Source: Craspedostauros australis (lineage: Eukaryota). From it: a DNA stretch of 64,000 nt. The position numbers were made by a program, and so were the translations under genes. The notes beneath the pieces are model-generated. The model ran no database searches, was not told the origin of the DNA, and saw only the letters and a program-made list of their open reading frames with translations. The DNA lies in contig JALAGF010000963.1 of NCBI GenBank assembly GCA_030167865.1, forward strand, positions 1 to 64,000. Reading direction: 5' to 3'. Shown in pieces: positions 1-64,000 of the stretch. Each line of letters starts with the position of its first letter. Position 1 is the first letter of the stretch.

Positions 1-63
1 CAATGTAATATCTCATAATATTAGCGAACAACATTGATTCACACACTACTCGTCTTATTGACA
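1..63 (+). repeat. 3' part of the 5' LTR (ends ...TTATTGACA)
   Basis: Identical to 5120-5182 and ends in the canonical CA. Confidence 0.95.
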
Positions 64-77
64 GTTGTTCGCTAATA
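64..77 (+). promoter_or_regulatory. Primer-binding site position; complementary to the element's own LTR (candidate self-priming PBS)
   Basis: GTTGTTCGCTAATA starts immediately after the LTR and is the exact reverse complement of TATTAGCGAACAAC at 19-32. It lacks the TGG start of a tRNA-3'-end PBS. Confidence 0.75.
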
Positions 78-131
78 GCCAACGTTTGAAAATCTCGGTC
101 ACCAAGACCAGCATCACCAAAAATCATCACC

Positions 132-1295
132 ATGGCCAACAGCCACGAGAAGATCCTCGCCACCTTTCCACAGGCAGTCGTCGAACCCATCGTCGGGGTA
201 CCCACATACGAGTCCATCGCAGAACTCAATGTAGTCCTCAACGCCAATGCGGCCTCAGTACACTGCCCACTCGGAAACGGCCAGCTTGGATACCTGGTCC
301 TCACCGTCTCCCGAGCGGTATACCAAGAACACTCGGCGACAGCATTCGTCATGCCGGTCAATCCAGGACCGCACCCGAACATCCCGAACGCAGCCACTGC
401 AGCCCAGATCAGCGCTGCCACCAGCATCCACAAGGAACAAGAGCGCCTGTGGCGAGAGTACCGCGCGGTCGACAATGCCCTCAAGCAGCAGCTTCTTGGC
501 GCCATTGAAGACCAATACGTGCGAACTCTCCGGCACAACATTGTCGGATACGCCAACGTCACGACACTCGAGCTTCTGACCCACCTGTACGATACGTACG
601 GCAAGATCTCTCCTCAAGACCTCGACGAAAACGACAAGGCCATGAAGGCACCGTACGATCCAGCGGCACCCTTCGAAGTCCTCGTCGCCCAAATCGAGTC
701 TGCGCGCGATCTTGCGGCCGCCGCCAAAGCGCCATACGCCGATCACCAGCTCGTCACCACGGCATACAACCTGGTGTTCCGAACCCAAGCGTTCCCCGAA
801 GCATGCCGTTCTTTCCGCGCTCTCAGTGCCGCCGACAAGACATGGACTCGCTTCAAGAAGGACTTCGCGGCGGCCCACCAAGACCTGCGCGAAACGCAAG
901 CCACGACGCAAGGCACCAACTTCCAAGGAGCCAATGCGGCAATCACCTCCGCAGAAACAGCGGACGCACTCGCCAACCTCGCATCGGCCACAGCCGCAGA
1001 TCGCAGCACCGTGGCACAGCTCACCAAGAGCAACGCCAACCTCGTCAAGTAACTGTCAGAGATCACAGCGATGGTGTCCCAACTGCGAGCCAACGCAGCC
1101 ACGAGCAGCGGATCCGGAGGCAAGAAGGGAGGGCGCAAGCACAAGCACAACTCCTACTGCTGGACCCACGGGTACAAGGTGGGCATCACGCACACCAGCG
1201 CCACCTACATGAACCCAGCTCCAGGACACCAGAAGGACGCCACTCGCAGCAACACCATGGGGGGATCCACCGAAGGCGCCCCGACGAACGCGTGA
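132..1295 (+). CDS. gag: Retrotransposon Gag, interrupted by an in-frame TAA at 1050-1052
   Basis: ORF 132-1052 continues in the same frame to TGA at 1293-1295. The continuation carries a basic stretch and a zinc-knuckle-like YCWTHG..H.SA.(Y)..PGH motif. Confidence 0.85.
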
Positions 1296-4200
1296 CAAGC
1301 GCGGCAGGATCACAGTAAGCAAGTAGCACTCTCTGTTACTACTTCACCATCCTGTGCTCCTGCCCTCGCCATAGTTGACTCTGGTTGCACTAGTCATTTC
1401 CTGCGACCTGAAGATCCATGCATTGGCCAAACAGCCGACGATAACCCGTTGGCGGTGTCGCTGCCCGACGGGTCCAGCATCCAATCTTCCCACCGAGCCA
1501 CAGTCAGCATTGCCAACGTACCGCAGCACGCTTGCACCGCACGAATTTTTCCGCAGCTTTCCAGCGCGGCGCTTGTGTCGGTGGGGCAACTGTGTGACCA
1601 CGGCATGACAGTCGACTTTGACCAAGAATCCGTGAGAATTCGAAAAAACGGAAACACGATTCACACCGGTTGTCGGCATCAAGTTGACGGCATGTATCGC
1701 ATCGACATCCAACCGCCGAAGCCCACATCGCCAAAAATGGCCAATCACATCCATCACACGTCAACCAAGACGGAGCTGGCCAAATATTACCACCAGTGCT
1801 GCTTCAGCCCCGCGGTATCCACGTTCACGGCAGCCATCAAGAAAGGATTCTTTTCGTCTTGGCCCGGACTGACCGAACAAATGGTGCGAAAGTTCCTTCC
1901 ACCCTCCACCGCTACTGCCGCTGGGCACCTCCGACAACAGTACCAGAACACGCAGTCCACACGCAATCACTGCAACCACGTCACCCAGTCCACCAAGAAT
2001 CCCACGGAACAACGCGAAATCTTCATGGATGTTTATCGGCCAACAGGTAAAATCTTCACCGATCAAACTGGGCGCTTCCCAGTGACGTCAAGCCGTGGAT
2101 ACCAGTACATCATGGTGTTGTACGATCACGACTCCAACGCAATTCTTTCGCGACCGATGCGCAGTCGGCACGCAACGGAACTCACGCGAGCGTGTGACGA
2201 ACTTTTGACGGTTCTCCTTCGAAGCGGAATGACACCGCGATTTCACCGACTCGACAACGAAGCGCCGAAAGAACTCAAGCACCTCATCGAAGCCAAAGGT
2301 ATCCAATACCAGCTTGTGCCGCCAGGCATTCACCGACGCAACGCAGCAGAGAGAGCCATCTCCACTTGGAAAGACCACTTCATCGCAGGACTAGCCACGG
2401 CCGACGAGACATTTCCGCTCCATCTGTGGTGCCAACTACTCCCACAGTGTGACATCACACTCAACCTGCTACGACCGTCACGTGTCAACCCGCACATCTC
2501 AGCACATCACGCGCTCCACGGCAACTTCGACTTCAACGCAACGCCAATGGCACCACCAGGAACGAAGGCAGTCATCCATGACAAACCCAACAAGCGCGCC
2601 ACATGGGCACCACACGGGTCCGCCGGATGGTACATCGCACCAGCACTCGAACACTACCGATGCTACAAGGTGTATTGCAACAAAACACGCAAAGTCCGCG
2701 TCACCGACACCATCGAGTTGATGCCGAGCAAATGCGCGATGCCCACGCCAACCAACGCAGAAATGGCCACCAAGGCGGCCGGCGACCTCGCCGCAGCGCT
2801 CACCAAACCCTGCGCGCCGCTGCAGTCAGTCGGTGACAAGCAGCTGGGAGCACTACAACAGCTCAGCGACATCTTCCAAACGGAGCTCCCAGCGACGCCC
2901 ACCGCACCACTTCCGAGGGTGCCCACAGCGCCACTTCCGAGGGTGCGCACAGAGCCACCTCCGAGGGTGCTCACCACAGCCAGCAGCGGCAACAAACAAA
3001 AACGCGTCACCTTCGCGACACCAACGCGCACACCTCCGAGGGTGCCCCAGGCGACACCACAGGTCACCGACGACGAAGCAGACTCAGAACCCGAATCAGA
3101 CACCGATGACGACGACGACGACGAAAGTACGCAAGCGCCAACCACAACAAGCAACATGACAGCACCGCGCACACGCCTACGCACAGGAACCATCCAACGA
3201 AAGCAATGGACGCGCGGAACCAACACGGCGAACGCGGTCATCGACGAGCGCACAGGCACGGCGTACGAGTACCGCCACCTCATCGCGGGCAAAGTCCACG
3301 GCCACACCCCACAGCAATGGTACACATCATTCGCGAACGAGATCGGACGTCTCGCGCAAGGCATCGGAACCCGCATCCCCGCGTCGGCGGCAACCAACAC
3401 CATCTTCTTCGTCCCAAGGTCGGCAGTACCACGAGATCGCACCATTACATACGGCCGCATCGTCTGCACCGTACGGCCACAAAAGGCAGAAACACATCGC
3501 ACACGCCTCACCGTCGGAGGCAATCTGATCGACTACCCGTTCGACGTCCACACGCCCACCGCAGAACTCACCACCGCAAAATGTTTGTTCAACAGCGTTG
3601 TATCCACCCCAGGAGCCAAGTTCATGACCATCGACATCAAGGATTTTTATCTGAACACCGAAATGGACAGATACGAATACATGCGCATGCCGATGGCAAT
3701 GCTGCCACCAGAGGTCATCGAACAGTACCAGCTACACAAGCTCGAGCACAAAGGCAACGTGTACGTCGAAGTACGCAAGGGAATGTACGGACTACCACAA
3801 GCAGGCAAAATTGCAAATGTGAAGCTCCAAAAACACCTCGCGAAATTCGGATACAGGCCAGTCCCACACACACCAGGATTGTGGAAGCACGACTGCAGAC
3901 CCATCACATTCACTCTCGTCGTCGACGATTTCGGAGTCAAATACGTGGGCAAAGAGCACGCACAGCATCTCATCGGAGCACTGCAAACAATATACAAGTG
4001 CACCATCGAGTGGGACGGAGATCTCTACTGCGGAGTCAGCCTCAAGTGGGACTACGACACAAGAAAAGTAGAGCTATCCATGCCAGGATACGTGAAAAAG
4101 GCACTTCACAAATTCCAACATCCGATCCCCACCAAACCACAGCATGCGCCAGCACCATGTGAAGCGCCAGTCTACGGCGCAAAAACACAGGAACCCAAAC

Positions 4201-5156
4201 TGGAAGACACCGCACCGGAGCTACCAGCAGAGGACATCATATGCATCCGGCAAATAGTAGGAACCCTACTATACTACGCGAGAGCCGTCGACCCAACCAT
4301 CCTTCCCGCAGTCAGCGACATCGCCACTCAACAAGCGCATGCCACGCACAACACAGCGAACCGGGTACGACAGCTACTCGACTACTGCGCCACGCACCCC
4401 AATGCGACCATCATGTACACCGCCAGCGACATGATACTACATGTCGACAGCGACGCATCCTACCTGAGCCTGCCAAAGGCCCGAAGCCGTGCCGGCGGAC
4501 ACATGTACCTCAGCAGCAGATCCCCAACCGACACCAAGGCGCCTGCAACACCACCTCCAAACAACGGTGCCATCCACACGGTCTGCAACAAAATACAGAA
4601 CGTCATGAGCTCGGCGGCCGAGGCCGAAGTGGGAGCACTCTACCTGAACTGCACAGCAGCTTCCGCCCTGCGCACCACGCTAGACGAACTGGGCCACGCC
4701 CAACCACCCACACCCATCAAAACAGACAATTCCACTGCATCCGGCATCGTCAACAACACCATGAAACAGCGGCGCACCAGAGCAATGGACATGCGCTTCT
4801 ACTGGGTGCGCGACCGAATCCAGCAAGGACAATTCATTGTCTACTGGGCCCCCGGAGCAGACAATCTCGCCGACTACTTCACGAAGCATCATCCGACGGC
4901 CCATCACAGAAAAATGAGAGAAGTATACCTCAAGCCTACCCCTGACAGCGGCAAATCAGCAAGACAGAGCATGTTGGGAGTTACGCGAGGGTGTATTGAT
5001 TCCAGTCCCGCACGTGACCCGACTGACCGACGTACGCAAAGTGCGCACCTCGCGCCCACTTTCCTCCTAGAGCAGATCAAGACACTAGCAGGAGCCAAGA
5101 CCGCAACTCCTCAGCTCAGCAATGTAATATCTCATAATATTAGCGAACAACATTGA
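1296..5156 (+). CDS. pol: Retrotransposon Pol (PR-IN-RT-RNase H), in frame with gag after the TGA
   Basis: The frame is open from 1296 (QARQDHSK...ALAIVDSGCTSHF) to TGA at 5154-5156, and all catalytic motifs are visible. The ORF runs about 165 nt into the 3' LTR. Confidence 0.93.
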   Translation, partial: QARQDHSKQVALSVTTSPSCAPALAIVDSGCTSHFLRPEDPCIGQTADDNPLAVSLPDGSSIQSSHRATVSIANVPQHACTARIFPQLSSAALVSVGQLCDHGMTVDFDQESVRIRKNGNTIHTGCRHQVDGMYRIDIQPPKPTSPKMANHIHHTSTKTELAKYYHQCCFSPAVSTFTAAIKKGFFSSWPGLTEQMVRKFLPPSTATAAGHLRQQYQNTQSTRNHCNHVTQSTKNPTEQREIFMDVYRPTGKIFTDQTGRFPVTSSRGYQYIMVLYDHDSNAILSRPMRSRHATELTRACDELLTVLLRSGMTPRFHRLDNEAPKELKHLIEAKGIQYQLVPPGIHRRNAAERAISTWKDHFIAGLATADETFPLHLWCQLLPQCDITLNLLRPSRVNPHISAHHALHGNFDFNATPMAPPGTKAVIHDKPNKRATWAPHGSAGWYIAPALEHYRCYKVYCNKTRKVRVTDTIELMPSKCAMPTPTNAEMATKAAGDLAAALTKPCAPLQSVGDKQLGALQQLSDIFQTELPATPTAPLPRVPTAPLPRVRTEPPPRVLTTASSGNKQKRVTFATPTRTPPRVPQATPQVTDDEADSEPESDTDDDDDDESTQAPTTTSNMTAPRTRLRTGTIQRKQWTRGTNTANAVIDERTGTAYEYRHLIAGKVHGHTPQQWYTSFANEIGRLAQGIGTRIPASAATNTIFFVPRSAVPRDRTITYGRIVCTVRPQKAETHRTRLTVGGNLIDYPFDVHTPTAELTTAKCLFNSVVSTPGAKFMTIDIKDFYLNTEMDRYEYMRMPMAMLPPEVIEQYQLHKLEHKGNVYVEVRKGMYGLPQAGKIANVKLQKHLAKFGYRPVPHTPGLWKHDCRPITFTLVVDDFGVKYVGKEHAQHLIGALQTIYKCTIEWDGDLYCGVSLKWDYDTRKVELSMPGYVKKALHKFQHPIPTKPQHAPAPCEAPVYGAKTQEPKLEDTAPELPAEDIICIRQIVGTLLYYARAVDPTILPAVSDIATQQAHATHNTANRVRQLLDYCATHPNATIMYTASDMILHVDSDASYLSLPKARSRAGGHMYLSSRSPTDTKAPATPPPNNGAIHTVCNKIQNVMSSAAEAEVGALYLNCTAASALRTTLDELGHAQPPTPIKTDNSTASGIVNNTMKQRRTRAMDMRFYWVRDRIQQGQFIVYWAPGADNLADYFTKHHPTAHHRKMREVYLKPTPDSGKSARQSMLGVTRGCIDSSPARDPTDRRTQSAHLAPTFLLEQIKTLAGAKTATPQLSNVISHNISEQH
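2898..2970 (+). repeat. 24-nt tandem repeat encoding PTAPLPRV-type units in the IN-RT linker
   Basis: Three CCAC(T/C)TCCGAGGGTG-containing units at 24-nt spacing, with a fourth partial copy near 3031-3045. Confidence 0.7.
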
Positions 5157-5182
5157 TTCACACACTACTCGTCTTATTGACA
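4992..5182 (+). repeat. 3' LTR (about 191 bp, TG...CA), preceded by a short purine-rich tract
   Basis: TGTATTG follows GCGAGGG at 4985-4991, and the 3' 63 nt match the window start. The 5' boundary is inferred from PPT-TG because the matching part of the 5' LTR lies outside the window. Confidence 0.8.
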
Positions 5183-6661
5183 GCGGCGATCTTCAGCGCA
5201 CTCCTCTGTGGTCTTTCGTTGCGTGCTTCCATACAGACTTTGAATGCAGCCGTGATCCAGATGCAGATTCAGTCCGTATCGAATGACGCTGCGAGTACAG
5301 AGGAGCTGGCAACGCAGACAATCGCACAGGAAGCTACCAATACCAGCATTCAGATACATACTCATGCTCATGCACATATGAATACACAGAAACAGGTGGA
5401 CTTGATCACTGCATCGCCATCATCAGAGATACATGCAACTGAACAGCCTACTGGTCCAATATGGGAAGTGCAACAGATCATGTCCTTTCCACAATTCATG
5501 ACAATGCAAGAGAACGATCCGCACTTTGCGGAGCCCATCAATTCCAACTGCAGTATCGATGACCCCAACGTACCCATCATCTACGAAACGACGGCTTTCG
5601 AAGCAAAATACCTCATGAAAAGCCTTGGAAAGCTCATTCATGGCGACCCGCTCCAAGTATCAAGCACGCCACGTCGCAGCGCAAAGCAAAAGCTCGAGCG
5701 GGTCGTGTGCGCAATCCCATCCGACAGCCAAATGTTACATTTCCCCCATTCTCTGCAACACATCCTTCAATGCTGGTCCTTGTGGAGCCGCTTCCCGGAG
5801 TCGGAACATGTCCTACTGCTCGGACCGCGGCTGAATAGATTCCTCGTCGCGAGCACCCACTTCAGTGCTGGTATATCTCGGATGATGAAGCTCAACAACG
5901 TTGTCTTCCATACCGAACACAGTGATCCCATTCGCTACAAAGAGAACTACGAATCGAATCTAACTCGTTTGCTCATCGTCCAATCGAAAGAGAATAAGTT
6001 CGGATACAAGATAGCCGCGACCAGCGACCTGCAAGACTTCAAGCAAAAGGTCTTGGCATCCGTCTCGATCCATCTCAACGAGACAGTGCACTGTTCCACA
6101 ACCGCTGGCGCACACGATCCAACGTCGCAACTGCCGCCGCGTCCATCCATGGACAACACAACATGGATTGATGCACCGCGCATCGCCATTCTCAATAGAC
6201 GAATGACCAGGCGTCTGCTGGATTCCACCACGATATCGTTGCAGCTGCAGCAACGACTGAGCCTCCCATACAAACCACCCGTCTTTTACTTTGAGACCAT
6301 GTCATTTGCAGAACAGATGGAAGCGCTCACAAACGTTGACATCCTAGTTTCGCCGCACGGCGCGCAGCTATCGGGGGTATTTGCGATGCCGAAATGCGGA
6401 TCGTTGATCGAAGTGTTTCCACACGGATATTACAAACCCAGATTCTTTGGCTCGCTGGCCAAGCTCGCCGGTCTGAACTACGCTTACATCTACCTCGGCG
6501 ATGACATGAGAACCACCATCCACGAGATGAGATTCTTCAAGAATCGTAAAAGAGATCGTGCACAGAATCTATGTACACCCATCGACCGGATCGTGGAAGC
6601 CGCTGTTGTCCAAATTGATCAATGGAGGCAGTGCTGCGGGTTCACGGCAGAGCGACAATGA
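5183..6661 (+). pseudogene. GT61-like (DUF563) glycosyltransferase, copy 1; N-terminus cut off by the retrotransposon insertion
   Basis: Carries DILVSPHGAQL and RIAILNR motifs. The first post-LTR codons AAIFSALLCGLS align to IAIGVSVLLCGLS about 10 aa into the paralog at 7085. No ATG precedes the anchor; the rest of the frame is intact. Confidence 0.75.
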
Positions 6662-7084
6662 CGATTGCAATGTAGAGATCTGCATAGAGTACTCTATTCG
6701 ACTCGTATTCGAATGCGATATTCTTCTGAATTGAAATTAGAAAGCGATACATGGTGATTAGAGAAGGGTAGAAAGAGCTCTGTAGAGAGAGGGAGGGAGA
6801 GAATTCTTGTGCGTCGAGCAATTGCAACACTGCGTTCCTCTCGAAGCTTGTCCTGTTCCAAGTGTTGAGTCCTCCACTCTACACAAGTACAAGTTAAACG
6901 GGAGTCAAACCCGTGACTGGACACTCCATCACAATTCTCACGTCATTCCGCCACCCAATGACACGAAGCGCAACATGGCGCCATCGCATCGTGATACCAT
7001 CCCATCCCATACCGAACTGCACAACCATCATAGGATCTTGAGTTCTTCCCCAGTCGCCATCAAACAGACAGTGCCATACGCACC

Positions 7085-8656
7085 ATGGAAGGTTCCACTA
7101 TTCGATTCAGGATCGCGATCGGCGTTTCTGTGCTGCTATGCGGACTGTCGTTGCATGTTTCCACGAAGGTTGTGGATGACACCATGAGATGGGCACAAGT
7201 TCGAGCCATCTCCGATGAACCTGTGGAGATCACACCAGTGCACATACCGGAGCCTGCGACGACGCAGACACAAGAACATGCGCAAATCCGTGTCCAAGAA
7301 CAGGCAACGGTGGCTTTGATTGCAGAATTGCCAACTCAAATGATGGCCGCAACTGAGCAACCGACCAGTGCAATGCTGGATGTACCAGTGCAGCAGATGA
7401 CTTCCTTCCCGCAATTCATGACGTTACAAGAGGAGGATCTGCAATTCGCGGATCCAAACGGCTCCAAATGCAACATCGCAGATCCGAACCTTCCCTCGAT
7501 CTACACCGCCACGGACTTTCAAATGGAACTGCCTCTGCGGAAACTGTTCGGTCGCGTCCATGGCAATTGGCAAATCAGTCCAACAATGCGAGAGACCAAC
7601 AGCAAGAACTCAACTGCCACAATCGCGTGTGCCATCCCACAAGATAGCAATCTGCTCCATTTCCCTCATGCTCTGCAGCACATCCTGAAATGTTGGTCAC
7701 TGTGGCAACGATTCCAGGGTGCCCAGCATGTCATGATCATGCGACCGCAACACCATAAATTCCTGGTCACGAGCTCGAGCTTCAACTCCGGCATTGCTCA
7801 CATGATGGAGCTCAACAACATCGTTTTCCACACCAATCGCAGCGACCCGGTGCGATACAAAGAGACATACACATCCGACCTGAGCCGGCTGTTCATCGCC
7901 AAGTCGAATGGCAACATGAATTCGTACAACATGTTGACGAAGGATGACCTGCAGGACTTCAAACATAAGGTCCTGGCGTCCATTCCCATCCGTCTCGATC
8001 AGACGGTGCAATGTTCAACATTGGAAACAACAGCAGCAACAGCAGCACCAACAGTATCCACATCCGTGCACACTCGCATGAATACAAGCGACCCGGTATC
8101 TCACGAAGCATCACATCCGTCAATCAACAACACAATACAGCTTGATGAACCACGCATCGCCATTCTCAATAGACGAGGGAGCCGGCGTCTTCTAAATTCC
8201 ACCGCGATATCGTTGCACCTCCAGCATCGGCTGAACCTCCCATACAAACCACCCGTGTTTTACTTCGAGACCATGTCATTTGCAGAACAGATGGAAGCGC
8301 TCACAAACGTTGACATCCTGCTATCGCCACATGGTGCGCAGCTGACTGGGATATTTGCGATGCCGCAATGCGGGTCGCTGATCGAAGTGTTTCCACACGG
8401 ATACTACAGGCCCAAGTTCTTTGGTTCATTGGCGAGTCTTTCCGGTCTCAATCATGCCTACGTCTATCTCGGCAACGATGCATCCGAGGCCATCACCACG
8501 ATGGGTTCCTTCCAGCATCGTGTCAGGGCGCGAGCCGAGAATCTGTGCGCGCCCATCGAACGCATCGTGGAGGCAGTGTTCACACAACTGAATCAGTGGC
8601 GACAGTGCTGCAGGTCCACGCAAGCGCAGCAACAACAGTATGGTAGCACCCTGTGA
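7085..8656 (+). CDS. GT61-like glycosyltransferase, copy 2 (type II membrane protein)
   Basis: 523-aa ORF with an N-terminal hydrophobic anchor, HFPHALQ, RIAILNRR, and DILLSPHGAQL..LIEVFP motifs. Confidence 0.85.
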   Translation: MEGSTIRFRIAIGVSVLLCGLSLHVSTKVVDDTMRWAQVRAISDEPVEITPVHIPEPATTQTQEHAQIRVQEQATVALIAELPTQMMAATEQPTSAMLDVPVQQMTSFPQFMTLQEEDLQFADPNGSKCNIADPNLPSIYTATDFQMELPLRKLFGRVHGNWQISPTMRETNSKNSTATIACAIPQDSNLLHFPHALQHILKCWSLWQRFQGAQHVMIMRPQHHKFLVTSSSFNSGIAHMMELNNIVFHTNRSDPVRYKETYTSDLSRLFIAKSNGNMNSYNMLTKDDLQDFKHKVLASIPIRLDQTVQCSTLETTAATAAPTVSTSVHTRMNTSDPVSHEASHPSINNTIQLDEPRIAILNRRGSRRLLNSTAISLHLQHRLNLPYKPPVFYFETMSFAEQMEALTNVDILLSPHGAQLTGIFAMPQCGSLIEVFPHGYYRPKFFGSLASLSGLNHAYVYLGNDASEAITTMGSFQHRVRARAENLCAPIERIVEAVFTQLNQWRQCCRSTQAQQQQYGSTL

Positions 8657-9198
8657 CCACGAGCAGAGAGAGCTGAATTCCAAATGCCAATGCAGTCACG
8701 AGTGTAGACTACATTCGTGACTCACGATCGTGTCTTTGAATTCGAACCGTTGAATAAAAAACTCCCGCCATCGAAAGAGGAACAATGATGATGCGTTGGA
8801 AGGTGGTTTGATCGTTTCCATCATTTCCGTCACAACAAACATCCAAAAGCATTCCAACATCATCGTTGTCGCCTTTGTGATTGTTGGTGATCAGAGTTGA
8901 TGATCATGCATCCCTGCTGATCCCTTTCCAGTTGCCCAACCCATCGCTGACGCCCCGCACGACTATACAAAGTCCATCGTACATAGTACATACCATACAC
9001 GCTCGCGTCCGTGAGCCTGAGAAAGGAGCGACGCCACTCATCAGGAAGAAACGAACGAGCTCGGACTTTGCACCCTTGGAGTGCTCTCTAGCTTGTCTTG
9101 CCTTCTTTCCATGCGTTACGGACGTGCAGGAAGGTGCTCCCTCGATCATACAAGTGCCAGTCCACAATATCAAGCTGGAACGCCATCCAGGCGGCACC

Positions 9199-10659
9199 AT
9201 GAGGCAACCAACGAGCAGGTTGAAGTCGCCGAGCGCAGTCATTGGACTCCTGTGCGTGATTTCCCTGCTATCTCTGGCCAGAAGTCCGTTGAAAGATGGT
9301 CGGATCTACCAGCCCGGGAAGTTCGAAACCGCATTGGACGACCACTCCTCAAGAGATGGCATCAATGTCACCGCGGAGCCACCCACGGCAACGCCGACGA
9401 TTCAAGCCGTCGAGACAGCCAGCCACGTTTCGCCAAAGCCATTGTCACAGATACCATCGGAGCTCACAGTTGTGGTGCAACAGAACATCTCCTTTCCGCA
9501 ATTCATGACGATGCAAGAATACGATCCAGGGTTGGCCGATCCTCCCAATCCAAATTGCGCCGTTACTGATGCGAGCCTTCCAGGAATCTACAAAGTGTCT
9601 CCCTTTCCCAGAACGTACCGGCTTCACAATATCATCAGATGCGTCTACGGCGATCCGCGCGAACTGTCCAGGCCAATCGCGAAGGGCAGGTTCGGTACGG
9701 TCGCGTGCTCCATACCGCAGCAAGCCAACATGCAGCACTTCCCGCACGCGCTGCAGTACATCCTGCCGTGCTGGTCGCTGTGGCGGCGGTATCCGACCGC
9801 TCAGCATGTCATGGTCATCAAAGCACATGAGTTGAAGTCGATGAATCAGAAATCCAGCTTCAACATGGGCATGGTGAAAGTGTTGACGTTCAACAATATC
9901 ACCATCGATGCAGTTTCAGACAGCGCAAAGCAGTACATTACCGACTACAACGGTGACAAGGACAAGCTGCTCGTCGCCGAGCCGCACGTCACCACGTTGT
10001 ATCGAATATCGCGCGAGGGTCACATGGTGGATTTTGTGCAGAAAAGCATGGCGTGCACCGATATGCAGAGAGACCAAACAACGTACTGCGCTGCGATGCC
10101 TCGTATTGTGAACAGGACGCAGCAACACGAAACGATAGCAGCGCACCGGCAGCAGCATTTGGCAAACCTCACGACACCGCGCATCGCCATTCTCAATCGG
10201 CGCCGCAGCCGGCGTCTGCTGAATTCCACCGCGATATCGCATATCCTGCGAGAACGGCTGCAGCTCCCCTACAAACCACCCGTGTTCTACTTCGAGACCC
10301 TGACGTTCGAAGAACAGGCCGAGGCCTTCGGACACGTCGACATTCTCGTCTCACCGCACGGAGCGCAACTGACCGGCATCTTCTTCATGCCGCAGTGCGG
10401 TTCCGTCGTGGAACTCTTCCCGCGCGGTTACTACAAACCACCGTTCTTTGGATCGTTGGCCGGCATCGCCAATCTACGTCATTCGCACATCTACTTGGGC
10501 ACCAATCTGACGCAGGAAATGGAGGACGGCATGAAATCGTTGAAGACCCGCAACGCCGCGCGCGCTCCGCCGCTATGTGCGCCCGTCGACAAGATCGTCG
10601 AAGCCGTGCAGGCGGAAGTGCAGAACTGGCGGCAATGCTGCGGCGGGTTGATGCGGTGA
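9199..10659 (+). CDS. GT61-like glycosyltransferase, copy 3
   Basis: Likely start MRQPTSR at 9199 followed by an anchor (VIGLLCVISLLSLA). Same HFPHALQ and DILVSPHGAQL motifs as copies 1 and 2. Confidence 0.85.
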   Translation: MRQPTSRLKSPSAVIGLLCVISLLSLARSPLKDGRIYQPGKFETALDDHSSRDGINVTAEPPTATPTIQAVETASHVSPKPLSQIPSELTVVVQQNISFPQFMTMQEYDPGLADPPNPNCAVTDASLPGIYKVSPFPRTYRLHNIIRCVYGDPRELSRPIAKGRFGTVACSIPQQANMQHFPHALQYILPCWSLWRRYPTAQHVMVIKAHELKSMNQKSSFNMGMVKVLTFNNITIDAVSDSAKQYITDYNGDKDKLLVAEPHVTTLYRISREGHMVDFVQKSMACTDMQRDQTTYCAAMPRIVNRTQQHETIAAHRQQHLANLTTPRIAILNRRRSRRLLNSTAISHILRERLQLPYKPPVFYFETLTFEEQAEAFGHVDILVSPHGAQLTGIFFMPQCGSVVELFPRGYYKPPFFGSLAGIANLRHSHIYLGTNLTQEMEDGMKSLKTRNAARAPPLCAPVDKIVEAVQAEVQNWRQCCGGLMR

Positions 10660-10973
10660 TGGTGGCACTTGTGTTGGCGGTGAACAAACGTGACGACGTC
10701 ATATAATATAATTGGATGGAACAACCGAAATCATTCGAAGGCGGCTGCTATCATAGAATAGAATAGTTAGTCATCGTTGGCCAGACCCGATGCTGACATT
10801 CGTCGTCACTGTTATCGCAGATGGGACCTCTCTCTCTCTTCCCCCGAGTAGCAGAATTCCGAATGGGTTGGACTCTGCGACTACAGACAGTACAGGTTGC
10901 ATCAATGGAAGTACCATCTGTGCTTCGCCCGTTTGCCGCAGATTCGCCTTCTTGTGGGGATCTTTCGCCAAAC

Positions 10974-11015
10974 CCATCAGCCATCAGCCATCAGCCATCA
11001 ACCATCAGCCATCAC
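10974..11015. repeat. (CCATCAG)x6 heptamer microsatellite upstream of the Tex gene
   Basis: Six units seen directly, two with a variant last base. Confidence 0.85.
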
Positions 11016-11127
11016 CAAATCGTTTGCATTTCGTCAGAAGGTCTGTCAGTGGCATCACACAGTACCATACTCGTCCCATTGGGACAGAGAGACGCATAAC
11101 AACCACCACACCACACCATACCACCCG

Positions 11128-13926
11128 ATGTTGTGGCGCCCGGTGGTCTGTTTGCAGATTCTGTCGCAACACGCACGGCAACAGCGGCATTGCAGAACAC
11201 CGCTGCGCTCCCTGTCGAACGTTCCTTCGCGAGCGATCCGTTGTGCGCGAACCGGCCGTTGGGCATCGTTCGCTGTGGATCGCAACTTCGCGACTGCAGA
11301 CATGCCGTCCAACGCCAGCGACTTTGCGACCGTCGATCCCGTCCTGCTGGCGAAGGCATGGTACCCCGATGTGCGCGGCGACAGTCAGTCCACGCATGGC
11401 CAAACGACGTACGTCAAGGCCGTGACGCGCTGCATTCAGCTGCTCGAGGATTCTTCGAGCATTCCATTCATCTGTCGCTACCGAACGGATCAGATCCATC
11501 CCTTGACGACGCAGCAGGTCCAGACGGTGTACAAACTCAAGACCAACCATGAGTCGCTGGGCACGATGCGGCACAAGCTGTTCGTCGCGCTCCAGCAGGA
11601 GGACGGGTCGCCGGTCACCAAAAAGACGCGGCTGTCACCGAAGAATGCCAAGCTGTGGCAGCAGATCCAGACCAGCACGTCGAAGGCGCAGCTCGATGAC
11701 TTCTACAAGCCCTACAAACCACCATCGAAGGGTTCCATCCTGGAAAGAATACGCGCCGATCATCCCGATCTCGTGGACAAGGTGGATCGATGGTGGGACG
11801 ACTCGAACGCATCGCATGATTGGAGCAAACTCAAACCGCGCGAGTCCGTCGTCAATCTGATCGGCATCAAGATCGCCCACGAACCGCAGATCAGCGCCGT
11901 GGTGTTCGACGAGACCATGAAGCATTGCAAGGTCAGCACCAAGATCGATTCGGCCAGCACAGCGCCGCAGATCAACACGTACAAGCACTACGATGATTTC
12001 ACCACGCCGCTCAAATGGATCAAACCGCATGAGATCCTCGCCATCCGCCGCGGCGTCGATCAGAAGGTCCTCAAACTGTCCTACGTCATCGATGCCGACA
12101 AGATGGAATCCACGATGCGCTATCATTTGAGGCAGGCCGATGGCGCGCCCAAGTCGTTGGTGCGATGCAACACGCTCCTCGCGGAAGGCATCCATGATGC
12201 CTGGACGCGGTTGTTGCGTCGGCAAGCGACGAGCCGTGCATGGAAGGAGCGTTGCAAGGAGGCGGAGGAACGTGCGATCGAGGTGTTTGCCAACAACCTG
12301 CATCATGCACTGTTGGCGCCGCCGTTATCTCCACCGAGGGCAGTTGTAGCGTTGGATCCTGGTTTCAAAGCCGGCATCAAGTGCGCCATCCTGGATGCTG
12401 TCGGAAAGGTGCATCGGTTGGAGACGATTCAATTCGTTGGTTCCGCGAGTCGGAAACATGCCGCCGTCAAGAAGATCGAAAGTATGATCGCGATGACGAC
12501 TGAGCTGGTCGCGAAAGATATCGCCTCTGGTTCCGACCTCGTTGTTGCGGTCGGCAATGGACATGGCAGCCAAGAATGCCAAGAACTGGTGGATGCCGCG
12601 ATGCAGAACGGTGCATCCTCCATCCCCGTCCACGTTGTAGACGAATCCGGAGCGAGCGTGTGGAGCATCACGCAGGAAGCACAAAGCGATTTCCCCGAGC
12701 ATCAGCCCGCCTCCATCGCCTCCGTGTCCATCGGCCGGCGCCTGCAGAATCCCCTGCAAGAACTCGTCAAGGTCCCACCCAAGAGCTTGGGACTTGGCAT
12801 GTACCAGCATGATCTGACTGAAAAGAAACTGGAGGAGCAGCTGGACATGGTCAGCGTGGATGCCGTCGCGACGGTCGGTGTAGACGTCAACACGTGCAGT
12901 CTGCAAATCCTCCAAAAGGTGCCAGGGTTGAACCGGCTGGCGAAGAAGATCGTGACCGCTCGACCGTTGCGGCGACGGCAGGATTTGCTGGAGGTCTCAG
13001 GTCTGGGCCCCAAGACGTTTGAAAATTGCGCCGGATTCTGTCATGTTGATGGCGATGAACCGCTGGACATGACGCCTGTGCATCCCGAATCGTACATGTT
13101 GGCACGGTGGTTGCTGAAGCGAGAGCAGTGGGAGCTGCAGTCCAACAACGACTACCAACGAGATCTTCCACCACGAAATCAATGGCGGTCTCACTTCCAA
13201 CCGCGCATGGAGCGCGCAGCTGAGAAATTTGGCGTGAGCAAGGACCGTGTCTTCGTTGTCATCGAGCAACTGTTGGATTCCATGAGCAACGTGGATCCGC
13301 GCATCGCTCGCATGGAGGCGGGCGACGGAAGTGCTGCCAAGATCCAAAAGATTGGGAAGACAGATGGATGCAAGCGGTTGGATCCCGATCTGCGTCATTT
13401 GGACAAGTTGGAGAAGGCGGTGCCTCTGCGTGGCATCGTGGGTTCCGTGCGGAACATTGCGGATTTTGGAGTCTTTGTTGATTTCGGCGGCGAAAGCGAT
13501 GGCATGGTGCATACATCGAACCTCGGCCGCGTCCCGATGAACAGCTTGTTGGTCGGTCAGCAGATCGGCGTAGATATCTTGCAGGTGGAGAATGAACGCG
13601 TGGCGTTGGCCTTGCATGGGTTGAACGCAGAGCACAAACCATCGCGCCAGAAGGGAGGAGGCAGGAAAAAGGCGCCGGCGACGAAGAAGAGAGCCGCAAA
13701 GACCGTGGTGAAGAAAGCCTCGGGAACACGCAAGCCAACACTGAAGTCCGCCTCTCGGTCAGCATCGAAGCCCAGGCCACGAGCAAGCGCAAAGACTCAG
13801 AGCAGCAGTACCAGCAAGCCAAAGCGAGGAGGTAGCTCTGCACGCAAAGCACCGGCCAAGAAAAGCAGACCAGCTTCATCGAGCGCGTCAGCCGCGACCA
13901 GCAAGAAGACGAGAACGAGGAAGTGA
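11128..13926 (+). CDS. tex: Tex/SRBD1-family S1 RNA-binding protein (YqgF-like, HhH and S1 domains)
   Basis: Motifs IPFICRYR, DPGFKAGIKCA, GNGHGSQE, VDESGASVWS, SIGRRLQNPLQELVKVPPKSLGLGMYQHD, VGVDVNTCS and S1 GSVRNIADFGVFVD. The start is uncertain (ATG at 11128 or 11302). Confidence 0.92.
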   Translation: MLWRPVVCLQILSQHARQQRHCRTPLRSLSNVPSRAIRCARTGRWASFAVDRNFATADMPSNASDFATVDPVLLAKAWYPDVRGDSQSTHGQTTYVKAVTRCIQLLEDSSSIPFICRYRTDQIHPLTTQQVQTVYKLKTNHESLGTMRHKLFVALQQEDGSPVTKKTRLSPKNAKLWQQIQTSTSKAQLDDFYKPYKPPSKGSILERIRADHPDLVDKVDRWWDDSNASHDWSKLKPRESVVNLIGIKIAHEPQISAVVFDETMKHCKVSTKIDSASTAPQINTYKHYDDFTTPLKWIKPHEILAIRRGVDQKVLKLSYVIDADKMESTMRYHLRQADGAPKSLVRCNTLLAEGIHDAWTRLLRRQATSRAWKERCKEAEERAIEVFANNLHHALLAPPLSPPRAVVALDPGFKAGIKCAILDAVGKVHRLETIQFVGSASRKHAAVKKIESMIAMTTELVAKDIASGSDLVVAVGNGHGSQECQELVDAAMQNGASSIPVHVVDESGASVWSITQEAQSDFPEHQPASIASVSIGRRLQNPLQELVKVPPKSLGLGMYQHDLTEKKLEEQLDMVSVDAVATVGVDVNTCSLQILQKVPGLNRLAKKIVTARPLRRRQDLLEVSGLGPKTFENCAGFCHVDGDEPLDMTPVHPESYMLARWLLKREQWELQSNNDYQRDLPPRNQWRSHFQPRMERAAEKFGVSKDRVFVVIEQLLDSMSNVDPRIARMEAGDGSAAKIQKIGKTDGCKRLDPDLRHLDKLEKAVPLRGIVGSVRNIADFGVFVDFGGESDGMVHTSNLGRVPMNSLLVGQQIGVDILQVENERVALALHGLNAEHKPSRQKGGGRKKAPATKKRAAKTVVKKASGTRKPTLKSASRSASKPRPRASAKTQSSSTSKPKRGGSSARKAPAKKSRPASSSASAATSKKTRTRK

Positions 13927-14121
13927 AGCTGTTCGGTGGAAGTGGAAGAACTCTGCGAATGTTCATTGTAGTGTACCATGCACACTCGTACGAGTAGTAG
14001 CGGAATACTCAAGCCTCTCTCTCTCTAGAGATTTCTGGTTGACTGATAGACTTAAACCGCGAATTAAACAATTGTATGATAGAGAGCAGGCGAACTATAG
14101 TTGCGCAGCGCATTCATCTCA

Positions 14122-16166
14122 TCACCAAAAGCTGGGTCTGCCCTTGTCGATTGGCGGTGAATCCTTGCATGGAATCTTGCTCGGCTTGTCGCGGTAGTGG
14201 CAAACGATTGCCGGTTCCGCCAGACAGCAGTCGAATCCAGTCAGACAGTTTGGTTTCGTGTACCACTCGCCCATCTGCTCGAAGTACAGCTTCTTGTTGT
14301 CCTTATTCTTCGTCCAGCTCATGTGGAAGATGTACGGATCGACGACGGCGTTTTCGTTGAAGATGGACTTCATAATGTCCTTCTGTCGATGGTACTCGAA
14401 ACCGCCTGGGAACGGATTGGTCACACCTCGGTTCCACGTCTTGACGCGCAATCCCTTCCAGCTGGCGTGCTCGTTGAGGAGGGCCGTGAGGGCGGCCTGG
14501 TGGCTGCTGGTGGCGGCGATGACATCACCGGCCCGCAGCAATTCGGAGAAGAAGAATTCCGTCTTTTCGTTGTTCTTGACGTAGTAGAAGCCTGTGAGGT
14601 GATCGGCGATGGTCGTGAGAAGTATGTATGTTTGGGTATTCAGTTGTTTGATGAATGCAATTGGCAAGCGTCCAATACAGAGAAGAAATGGTGAGACATG
14701 ATGAGAAGAACAACGCTGCAATGTGCGGCAGAGTGATGAAAGAAGCAGCGCATCAATCTCATATGGAGTACCGTATGTCGCCCATCAACGACAACAACAA
14801 CGTCCATCAATCACATTGCAAGCAAGCAAGCAGGCAAGTAAGGAAGCAAACGGGTAGCACATGACGCACCTGTGTTGGGGGAGTAGGGCGAGTAGCGGAC
14901 AGAGTGAGCACCGTCGTCCTGGAACATCATGTCCCATTCCTTGACGTTGGAGTCGTCCGTGAAGTAGTCGACCGGATTCTTGTACCAAACGACGTCGACG
15001 TCCTGGAAGACGAGGTTGTAGCCCAAGCTGGAAATGAGGTGTACGCAGTAAACCTTGGCCATCATCATCTTGGTGAAGACGCGATCGCCGTACGCGTTGG
15101 CTGCTTGCTCCGGCATGTCACCGAAGATGCCCTCATCGTAGAAGGAAGTGATGCCGAGGCTTTCACTCATCTGCTGGGTCTTTTCGTCCGTGGCAAAGAT
15201 GAGGAGGCGGGATGTGTCGAGGCCCTTGGCGCGGGCGTTGCAGACGAAGTTGTGGAAGAGAACGGCCTGACCCCAGTTGCAAACCAGCACGAAGATCGGC
15301 GCATCCCTGTCCCCGTTGGCGACCTTCTCGGTGATGGGCCGCAGCTCGTCGAGCAACCGCCTCAGATTGTTGAGGTACTCGACCAGGATGGGGTAGTACA
15401 TCTCCGTGTGCGTGCGTTTGACGGGTGTCTTCCCGTACGTGCCCTTGGCGGAATGGCTGCGCGACACGTACCGCAACGGCGTGGTGTGCTTCAGCGCTCC
15501 GTAGGACGGTAACCTCATGAACTTGTGCACGTAGTAGCTCTCCCACTGCGGCACCAGCGCCACGCATTCCAGTTTGTTGCCGCCGCGCTTGGCCGGTTCG
15601 GTGAGGACGACCTTGACGGTGTCGCACTCGGACGTCGCCTCGTCAAAGCTGAGGGAATGACGGTCAGGCGCCGAGCCCTCTTCGGCATGCTGGTATGACA
15701 GCGGGGTCGCTTTGTCGCTGGTGTAGAGAATGACGACCTCCTCGGAACCCTTGACATCGTCATCGTACGGAACGCCGACGTCCAGGTGGCTGTTGAATTC
15801 CTGGCGCGCGACCGTCGCGTAATCATGCACTATCTTGTCCACCGTGGCCGGGAAGACGCGGCCATCGCTATCGCCGGCATGCAATGGAACGGCCTCCATC
15901 TTGCGGATCACGGGCTCTGGACACGCAGGACAGGCCGGGCACTTGGTGGGTTCGGGCGCCGGAGCCGATGCCATTCCCATCAGCAGACCGGCGTAGAAAC
16001 AGCACGTTCCGAAGACGACCAAACTCAGTATCGGCTTGATGGGCAGCTTCTGCTGCGACTGCTTGCGCAGCCCCATTCCGTTCCTGCTGCCTGCACCCGA
16101 TGATCCGATCTTCGCGCGTCCGTGCAACGTCGCGGCGGACGACCAAGGGAAGGAGCTTGATGACAT
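14122..16166 (-). CDS. Nucleotide-diphospho-sugar transferase (GT77-like, PF03407-type); exons 16166-14870 and 14591-14122
   Basis: N-terminal transmembrane anchor, FQDVDVVW (DxD) and FQDDG motifs. A GT-AG intron at 14869-14592 joins PNTG|FYYV in frame. Paralog of 38718-41046. Confidence 0.88.
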
Positions 16167-18822
16167 TGCGTTCTCTGCTTTCTGCTGTCTGTCTGGCAGT
16201 TGTCTGTTACTGCTGATGTGGCCTTTCTCTCTGTCTCTCTCTCTCCGTCTACAGTATGTACACAGAGTCCTTTCAACAACCACCTGACACGAACAACGAC
16301 GCCTCGACTCGATACAAGTGAACACGTGAGCTTGGGCTGCTCTGCTTGGTTGTGACTATGGCAGAGCAGCGGAGGGTCTCGAGGCGACCATCTCCATGGA
16401 CCTGTGCATCCTCAGAACAGATGCAGGAGAGCGGTGCCACACACGGCTTGATTCCGCACAAAGTCCAACGGATTCATGTGTCCTGCTCATGACCGTGCGT
16501 GGTTGATGTTGTGGTCATTTTGGTGTATTCGTTCACGAGTTTCGTCGGTCTTGCGGGATATAGTTACTCACTTTTGAGATGTGGCTGTGCAATACCACGC
16601 ACGAAATCAAAACACCCGTTTGTACGGACAGACGCACATATCGTCGTGCAGTTTTGTGAACAGTATGTTTGCAACTTCGAACGGAACATGTTGCAGTTTG
16701 TTCGCAAAAGAAAGACGGCGATGCGGTGTGAGGCGAACCTTCCATCCCATGTACGGAATCATGATCGCGGCTCTTGCGCAGGCGCTATCGATGATGGATG
16801 ACGCGTCGTCGCACATGGACGCGCAGGTAACTGTTCGCCAATGGAAGGATGCTCACGCGACCAGACGTGGCATGTTGCGCCCCCAAGTTGGTCTCGGAGA
16901 TGTCGATGCCTCTTTCGTTCGATGCAGCACGAGCACACATGCATAAATAGTAGGAGAGCAGAGAGCCTTCGACAGACAAATGGGGGATTCGCGTCAGATA
17001 GTATCATCATTCGAACCTGCATGCACGTGCCTGCAACGACAACCGGCAAAATCGCCAACCCTCCATCACATGTCGACGCCCAAAGTGGGAAAATTGCGGA
17101 CCATCAGCGCATGGAAAGTGCCAATGAGGAGCAAAGAGCCACACACGCACGCACAGGTCAACCAAATGAGGTACTCTTCTGGGGAAGAATGATTCGATGT
17201 GAAACGAGTGTTGCGTTCGTGTCACCTACGCCATCGTCATCGTTGTCGTTGTTGGTCAGTTCCGGGAAGTGGAACATCAATCTCCAACAGAGGCGAATAA
17301 AGCTTGGTTGGGGTTTCCGCTGGTGCAGGTCGTGAATTCTGGTGTTTGGTTGGTGGTGGCTTGCTCAGATGTACAGTACAACAGCTTGTCAAGTTCGAGC
17401 TTCTCGAATGCAACATACTTTGCATACCTTCGAGTACGACCACACCCGTTCTATTGTCTGCCAAAGTACTCGTCATCACCTCAACATCTCTCAAGTCGAA
17501 GCGTCCTGTGCTTGTGGGTAGAACATGTACGATCCGCTTCTGTACTTTATACTCCACAAGTTCGTTATTCGCAGTCCTGAGGTTCCTTTCGATTGCACAG
17601 CACCAAATGACGAACTCCTGATGTGAAACCGCACCAAGTCCAGAATCAGCAGAAACTCAACTCCGCATCGCGGAAGTACCTCGATGCATGGCCATCGTAC
17701 TTCAGAGTACTGCTCTTCTGTCTTCTCCTTTTCTCTCAAGTAATACATGAAATAATTGAATATTGTTACATGTATAACAACATGTATTTTAATACTCTGC
17801 TGTAGGAGAGTACTCTGCTCATTCCAGAGGACTTCATCCCGCAACTGCGATTCTGTGAGACATCGAGAATGTTGCAGATTCCATGGGTGCCACGGCGCAT
17901 AAAGTCATGTCGTAGCTTGGTCAATGACTTTGCATCACGCCCACATTATGCGGTTATGTGATGCAGCGCGCTGTGCGGCGACGTATGCAACAAGACCAGC
18001 TTTGCGAAAGAAGTGAGAGACTCTTCCGTCCTCACGAAGGACCTTGGGTGAAAACGCTTCTCCTTCTGTGGACGTATGTACGACCAATGGTATGGGCGAG
18101 CCACCGCGCCCACGGCTCCTACCACATGCACCATGTTTGGGGTAACTGTGAATCGCCATGCCAGGGCGTGCATACACCTCGTGCGAGTGCGACTCCCTGG
18201 TCGTGCGCGCGACGAATCGAGAACGCGACGACCACACTCCGGTAGCTTTTCAACCGATACTTCACAGTTCTTGGGTCCAAGAAGTATAGTACCGTCCATC
18301 TTCGCTTATATCGTTGTCATACTCTTTGTACATTTTGCATGTCCGGGCATGGTCGGAGTAGTGCAAACCGTGCAGCACGAGCACTCCGCGGTCCTGTTCG
18401 TGAGTTTGCTTGGCATTCGTCCGAGAAGCAGGATCCTTCACGCAACCAACTCTGAGCGTCATTGGCCCTGTCCACAACGACGCGCCATTCCCCTCCATTC
18501 GCGCGTATCTTTGCCGTCGGAACGTCATGCTATTTCTTCAATCCCAAGGGGAGAATCGACACACAAACCAGCGATAAAAACGAAGAAACAGCGTCGAGCA
18601 ACGGACACGCGAAGAATGTGGGGGAAGGCCAATACGAACCGCACCAACTCAGTTTGGCGTTGCGGCTGTCCGTGAGGAATGATTGGTGGCGGGTCCAAAG
18701 CAGCTGCACGAGCGTGCGCGACCCACTCTCTAACCACTGGAACCACACCCATCATGATGGTGGCGTTGTGCCATAATTCTGACCACGAGCGTGCTCCTTC
18801 GTCTAATCCCAACTCAACCACG

Positions 18823-21618
18823 ATGCAACACTCACATCACGAGAAGTGCCAACAAGAGCGACAAGAGCAACAGCAGCGAGAGCAGACATACAAATCACAA
18901 CAACAGCAACAGCAAGCACTTCAACAATCGAGCACACAACAAACAGGCCCGCACAGACAGCAACAGCCCACATCGCAAGTTCAGCAAAGACTCCAAACGA
19001 ATCTCACAACATCAAACCAATCATCCAACCCGGTCCGCATACTCGTCAGCCAGACCGACGCGCAACCAGTCCCATTGCCATTCCACACATCCCCGTCGCA
19101 TCAACGAACGATGGCAATCTCAATGCTTGCATCACTGCCATCCTTCCCAGCTCAAAAAAGACCTTCGATAGCCCGACCGTCGCTGACCTCGCATCACACA
19201 TCACCCAATTTGACACCACCTGCGCACTCCTCAAGGTCAGCACCGCACATAGAATCAGAGAAGGAAGGAGTCGTAGCGGCAGCAGCAGCGCCAATGCCAA
19301 TGCCAATGCCAATGGCAACTACAGCATCGTCGGCGATGGCTACGACTCCGACCACGACCACGACTACGACTACCGGCATTTATTCACCGCTCAACTTCTC
19401 GCCCAACTCATCTCCAACCGCGATGATGAGCGTTTCAAGTTCCTTCCCTGTTCGATTGCAGCGGCTGCTGAGCCACGCTGAGGAACTGGGTTGCCAAGAC
19501 GTCGTGTCGTGGGATGATGACGGGATCATGTTCCGCGTTCACAACCGCAAAGCCTTCCAGTCGGGTCTGATGGCGCAGTTTTTCACAATGACCAAGTACA
19601 GATCATTCACTCGTCAGCTCAACCTGTGGGACTTCCAGGCCGTCATACATCGAGGCCGTGGATACACCGGATATTGTAAGTCAACTGAGAGATGATTGTA
19701 TTGATCAGCGCGATGTTCGACAGCTTGGAATGTTCGTTGATGGGCTCTTGTTGACCCTTGCATCCGGTTTCATACCTCCTGGACTGTTGAACCATCGCGA
19801 CACTTGTGCGTGGGTACCTTTTTGTCGAAATCGGATCTTGGGACCCTCAAAAGCATGAGACCTTTGTGGCCTCAACGACAAATCGGGTCTGCAACCTCTA
19901 TCATTATCAAATGTTGCTAAAGGTTGGCATCAAGAGACAAAAGAAACGACGTCCAAAAGAAGGTTCACTTGCAGCGGTCTGTTGCATCTGTTCCTCGGTC
20001 AGGGGAGATGCGTTGTGTCGGTCCCCTGGCTTCATGAGAGAATGGGCATTACGCCTATTCCAGCGTGTGTACCAACAACTGGTGACGAGTGTATCTCACG
20101 AGTGCTTTGTCCACCACAAAGCTTCTATTCTTCTATTTTCATCGTACTCTTCGTTTCTCCGTTTCTCTACATCGTCACACCCATCGTACCGGGCGCCCAT
20201 TGTGGTCCCGTTTTCACTCGCGTCGTTTCTTTTCTTCCGTCGTACTCGCATGGTGGGGCTTGCTTTGCCTATCTGGCGGTGTCAAACTACACCGCATTCC
20301 AACCTTCTCCTGGTTGTGCCACCTCTGCACGTACATTCTCGTCTTGTCAATCTCTTGACATCGGACTGATGCACCAATCTTCGGCACCGATAAATCGCTG
20401 CCCTTCATTGCAACACCCGGCCCATCGATATGCTACGCTATACCGCACCGTGCCATCCCTTGCACAGACTATCATCCGGAATTCCGCAAGAATCAGCCAC
20501 AAGCTGCTCTGAAGATGAAGCGAACAAAGATCAAGGGAATGTCAGCCAAGTCCAGACAGACTGTCTTCCTCAGAGATAGCATGGCAATGATGGAGTTGTC
20601 TCATCAGCAACAACAAGAACAGATGTATCAATCTGCACAATCTTCACAACCCACGATTACCACTGCAGCAGCGGGACTGTCACATCGAGACAATCCTTCG
20701 CACCAACAGGATGGAAGTAGAGAGCGCGTGGATCCTTTCGTTGATCAAGATGGCACAGATCAATCAACATCTTCATGCTCTTGGCCCTCTTCTCCGTCAC
20801 TTGCGACCGTAAACTCCTACTCAAGAGTTGCACCCCACGTCCATCTGCTCTCACATCGTCCACAGAGCAACGGCAGCCCTCCATCCTCTCGTAAACTGGA
20901 CATTCTGCCTTTGGGTCACAGAACCTCGGCTCAACCTGCACCATCCACCAATGCCAATACATTCCCAACACAGCTGTACTATCAATCCGCGCTGCAGTCT
21001 CTTCAAAGACAAAGGGCCGATTCTTCTTCTCATGGATCACCCGGTCCAGCCTGGCAGAGGCCACAACATGACACGCAGCAGCAGCAGCAGCGCTATCACC
21101 ATCGTGATGCTAGCAATAGCAACAACACCTCGGTGTACTCCGCAACACCATCAACTCGGCAATCCGAATCCGAATTCTTTGACACAGAAAGACAGCGCAT
21201 GCAATCTTCACCTGCTCGTCTCGATGAAGCCACCGCGAAGCCCGCAAGCTCGGAGGGGCTGATGCGAATGCCGGCGCTCGGGGCGACCCCTTTGACGACG
21301 ATTCGGGAAGGCATTCCCGTGCTTCAGATCCAGGCAGAGGATAGTACTGAAAACAGGGACACACAAGACGTTCCCGGAACCAATGCATCAAAGGATCGAA
21401 GCCTGATCACGACCAGGATTTCAGACGACCATCGCAACGATACCGGTCCTGCGATGAACCAACAGCAACGAGAGCACAGCAGCATCCAGAGCGAGATTTC
21501 AAGCCAAGCGCAGTTGCCAATTTTTGATGCGCTGGAGCCTCGAACTGTTGAGGAGATGATGCAGAATCCCCAGATGAATTTCTACAGAACCGATTTCGAT
21601 GAGATCAAAGAATCGTAA
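18823..21618 (+). CDS. Heat-shock transcription factor (HSF-type DNA-binding domain); exons 18823-19675 and 20468-21618
   Basis: FPVRLQRLL..VVSWDDDGIMFRVH..FFTMTKYRSFTRQLNLWDF. A GTAAG...CAG intron at 19676-20467 restores YYHPEFRKNQPQAALKMKRTKIKG. Flanks are Q/S-rich. Start codon is uncertain. Confidence 0.9.
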
Positions 21619-22840
21619 TATTATTCTTTGGCAACATTTTTAGACTTTTGTTATCACGAACACCGGCCATTGTGTCGCGTGCTCTGTCTCAGTAGGATAA
21701 TTGTATTGCACAAATAATTGTACAATGGAATACGTCGAGATCAGTCTCACAGATCGCCGTTCTGCTGTGCCTGCTCGTCTCTCTACCTGACTCCATTCGG
21801 TAGCATACCTACACAATACCACACGCTCGAGGATCTCATGAGTTGGCGGCGTGGCGGTGGCAGAAGAGAAGGTTCTATCTGCTCCTTGAGAAAGAGAAAC
21901 AGAGTGTGCGTGTGCTTGCGTGTGCGTGTGCATGTGTCACCCAATTAGCCATCCGCGTATACAACATGCTTCTTTTCAGCATATACTGCTTTGGACGCAC
22001 CTATTATATGACATATAATGGAGAGATGCACCTGATAGTTGCACCCAACTATTTCACGATCACCACAAGTGGAAGAAGAATACCGGCGGACGAATGTCCG
22101 AGAGCATCGCTACGGCTGTGGACCTTTGCATCATGGGTGTTGGCGAAATGAAAGAGATGTCAGCACGTCACCTCAAGCTATTTGTATCGCACGCGACAGC
22201 AACGGTGTTTCGATAGTGGAGAGTCAGTCGCAGCGCAGTCGGTACCTTTGCTTGTTCACCGGTGCTCTTTGTTTGGAGAACTGAAACGGCGTGGTCCTGT
22301 GGCTTCCGTCATGACAAATCGCGGTGGCAGAAGTTGACGATGGATGCGGAACATGATGTAACGACCGGTACCAAGAAGGATCACCAAAAGAGAGATCTTT
22401 GTAGGCGAGAGTCAGGTGGTAGAGCAACAGTCAGCCATACCCGTCAACGACAAATAGCGCAGTCCCCAGCCGCGACCACTTGCCTTCGGGGGATCGAAAA
22501 GGCTTTTAGGAACAGTATCTGTGCTTTGGAGGCGTCTGTGGAGGTACCATTTTTATAGTAGTGTAGTGAAGCGTACTAGTACCATTTGTCAACGTTTCCG
22601 CGATCAGTCCATCGAGTCGTGGTCAGAACAGTTCCACAGAACGCTTGGTTGATCGCGAACGCGGGTGCGACCTGTAGGTGATAGCGCGCGCATTGGTGAG
22701 TGCGGCACTCGACGAGCAGCCACGACCACCGTTCCGCACCAACTGCCATCCGGGCTCATTGGTGATCACACAGTCCTCAACAGGGAGAGAGATGGAAAGA
22801 CGGATAGGCAGAGCGAGAGAGAGGGCCTCCCCAAGCCAAC

Positions 22841-25008
22841 ATGAAGCTTGTTCCATCGTCCCACGCGCGCCTGCGTCTGAGATCATCAGCTGTCGGTGGA
22901 TGCACGAAGTTCCGCGCAATCGCGGTCCTGGTGCTGCTGCTCGTGGCATCGCAGCATCACCTGCTGAGCATTCGCGATGCGGAGCCGCAAGGCGAGATCA
23001 GCGTCTCGCTGCGGCAGCTGAGGCCCGCGGCCAGCTCGGATCCTGTGCAGCAGCTGCAGCTCAAGCACAGCGCCACCACCATCATCACCCGCCCGCTGGC
23101 CGCATCACAAGGCACCGGCGGACAGGCGCAGTGCATATGCGAGTTGATATCGGTCGATTGCTTGCATTCCTTGGAGTGCATGGAGTCGGCCAGCAGACGG
23201 CATCTGCACAATGGCAACGATGTGACGCAAGATGATGCGATCGGAATGTCCGAGTTGTCCTTCGTTCTCACGAAAGAGCAGCGATACCGCATCGCCATGG
23301 GCGTCGCCACGCGCATGGCGATCAAACGATCCGCCACGGTCGATGCGTCTGTGTCGAGTGGACGGACCAACCATGTGATGCCGCCTGGCAAGTCCACGCA
23401 GTACCTGGCCATCCGGTCATGGCAGAGATGGTCGCAGCAACAGTCTGTAAGGGCGCGGTACGATCTGGCCGACTCCTACATCGATCACACGAAGCACGAG
23501 GGCTGCGTTCCCGATACGAATGCAACGACGGCGTCGAATGGCGTCGGTGTGAAGGGTGGCATTCGAAAAGGCAAGAGTTGCTTCTTTCATGATTGGAACG
23601 AGCCGGAAGAATTTGAGACCATGGAAGAGCTGTCGTGGGGAGAGCCCTTGTCCAAACGAACGGCCGCCGCCGCTGCTGCTGATGGTGCTGGTGGCGGTAC
23701 AAACACTGGTGTGACGCAAGAGCAATCCACAAATCGCCGTCGAGGCACGATCACCGATGCGGAACGACAAAAGATGATCGAGCTGGCAAATTCGGACATC
23801 CAGGGTTACCTGCTAGCCGCGCAGGGACGCAGAATGTGGACGGACACTATCCACGCCCTGCACAATGCATCAGCATCTTCTGAGTCGCCGCTGTCCGGTT
23901 CACGAACGATTTCGCCGTTGGCCGATTTGCTGGCATTCTGTCATATCCTCCTCATTCGTTTCAACCGGCGGCCTATGGTCCATTCCTATTACGACGACCA
24001 TGTCAAGACCATCCCTGCGAAGCAATCTGCGCAGCGCAGGAAGCCGTTTCCCGTGAGCTTGCACATGCGCCGCGCAGATTCGTGCGATCACAAAGCCCGT
24101 CACAAGTACCAACCAAAGGCGTCGCCGTTGGATTCCATCCCGCAGGTCTCCGGCCAGCGCATGTGCTACGCCACGCAGGTCTACCTGCAAGCTCTAGAAG
24201 TCATCGAACGCAAAGTCCAGCGACCGCTGGAAGTCTACGTCTCCACCGACTACGCCGGCACCGTCCTCACAGAGATCGAGGAGGAATTCCCGCAAATCTT
24301 TCACCGCACGACCTGGAAGGTCATCGAGGTGTCGCGCGAGACCTTCCAGTACAAGGGCTACGTCGAAGACGCCTTCCATCAGCATGCCCAGTTGGGACAG
24401 TCAGCCTACGCCGATCTGTGGCATCTCAGCCACGGCCAGGCCTTCGTGGGGCATTTGGGATCGCGATTTGGGAAGATCTCCTACTACCTCGCCACAGCGC
24501 GGTACAACACCTTCATTCCGTTCCAATCCGTGGACGGGCATAGCGTTTGCTGCGAGATTGATGAATCGTGTGCCAAGGTGGCACCGTACATTACCTCCGT
24601 GGAGAATTGGTGAGTGCAAACCGGATTTGGGTTGTGTTTGGATTGTTTCGGACTGGATTGGATTGGTCTGGATTGATGAGATGACTATCGACACATACTT
24701 GGAATGTGATAGTGGCGAATGACATCAAGGACAAACAATCGACGCAACACTTGGCTCTTTATCCTTCTCACTCTGGTTCGTATTTCTGCTCGCCTCCTCT
24801 TCTCTAACAATACACTCGTACTTTATTCTCCTTGAACTCCACGGCCGCCTTGTATCGTATCGCACTGCGCAGCTTTTCATTTGCACATGAGTCTCTCGTT
24901 CAACGACACAAGGACTACTGGCGTAGCGGCTCCGCGATGCGTGAAGAGATTGCCACAAATGTACAGAAGCAGAAGCAGCTTGCCGGTTATGGTGGATGGT
25001 TGGCATGA
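22841..25008 (+). CDS. GT23/FUT8/NodZ-like fucosyltransferase; exons 22841-24609 and 24873-25008 (second exon predicted)
   Basis: Signal anchor, then VSLHMRRADSC (HxRRxD), VYVSTD and DLWHLSHGQAFVGHLGSRFG, matching GDP-fucose transferase motifs. A GTGAGT donor at 24610 and a CAG acceptor at 24872 give an in-frame 45-aa tail. Confidence 0.72.
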
Positions 25009-25195
25009 GCGAAGAGATACCAAGGCGCAACACGAAGGGACTCTGGCGAGAGTCTCATGGAAACAAAGTGGGCTTTAATTGCAGCGACGTTTTCAAAAAC
25101 TACTGGATACTACTAGCATCGTAGGTATTATGTGTATGAACATTACTTGTGGTGCGTTTGCGCAGTCATCAATTGGCGCATTGCTGTGGAGTCGT

Positions 25196-28100
25196 TTAGG
25201 TGATGACGGTTGGCTCCTCGGTGCCGATGAACTCCTTCATGCCCGACAGGTCCAGTGCCACTCGGCAGAGCTCGGACAAGGCTTCCGAGGCGACGGCGTC
25301 GATCTTCTCGGCCTCGTACTGCTCAATGTACATTCGCACGGTGGCGCCAGATCCGGCGGTACCCGAAAGGCGGAAGATGATGCGGGATCCGTCCTCCATG
25401 AGGAAGCGGATGCCCTTGTTCTTGGCGATGGAACCATCGACTGGGTCGACGTAGGTGAAGTCGTCGGACTTGGAGATGGTGTACTTGCCGACGGTCTTGC
25501 CGGTGTTGGCTGGGATGTCGCCGCGCATCTTGTCCATCATCTTGTTGGCACCCTCCTTGGAGACGCCCTCGAAGTCCCATCGGCAGTAGTAGTTGCGACC
25601 GTACTTCTTCCAGTGCTTGGTCACGACGTCTTCGACGGTGACGAGAGGAGCGGATGGGTCGGTGTTGACGGATGCGAGGATGGACAACCAGGCCAAGACT
25701 GCCCAGAGACCGTCCTTTTCGCGGATGTGGTCGGATCCGGTTCCGAAGCTCTCCTCTCCACAAATGAAAGGAGTGTAGTCGGTGTCACCGTACAGGGCCT
25801 TGGAATCCATGAGGTTTCCGAAGTACTTCCATCCGGTGGGTGTCTCGAAGAGGGCGAAGTTCATGTCCTTGGCGACGAGATCGACGGCGCCGCTGGTTGG
25901 CATGGATCGGGCAACGCCCTTGAGTCCTCCCTGGCTGCGGAAGAATGGGATGGCGTTGGAGTACGCCGCGATGACGGCGAGGGAGTCGGATGGGCTGACG
26001 AAGAACTTGGATCCGAGGATCATGTTGCGGTCACCATCACCATCGGCGGCGGCTCCGAAGGCTGGAACGGCCTTGTCACCGGTGTCGATGGACATGCCCT
26101 TGCGGTCCAATCCCATGATCTCGACGAGCTCCTTGGCGTACGTGAGGTTGGGGTCGGCGTGTCCGCCGTTGAAGTCATCCTTTGGTGTCGCGTTCAGGCA
26201 GACGCTCTCTGGCTGTCCGAGGATGTCCACGAAGCACTTCTTGGCGTATGGTCCGTTGACTCCGTGCATGCAGTCGTAGATCATGGAGAAGTCTGGGCGG
26301 TCCAGGAGAGCCTTGATGGCTGGGAAGTCGAAGGCGGTCTTCAGGAGGTCGAGCTGAGTCTCGGTGGAGGAGATGACCTCGACGGTGATCTCATCGCTGC
26401 CATCGGCGGCCTTGACGGTGGTGGATCCCAGCTTGTTGATGTCGATTTCTGGGAAGTCCTTGCAGATCTTGTACTTCTTGATGGTGGTGGTATTGGCGTA
26501 CATCTGGTTGGTGGTGGCATCGGTGGCTGGGCCTCCGTTCTCGCAGTTGTACTTGATTCTGTGATGTGTCGAGGAGTGGCAGCGACAACAATATCATGCA
26601 ATGATACAATGATGATGACATGGCAAAAGGGATGGAATGTGAGTGCGGGATGGGATGGCGCAACGCAGAGAAACGAAAGCGCGTATAATTTCCGGAAACG
26701 CAGCCACCGAGTAGGGCATGGACAATTCCATGCAATGCAATTCAATGTATCAGCAATCGCAGCAATAATCACTCACCCGAAGTCTTCCTCTGGACCACCT
26801 GGGTTGTGGCTGGCGGTGAGGATGAAGGCACCGTACGCCTTCTGCCACACTGGTCCGCGCTCGCGGATGATGGAGGACACGGCCGGTGTGCTGAGCAGAC
26901 CGTTCTCGCCGATCCAGAATCGCTTGACGCCGTTGGCAACACCCATGCGCATGATGGTCTGGATGGCCTTATCGTTGAAATAGCGTCCGTCACCGCCGAT
27001 GAGGAGGGATCCCTCGGACAGGTTGGTACCGCCCTCGCGGATGGCATCGAAGGCCGACTGGACGAAGTTCTCGAGGTAGTTCTCGCTCATGAACTCCTTG
27101 GTCTTCTTGCGCAGACCCGAGGTGCCTGGCTTCTGTCCGTCGATTGGCTTGGTCTCGACGGTGGTGGCCTTGAGTGGGCCGAGTCCTGTGGCGGCGGTGA
27201 GATCGAGATCTCCGGTGACCTCACCGGCTGGGATGAGCTTGGTCTCGTCGCTGGTGTTGACGACGGAGACCTCGCCGACAAACTTGGTCTGACGCGTCAT
27301 GCGAATGAGTCCCTTGACGGTGAGCTTCTTGCAACCGACGAGGGATGGGATGCCGCCGGCAGTGGCCTCCTCGAGGGCGGCGACGAGCTTGTACTTCTTG
27401 CTGTCGAGGCTGATGATTGGGGCCTTTCCGCCGCAGGCTGGGTTGAGAACCGGCTTGTTGTTCTCCATGATGTATGCGTCGCTGCGCAACAAGAGGAGGT
27501 CGTTGCACTTCTTGACTGGCGCGAATCGTGTGCGTGGCACGACGATGGCGGTGGATCCTGGGAAGCACTCGATGGCAGCGCCCATGGCGGTCTCGAGCTG
27601 GATGACCTTCTGCGAGGTGTCGTCCTTTGGATCGACGGTCTTCTTGTTCTTTATCATTGGGAGCGGGATGAAGCCTCCGTTCTTGTCGATGATCTCCTTG
27701 AGCTTGTCAAGGCGGATCCAGAGGTTGTTGGTGTTGAAAAAGCGGTGCTTGCTGATGTCCTGGAAGGCGGCCTCGTCTTCGTCGGCGCACATGGCGGATT
27801 CGCGAAGGATGAGCTGGTTGTCGGACTTGCGAAGGGCGAGGTGGCCTCCCTTCTTGTCGTTCTCCGTGCGCTCGCAGCACTCCATGCAGAATGGTGCGTC
27901 GGACTTGGCAAAGTAGCTGAGGATGCCGAGGTCCAGGGAAGCTCCGAGGTTATCGGAGTTGGAGACGAACATGTACTTGAATCCCTTGGCGAGGAGTTCA
28001 TCGAGACGTCCGGATCCGACGAGGGCGGCGTAGAGGTCGCCGTGTCCTGGTGGGCACCACTCGTTGGAAGCATCGGATTTGGAGGTGGCTGGCTCGAGGG

Positions 28101-29238
28101 TCTCGGCGTCGATCTTGGGCACCTTGTTCTGCATCATCTCGAGTCCCTCCTCGGCGGCGAGCGCTGGGTAGTTGTCCTGGAAGAACTTCAGGGTGTCGGC
28201 GCTGGTGGAGAAGGAATTCATGAGCATGAACTTGACATTGGACTTGTACTCCTCTCGCATGGCAATGACCTGCTTGGCTGTGAGGTCAAGGAATGTGTCG
28301 TTTCCCTTGATGGTGAGGAGGGACTTGGCCTTGTCGAGTCCCATGCCGGTTCCCAAACCTCCGTTGAGCTTGAGCACGACGGTTGTGGAAAGGAGAGAGG
28401 TGTCAACCTCATCTCCGGCGAAGCTCTCCGCCTTGACGAGATCCGGGGAAGGGATGATGGTGTCCTCTGGGATGAGACCAGTATTTCCGGACACCAGCGA
28501 ATTGAATGTGGATTCGAAGGCGGAGATGGCCGATTGGGCGATGCCCTCGGACTCCATTTTGGTCTGCGCATATGTATGCATTTGATTGTGGGATTGTTTG
28601 ATGTTTGGTCGGCGAGGCATGATTCCGTCGTTGCATTGTATGGCATTGCATTCCATGCATGAATAGTGTTGCATCACATGGATTTCGAAAGTTGAATTGG
28701 CACGGTATCGTTCCCATTATTGTCAGTTGGGTGGTTCATTTTGTTTTCGCAGATGGAGTCGCGGTCGGCAATGGCGCGGAATCCAGTTCCAAGTCAAGTG
28801 ATGCACCGAAGTGTGTCAGATTCATTTGCGAATCCGATTCATTGTGACGCCATGAAGCGATGGCCGCCAACAGATGAAGATGCGAACGAATCGCAGAAAA
28901 ATGCAAATGAAGTGGACGGCGACCAATTGTTGCATGAAGGCAATAGGCGAAGGAGAAAGGATTGAAAGTCGTGTGAGGATGCCATTAGGTGAAAGAAGGT
29001 GAAATGGATGCAGCCACCCCTGTTCGTTTGGGAGGCAGTTGTCGTCTGCTGATGAGGATGCAGACCTGTCGAAGGTGTTGCGGTCTTTTCAATATTCAGC
29101 CACAACCATTTGACTTGTTGCGCATTGCACTCTGCTGAGGTTGAGGAAGCTGCGATGGCCCCATACATGTTTGCATACACGCAGAGCTGGATCCAAAGTC
29201 ATGTCCACACTTACGCGGCAAGGTTCGAAGGACGGCAT
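25196..29238 (-). CDS. UGP/PGM: Fused UDP-glucose pyrophosphorylase / phosphoglucomutase; exons 29238-29215, 28563-26777 and 26558-25196
   Basis: UGPase motifs LKLNGGLGTGMGLDKAKS, WCPPGHGD, SNSDNL and RFAPVK are followed in the same ORF by PGM motifs QKPGTSGLRKK, ASHNPGG, DGDGDR and CGEESFG. GT-AG introns restore MPSFEPCR|TKME and DFG|IKYN. Confidence 0.96.
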
Positions 29239-31365
29239 GGTGACGATTCTTTCGTTTGTTGGTTGGTTGGATGGATGGATTCTGTTGGTTCAGTTGCGTC
29301 GCGTTTGTGTTTGCGATGCGTTGCTTTTGGATTTTATGAGAAGGCTGGCGAGTGTTCGGTTCAGTTACGATGCGTCGTGTCGAGTTGTGTTGTGTTGCGT
29401 CGCGTGGCGCCGCGTCGTGTTGTGTTGGATCCAAAGAGAAAGAGAGAGAGAGGGCAGAATGTAAATGCGTGACGCAATCCAATGAAGTACACTTCCGCAA
29501 CACTCATGCGCAAAGACACACAAATGACCCATGCGAAGTGAAGTGGCGACGTCTTTGCCAGAGACACGTACGTTCGTACCCGCAGATCGTTTGAGATCGA
29601 ATCGTGTTCCTCAGATTCGGTATACTACGCCGAATCTTTGCTCTATCATATACTGTGACCATAGTATTTCAATTTGTTTAGGGAGACTTGTGTGGGCAGA
29701 GTTGAACATTCTCAGGTACTGTTGAGTACTACGTAGTATATCATTTCAGTGTTGATACCACGTGGCGACATCGACACCTCACACAACCGCATCCACCAAT
29801 CAGGTGGCGTCATACGAAAGCGAAGCACCGACGTCACGCAACGCACATCGTCACTCGACACAAAACAACACACCCTCTCGCAAAAGTCCCAATGACTCTT
29901 GCTTGCTGTGGGAATGACATCGACTCTTCTCGAATCCATGTCACTTTTTGCATCTCCAAACATGTGAATCCGACGCCGATGACGACGACGACGACAGCAT
30001 CATCGTTGAGATCTTTGATGATTGATGCTGCTGCCCCTTGCTATCATCATCAACAACATCTGCAGCAACATCTGCACCAACATCGTCGTCATCGCCATCA
30101 TCGCATGCCTGCTGTTTCACATGAAATGGGGTTCGGTCTGGCATGAGCGGACGTGCTTTGTTGTTCTTTTCCATGAATCCATTGCACAAGGCAGAGACGG
30201 AGATGAAGATGGAGGAGGATGCAAGATACAAGATGATAGCCTCATCCTCGGCGAAAGAAATGATGGCGTGCAGAGACGATCAACGCCATGGCCGCCATGG
30301 GCTTGACGAGTGCTTTCCGTCAAGTGAACCGCACGATGCATCGAAGAGGGTTTGCAGAAAACGACAGCTTCCATTCCACCGCAGCAAAGAGTCGCACCAT
30401 TGCAGCCCGGACTGTCTTCCGCTCCCAATCCGGATGTTTCGAAGAAGATACCACCGTCACAATTTCGCTGCGCGGTGAAGTCCAGATATCTCGCCGCTGC
30501 AGAGAGTGGAAAGCATGCGTTCGAACACTCGGCGGAAAGAACAATAACACGCTGAATGGGAGCTTTGCATTCTGAGGCACAAATCGTGGTGGCTGCTATC
30601 GCCTGCCTTGCGCCGCAGGAAGCACCATTCAGATGGACCGCACACAAGGTACATTTGCAGGGAACTATCTCCTCGACACGATTTCCAATTGGATCGATGA
30701 ATGTGCGCTGCCCCAAAGCAGGCATGCATCGAAGACATGGCCGAAAAAGGAACAAGGCCTGGCCTTTCCCATCCATGCGAGGAGAAGTGCTCATATTCGC
30801 CAATTCGTTTGCGCCACCTCCGTCGCAGCTGCACCGCGCTTGACAAGGACAGTTCAGCTCGCTCGAGTACGTTCCTGGAATTGCACACGAGACGGCAACT
30901 GCCATAAAATACTGCGACACACCATGTGTCCATTCGTTTGCTGGAAGCTGTTGTTTGCGGGCCCTTGGGAGATGCTTTTCGGACCAAGTGCACTCCTGAC
31001 GAAAGATTTTTGTGATACATGGACATCCTGATCATACCCGCCAAGCTCGGAAAGCAGCACAGGCCAAGATCGATGTTGTTTGGGAGGGCGAGAAGGTTAG
31101 ATTTTGTGCGCGGCATGCTCTCTACCTGATAGCGTTGTTGTTATCGTCATTATTGCTGTTGTCGCCGCCGCCTGCGAAATGAGCCAATATTTTGCTGATC
31201 CCAGCGTACAAGTCTCCCATGTGCATGCATGAGAGAGAGAGACAGTGAAGATGGTGGGATGCAGATATGGCTGGCTCTCTGTGGCCATTCTCGGCCTTGA
31301 GGGCACAAAGCGACGCTCCCGGTGAATGGCACATCAAGGAGCAGCCCGCCACATCACTGTAACGT

Positions 31366-32607
31366 TTAAGCTAGCAAAAATATGTCTTGCGTTGGCGTCT
31401 CCGTCGTTTTCCATGAAGAGACCGAGCATGATAGCTTCGTCGTTACAGATCGACGTCCCTTGACTTGTAGCAGAGACTCCGACGAGCCAACATGTGTCGC
31501 ATGAAAAATGAGCAAAGGAGGTAAGATTCTGCGAGACTCTTCTAAAGCCATTGCATATATATCCCCCTCCTTCGTTATCGAGGCACAGAGTTGCACCAGC
31601 GCACCCACACACTCTGGATTCTCTTCCACATCCAATCCAGAGTCTCGCAAACATTCAACGTGCATCGGATCCGCGCCGGTTTGCTGGCTTTGCTTCTCCA
31701 ACGCGATGCTGTCCAGCGTATCCTTCACCACGTCTGTGCATTGTTGCGTCCTCCAAACACCTTGATCTTGGAGGAAACGCAACACTCGTTCGAACGGTCG
31801 ATTTGACGCATCCGTGCAATGCAATTGGAATTCGAGAGCTCGAAGATGAAGTTCGTGCCGGCCACCTCCGCCAGCCTTGGGCCACAAGTAGTACCTTTCG
31901 CATGGATCGTATGAAAAGGTGAATGGCAGTTTGGTGTCTTCATGCGGCGCGATGGAAGACTCCCATACCAGGCGATGAGACGCAAATGGGATCGCTGGTT
32001 TCATTTGCGGCGTTGACGTCGTCATAGATTGCGCATAGGTAGAGGCCTCACCAATGGATGGAACAGCGTTATTGCTCACGTCGTTGCTGCTGATTTGAGT
32101 GGTGGCGGTGGCATCTTGTCTTTCGACTCCATCAGTACTGCCAATGGATTCACTTCCAGCTGCATCGTTTTCAGCAGCGTCGCTAGACTTCCGATCAGCC
32201 GCGGGCGCAGCTTTGCTTCCATCTTTCGGGACGGCCAAGATGTAGATCTGCCCCTTGGCAATGCCCCATCCTTGGTCACGCCAAGTGCAGCTTAACCCGA
32301 TGGACTGCATCCCTGGAAGGTCATGCAGAATGGGAATTTTCCATGGACCGCTGTGGTATGTCGCTGGTTCGGAAGTCGCCACCGCAGCCTACATTGGCCG
32401 ATAGAATGGGACCATCGCATACAGCGTGCATTGCTAACGAAGGTTGGTGCAACACATCGACGATCTGGCCACGTTTGCCTCAGTCAGGAATGCACACACG
32501 CTCTGCTTGATCTCCTTTGGCAGCACAAGGAGGTGGGAGTTCATGATGGTTGAAGTATCTTCGTTGTGATAGCTTCGCCACTTTGCTTCCTTTAGTGCTG
32601 TCGCCAT
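31366..32607 (-). pseudogene. F-box-like / DQGWG-domain paralog 1, disrupted
   Basis: Aligns to paralogs 2 and 3 but has CAG>TAG at 32436-32434, a 1-nt deletion near 32414 and a 1-nt insertion near 32338. The C-terminus is divergent. Confidence 0.78.
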
Positions 32608-32954
32608 CCTTGCCTTGTGTGGAAATGTGTCTTTGTTGATGTGGGAAGCATCTCGCATCCAGCTCCCAATGCTCTGTCTCTCTCTGGAGAGAGATGTTGG
32701 AGAGGTTTGTGTCTGCGTGTACGCGCATGGTATCATTCATGTTTGTATTTCGAGTAGCGGGTGACGATCAAATCAACACCATGCAAGCGAATACGAGTGC
32801 ATATCAACTTGTAGTTGTGGAGGAATGCACTACATAATGGGACTATGTGATACACTCGTCGAGATTCTTGTGCTGCAATTCGTTTCCAATTGGATTTTAC
32901 TCGTCGTCGTTCTCGTCGTCGCCATCGCATTTCATATTCCTGTTGCATGATACT

Positions 32955-34211
32955 CTAATAGGAACCATCGGAGTCATCTTCGTCACTATCCGAGAAGTCA
33001 CTGTACTCACTGTAACCAGAATATTCACTGTAGTCGCTGTCGCCATCATCATCGCTTTCGTCGTCACTTTCGCTGTCGCTGTCGCTGTCACTTTCGTCGT
33101 CACTTTCGCTGTCAATGTCGCTGTCGCTATCGCTGTCGCTGTCGCTATCACTGTCGCTCGTGTCCCAGTAGTCACTGGAAGAATAGGAAGAGCTGTCATC
33201 ATCATATCTGATATTGTCGTTGGGAGGCAAGATCCTGAAAGATTCCTTCAAGGCCTTCACGTACACATCCTTCTCCTTCGTCATCGCAGTGGAGATTTGC
33301 ACCATCGCACTCACAAAGTCCGGATCCTCTTCCACATCCAGCCCATATTCTCGCAAGCGTGTAGCATCCAACGGGGTGCTCTTCAAGGTGTCCTCCACAG
33401 CGCTCTCCGTCCGCGGTGCACTCCAAATGCCTTGGTCTCGCAAGAAGCGAAACGCCCGTTCGAGGGGCCGTTCAGGCGCATCCATGCAATACACATGGAA
33501 TTCGAGAGCTTCAAGATGGAGCTCGTTTCCGTCACGTTTGCCCGTCTTGTACCACAAGTAGTACCGCTCAGACGAATCGTACGCAAAGGTGACTCGCAAG
33601 TTGGTGGATATATGCAGTGCAATGGAGGACTCCCATACCAAGCGATGAGATTCGAACGGCATCGATGAGGTCACTGCTGGTGATCCCGTCGTGGAAGGTT
33701 GTGCGTTGGGAGGGGCCTCACCATTGGGAGAAGAAGCGTCATCAGCAGTGTTGTTGTTGCTGCTGTTCTCGTCGCTGCTGTTCGTGGTGTTGGCATCTTG
33801 TCCATCGATTGAACGTGCACTACCGACAGCGTCATTTCCAGATGCCTCGTCAGGCTCATGGTTATTGACAGTCGCAGCCTTGCCTCCATCCTTCGGCAAG
33901 GCCAAGATGTAGATCTGCCCCTTGAAAGGACCCCGTCCTTGATCACGCCAATAGCAACTCAATCCGATGGAGTGTATCCGCGGGACATCGTGCAAGATAG
34001 GAATCTCCATGGAGAGTTTCGGTGTGTCGCCTGTTTGTCCATCACTTCCGAAGGAAACACTCGCCGATAGAATCGGGGCAATCTTGGAGAACACCAGCTC
34101 TTCGCGAAGACTCTTGCAGCACCTTGAGAGTCTGGCCACATCTGTCGCAGTCAGGAAGCTACACACGCTCCATTTGATCTCTTTTGGCAGAGCGATGAGG
34201 TGGGAGTTCAT
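32955..34211 (-). CDS. F-box-like protein with a DQG(W/R)G..KG domain and Ser-Asp repeat tail, paralog 2
   Basis: N-terminal LIALPKEIKWSVCSFLTATDVARLSRCCKSL fits the F-box pattern LPxEI..I..FL...D...LS..CK.L. The frame is open upstream to 34397. Confidence 0.72.
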   Translation of the reverse strand: MNSHLIALPKEIKWSVCSFLTATDVARLSRCCKSLREELVFSKIAPILSASVSFGSDGQTGDTPKLSMEIPILHDVPRIHSIGLSCYWRDQGRGPFKGQIYILALPKDGGKAATVNNHEPDEASGNDAVGSARSIDGQDANTTNSSDENSSNNNTADDASSPNGEAPPNAQPSTTGSPAVTSSMPFESHRLVWESSIALHISTNLRVTFAYDSSERYYLWYKTGKRDGNELHLEALEFHVYCMDAPERPLERAFRFLRDQGIWSAPRTESAVEDTLKSTPLDATRLREYGLDVEEDPDFVSAMVQISTAMTKEKDVYVKALKESFRILPPNDNIRYDDDSSSYSSSDYWDTSDSDSDSDSDSDSDIDSESDDESDSDSDSESDDESDDDGDSDYSEYSGYSEYSDFSDSDEDDSDGSY

Positions 34212-34786
34212 GGTGGCTGACGTCTCTTCGTTGTGATAGCTTCGCCGCTTTGTTTCTTTTGATATTGTTGTTGGCGTCCCTGTGTGAAATGAAATGCGAT
34301 GAGATGGAAGAAGAGGCTCCTTCGGTGGATCTGGTGTGTGCAGTGGAGGATGGATACCAGAGAATGGAGATGAGAGTTGTGGATCTTGGTCGCGCAAAAT
34401 CCTGGTTTTGTGTCGAGACGGACACGACTGAGAAGGATTCGTGGAAAGCGTTTCGAATCTAGTTAGTCATAGACTGCGTTGGCCATCTACATGTGAGGTA
34501 CCACTCATGTTCACTGTTTCTACTTTGGGCATGATGCCACGATCAATTCAATACTCCACTACTTGGACAATGCGTTGGTCCCTGCCTTTCTCGAGAGAGG
34601 GAGAGAGAGAGTTCAATCCAAAGCGTACTACTCTCCGCCAAAGTGCCGAAGACTACATTGCGTTGCACGCTCCAGAGAGAGAGAGAGGACAGTATTCATG
34701 AGTCGACCTACTTGGACAGCCATCTGTTCGCGATTGGCTCTTGCTCGCCGTATTTGTCAATTGCCGAAGATATCGCCGTCGGTTTT

Positions 34787-36088
34787 CTACTCCCACTTGT
34801 GCAAGTTATATCTGTCGTAGTAGTAATCGTCGTCATCAATGTCATGATATGGGAACCTCTCATTGAAGGAGGAATCATCGTCATCAATGTCATGATATGG
34901 AAATCTACCATCATCAGAGTAATCGTCGTCATCAACGTCATGATATGGGTACCTACCATCGTCGCGGTCATCGTAGTGATCGCTCTCATCGTCGCTGTTG
35001 GGAGCGTATGGGCTGGGAGGTAAGGTTCTCAAAGATTCCTTCAAGGCCTCTGCATACACTTCCGCCTCCTTCGTAATCGAAGCACAGAGTTGCGCCAGCG
35101 CACCCACATAGCGAGGATTATCTTCTACATCCAATCCATATTCTCGCACGCATGCGACGCGATTCGGGTTCATTCCAGATTTCTCTATTTGCAGCTGCAG
35201 CACGATGATTTCCAAGGCGTGCTTCACCACCTCTGTGCCTTGTAGCGTACTCCAAATACCATGGCCTCGTAACAAATCAAAAGATCGTTCGAGGGGCCGT
35301 TCAGGCGCATCCATGCAATACACATGGAATTCGAGAGCTCCAAGATGGAGCTCGTGCACACCGCCTTTTCCGGCCTTATACCACAAGTAGTACCGCTCAG
35401 ACGCATCGTACGCAAAGGTGACTCGCAACTTGGTGGATATATGCAGTGCAATGGAGGACTCCCATACCAAGCGATGGGATTCGAACGGCATCGATGATGT
35501 CACTGATGGCGATCCCGTCGTGGAAGGTTGTGCGTTGGGAGGGGCCTCACCATTGGGAGAAGCATCGTTGTCAGCAGCGTTGTTGTTCATAGTGTTGGCA
35601 TCTTGTCCATCGATTGAACGTGTACTACCGACAGCGTCATTTCCAGATGCCTCGCCAGGCTCATGGTTATTGACAGTCGCACCCTTGTTTCCATCCTTCG
35701 GCAAGGCCAAGATGTAGATCTGCCCCTTGTAAGGACCCCATCCTTGATCACGCCAATAGCAACTCAATCCGATGGAGTGTATCCGCGGAACATCGTGCAA
35801 GATAGGAATCTCCATGGAGAGTTTCGGTTTGTCGCCTGTTTGTTCATCACTTCGGAAGGAAACACTCGCTGATAGAATGGGACCAATCGCAGACAACGTG
35901 CATTCCTGACGAAGGTTCTTGCAGCACCTTGAGAGTCTGACCACATCTGTCGGAGTCAGGAAGCTACACACGCTCCATTTGATCTCTTTTGGCAGAGCGA
36001 CGAGGTGGGAGTTCATGATGGTTGAAGTCTGTTCGTGGTGATAGCTTCGCCGCTTTGTTTCTTTGGGTGTTGTCGCTATCGTCGTCAT
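34787..36088 (-). CDS. F-box-like protein with a DQGWG..KG domain and Asp/Tyr repeat tail, paralog 3
   Basis: Near-identical to paralog 2 over about 900 nt, with similarity extending into the 5' flank. The tail consists of GRFPYHDIDDDD-type repeats. Confidence 0.75.
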   Translation of the reverse strand: MTTIATTPKETKRRSYHHEQTSTIMNSHLVALPKEIKWSVCSFLTPTDVVRLSRCCKNLRQECTLSAIGPILSASVSFRSDEQTGDKPKLSMEIPILHDVPRIHSIGLSCYWRDQGWGPYKGQIYILALPKDGNKGATVNNHEPGEASGNDAVGSTRSIDGQDANTMNNNAADNDASPNGEAPPNAQPSTTGSPSVTSSMPFESHRLVWESSIALHISTKLRVTFAYDASERYYLWYKAGKGGVHELHLGALEFHVYCMDAPERPLERSFDLLRGHGIWSTLQGTEVVKHALEIIVLQLQIEKSGMNPNRVACVREYGLDVEDNPRYVGALAQLCASITKEAEVYAEALKESLRTLPPSPYAPNSDDESDHYDDRDDGRYPYHDVDDDDYSDDGRFPYHDIDDDDSSFNERFPYHDIDDDDYYYDRYNLHKWE

Positions 36089-37004
36089 TTTTCATGAGAT
36101 GAGATGGGGTGGAAGGGGAGCCTTCTTTGGTGGATCTGGTGTGCGCAGTGGAGGATGGAAAATAGAGAATCGAAGTGCAACTGGTGCTCCCCAGAAGTTG
36201 TGTATGGTGCTATACGAACAATCAGCTTATTGGGCATCCAGCCATCCAGCCAACCAGCCATCCAGCCAACCATTTCGGCAGACACCGTGAATGCACGGGT
36301 TGAAACCTGGTCTGGGTTTTGCTTTGCCCAAATCCGACGATCTTGATTTTCGCTTCGTCCACAAAAGATCCGCCTCTCTTTTTTCATTCCGTAGATGTCC
36401 TTACTATGGTGTTGCTCGTCGCGCCATGGAACGGCTAATTCTTTGAAGCACCACCAGGACAGGAACAGGAGCGCTTGTTGCCTTGATGAGGGAACACATC
36501 TTGTTCCAGTTTGTGTTGCAATGAAAGCGCGGAATCACACGATTTAGAATCGATGAATGATGTATATCGACACAAGGACGCACTAAATCGGAAGCAGAGG
36601 AACAGTCTCGTATGGATATGCGGTAGTTTACCAAAAGCTGTAATACTGTTGGACTACGTTTCTCCCCTTGTTGACCCATCCGATCGTATGTTCTCCCCCT
36701 ATTTCTGCTTGATTTGTCCACCAAATGCAAACCGCAACACAAAATTTGAAATCGGCCTCTTTGTGTGAAGAAGCAACAACACAGACAACAAGGAGGGTGG
36801 AGCGAAGATCAGCAATACTCTGGTGCACACTTGTACTTGTGTTATCCACTCCCAGGATCACAGTCCTCCAAAGCAGACATCATCACTTTTGATGGCACCA
36901 CTCGAGCAATATCGATATCATCAGAAGCAACAGAAGCAACAAAGACACCAGGCGTCCAGTTTGATCACTCACAAAGCACACACGCGTAAGCAATCAAGAC
37001 AACG

Positions 37005-38549
37005 ATGGCATTTTCATTCGGAGCTGGATCCCCAGCACCTGCTGCCGGAGGCGGCGGCGGCAGCTTTTCCTTTGGTGGGTCGGGTCCCGCGCCCGCTCCA
37101 GGAGCAGCTCCTTCGTTCTCCTTTGGAGGTGCTGCTCCAGCTCCGGCAGCTGGCGGTGCCCCCGCTCCTGCTGCGCCGTCGTTCAACTTCAGCGGTGCCC
37201 CGGCAGCTGCGCCTGCTGCAGATGCTAGTCAGCCATCATTCAGCTTCGGCGCAGGAGGTGGGGCGGCGCCAGCCCCTGCTGCACCGGCTCCAGCTGCTGG
37301 CGGCGCTTCCTTCAACTTCAGTGGTGCGACGCCTGCTGCGGCAGCACCGGCTCCTGCGGGAGCCTTCTCATTTGGCGGGGCGGCCCCGGCACCCGCGGGA
37401 GGAGCTCCTGCACCAGCCGCAGGTTCATTCTCCTTCGGAGGAGCGGCTCCAGCGCCTGCAGGCAATGCTGCAAAGAAGGCATCGACATCGCCAGCACCTG
37501 CACCAGCTGGATCTTTCTCGTTCGGACCAGCAGCGACGACGACGACAGCCCCAGCTGCGGCCAGTACAACGGCTCCCGCAGCCGGTGGAGGCTTCTCATT
37601 TGGAGGAGCGCCAGCGCCTGCTGCGGCCAGTACAACGGCTCCCGCAGCCGCTGGAGGCGTTTCATTTGGAGGAGCGTCGGCACCAGCGCCTGCCGCATCA
37701 GCAACCACCACGGCTGCCAAGCCAGCACCCGCTCCTGCAGGTGGCGGATTCTCCTTTGCTGCGAACACCACACCGTCCAAGCCAGCTGGTGGTGGCAATG
37801 CACCGTCCACACCAGCTTCACCGGCGACGCCTGCTCCTGTCACGACGCCCATCACCGGTGGGACCAGCGCACCTGCTCCTGGAGCATTGGGCGTAGCCCC
37901 TGCACCATCCACAGCACTCGCTACCACCGCTCCCACCGCAACTGCGCCTGCACCAGCAGCCCCACCCGTCAAGCCCTTGGAGTACCAGACGCTTACCGTG
38001 GAAGAAATCTTGAACCGCTTCCAAAAGGAGCTCGAGCAGGACTCCTTGAAGTACTTGGATGAAGCCAAGCGCGTGTGCGAGTACGACGCGGTACTGCGAG
38101 ACTCGCAACGAGAGCTGTCCCAGCTCACCACCCAAACGCAACGCCTCATGCTGGAACAGCAGCAGGTGGAGCAAACGCTCGAGGGCATCGGGGCCTTCCA
38201 GACGCAGCTCGAGAAGACGCTCGACGAAGTCGAAGGCAACGTCAACGATCTCATCTCCGCGCAATCCCATCTCGCCCCGCAAGATGCCGACCTGCAGCGC
38301 GAAGGCGCTTACGGTATGGCCGCCAACATAGAGACCACCCTGGGCCAGCTCCTTGACTCCCTCAACATCACGACGACGCGGTTGAACAACACCGCGAGCC
38401 AAGGTTTGTCCGGCAGCACGCAGGAGATCGTGCAGATACTCAACCAACATCAGGACGGATTGGCGCAGCTCGAATCGGCAGCGCGCAAGATGGAAACCGA
38501 CGTCACCAACATCGGTCGCATGCTGTCCACCACGGCGACGGGGCTTTGA
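37005..38549 (+). CDS. NUP62: FG-repeat nucleoporin Nup62/Nsp1
   Basis: Many FSFG/FNFS repeats in an Ala/Pro-rich N-terminus. The C-terminal coiled coil begins LTVEEILNRFQKELE..AKRVCEYDAVL (Nsp1_C-like). Confidence 0.9.
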   Translation: MAFSFGAGSPAPAAGGGGGSFSFGGSGPAPAPGAAPSFSFGGAAPAPAAGGAPAPAAPSFNFSGAPAAAPAADASQPSFSFGAGGGAAPAPAAPAPAAGGASFNFSGATPAAAAPAPAGAFSFGGAAPAPAGGAPAPAAGSFSFGGAAPAPAGNAAKKASTSPAPAPAGSFSFGPAATTTTAPAAASTTAPAAGGGFSFGGAPAPAAASTTAPAAAGGVSFGGASAPAPAASATTTAAKPAPAPAGGGFSFAANTTPSKPAGGGNAPSTPASPATPAPVTTPITGGTSAPAPGALGVAPAPSTALATTAPTATAPAPAAPPVKPLEYQTLTVEEILNRFQKELEQDSLKYLDEAKRVCEYDAVLRDSQRELSQLTTQTQRLMLEQQQVEQTLEGIGAFQTQLEKTLDEVEGNVNDLISAQSHLAPQDADLQREGAYGMAANIETTLGQLLDSLNITTTRLNNTASQGLSGSTQEIVQILNQHQDGLAQLESAARKMETDVTNIGRMLSTTATGL

Positions 38550-38717
38550 TCGGCGTACATATTGGTACGAGTATACATGGATGGATCCACGCATGCCAAC
38601 TGACCAGAGCAGTACAAATGCGACAGACAGATACCACTCTCTAGAGTATTCCATTTAACAGAGTGTAAGGCCAATATCATACCCGTACTCCATAGCAATA
38701 CTGTTTCATCCTTGTGT

Positions 38718-41046
38718 TCACCACCACGAGCCGTGTCCCTTATCGATCGGGGGACTGCTCTTGCACTGAACGATACTCGGCTTGTCTCGGTAGTGACATT
38801 CTATCAGCGCTTCCGCAGAACAGCATGTCGACACGAAGGTACCGCCATCGTCGATCGCCACATCGTCCACCTTCTGGTGCACGCACTGTTCGTTCACGTA
38901 CCAGTCGCCCATCTGCTGGAAGAAAAGCAGCTTGTTGTCCTTGTTCTTCGTCCACGACATGTGGAAGATGTACGGATCCACCTCCTTGGCGAAGAACGAT
39001 TTCATGTACCGCTTCGACGCTTGATGGTAGTGGTACCCGCCCGGGAATTCCGGCGTATCGCGGCTCATGATCTTCACCTTGAGTCCGTACAACGACACGT
39101 GCTCGCTGAGCAACGCGATCAACGCCTGCTGATGCGAATCCGTCTTGAGGATCAGATCGCCGGCCAGCAGAAGGCTCGTCAGGAAGTACTGCGTGCGGTC
39201 GTTGTGCTTGACGTAGTAGAAGCCGCTGTTGGCCGAGTACGGGGCGTACCGTGTGGAGTGTCCGCCGTCGTCCTGGAAGAAGACGTCGAAGTCGCTGTCG
39301 CCCATCTTGTCGGGGGATTGGAAGTACTCGAGGGGGTGCTTGTACCAGACGATGTCGACGTCTTGGAAGAGGAGGTTGTAATGCAGGGCGCTGACGAGCT
39401 GCACGCATATCACCTTGGCCATCATCATTGCGGTAAAGCGGCGATCGCCGTAATGACCAGCGGCCTCCGACGGCATGTCGCCGAAGTTCTATATTTGTCC
39501 AGAATATGTACATACATGGGGAGTATATGTGAGTGGGTGATGGAGTGGGTGGGTGTGATGTGATATCCTTGTACGAAAATGCTGCAGACGAATTCAATGC
39601 ATCGCAACGACAAACAAGCTGAACGAGACCAACGATATGGTACGTTTGTACAGCAGTGCCATACCGGTACACATCCAAACAAAAGCACGCACAACACCAC
39701 CATGAAAAACTCACCCTTTCATCGTAGTACGCTCTCAAACCAAGCGACTCGGCCAGCGCCTTGGTCTCCAAATCCGTGGCAAAGACCAGCACCTGCGACG
39801 TGTCCAAGTCTCTCTTCTGCGCCGCGCACACAAAGTTGACCAACAGCTCCGATTGACCAAAGTTGGACACCATGACGATGACGGTGTTGTCCTTCGGTTT
39901 CATTTCGTTGAGAATCCCCTGCACCTCCCCCAATGCATCCTTGTAGGCTTCAAAGTATTGCGCCAGAAGATCCCAATTCTGCTTGGTATGCTTTTCCTGC
40001 GGCGGCACGAATTGATTGACACCGTTGGCCTGCATACCGCGCGACACCATGCGCAAGGATTCGGCCGGATCCACCTTGGCTCGCCTTTCGCTGGACATGC
40101 GCATCCACTTCTGCACGTGATATGATTCGTACTGCGGCACCAACGCGACGCATTGATTGCGCGTGCTGCTGCGATCGGTCAAGATGATATTGACGAAATC
40201 GCAATGCTGCACAGCGTCCTTCATGGCGAAGGCCGGTATCGTGCTGTCGTCGCTTATTTTGTCGCGTTGCGTGGCGTACGACGTTGGCAAGGCATCCTTG
40301 TGGCCGTATATCATGATGACCTCAGAATCTCCGTCGCCTGGCAAATCCAACGGAACGCCCATGTCGAGATGCTCCGCGAAATCCAGCTTGTCGATGCGAG
40401 ACATTCCCACCGCGTATCGTCGCGTGGCCGCAGGGAACTTGGGTGGTGCACTTGCGGCGTGACTGATGTCATGTTGGTCGGAACTGCCCATGCCTTTGGT
40501 TTCTGTGCATGAATCGGATTGTTTCAGTCTTTCTGTGGAGATCTCGGTGATCAATTTGGTTTACAGAAATTAATACATGTTTTAAAGATGTGTGGAATGT
40601 TATTGGAGATGTGAGGACAAGAGAATGAATGCTGCAGCCAGCAACACGCAAACAAGATAGGGCAGAGTCAAAGGGAGGAGCATCATATGCACTGTATTCG
40701 TCGCATTTCCAGTATCATCTTCCATCACACCAAACCAAATGACAATGCCAGTAATTTACGCGTATTCCATCAATGACCATCTCCATCTCGCCTCACAAAA
40801 CTCACCCTTGACGCGTTCTTCGACCATCGCTTCAATCCTCGCCTCGCTGACACGACAGTTGGAACCGCCTGGAAAGAGCTCTGCTGGACTCATGATGCAT
40901 CGGTCGATGCCGCTGTGTATCGTCCAGGCAGTTCCAGCAAAGAAGCTGAAGAAGCCAACCGCGACCGTGATCACGTAGGATGGCAGCGATTTGGGCACCG
41001 ATCTCGTCGCCTTGGTGCGGCGCGAGGTGCGGCCATCTTGCGGCAT
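38718..41046 (-). CDS. Nucleotide-diphospho-sugar transferase (GT77-like), paralog 2; exons 41046-40806, 40532-39715 and 39488-38718
   Basis: Transmembrane anchor, FQDVDIVW, FQDDG, NSGFYYV and FHMSWT motifs. GT-AG introns give the in-frame junctions VKE|RLKQ and YYDER|NFGDMP. Confidence 0.88.
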
Positions 41047-41780
41047 GGTGTCGTCGCGCAACCTCGCGTTCTATCTATCAAACCTTGTCGGAGGCAGACG
41101 AGCGTGTGCAGCGTGCGTGATGCAGCTGGTTCGAGAATGGAATGGGCACGGAGAGTTGTGTCCACCATGGTCCCTCTCCCTCACTTCTCTCGGAGGTGCG
41201 CATCAACAACACTGCATCACGAACGAGTTTTCGCCTTCCCAACGCATTGTTTGTCAAGTGACCGATAAATCACGAGCTGAATTTAGTCACGAGTAAAACT
41301 GGCGACCAATGATCCCAACGGGTGGTGTCATGTCAACGTACACCATAGCAACTCATCAACGTCTAATAGGATTCAGATCGCGGATGGCAAGGCATCCATT
41401 TGTGCCAAAGGAGAGCCAGTTGGATCCGATGTGCGATCGTAGCTTCATTGATCGGGGTACGTTGCGCTCTCAATCCTCTGCATCGGGCGTTCAATAGTCA
41501 CTCGCAACTTGTCCCCACAAAATCGGAGATTGTGTATGAATGCTCCGTTGTGTCGCAAACAAGCATACCGTACACTCTTCATAGCCATCCACCACAATCG
41601 TTGCGGCTCATGTAGATACGAAGGTTCACGAAAGAATCCAGATCAGAATAGCAGACTTGAAGCGGAAGGATACAGGGGTTCGAGGTGCATACTCATCTTC
41701 CTCTCTCCTCGAGACCTACCTTGTTTCATGTCTTTAGTGGACAAAAACAATAAACGTGGGCACAATCATGACAAGAACTA

Positions 41781-41852
41781 GTCTCCTTGGTCTAGAGGTA
41801 TGATTTCTGCTTTGGGTGCAGAAGGTCCCGGGTTCGATTCCCGGAGGGGACC
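41781..41852 (+). tRNA. trnP-TGG: tRNA-Pro (anticodon TGG)
   Basis: Acceptor stem GTCTCCT/AGGGGAC, anticodon arm TCTGC-TTTGGGT-GCAGA, T-arm CCGGG-TTCGATT-CCCGG, and a TTTT Pol III terminator just downstream. Confidence 0.96.
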
Positions 41853-42383
41853 CTCTTTTGTCAGTTTTGTTGGGTCTCAACAACGGCGTTGCATTCCTCA
41901 ACTCCCCCATAGCAACCCATGGGCACAACCACTGCAGATCTTAACAGTGTCGGAACCTTGGCGGTTGCTGTCTCCACTTTTGCTATCGCGCGAGAGGACT
42001 ACCTATGTGCACCTTCAATGAGTGTTTAGTATCATATTTTATGCTGCAATCACGTCTCTGTTGAGGATCACAGCCTCCTCCTTGTCGTCCCATTCTCGTA
42101 TCAGACATCATCGCTCCCGGATCCTTTTGCTGTCCTCTTGGCTTCTTCGCTCTTCCTGGGATAGCACTATGGGTTCATCGTCGTTTTCTGGGTTGGCCTC
42201 ATCACGTGATGCAGTTGCAGAGCAAAGATCGTTGATGAGTACGGGTATGGCATGGATCTCGTATCCGCAGGATTTTGCTGTGCTCCATATTGGTAGAGGG
42301 CGAGGACACCTTTCCATCGTGTATGTAACTCAATCCTCGTTTTGGAGACTTGGAAGCGCCGTGAGTTCTGTGTGAGATTACCT

Positions 42384-43343
42384 TTACAACACCGCAACGA
42401 CTCCCGTCACGATTGCCAGCAGCGCTGACAACAACCATGGTCTCATTGCAGCCCCGCTCAGACAGAATTTGTCGGTGCACGTGTTGGTTGGTTGTGGACA
42501 ATCCCCGTACTCCGGGTCTTGCACGCACATTTCGTACGCCTGGAAGTGCTCGGTGCAAGCGTCGCAGCAGCAGCGCTGACCGCACACCGTGAGGTCGTAC
42601 ATGAGGCAGCTCCGATCCGCCGTTGTGAGGCAACGGCTGTGGCAGCGTTCCGCCTGGAGGCATCGAGCCCAAACATTATGCAGATACCTGCACTGGACGA
42701 TCGGAGCCTGCGTCATGTTCGTCTTGTATGCGTCCTCCGCGACGGCGCAGTCTTGGAACGATTTGGCCGTCGCCTTGCACTCTTCCACTGCTCCTGGTTG
42801 GAACGATTCCGACTGGATGCTGCCCATGTAATCATCAAACTTCCGAAGCTCTCTGTAGTGCCATGGCTTGCCTGGGTCTGGGATGGTGGCGAATTTACCT
42901 GTCATTTGCTCGTCAGCAAGCTTGGTCTTGCAGGAAAGGCTGAAGTTGTCGTACTCGTCGCTGCAAGTACCATTTGCCATTGCATGACACTTCGGCACGG
43001 CACATCCAGAAGACCGGAAGCACCTCGTCACGGAATGAAGTGGATTGCTGGAGGGATCATAATAATAATGTGACGATTTTTTATGCTGGGAACGTGAGAA
43101 TTCGTCGCCGCACTCAGGGCAGCACGATTTCATCTCACAAATGTGTGCTGAGAAATCCAGACAATCCATGAAGCCGACATCGCGTTCCGCAATGGCACTG
43201 CATTGCTCGAGGCATTTGTCGCCTGCCGCCGCCACACAAACCGTCCAGCCAGCCAGTGAACCCTCGCAATCGCAGCTCGCAGGAGGAGCAAGGAGGAGGA
43301 CGAGGATGCCCCCCAGAAGCGCAGCTCTTGAGGTTGCCCACAT
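42384..43343 (-). CDS. Cys-rich secreted protein with a probable GPI or C-terminal membrane anchor; function unknown
   Basis: Signal peptide MWATSRAALLGGILVLLLAPPASC, about 30 Cys, and a hydrophobic C-terminus SGAAMRPWLLSALLAIVTGVVAVL. Confidence 0.7.
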   Translation of the reverse strand: MWATSRAALLGGILVLLLAPPASCDCEGSLAGWTVCVAAAGDKCLEQCSAIAERDVGFMDCLDFSAHICEMKSCCPECGDEFSRSQHKKSSHYYYDPSSNPLHSVTRCFRSSGCAVPKCHAMANGTCSDEYDNFSLSCKTKLADEQMTGKFATIPDPGKPWHYRELRKFDDYMGSIQSESFQPGAVEECKATAKSFQDCAVAEDAYKTNMTQAPIVQCRYLHNVWARCLQAERCHSRCLTTADRSCLMYDLTVCGQRCCCDACTEHFQAYEMCVQDPEYGDCPQPTNTCTDKFCLSGAAMRPWLLSALLAIVTGVVAVL

Positions 43344-44362
43344 GGTCGTTGATGTGATCGTCAGGTGTGAATGGTGCCGCTCCACTGGTTCCTGCGTCTA
43401 TCCAGCTTTCGTCCACGATTGTCTGTTTTTGAGTGGAGGACGAGGTAGTGCAGCGGTCGTAACGATGACAGCGACGATGATGGTGTCGATGATGGCACAA
43501 ACGGATCCACCCAATCCGGTGGGGTGCTGTATCTGTCTCTCTCTCTCTTCCTCTTCTGCCCTCTCTGCGTCTGCTGTTGGCACCACCCAACGCGCCACCA
43601 GTCCCTGTGTGCGAATGCCAGAGCGACGCAATCAGAAGTTCCTTGTTGTTCTACAGTTGAGACGTGGAGATGGGAGAATATCACGACTCAGCTTTCTGCC
43701 CAATGAAATTCTGAGGTTTGATTCACGCATACGAGTCACGTGATTGTTACTTATTGTTCCTGCTCGTTCTTGTCATCATCGCGTATTTGCGCGTATTGTG
43801 CTTCTCGATTGCTATTTGTTGGTTCAACTTGATTTCTTAAGTGTTTGCTTCTGTTTGTCCGTGGAGCTGTACCCGCCATATTTCCCAGACCCACCTCCTC
43901 GCAAGCGGACAAACCGCACTTTGGCGCCACCACCAACAACGGCAACGACGACAACGACAAAAGTCACCCTCCAGAATGCCAACGCGACACTTCTTTGGGT
44001 ATCTCCCCTCCCGCATCCAGATTGAGTCGTGATGACAGGATACACCGTGGTGGGTGATGTTGATGCGCGTCCCGAATGTGGATCTCGTGCCCACTATTGG
44101 AGCGAAACCAGTCACGAGGGCTCAGAGGAGTCACGAGCAGCAGCAGACAACAAAAAGGCACAGAAGGTGCACCGCAGAAGAAAGAAACAGATCACAATCC
44201 GCAAATCAACACACTAAGATACGACTTTATACCTACCACCGTCTCCGTTTCAATACCCACATCGCATGTCTCTGTCGGCCACACCGGCAACTTGGCAAAC
44301 ATCAGCACCGGCCATAATCCCAAGTCAAAGAGAACGTACCGCATCGTGTCGGATCCACCATC

Positions 44363-47300
44363 ATGGCATCGACAGGCATCGAGATGTCGAGAACGCATGG
44401 GCGACATGCCCCGGCATCCGACGTCCTGGGCGCTGACGCAGACGATGATCTGAGGCTTTACGTCGAAGGTGAAGCCCCCAATGACGCGCCCGAGCGGCTT
44501 CCTCCAAGATCAATCTCATCGACCCAGCCAACGACTGTGAGCTGGTCACGTCAATTCACTGCCATGCATCGCAAGAACTGGCTGCTCTTGTCGCGAAAAC
44601 CCATCCGTCTTTTCATCATGCTGTTCAGCACCTTGGCATTCAGCCTCATCTGCTTGCCGATTGGATTGGATGATCAGGAATATAGAGGACTTTATGGCCA
44701 CCAGGTTGGGCTGGATTATTGTGGAGTTCCAACAAGTCGTTTCCTCAGCGACGAGCACGTCTTCGTTTTCGGTTCCGATGGATCACTGAACGAATTATTC
44801 CGGGATGGTTTCCTCATCATATTCATCATGCTTGGTCCCATGGTCAACGCCATCATGGCCTTCACGTTCGTGCAGCACGAATTTGGCAACCAGCTCGTTG
44901 GCTCCCTGCGAGCATCAGGGTTGAGGGACAGCGTGTAAGTACCCCATACAGTTATTGCGCTGGTCGTGGAGGAGCGCGAAGTCTGGACATCCAATGTGTT
45001 TGTGCCTGCGCTTTCCAACGCATGTGCAGTTGTGCGGGAGATACATGGCTGGTCGGTGGTTTCCAACCAATGAATCCTGCATCGACTCAAGTCAACAAAC
45101 CCATCAAAGGAAGCTCGCAACTACGTGCAACGGAATCCGAGCATCCCGTGCATTCCAATACACGAATGTATCTCATTGAAAAATGCTCACACCGCTTCCT
45201 TTTCGTCGCTCACCTATTGCCGCGTGCTCGGTTTGTATTTGTTCTTGCACGTGTATCCGTGTCAATCTCTCGTCTATGTATGTCCTTGCGCCATGGCAGT
45301 TACTGGGCTTCGTGGTTTGTGCCGCTGATGGCAATCAATACGGCAAATGCTTTCATCGGAACCATCGGCTTGAAGTTGCAGGTAAGAAGCGTGCGCGTGC
45401 TTCTTCATGCCTTCCACAATACATATGGTTATGGGTTGGGTTTACCTTCATATCACCACGTGCACATGGCGTAGTTGTTGTGTCCTCGCACGCATATGTT
45501 TCCACCTTTTTGCTTCATCTCATGCCATTCCTTCTCATGTCATCTTCATGTCATGGTTCTATGATGTCCTGTTCTATTCCCAACTGCAAATGTGCGACTC
45601 CCCATCACCATACAACACCATCGTGTACACATACGCGCCATGCCATTACACAGCCACTGTATGCCTTCCAAAACATCCATACGTTTGGGATTTTTGCGTC
45701 GATCTTCTTCCTCCATTTCGCCCTCGTCCCAGCATCGTTTCTGCTCGTCGCCATGATGCGTCATATGAAACGCGGCGGCATTGTGTTCATCGTGGTCATC
45801 ATTGCTGCTCTATTCATCGTACCCAGCGCACTGGGGAACTATGATGCTTGGCAACCCACGTGGCATGCGGACTCAGGTGGCTTGTTTTGGAAGAATCAGA
45901 ACACACTCTCCGCACCCAACAGGGGTGCACATTCTTACCGTGCTGCATCTCCAGGTAATGACGGAGTCATAGACCCGTCGGTTGCAGACCTATGTCACGA
46001 GCCCGTGCTCTCTGATTTCGAGGGACACAATCTCAAGACCGAATCACAGCGTGCGGCCATGGGAGATGAAGACTTCTTTCTCGGCTGCTACTTCACCCCT
46101 TCGTGGCATGCTGCGCAATGGAGTTCATCCAGTCGCAGAGGCAAACACATGCTGCCGTTGTACTTTATGCTCCCATACTTCCACTTCACTGGGATGTGGT
46201 CCAACTTCGTTGGCTTCACCGCAATGCCAGAAAGACGCTTCACCATGGAACACCTCACGATGTCACCAGAACAACTGGCGATCGAGTCATTGCCCGTTCC
46301 TCCTAACCCAAAGCATGGCCTCACCTCTGACCTGTTTTCGCAATCTCCGATGATGTTTGTGGAACGCCGGGACGTTGTGGATCCATGTTCCCACGAGCTG
46401 AACCGCTTTGGAAGTTGCCAAAGTCTCGACACGTGCCCAATGCCAGGTCGTGAAGGTGCACTGTTGTGCGACGACATTTACAGGTGTCGCGCAGTGCACG
46501 GTGAACCAACTCAAGATTCGCCATCGGCATTCAAGTGCCTCGTCTACCTCATCCTCAACGCGATCATGTACATGATGCTGGCATCCTACTGGGCGCAAGT
46601 GTTCCCCGGTCTGAACGGGAAGGCTCAGAAGAAGACATTCTTCCTTTCATCGGATTATTGGCTGGGATCGGGGTCAGTATCTCACGATGATCGCCGTGTC
46701 GCCGAAGAGGATGAATGGTTTGATGGAGATACAGATAAGGTCGTGGTGCGCAACGTTTCCAAGAGCTATGGCGAGGTCGGTGCCGTCTGCGATCTTTCCA
46801 TCAACATCAACCGCGGAGAGATCACGGCCATACTGGGTGAGTTTGTGCTGTGGTAGGAGGTGCTGCAGTGCCTCGGGTTGGAATGACCTTGCTCTCGTAC
46901 ATGTGTGGTGTGGTTCTCTTGGGGTTGGGGGTCGAGCACTTCATCCTCGGCTTACTGCAATGCGCATTGTGCATTGTTGATCCTCGCGCGCATTCCCTTC
47001 ATCTAACATCCGCATGCTCACGAACAAACTGACCTACTCTGTTCTGCTCTACTTCACGCTACACTATTTCCTTCCCGCGCGTGTCCTTGCATGAATATAC
47101 GTACATCGCTTCTTCAATTATGTTCCCTTCGCCCCCGAATGACATCAATAGGACACAATGGCGCAGGCAGTAAGTTGTGTGTTGTCGAGAACAGAGCCAG
47201 CGAAGTCACAGTTATCAGCAACGGCGGGCTGATGCGTGTTGTTGAATGCACGCAAATGTGTGCCAGCAGCGTGGAATGCTTGCGGTATGCATGCGTACAT

Positions 47301-50300
47301 GTAGGCATTGACGAGGACGTTGTTGCCGCTAAATGCGCAGCTGTTACTTGATATTGGTACAAACAACAGGACCACTGGAACAGCGAGCCCGACGCGGAAC
47401 GCCTGTCGCCGTTGGCGAGTGATCTTACCACGTCATGTTTACTGGTATCCCTCAACATGCATGCCTTCTTCGCAAAAATCATCTCACGTATGTGTACTTG
47501 TCCCATACTCAAATGAACATGACATCCATCGGCCCATATTCTCTCCAATTCAAATGCGACGGGCAAAACGCACACAAACAGAGACGACTCTCTCTCACAT
47601 CATTTGCTGCGAGACCAGCACTTCGAAAGGAGACGTCCACGTCTTCGGTGCTTCTGTCAACCGCAATCCCAACTCCGTCCGGTCCATGGTGGGCGTCTGC
47701 AAACAAGGTACGTAATGATCTCTCGCACCATGCGACATGACGCGGCATTCTTTGTATGCTATTGTTGCGCAATTGCAACCATTTCGCTTTCCTTCCGATC
47801 GTTGCCTGCGTTTCCATCAAGCTCAATGCTTGTTCATGGAACCTCGTCGATACCACAGCGCGCATTCAACCATACGCGTGATACACTGCAAGATTCTCAC
47901 TTCTCAATGCTATCCTTTCCGCTCTACTCGTACAGATGACTATCTCTGGCACAATCTCACCGCTAGAGAACACCTGGAGCTGTTCGCTGGGTTGAGAGGC
48001 ATCCCTGACGAAGCGATCGGCCCCATTGTCCAGAAGTGGCTCGAAAGCGTCGACCTTGCGGGGGTTCAGTCCCACTACAGCTCGACCTTCAGCGGGGGGA
48101 TGAAAAGACGTTTGTCCGTCGCTCTCTCGACCATCGGAGATCGGCCGCTGGTCATTTTGGATGAACCGACAACGGTAAGAGTAATACCCGCAGTACGAGA
48201 TACGAGACGGCTTGGCCGCATGCTGAGAGATGGAAATGTGCATACAGAAGACTATTCGAACATGTGTGTCACCGGGCATTTCATGAGCATTGCGAGCATC
48301 GAGTATGGATCCCGATGCGTTCCTGAAGTACGCGATTATCTGTGACTGTACTGAATATGTAATTCCCTCACGAATCCCACTCACACTCTGTATGCGAATC
48401 ATATGCATGATCACGAACAACTTGCAATCACTTCCTCGACTCCTGCTGTATCATCTTCTGAAATCCTGACCAGGGTATGGACCCGGTCAGTCGACGTTTC
48501 GTATGGCGTCACATTGACGAGGTCAAGAAGGATAGGGCGATCATTCTCACGACTCATGCCATGGAGGAAGCCGACCTGTTGGCGGACGAAATCGCCATCA
48601 TGCGCAAAGGTCAGTTGGCCGCATACGGCAGTCCTCTGCAGCTAAAGTCTGACCATGGCAGCGCCTTGCACTTTACGTTGCTTGTGAACAAGGAGGACCT
48701 GGCGGACATGGCCGTCCATATCCAACGCTTCTTTGCGGATGACGAAGGCGCAGTTGACATTGGCGTGGCCCCCACAGGCAATATCTCCGTCAATATTCGA
48801 AGCATCGCAGGAAGGGATGGCAAAGGTATCGACCATAACGACGAGAATAACGGCGATGCTAGCGCTGCCGATGACGAGAGCAACCACACCAACGAAGACA
48901 CGGGAGTGAGCGTGGAAAAGCTGGCATCATTTGTTGGGTGGTTGAATGGAGACAAATGCAAGGTGCAGGAGTACAGCTTTTCGAACAGCAGTCTCGAGGA
49001 AGTGTTTCTGAAGGTCACTGGTGAGGAAGGGCCGAAAGATACGGAACAACCAGAGCCGGCACCAGAAGCACAGTCTCCCCCCGAAGCTGGGGGTGAGACC
49101 GCCGGGGAGTCGGAAGGCACAAGTTTGACAGCTGGTTTAGCACCCGGTGTGCTGAGCGAACTTGCTGGTTTCAAACCCAATCTGAGCGTGCTCAACCAAG
49201 TGCGAGCACTTCTCAGATTCTACGTCAGTCGAAATTGGGTTTGGAAGAGCTCCAGGATCAACTACATTCTATCGTTCCTTGCCATCCTGCCGACTCTCTT
49301 CGTTGGTCTTGCCACGGAAAGTAGAACCGAAGAAATGTCCTACGCATTGGTGTATCCCATCGGTGTGGTTTCGTTGGTTTTGGTCAGTCTCAGCAGCGTG
49401 ATCTATTCTGACAGAGCCGACGGTCTCTTCCAGCTGATGAGGACACAAGGGCTGCTTTATGAATCATTTTTGATTTCCGTCACATCATATGCTTTCATCA
49501 TCCAGTTCATCTTCACTTTCGTTACCTTCACTCTTCTCTACATCCTTCCGGTCTTTGCTGAACAGGAGTTCTGCATCGAGGACTCCACCGGGCGCAATTG
49601 CCTAACTCGCTTTGGGGAAAGAACGAAGGTGACGAGGTGGCAGGCTTCGTCTCTTGACTACGATGAGATAGTGGATGGCGTACCTGTGGAGATTTACGCT
49701 TACTCGGCTCCAGGTGGGTACGGTGGAGTCTTCCTTCTGATCCTGTGCTTCACACTTTCAATTCCCGGATCGGTGTTGGCAAGTTCTTTCCTGCCTGGGT
49801 ATCAATTCCCTCTCGTCATCATTGCATGCATCTGCCTCGTGGCATCGAATGCGCCAGACATCATCATGGAGGCAATGTGGAGCCCTCGTCATCAGAGGGA
49901 AAGGAGCTACAAATTCCTGGAGTATTCAGGAAAGGCGACTGGGCCGCTTCCCCGCGACCGCAATTACGATTCATGTCAGCAAACATTCAACACCTCCAAC
50001 CTCGATGAATACTTCGTCAACTGCGCTGGACTGAAGACAGACTATGACTTCTTCGAAATGGATTTGCCAGCATCGGCATCCATGCTTCCGCAGGTGGGGC
50101 TGTTCAATGGACTCCTCCTAACACACCGAAACCGAGTCACGTTCGCGTCCAACATCCCAGACTACGTGGAGAATGTGCTCATCCCCAACATCTCAGGCGT
50201 GAAATGCTCGGGATCGACGTGCGAGTCCCCGTACATATCCAAGCTCTACTGGGAGAGCACATGCTACATGTTTCTGGGATCGCTTTGTCTCGTCGGTCTG

Positions 50301-52168
50301 GGCGTGGGCGTGGCAGCGGTGTTGGCATTCCCGAACGAGCGAGTGTTGAGACTCCGGAGGCGCATCATCCACTGCTTCGATGTATTGCGGTGCCGGAATT
50401 ATGGCGCCTACGCTTCAGCATCGCCTCAAGAGGCGCACGAATACCCCGCAAATGATGACGACGGTATCAGAACTTGTGGTGAGGCGATCGAAGAAAGGAA
50501 TACTGTCGATGGCTTGGTACAGCCCTTCACTGAAGTTGTGGGCACAACAGGAGAAGCCGAAGAGGGTACCCTGTCCGACATCATCACTGTCGACCACAGC
50601 AATATCCCCAGGGATGATATCGCGCCAGTGCTGATGCACAAACTCTCCAAAATATACCCATCGGTGGGAGGACGTCCGCCAAAGAAGGCCCTGCAAGAGT
50701 TGAGTCTTCATGTCCCGAAGGGACAATGCTTGGGATTCCTTGGCAAGAATGTACGTGATGGTACCATAGAAGTGTTCTTGCTACCGAGGCTGTCGCTGTT
50801 CGATGCGACGGTGACACAATGGCGTCGATAATCGATCGTCGATAGTCGATGCCACCAAATCCTCACTCGTGAATATCTCCTCTTCATCTCACAACCATTC
50901 GTACGTTCCTCATCCTCTTTTGAAATGCCATCCGGTCAATCCATCGCCTGCAACAAACCAAACCAATGCAATGCAGGGTTCTGGGAAAACGACCGCACTC
51001 AAGATCCTCTCTGGTGATCACGATCCGACTTCTGGCTTCGCATTAGTGGCAGGATACGATGCCGCCTTGGAACGTATCCCTGTGTTCGAACGCCTTGGCA
51101 ACTGCGCTCAGTTCGATGTGATTTGGAAGAATTGCACAGTTCAGGTTCATCTCGAATTCTTCGCCCGCCTCAAAGGCGTGTCGCACTATCAGGTGGAACG
51201 GGTCGCGCACACCATCGCCAGGGCTGTTGGGCTTGGATCGAATGATGTGTACACCAGAAAGGCGGGTGCATTATCTGGCGGGATGAGACGCCGCCTGTCA
51301 ATCGCAATGTCTCTCGTTGGATCTCCGTCCGTGTTGGTCTTGGATGAGCCGACGACGTAAGTTGACCGATCCATGGCTTGTCTGTTTGCTTATTGGCCTG
51401 CCTTGGCTTGCTGATATGCGCGTGTATGCGAATACACTCGTTTTGATTCGATTTGATTTGATGCGATTTGGTCGCCTCGACACTCTCGGATGCTTCTTCG
51501 TGTGCAGCTTCAAAACGCGTGTGCGTCTCCATCAAGGCAGCCTCCGAGCGACTCCCTCATACTCGTATTGTGAGATCCTTCGTCATTGGACACGCCTTTC
51601 GTCTCACCCTGCCACTGCTCTTGTGCTCACTTCGTTCTTTTTGCGTCTCATCCAACGCACTGACATGGTACGGTTGCTCTTCATCGATACTCGCACACGC
51701 CACCGCAGAGGACTCGACCCTTCCACCAGAAACAACATCTGGGAATTGATCAATTCGTTCAACTCCCATGATCGAAGTGTCATCATCACGACTCACATGA
51801 TGCTCGAAGCCGATGCCTTGTGCAGCAGGATTGCCATCATCGCTGATGGTAAGCTGAAGGTTGTCGGAACGCAGCAATATCTCAAGAACACCTACGGCAG
51901 CGGGTATCTCTTGCAGCTCAACCTCGTCCAAAGTGGACGTGAGAGCCAGGAGCGTGCCATGGACTTTGTGCGCAGGGAGTTGCACCCGGATGCCGAGCTC
52001 ACGGCGCGCCAGGTCAAGACGCTGAACATCAACATGCCGTCGGATCTCAATCTTGAAAGAGCCTTTCGTGCGCTGTACGGTAACAAGAGCGGGGCTGAAG
52101 GTGGAATCAACCAGTTCGTGCTGTCTCAAGCTTCGCTGGAGGACGTGTTCGTCACGCTGGGAGGTTGA
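44363..52168 (+). CDS. Full-size ABCA-subfamily transporter; exons 44363-44934, 45300-45381, 45654-46836, 47152-47169, 47582-47707, 47936-48174, 48474-50750, 50977-51356 and 51709-52168
   Basis: Two TMD-NBD halves. Spliced motifs LGHNGAGKTT, FSGGMKRRLSVA, LDEPTTGMDP, TTHAMEEAD and LGKNGSGKTT, LSGGMRRRLSIA, LDEPTTGLDP, SLEDVF. All junctions are GT-AG and phase-compatible. The start codon is uncertain. Confidence 0.92.
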
Positions 52169-52825
52169 TCAACCAGCGAGGCGATGGTCTCGTTGAATGA
52201 AATTGGACGGCTGTGGTTCTACATCCTCGATTGGGCGATTGCATAAACGCTTGAGTACAAAACCATTTGGATAGCACCTGCAAATGCGATTGTGAGGACA
52301 ATACCAGCTGTAGGCATACATGCGGATGCTGTCGCGTTGCGGCGAGTTCATATCATGCGTCTGCAACTACAGGAGGTCGACGGAAAGCACTTGTCGGCGC
52401 AAGGCGAAATACCATGCGGAGTACTCCACGAGCAGATCGTACAAGTACCATACTACTACTCTAACATTATTTGTGCATTTGCATCATCAAGCTCGCTCGC
52501 GGATGCAAACTGCATTAGCTGACTCTGCTCTCATTAATGGTCGTGCATCGCTTCTGCTTTTCTCTCCGCGCTCGGCCAGAGCATGGAAAGGGTATGGCGA
52601 TGCACACCAGCGTCCCATCACAAATATCATCGATTGCCTTTGCACCATCCTCGCATCCGCCAGCGGTGTTGCTGCATTTCTTCCATCCCATCTGCTGCTG
52701 CTGCTGCTTCTTTCGTCTTGATTTTCCAACTTTGCAAGAGCGCCAACAGAAGGATGTGCATTGAAAACTCTTGGCAACTGCTCGCATGGATGGCATCCGT
52801 GCCCGTCCTGCTTTCATTTCTGCGC

Positions 52826-53272
52826 TCATGGCTGCGGGCAGTTGGCCGAGCAGTCGCGGATGGCCTCTCCGCATTGTCTCGGCCACGTGACGAAACGCTC
52901 GAAGAATTCATTGCAATCTTTGATGCAGTCGCAGCACGCCTCGAATGGCTGTTGGCACGTTGCGATGGGCAATATTTTGGGATTGTTGAAGCGAGCGTCA
53001 TCGCGGTGGCGTGTGGATTGGAATTGAGAGCGGGAAATGGAAAGAACGAAACAGATGGTTGAGTGGATGCATGATGGAGGATCACTTCGTACACACATTC
53101 ACAACTGCATGCAGTTCATTGTGTGCGACGCATTTCAAAGGCAATGTACCCTCGAGTACCCATGGCTCACCTGCAAAATGATCCAGATGAATGATGCGAA
53201 GACCGACACTGGCCATGCGATGAACCACAGCAGGATCAACCAGAGAAGACTGCAGATAGGATTGCCCGACAT
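52826..53272 (-). CDS. 74-aa Cys-rich membrane microprotein; exons 53272-53171 and 52948-52826
   Basis: MSGNPICSLLWLILLWFIAWPVSVFASFIWIILQ|PFEACCDCIKDCNEFFERFVTWPRQCGEAIRDCSANCPQP*, joined by a phase-0 GTGAG...CAG intron of 222 nt. Confidence 0.8.
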
Positions 53273-54352
53273 GTTCGTAACTTGCAGAGATTCGTTGCTG
53301 CTGTTGTTGCTATTGTTGCGATTGTTGCTATTGTTGCTGTTCCATTGACGATTGGATGAGTTGCTTTATTGTGACGACGAGGTGTTTCTCTTGATCCTTC
53401 GAGGCTGCGATTGCGGGATCATCACGGCGCTGAGCACTAATCACATTGCATTGGATCGCACCGCATCACACCACATCCTGCTGTTTCTCTCTCCTCTTTC
53501 CCGAATGATCTCTTTGGTGTTTCTCAGAACATCTCTCCAACTGTCGTTGTCAAAATGTGACACAAGATCAACATCATGTGTCACAAAGGACGGCAATTAA
53601 GGAGAGACATGGCGAATCAACGCAAACAACCAACTTGGCTGCGCGCAACGGCCATCATCGTACGCTTTTCCATCGCCAGATCGTCCTCAACGGACGCGCC
53701 GGGTGTCAAGTGAACGAGTTTGTCCCTGTTGTTGAAGTTGTTGGCGCCATTGTTGTTCTTGGTTGGTGCGTTGGGTTGATCGGAGTGAGAAAGATGGAGC
53801 TTCACATGTTCTGCGAATGCTTCTGGGTATCCTTTTGACTCATTCGATTATTCTTGATATACACGACTCAAAACATCTCATTTGTTTCCACACAAATTCG
53901 TTTCCTTGGTGTTGGACGCGTGCGAGAAGGCCTGCGTCCGTGTGTTGCAACCTGCAGCACAACCCTCGTGTGTTGCCAGGCCAAAACGGCGGTTCTTCCG
54001 GTTTGCTGATGGGGCAAAGACGCGCCTGAATGCGCGTCGAGGATGTGATGCGCGAGAAGGAGAGCTGCGGATTGATGAGCAATGCACCTCGACGGCGGTT
54101 GCACACAATACGTATCATTGCGTGCGAGAGCAATGTTGGGGTTATGGAGCGCAGTATTACTATACAGACGAGTGGACTGCTGTGCTATTGTTTGTATACG
54201 GCCTGACATGGATGACAATTTACCTCGGTAGCGCGGGTGAGTCATTTGGTGTCCGTTCGAACAAAGGCATAGAGATTCGACCGACTCGGTCGAACCGCAA
54301 CGTCCTTGTGCCGTGCATCGTTCTGCAAACAGTTTGTATCCAACTCTATGCT

Positions 54353-56725
54353 CTATATCTTGAACTCTTTCAGGTTCTCCCCTAGTCGTTCGATGATGTG
54401 CATATGCTGCGTCAGGCCGGACCCGAGATTCGAATTTCCAGTCGATAACGTGTCGCCGATCCGAAGCAGCGGCGCGTTGCCGATCCTCGCCTGCGTCTGC
54501 GCCGTTGGCGGGACGACGACGTCGCTGTAGATGTACGGCGTATAGGAGTACAGACTCGTGAGCGGGTACGTGAGTCCGGAGTGGCTGACGAAGAAGAGCA
54601 ACATGAAGGCCATGCTGTTCTTCTTGAAGGCGCTCTTGGGCAGCATGGACGGAATTGGCAATTCTCGGATGGGTATGCCCTTGTTCTTCCGATCCTGATA
54701 GATGTAGCTCAGCAGGTCATACTGATCATCCGTGATGCCGAACATGGCGCTCATGGTTGAGAAGGTGGTCCTGGTATCCTTCATCGCTTCGAAGACATCC
54801 GGGCGGTATCCCACCGACGTGTCCCATCCGAAGCACAGAGAACAGAAATCATCAGATTGGAAATTGTTGATTCGATTGTAGTGGGTTTCGTTGCACAGGG
54901 GGTGGTCGGATGTCATCAGTTCTCTCATGTACGCATGCCACGCGGAGAACATTCCTCGCCTTCGTCTCGCGTATCTGAAATCCATGAACTCCATCGTTCG
55001 CAGCCGGTATGGATCACCTTGCGACGTGACAGGGTACATGATGGTGCCTTGTGCCGTTGTTTGGATGGCGACCTTGGCGAGGAAGTTGAGATCCTTGAGA
55101 ATTGGGTAGTCAGTATTCTGCAGGTAATACCACGGATATTCATCGTCCGCCTTGAGGAAGCTCCTATCTGGCGCCCAATCGGCCATTGTGACGGAGGGTG
55201 TTTTGCTTTTTGCGCTGATCTTGCGAGTGAACGATGACAACGAGGTGGGTGGAGGTGTGTCAGGTTTCACGGCCGATCGTTCCATCGTATCCAGTCGGTG
55301 ACCCGATGCATCGAAAACGACGAGATTCGGGACATCCTCCAAAAGATGACGATGCGTCCGGATGTCTTCGTACAAGAATTTGACGCCCAAATCGCGATTG
55401 GAGATGAGCAGCAACGTCTCGATGATCATGAGCGCGAGGTTGACCTTCCTGTGATCGTCGTCGTCGAACACGTCGTACTCGTCTGTCGTGCTGTCGATCT
55501 TGCTCACATCCTCGTCGTCAGGTCTCTCGCTGTTTCGCACCATAAGCTGATCAAAGAACTTCACGATACGTCGGTCGCCCTTGTTGAACGCGTTGAAAGC
55601 GAGGAACGTGCACCAGTCCCTGGAGTACGCCATCTTGCGGCCGGGATGGTCCACGCGCTTCTCGAACATGAGGATGCGAATGGAATCTTTGATCTCGAGA
55701 TGGTTGAGGACATTCGCGAGCTGCAATCCGACCGGTCCAGCACCGATGATGACGATATTGAGCGTGTCATCTGTAAAATGCTGCTGAATGACCTGTTCCG
55801 CCGTAAACTGGCGCGCCGGTTCCATCTGAGATGCTGGCGACTGCTGTGTCTCTGATCCCGCCGTGGGCTCTGCGCCGTCATCGTTCGTTGTGTTGCCAGC
55901 ATCTTTGCTGGCATCTTTGCCTGTATCAGCCTCCATCCAAGCATCGATGTCACTGTCTTTCGATTCGTTTCGATCCTGCGGACCATCGCAAACGTAGCGC
56001 GAATCCAATCGCACAGTGCAACGTGGCCCCTTGACGAGCTCCGATATCGTCCCCCAGCAGTTGCCGATGAAGTCTTCATCTTCGATTGCGTTGATGGATC
56101 GTGAACAGCGCTTGGTGAGGGCATGGAAGTACCTATCAATGGACGCCTCCCTGTCCCAAATCAGCGGCTCCAGCACCTTCGAGGATAGGTTTGTTTCATT
56201 CGCCAGTTTGGCCTTGCCGTCGCCAAGCTCCTCCAAATAGGGGAACTTCTTGAGCAAGTTGTCCTGCCGCTGATCCCATTCGACCTGCTCATCCGTTCGC
56301 GCATCCACATCATTTGCGATCATGCGATTCCAGGATTGCGTGTGCACGTGGATCAAAATGTTCGCTGCATCGCGGTACAGATCGATGAATTCATCGATGA
56401 TCTTGGGCCAATCCTTGCCTGGCGTATTCCCAAAGACCCTCGCTGTCGTTTCGCCGTCCATCAATGCCGGTCCATCGCTTGTGGACGGCTTGCGAAGTCG
56501 TCCATGACCATCGTCGCCGTCCTGTATTCCCAACAACGCCTGATCCTGAGACGGATCCGCTGCGCTGGGTGAGATGCCTTCCTGACCAATACGCAAGCCG
56601 AGAGAGACCGAGCGCGAGGCTATCAGCGTGCGCGCTGTCTGCCACACGACGACAACGGAGAGGCACTGGATCCACCAACGTCGAGACCACTGCATTGCTG
56701 CGCGTTTCTGAGATGCGGACGACAT
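54353..56725 (-). CDS. Membrane-anchored FAD-dependent oxidoreductase / flavoprotein monooxygenase-like protein, copy A
   Basis: N-terminal anchor, Rossmann NIVIIGAGPVGLQLA..LMFEKR, VFDASG, and a C-terminal LLRIGDT..GSGL (GD-type) motif. Confidence 0.75.
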   Translation of the reverse strand: MSSASQKRAAMQWSRRWWIQCLSVVVVWQTARTLIASRSVSLGLRIGQEGISPSAADPSQDQALLGIQDGDDGHGRLRKPSTSDGPALMDGETTARVFGNTPGKDWPKIIDEFIDLYRDAANILIHVHTQSWNRMIANDVDARTDEQVEWDQRQDNLLKKFPYLEELGDGKAKLANETNLSSKVLEPLIWDREASIDRYFHALTKRCSRSINAIEDEDFIGNCWGTISELVKGPRCTVRLDSRYVCDGPQDRNESKDSDIDAWMEADTGKDASKDAGNTTNDDGAEPTAGSETQQSPASQMEPARQFTAEQVIQQHFTDDTLNIVIIGAGPVGLQLANVLNHLEIKDSIRILMFEKRVDHPGRKMAYSRDWCTFLAFNAFNKGDRRIVKFFDQLMVRNSERPDDEDVSKIDSTTDEYDVFDDDDHRKVNLALMIIETLLLISNRDLGVKFLYEDIRTHRHLLEDVPNLVVFDASGHRLDTMERSAVKPDTPPPTSLSSFTRKISAKSKTPSVTMADWAPDRSFLKADDEYPWYYLQNTDYPILKDLNFLAKVAIQTTAQGTIMYPVTSQGDPYRLRTMEFMDFRYARRRRGMFSAWHAYMRELMTSDHPLCNETHYNRINNFQSDDFCSLCFGWDTSVGYRPDVFEAMKDTRTTFSTMSAMFGITDDQYDLLSYIYQDRKNKGIPIRELPIPSMLPKSAFKKNSMAFMLLFFVSHSGLTYPLTSLYSYTPYIYSDVVVPPTAQTQARIGNAPLLRIGDTLSTGNSNLGSGLTQHMHIIERLGENLKEFKI

Positions 56726-57383
56726 GGAGTAGGAGTGTTGCGGGAACGTGGCCTTTATGGCAATGTGGTTGATCCACCGATTGTTACCGCGGAGTGCTGT
56801 GTCTTCGACCTGTTTGGCAGTTTGCGAGGATTCCGCACGTATGAAATCAGGAGAGAAGACAGTGGTCGGAGGCTGGCGAAACCAACAGGCACAAGGAATC
56901 CGAGCAATGACACACAGGAATTTGTGTTGGTAGCAGAGGAGTGACCAATCCCCAGTCTTGTGCGATGTGTCGCCCTTTTTGGTGGCGTCTTTGTTCCATT
57001 TTTGGCACGGTGTTGTCTTCAGGTCCTGCGACTATTCGCGTGCCGACTTTTTTCGTTCATGGAATGGTACGAGACAAGTCTTGTTTGAGATCACTGTGTC
57101 GGTCAACCTCCGTTATCGGCCATCCAAGACGCCACGCAAGATTCGCCCAAATCAACCGATGAGATGTAGTACCGACATCCGATTTTGCACCACTCCAATC
57201 ATCAACATCCTCACTCATCTCATCTCTTTTCGTCACATGTTCTTTCGCAAAGCACGGAAAGGGCATCATCACATGAAAAACCCATCAGAGTGAGAATGTG
57301 ACGTTAGAAATACGAGCTATCATATTCTACATAATATATTACATAATATTCTATTATACTATTGAGGTGCATGGTACCGTGCG

Positions 57384-60101
57384 CTATGGTTGGCTACTCA
57401 GAGAACAGGCCCTCGGGTAAGGCCCAGGACAATCATCGGCGTCACTGATGGTGTATGTCATCGTGTCGCCACCACCACAATCATTTTGTTGCAGACATGC
57501 TTCGCATGATGAATCACCCACGCAGACTCCCTCCTTGATGACAATGTCATTGGCGATAGTTTCATTTCTGGCAACAACATCGCACGCATATGTGCCATCG
57601 CAAGCACCTTGTTCAATGAGCAAGCTTCCTTCAGTTTTGCTTCCTACAAATCCAGTCCTCGCATGTACCTCCCAGCAAGCAGAGTCTCCGTGGCATGCAT
57701 TCTCCCCAACTGAAATGTCTGCCACAGTCGGTGAGGTCGTATCACCCTGTCTGTTGCGTCTGCCAAGAGCGAAGCACGAATAGTCGCCATCGCAAGCCCC
57801 ACTCTTAATTCTCACATCGCCAAAGATATTCTTCCCAAGTGCAAAGCAACTGCTTGACCCAAGGCATGCCTTTGGTCCAATCACCCGGTAGCCGATATTG
57901 ACATCAGGGTGTGGGTCGTCGCGGAACCCACCCAGATCATCACAGGCCTCATCGCCGACGCAACTCTCGATGATGATGGTATCAGGGGCCATCCCATCGC
58001 AGTAGGCGCCATCCATACAGGAATTCTCACTAACGGTCGCCACACCAGGACGAAAAGTGCTGCAATCACGGGATCTTGTGCAACAGTCTGTGTCACAAGC
58101 CTCCCGCAATGGGCCCTCACTCCCAGTGAATAGTCTTGTACCTTTTGCCACAGTTTTCACCAACAGCTCAGTCACGTCGCGGTCGTTCTTGATCTTGTCG
58201 AATCGGTCTTGAGCTTCTCCAATTGCCACAACCCCAGGAGTATCACCATCATCGTTGCAACCAAAGATGCTCTTGATCATCCTATCTCCATTGCCAGGTA
58301 GACCTTCGACTGCAACAACGAAATCCGTGCATGCACCATCGCCATCATCACAGAGGACCTGATCAGATATCGTGTTGAAAGTCGATGTCACATTCCCCGG
58401 ACCTTCGAGGCATCCAACCTCAAGTCTAGGTGTGGTGCTTGGCGCCTGAGAACGCGAAGGAGACGAACTTGGTCGATCAGTTGGCGTGGTGCTTGGCATG
58501 GTGCTTGGCGCCTGAGAACGCGAAGGAGACGAGCTTGGTCGATCAGTTGGCATGCTGGTCGGAATGGGCGTAGGCTTGGACGACACAGTGGGAAGTGGGG
58601 TCGGAAAGAAGGCAGGACACTCCGTTGGCAGCGTGTCCTTACCAACACAATACTTCTCCACCGTATCACCCGTTGGAAGGAAGTTTGTGTCACTGCCTCC
58701 CTTGGGACAGGCTCCCTCCGCATCACTGATCACATACACCGCATCATGATCACACCCCGACTTCGTCATACATGCCCAACAGCTCTGAACACCGCCGCAC
58801 CCACCAGGAGGGACGATGATGTCGGTTCTCATCCTGTCACTGAATCCCATCTTCTCGCATGACCCATCGGCGGCGCAACCACCATCGCCGATGATCAGGC
58901 TTCCTGCAATCTTGCCACCGGAAAAACGACTCACGGTGGAGTGGGCATACCAGCAGGCATTGCTGCCAACACAAGCATTCGAGCCAATATCGATGTGACT
59001 TCGATAGCGGAAGGATGGTGCGGATTGTGCGGCACGGCGTCCAGCTGAAGTACATGCTTCGGTACCGATGCACGCACCCTCCTGGATGGTCACGTCGCCG
59101 CTGGACAGATGTCCCACTCCCTTACAGGATCGTGCGCTGGTGCATGCGCCTTCACCAACGAAGGTCACTCCTGTGATGAATGGATTGATCTCGCTCTGAT
59201 TCATGGATTCGCATGCACTCACGCCAGTGCAAGAGGCGTCAAGGATGAGAGGGTTCGGTCCCATGTCCTTGCATGCACTGTCACCGACGCACGCAGTGAC
59301 GGCAACGGTCATGAATGGCGGATAGTTGGAGTTGGAAGCAGAACCGGTGATTGAGGTGCATCCTGCTGATCCTTGGCAGCATGGATTGGCGGCGGGAGGA
59401 GACAGGGCCATTCCGATGGACATGCATGCCACCTTCATCGCATCCGGTCGCTCAGTGACGAGGACAGTATTGGTGGTCGCCACCAGAGTGAGTTGCTCAG
59501 CAAGGATATCGCTGGTTGCGTACTTGTGGAAGAGCTTGCGCGCCGCGCCTTCTCCCAAGTTCCCTGCGCATCCGAAGAAGTTTTGGAGCGCCGTGGATTC
59601 CCTCACAGCGGTCACTGCCTCGCGGCATGATGGCTTGGCAGAGTTGCAGATGATGGTCTTGGGTTGGGCCTCTTCTGGTGTGAGGATGGTGACGCCGTCA
59701 GGCTTGCAGACAACGGAGATGATGGAATCGAAATTCATCGGAGGGGCTGATGGAGCTGGAGCTGGTGGCGAGGTCGGCGATGAGGTCGGGGAGCGTGTGG
59801 GATCGGCTGTTGGATGGGCGCTTGGAATCCATGTGAGCGTGGTGGTGAGATCTGTAGCCTCTTTGGAAGTTGAAGGCATTGGTGATGGCGGAATGGAGGG
59901 TTCCAAGAAGCCGTTCTTGTTTGTTTTGGCTCCCTTGTTGTTGCCGGCGCCGAAAGCAGCCTTGAGGGTGCGAGTAGCTTGCAACGCCAGGTGCATCTCA
60001 CCGACTGTGTCTGCAGTGTCATCTCCAGAGAGGCGCGCTTCTGCTATTGTCATGAAGGCGACAAGGAGAGTGGTGATGATGATTGTCTTGGTGTCGATCA
60101 T
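57384..60101 (-). CDS. Secreted Cys-repeat protein with two duplicated modules and Pro/Ser/Thr linkers (cell-surface or adhesin-like)
   Basis: Signal peptide MIDTKTIIITTLLVAFMTIAEA, repeated (G/S)ACxGxxAC units, and PTS/PSS mucin-like linkers. Confidence 0.8.
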   Translation of the reverse strand: MIDTKTIIITTLLVAFMTIAEARLSGDDTADTVGEMHLALQATRTLKAAFGAGNNKGAKTNKNGFLEPSIPPSPMPSTSKEATDLTTTLTWIPSAHPTADPTRSPTSSPTSPPAPAPSAPPMNFDSIISVVCKPDGVTILTPEEAQPKTIICNSAKPSCREAVTAVRESTALQNFFGCAGNLGEGAARKLFHKYATSDILAEQLTLVATTNTVLVTERPDAMKVACMSIGMALSPPAANPCCQGSAGCTSITGSASNSNYPPFMTVAVTACVGDSACKDMGPNPLILDASCTGVSACESMNQSEINPFITGVTFVGEGACTSARSCKGVGHLSSGDVTIQEGACIGTEACTSAGRRAAQSAPSFRYRSHIDIGSNACVGSNACWYAHSTVSRFSGGKIAGSLIIGDGGCAADGSCEKMGFSDRMRTDIIVPPGGCGGVQSCWACMTKSGCDHDAVYVISDAEGACPKGGSDTNFLPTGDTVEKYCVGKDTLPTECPAFFPTPLPTVSSKPTPIPTSMPTDRPSSSPSRSQAPSTMPSTTPTDRPSSSPSRSQAPSTTPRLEVGCLEGPGNVTSTFNTISDQVLCDDGDGACTDFVVAVEGLPGNGDRMIKSIFGCNDDGDTPGVVAIGEAQDRFDKIKNDRDVTELLVKTVAKGTRLFTGSEGPLREACDTDCCTRSRDCSTFRPGVATVSENSCMDGAYCDGMAPDTIIIESCVGDEACDDLGGFRDDPHPDVNIGYRVIGPKACLGSSSCFALGKNIFGDVRIKSGACDGDYSCFALGRRNRQGDTTSPTVADISVGENACHGDSACWEVHARTGFVGSKTEGSLLIEQGACDGTYACDVVARNETIANDIVIKEGVCVGDSSCEACLQQNDCGGGDTMTYTISDADDCPGPYPRACSLSSQP
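58433..58551. repeat. 66-nt-period tandem duplication in the linker (PTDRPSSSPSRSQAPST x2)
   Basis: Two 53-nt copies differing at one base. Confidence 0.85.
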
Positions 60102-60240
60102 CTTGATGTTCGTGTTGTGCTTCTGTGATTGAGTGATGGAGATTGTTGTTGCTGTTGGTGGTGATGTTGTTGTTGCTTTTCTTTCCTATTCGAATTGGAG
60201 TGTGTTGATTTTGTGGGAAAGAGCAGTGGTAACAATCCTT

Positions 60241-60285
60241 TTGCCTCCAGCGTTGCCTCCAGTGTTGCCTCCAGTGTTGCCTCCA
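60241..60285. repeat. 12-nt tandem repeat TTGCCTCCAG(C/T)G, about 3.75 copies, upstream of the Cys-repeat gene
   Basis: Seen directly. Confidence 0.85.
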
Positions 60286-62660
60286 AACGATGCCAAAGAG
60301 CAAGGCCTCGTCTGTTGAAGTGGTGCAGCCCATGTTTGGTGCCGTTCGTGGTTCTGCCTGGTTCGTGCCATTCCGTCAAGTGATGGATCCCTCTTTCATC
60401 CCTTGTTTCTTTCAGCTCGTCTTTACTCAGAAACGACGTGTGAATGCGATTGCCAACTGATGAGAGTATCAAGTAGAATGAACCTGTGGCTGAAGAGGGA
60501 GCATGTGTAGTCGTATGGTATTTGGAACACCATGCTTCGCACAGTCTTGAAATGCTCGCAATCTCGACTGCGATTGATGTCTGTTCGTATCTCCGAGTTG
60601 GAAATGAAGCATCGGAAACCACCGACTGCCCTCTGCATGCAGGATGCAGGATGGATACATCCACATCACGTTTTGATCGTTTGCAACATTGCCCATGGTA
60701 CTGCTGGACCTTCACCCAATCAAAAATGACATTGGCCCACCCCAGCCCATGCCCCTCTCTATGCCTTTGCACTTGACTTTGATCTTGCTTTTGATCTTGC
60801 CCTTGTCCCATGAGAGTCTCGATGCGTCGTTAGAGACGCACTTCGCTGCGCATCGGAGATCACCACACCATCTTGATCGCGGGTACCTGCCGAACACTTC
60901 AATGTGTGTCTGGTCGGGACCGAGGATTCTCAAACGAAACAACATGGTGACGGGAAAGAAGAGGATACACGGAGTTGCGGTAATTGCGTGTTTCTTGCAG
61001 TTGCTGAGACCATTCGATACTGTGGTCCGTCTAGCCGAATACGACCTAGACATCTTCTTCTTTCTTTCTCTCTTTGTTTGGAGACGTCACGCTTTTCGCA
61101 GGCATCTGAGTATCGGCACGGTAATCCAATCCACACATTGCATAATCCGTACTGTTATATTGTGCTATGCTCTATATCTGTTATTGTTTCTTATGGTACT
61201 TCATTTGTTACGTCGTCGTCCCATTGCGTCATTCCTACGCTGCCTCATCCGGCAGTCTGTTCATTCATACATCCCGTCGTCTATGTGCTAATATTCTATG
61301 GCACACATGCAACCTACGGATGCAGGAGCACTTAGTCAACTGCATTGTGCACACCTGCATCTTGTTCAATCCATCCGTTGCGGCATCAGGATCCAAATAC
61401 CCGCGCATCGGCATGCAACGTCTGGGGCCCACCCATGTCTTCAATTCAGTGCTGTTCAGCACATCTGATCGCAAGCTGGGTAGTAGTTCAAGCAAGCCCA
61501 CGAGAGACCGCCAACCAACTCCTCGATGTTCGGACGGCTGAACGGCGCCGACTGTGTCACCTCGAAGAACAAATTCGTGTTGCTGACTACCACAAACAGG
61601 CCCAGTTCCGAAACACACACCGGGTTGGGCAGTATCCGGACAACCAACTGGCATGTGCAGTCCCCACTCCTTGGCCGGTTCTGTTGCGAGATGGTGCGCC
61701 AATGGAAGCTTTGACTTTGCTCCACTCTTTTTGACGACCGCGTCCTTCATGGTGATGGCCTTCTCCTTGGTATCCATGAAGATGGCAGCGAAAGCAGCAG
61801 CACGAACAGACTCTACCCAACTTATATTTCAAGGCATTCCGTGCTCCCCAGAAAGAGGCCACATCTGCATTCTGCGACCATTGGTGCGCCTGCTTTGCAT
61901 CTTGTTGCACATGTGGTCATCCAGTGGACACAAACACGCCGAACCACTGCCTGAGCGTATGGCGGGCAATCAATGTGACGCATCCCCTGGCACTACAGTA
62001 TGCCGCGCATGTGCGATAGCTCTCCAGAGCGAGAAGTGGAGTCCGAATCATCAAATCTCTATTGCATTATGTAATATTCTATATTGCTATGGACCATTGC
62101 AGTATGTGCGAGGTGCTGCATTGACGCACCAACTTGCGAGACTGACAAGTTTTCGTGATGCTCCATTCTCTCTGGACCGACAGAGGAAGAAAGACTTGGA
62201 GGCAGGCCGTGGGCGATAGACCGCTTGTCGGAAGAGGTATTAGGCGAGAGCAGAGTGGAGTAGAGATGTTGACCATGTGTAGCCTCCAGCAATCTGACGA
62301 AACGAGCCATCAACGAAGTCTCCTCTTTCTCTAGAGCCTCGCTAGACCATACTGGGGCAAGAGCTAACAAAAATCGCGTTAAAGTTGGTGAAGAACTACG
62401 CTAATTTGGGGGTCCAAATGGACAATCTGGATTGGCAAAAGAGCTCACTCTATTCCAACGGGCATCTTCTCTCTGTTTTTGAAGAACCGGCCACATCACG
62501 CGATTGCGCGATCTGGGTCGGCTCCAATAACATGACACAAGCGCTACCCCAGCGGACTCCGCCACTACTCCTCGTGCATCTGATCACCAACAGCGCCATC
62601 ACTGCTGCGAGCATCTCTTCCATCCTCAATCACACGCTCTCGACCACTTCGCATCTGACG

Positions 62661-64000
62661 ATGAAGGCTTCTTTCGAGAGGCGCTCTGGCCGACGGAAGC
62701 AGCGACGTTGGTGGATGAAGTGGGTGATATTCATGGTCGCGATGGGAGCAGTGCGCGTTCTGATTACTTCCTACTCTGCTGCTCAGCAGGCCACCGAGCT
62801 TGCCCAGTACTCTTCCGTGAGGTCCTCGGCGACAGCTGATGCAGAGTTGATCCAAACGAGAGACGATGCGAGAATACAACGACACGGCATTCGCGATCCA
62901 AAGCAGCATGCAACGAAGACAGCCGATGTTCCAAGGATCTTCGGAAACACACCAGGCAAGGACTGGCCCAAGATCATCGATGATTTCGTCAAGCTGTACC
63001 GCCAATCCGCAGCACCATCGATCCACATTCACACGCAGTCGTGGAATCGGATCATTGCGACTGACATGGACGTGAGAACCGATGACGAGGTTGCGATGCA
63101 GCAGGAGGGCGATCGCATGTTCGAACGGTTTCCGTACCTGCATCAGCTCAGCGACTACGCCGAGATGATGGCGAGGAACGTGACGAAAAGAGATCTGCCG
63201 ATGGAGCCGGTGATATGGGATAAGGAGGAGTCCATCAACAGGTACTTCCAAATCATCAATGAGAGGTGCTCACGATCCATCCATGCAGTCAAGGATTCCA
63301 ATTTCATGCACCAATGTTGGGGAACGATCATAGAACTCATCGAAGGACCTCGTTGCACGGTGCGACTGGATTCGCGTTACGTTTGCAATGGTCCGCCGGA
63401 TGGAAAGCGGTCCGAGAAGATCCCACTGGATATCGCCGACGACTGGGTTGGCACCAACGAAGCTGAATCAACGGCGCCTCCGGCAGAGCCGGTCCGACAG
63501 TACACGGTGGAACAAGTGATTCAGCAGCATTTTACAGATGACACATTGAACATTGTCATCATCGGCGCTGGGCCAGTCGGATTGCAGCTCGCAAACATCC
63601 TCAACCATCTCAAGACGAGAGATTCCATTCGCATCCTCATGTTCGAGAAGCGAGTCGATCACCCGGGTCGCAAGAAGGAGTACTCGAGAGACTGGTGCAC
63701 GCACATATCGTTCGATGCATTCCGAAGGGGCGATCCACGCGTTGTCGAATTCTTTGATCAGATCATCGTTCGAGATGACGAGAAGCCGCGCAAGAACAAC
63801 GCGACGAAGGTCCGCAACTATGACGAAGAGTTCGACATCTTTCATGACTCGGCGCGCCGCAAGGTGAACCTCCCGCTCATGATGATTGAGACGCTGTTGC
63901 TCATTTCGAACCGCAATTTGGGTGTCAAGTTCATCTACGAGAACATCAAGACGCACCGGCATCTTCTCGGGCAGGTCCCCAACCTCGTCGTCTTTGATGC
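62661..64000 (+). CDS. Membrane-anchored FAD-dependent oxidoreductase, copy B (runs off the window; absent from the ORF track)
   Basis: ATG at 62661 gives MKASFERRSGRRKQRRWWMKWVIFMVAMG. In-frame GNTPGKDWPKIIDDF, GPRCTVRLDSRYVC and NIVIIGAGPVGLQLA match copy A. Confidence 0.85.
   Translation, partial: MKASFERRSGRRKQRRWWMKWVIFMVAMGAVRVLITSYSAAQQATELAQYSSVRSSATADAELIQTRDDARIQRHGIRDPKQHATKTADVPRIFGNTPGKDWPKIIDDFVKLYRQSAAPSIHIHTQSWNRIIATDMDVRTDDEVAMQQEGDRMFERFPYLHQLSDYAEMMARNVTKRDLPMEPVIWDKEESINRYFQIINERCSRSIHAVKDSNFMHQCWGTIIELIEGPRCTVRLDSRYVCNGPPDGKRSEKIPLDIADDWVGTNEAESTAPPAEPVRQYTVEQVIQQHFTDDTLNIVIIGAGPVGLQLANILNHLKTRDSIRILMFEKRVDHPGRKKEYSRDWCTHISFDAFRRGDPRVVEFFDQIIVRDDEKPRKNNATKVRNYDEEFDIFHDSARRKVNLPLMMIETLLLISNRNLGVKFIYENIKTHRHLLGQVPNLVVFD

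Follow-up and report, generated by a model that had tools for sequence, protein, structure and literature searches.

Almost all LTR retroelements need a host tRNA to begin reverse transcription. To our knowledge, self-priming has been shown experimentally only in fission-yeast elements of the gypsy type and has been predicted for a few other groups, and Tf1 is the only case known to us that has been studied by experiment. The primer of Tf1 consists of the very first 11 nt of its RNA. The element analysed here lies at the start of a 64,000-nt stretch of DNA (the whole stretch is hereafter referred to as the window) and carries a hairpin formed by a segment of its LTR (arm 1) and a candidate primer binding site (PBS) downstream from the LTR (arm 2). 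These arms are 9–14 nt long in the clade to which the element belongs, versus 11 nt in Tf1, and, unlike in Tf1, a few unpaired bases probably precede the primer.

Self-priming is a described mechanism in Tf1, and it has been put forward for Tj1 and further gypsy elements of the Tf1/sushi group (PMC4600332, PMC5006619). The window element resembles Tf1, Tf2 and Tj1 in that the PBS after the 5′ LTR complements a stretch of the LTR, with a fold-back across U5 and without a tRNA site (PMC4600332, PMC5006619). The placement is also similar, the complementary stretch being near the RNA 5′ end in those elements and near a 5′ end predicted from a sequence motif in ours, and, as in Tj1, an in-frame stop separates gag and pol (PMC4600332). 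However, the window element does not belong to the Tf1/sushi family, the members of which are Ty3/gypsy elements with the order PR, RT, RH, IN, because its own order is PR, IN, RT, RH, with an RT whose Pfam match, just under the cut-off, is to RVT_2.

In plants, Neumann et al. (2019) predicted self-priming for 12% of the elements, including the whole Ty1/copia TAR lineage, for two members of which, Houba and Osr-1, there had been earlier proposals (PMC6317226). As in TAR, where the prediction was made from sequence alone, the window element combines the copia order with at least 10 bp after the 5′ LTR that complement the LTR (PMC6317226). Self-priming by copia elements is therefore not new in principle, since it has already been predicted for TAR. 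Unlike TAR, a lineage of land plants, the window element has a pol with a weak RVT_2 match and yields no Pfam match for gag or integrase; the weak profile argues for a distance from typical plant copia elements.

Donnart et al. (2017) grouped the CoDi elements with Ty and GalEa in copia "branch 1" (PMC5445492). GalEa, like the window element, has no tRNA PBS and has a hairpin at the PBS position; the site described there is palindromic, spans 9 bp with the final A of the LTR among them, and pairs downstream, with no LTR complement found (PMC5445492). In contrast, arm 2 of the window is not palindromic and has its partner inside the LTR, and the element is thus not of the GalEa type. The CoDi elements, as described by Maumus et al. 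(2009), have LTRs of 153 bp upward and total lengths of 5182 bp or more, carry at most one stop where gag meets pol, and are widespread in ocean metagenomes (PMC2806351). The window clade fits these traits (copia order, short LTRs, length, stop and ocean metagenomes) and is likened to CoDi on the basis of this description. The terms tRNA, primer binding site, self-priming and PPT do not occur in the main text of PMC2806351, and none of the main texts covered by a search of the full-text literature describes self-priming for a diatom or CoDi element.

Organization of the element and its surroundings

The coordinates of the element, its hairpin and neighbouring genes are given in Table 1. A single reading frame extends from an ATG at position 132 to position 5156 and contains two in-frame stops, the TGA that ends gag and a premature TAA at 1050–1052, corresponding to codon 307. 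Gag gave no match in the Pfam scan of the window element. The translation of pol comprises a DSG-type protease, an integrase-like region, a reverse transcriptase and an RNase H, and the position of IN upstream of RT and RH is that of the Ty1/copia superfamily. The match of pol to Pfam RVT_2, the copia-type RT, covers residues 731–940 (E 5e-7, 30 bits, under the cut-off of 31.6); upstream of it, residues 420–471 match an integrase SH3-like profile weakly (E 0.0075, also under the cut-off). No Pfam integrase match above the cut-off was obtained for the integrase core, which was recognised by eye in the translation. PF07727 is present in many close homologues of the window RT–RH. The domain order agrees with the assignment to copia made in a preliminary description of this DNA. 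Between the integrase and RT regions, at 2892–3057, there are four imperfect repeats spaced by 24 nt, encoding proline-rich units of the PLPRV type.

Because of the premature stop in gag, the window copy may be unable to move by itself. Despite this stop, the comparable LTR pieces of the element are identical at 64 of 64 positions, and the copy is young, though its own Gag is unlikely to be made. No second copy of the element and no solo LTR was found elsewhere in the 64,000-nt window.

Directly after the element, at 5261–10659, there are three tandem paralogous ORFs of 466, 523 and 486 aa with repeat blocks that are 66–86% identical; a domain scan of the first ORF only identified a Glyco_transf_61 domain. 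Long intron-free ORFs are found throughout the window. A UDPGP–PGM fusion, such as the one listed in Table 1, is a diatom or stramenopile trait.

Table 1. Features of the window (64,000 nt), with coordinates, strand and remarks.
Feature	Position	Strand	Remarks
Ty1/copia-order LTR retrotransposon	1..5183	+	One element, 5′ LTR incomplete at window start
5′ LTR, last 63 nt	1..63	+	CA terminus at 62–63; from repeat with 3′ copy and 3′-flank comparison
CTCATAA, initiator-like motif	12..18	+	Predicted start ~15–16
Arm 1, TATTAGCGAACAAC, candidate self-primer in LTR	19..32	+	3′ end (32) pairs with 64; covaries with arm 2
Loop, 31 nt, putatively the rest of R and U5	33..63	+	Would enter minus-strand strong-stop DNA
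Arm 2, GTTGTTCGCTAATA, candidate primer binding site	64..77	+	First base after LTR
gag	132..1295	+	Ends at in-frame TGA 1293–1295, gag/pol divider
pol, order PR, IN, RT, RH	1296..5156	+	Translation; open frame enters 3′ LTR
RT	~3486–4115	+	Within pol
Polypurine tract, GCGAGGGTG	4985..4993	+	Adjoins 3′ LTR start
3′ LTR, ~190 nt	~4994 (or 4992)..5182	+	Start placed by homology
Arm 1 copy in 3′ LTR	5138..5151	+	Following flank without complementarity
Tex-like protein	11128–13926	+	
UDP-glucose pyrophosphorylase fused to phosphoglucomutase N-domain	26773–28674	-	ORF and domain scan
tRNA-Pro(TGG)	41781–41853	+	

Relatives of the element

A protein search with the RT–RH region yielded 2094 proteins at E ≤ 0.001 among 8000 scored candidates, nearly all of them derived from metagenomes, and the best of them was 76% identical. 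Metagenome contigs were scanned with an alignment of 40 pol sequences (A1), giving 574 confirmed stretches among 602 pattern matches; the best 80 of these 574 stretches, with 37–62% identity in the best segment, are referred to as L001–L080. In the viral contig collection, no relatives were recovered either with a single protein or with the alignment as the query.

In the window element and the 12 relatives named below, gag and pol are in the same frame with a single in-frame stop between them. The first in-frame stop was located at codon 361–441, at the end of gag, in 12 of the 14 relatives read (L042, L004, L002, L044, L007, L024, L069, L058, L019, L025, L033 and L073), often after a conserved NTMGGS motif. 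This arrangement suggests that the gag/pol stop is passed by read-through, as in Tj1 and gammaretroviruses, and not by frameshifting.

LTR boundaries and polypurine tract

The repeat search of the window identified a direct repeat, 1–64 and 5120–5183, with 100% identity. Since this repeat begins at window base 1, the 5′ LTR is cut by the window start. A comparison with the 3′ flank showed that the G at 64 and 5183 agrees by chance between arm 2 and this flank and lies outside the LTR. In relatives with two LTRs, the LTR starts directly after a conserved purine tract ending in GAGGGTG, the first bases being TGTT in L044 and L007 and TGCT in L025, and L044 has CTCCT on both sides, corresponding to a 5-bp target duplication. 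In an LTR of about 190 nt, arm 1 is thus preceded by about 145 nt of LTR sequence and followed by 31 nt. The LTR end at 63, with arm 2 beginning at the next base, stands as given in the preliminary description, but the 64-nt repeat is only part of the LTR, the full length being about 190 nt by homology.

In an alignment of the 3′ region of the window element and five relatives (A4), the block GCGAGGGTGT, consisting of the purine tract and the LTR start, is near-invariant, with variation in one of the 10 columns (L053 has GCAAGGGTGT), and in L044, L007 and L025 it is found ahead of the LTR. The same block codes for the C-terminal residues RGC, which are nearly invariant in the protein alignment. 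As the pol frame is open across 4985–5156, a single stretch thus codes for protein, primes the plus strand and forms the end of the LTR.

Identical contig ends (55, 77, 99 and 127 nt) were also considered as LTRs and rejected for most loci, since these ends fall in coding sequence. We read the contigs of ~5.2–5.8 kb with identical coding ends (L028, L036, L064, L069, L073 and others) as wrap-around assemblies in which the LTRs have collapsed, and the 64-nt LTR piece at base 1 of the window may have a similar assembly origin.

The hairpin in the window and in relatives

An inverted-repeat search recovered the two arms as perfect reverse complements (14 nt, 100%, 31 nt apart), as previously noticed for this DNA. 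In a search of the window allowing up to two mismatches, the 14-mer was found only at 19–32 (+), 64–77 (−) and 5138–5151 (+); the chance expectation was 0.12 matches, and three matches were obtained in 0 of 100 shuffles. In the RNA fold of positions 13–131, the minimum-energy structure and the centroid structure each contain the 14-bp stem (z value of −4.24), and no shuffled sequence out of 200 reached this stability. The absence of a TGG-type tRNA site, also remarked upon earlier, extends beyond the window: there is no TGG in 64–82, and none of the 47 arm 2 sequences described below begins with TGG. The tRNA-Pro of the window, the single tRNA compared, has a longest match of 4 nt to the PBS.

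In the window element and the 80 relatives (81 sequences), a scan for stems without mismatches, 10 nt or longer and enclosing loops of 15–70 nt, yielded 69. The usual form is a C-A-T-A/T-A motif, a gap of 0–3 nt, an arm of 10–14 nt, a loop ending in CA or TA, and the exact reverse complement of the arm. A stem with an upstream CAT[AT]A and a loop ending in CA or TA was present on the sense strand of 39 of the 81 sequences, and the same filter retained none of the 71 stems on the opposite strand and none of the 10 stems in shuffled sequences. We also used a test independent of the motif, for which 44 relatives could be evaluated, namely those loci among the best 80 of the 574 stretches in which the gag N-terminus is present together with 200 nt or more of upstream sequence. 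In 36 of these 44, the 400 nt before gag contain a perfect stem of 10 nt or longer, versus 4 of 139 coding windows of equal length from these loci and 5 of 220 shuffled versions of the upstream sequence. As for the rest, L029 and L041 have nine perfect pairs only, L003, L013, L033, L054 and L023 have one to three mismatches at the expected place, and L062 has 8 + 5 pairs around a 2-nt bulge. The pairing feature is therefore present in all 44 evaluable relatives, six of which have an imperfect form. In L025, the partner of the arm lies 74 nt upstream and pairs over 12 bp. L003, L013 and L033, which belong to the subfamily nearest to the window element, share a recurrent A opposite C at the fifth or sixth stem pair, their arm 1 reading ...TAACGAC and their arm 2 having a C where a T is expected.

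Covariation of the two arms

Fifty stems of at least 9 nt passed a loose motif filter; three of them (L023, L048 and L051) lie away from the LTR junction and were dropped before the covariation count, leaving 47 canonical hairpins, with arms of 9–14 nt and loops of 19–74 nt. The loop ends in CA in 38 of these hairpins and in TA in nine, and the 8 nt after arm 2 are variable. The 47 hairpins correspond to 37 distinct 10-nt arm pairs, a count that does not depend on alignment because it is anchored on the inner ends of both arms. Within an element, all 10 positions of arm 1 pair with arm 2 in 34 of the arm pairs and 9 of 10 do so in three, versus a mean of 4.62 of 10 when arm 1 of one element is set against arm 2 of another. 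At the nine inner stem positions all pairs are Watson–Crick, and three elements lack a pair at the tenth. Each of stem positions 1–4 and 6–10 has three or four pair types, and position 5 has two.

A covariance model (R1) built from 12 hairpins (A2) gave 33 matches at E ≤ 1, all on the sense strand, which constitute alignment A3. In A3, whose 33 rows are fitted to the structure of the model and include its own 12 seeds, 90.1% of the cells are paired, compared with 55.9% in shuffled alignments (none of 500 was as high), and all 12 pairs have changed on both sides. The covariation score of 0.692 compares with 0.136 for shuffled alignments (0 of 500) and with at most 0.126 when the 3′ partner is slid by 1–3 columns. 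RNAalifold predicted the same 12 pairs on A3. The comparison of related copies proposed in the preliminary description thus finds the pairing of LTR and PBS kept while the arm sequences change, with no complete loss across the 44 relatives. Covariation with 37 differing PBS sequences therefore rules out a conserved tRNA primer.

Position of arm 2 at the LTR edge

The 3′ edge of an LTR is set by the start point of minus-strand synthesis, and whatever acts as the primer must therefore have its end paired with the base at which arm 2 begins. The LTR ends could be fixed independently in four elements with two LTRs and a 3′ flank (the window element, L044, L024 and L025); L007 was left out of this set, since its 3′ LTR runs off the contig. 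Arm 2 begins with the base that follows the LTR in each of the four, and the coincidence with the LTR edge that had been pointed out for the window (base 32 opposite base 64) is thereby found in 4/4 elements. Of the first ten bases downstream of the 5′ LTR, 10 of 10 pair with arm 1 in each of the four, whereas 4, 5, 1 and 1 of the first ten downstream of the 3′ LTR do so in the window element, L044, L024 and L025, respectively. The R1 model likewise scored 40.0 bits at 7–83 versus 20.7 bits at the 3′ LTR of the window, and 65.1 bits at the 5′ site of L024 versus 19.6 bits at its 3′ LTR. In L008 (second copy), L030, L032, L040, L043 and L053, a 3′ LTR with the motif and arm 1 is followed by an unrelated flank. 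As arm 2 changes between elements, no partner other than arm 1 changes along with it.

An initiator-like motif upstream of arm 1

The initiator-like motif proposed earlier for the window (TCATA, 13–17) is part of a conserved C-Y-C-A-T-W-A upstream of arm 1 in the relatives. Five anchored positions of the motif were fixed by the search pattern, and −3, −2 and the following A/T-rich run were not. Across 41 distinct motif contexts, position −3 is C in 34 and −2 is T in 27 and C in 13, while +2 is T in 39, +3 is A or T in all and +4 is A in 40. Arm 1 starts 1–8 nt after the motif A, most commonly 4 nt (18 of 47), and the motif was not found in 3 of the 47 hairpins. TCAH+1W has been proposed by Kadono et al. 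as a diatom initiator-like consensus (PMC4686930), and the CTCATAA of the window fits it; the consensus is from diatoms and the relatives are metagenome contigs. We place the probable transcription start at about position 16, three bases before arm 1, in agreement with the 15–19 suggested in the preliminary description. None of the 41 contexts has a TATA-like box 15–45 nt upstream of the motif, and among the metagenome contigs retrieved there is none with a poly(A) end and none that begins at the motif.

A model for priming and its alternatives

We consider it likely that the PBS at 64–77 is read by the RNA of the element itself, through positions 19–32 in the R region of the LTR, and not by a tRNA, in a Tf1-like form of self-priming. 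The strong support for this proposal, already made for the window in the preliminary description, comes from comparison, that is, from the covariation of the arms and the LTR-edge position in four of four elements. Transcription would start at the conserved CTCATAA motif, at about position 16, and the 5′ end of the RNA would fold back, with 19–32 pairing to 64–77 across the 31-nt loop. The RNase H of the element would then cut after base 32, and the reverse transcriptase would extend the new 3′-OH, opposite base 64, through the loop, that is, through U5 and the rest of R; the LTR would therefore end exactly at 63. After the first strand transfer, plus-strand strong-stop DNA would copy the RNA primer, such that the PBS would be rewritten from arm 1 in each cycle. 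Rewriting of this kind, expected from the general scheme of LTR reverse transcription, would explain why the arms are perfect while drifting freely between elements, and why they are perfectly matched even in the window copy, with its broken gag. The start site, the cut, the pairing within one RNA and the rewriting of the PBS are steps that we infer. Several observations count against the model: the loop is only 19–31 nt long in 10 of the 47 hairpins (19 nt in L006), which is short for U5 plus the R needed for strand transfer; 1–8 unpaired nt would precede arm 1 if transcription starts at the motif; and pairing is imperfect in 6 of the 44 evaluable relatives.

The covariation and the LTR-edge position require only that some RNA bearing arm 1 anneal to arm 2. 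The elements might therefore self-prime otherwise than Tf1 does, with arm 1 coming from a second packaged RNA in trans, from a short transcript of the LTR or from the 3′ copy of R, with or without a cut by RNase H, and arm 1 is indeed also present in the 3′ LTR of every element (seen directly for the window). We regard such an arrangement as unlikely, since the spacing of 19–74 nt and the stable predicted fold-back favour pairing in one RNA, and a polyadenylated 3′ end would provide no paired 3′-OH for the 3′ copy. Tf1, moreover, works within one RNA. By the same token, covariation is proof of the importance of the pairing but not of a role in priming, and the hairpin might be a structural RNA with another role, in packaging, dimerisation or translation control, a different primer being used. 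The conserved hairpin at the PBS position of the fungal GalEa copia elements, the role of which is given as unknown (PMC5445492), offers a parallel. This explanation seems to us even less probable than pairing in trans: the 3′ edge of the LTR, which is set by the start of minus-strand synthesis, coincides with arm 2 in all four testable elements, and there is no other conserved candidate site after the LTR, the 8 nt beyond arm 2 being variable.

Priming by a host tRNA is the usual rule among Ty1/copia elements (PMC6317226), and a whole tRNA or a fragment, as in Drosophila copia or Ty5, could in principle prime at 64–77, with the complement in the LTR being incidental. Nevertheless, the 47 elements have 37 versions of the PBS, each matched by its own LTR and poorly by those of others (the mean of 4.62 of 10 given above), none of the 47 begins with TGG, and the single tRNA compared matches over 4 nt. 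As judged from the sequences compared, covariation comes close to refuting this explanation, and we consider it highly improbable.

Implications for the clade

Returning to priming by the RNA of the element itself, the broader reading of these results, to which we would give a little better than an even chance, is that an abundant copia clade of marine microbes, probably of the diatom CoDi type, has abandoned tRNA primers, each element having a private primer/PBS pair at an initiator-type start that is rewritten in each cycle. A pair rewritten in each cycle would be free to drift, and this would account for the 37 versions. The hairpins follow a simple rule, by which the 5′ ends of these elements can be marked: an initiator-like motif, an arm of 9–14 nt, a loop of 19–74 nt ending in CA or TA, and the complementary arm. 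Annotation pipelines that seek primer sites of the tRNA type will miss such elements or set their boundaries wrongly. The 37 primer/PBS versions constitute a large natural set of compensatory changes, and the mechanism could be tested in a second superfamily and in transformable algae.

If this reading is correct, the window clade would be the first self-priming copia clade outside land plants. The question of whether hairpin priming came before tRNA priming has been raised previously (PMC3601003), and the clade bears on it: taken together with TAR and Tf1/sushi, it would show that priming by a hairpin either dates back to the ancestor of LTR elements or arose more than once. Elements of this type would also be blind to defences acting through tRNA-derived small RNAs.
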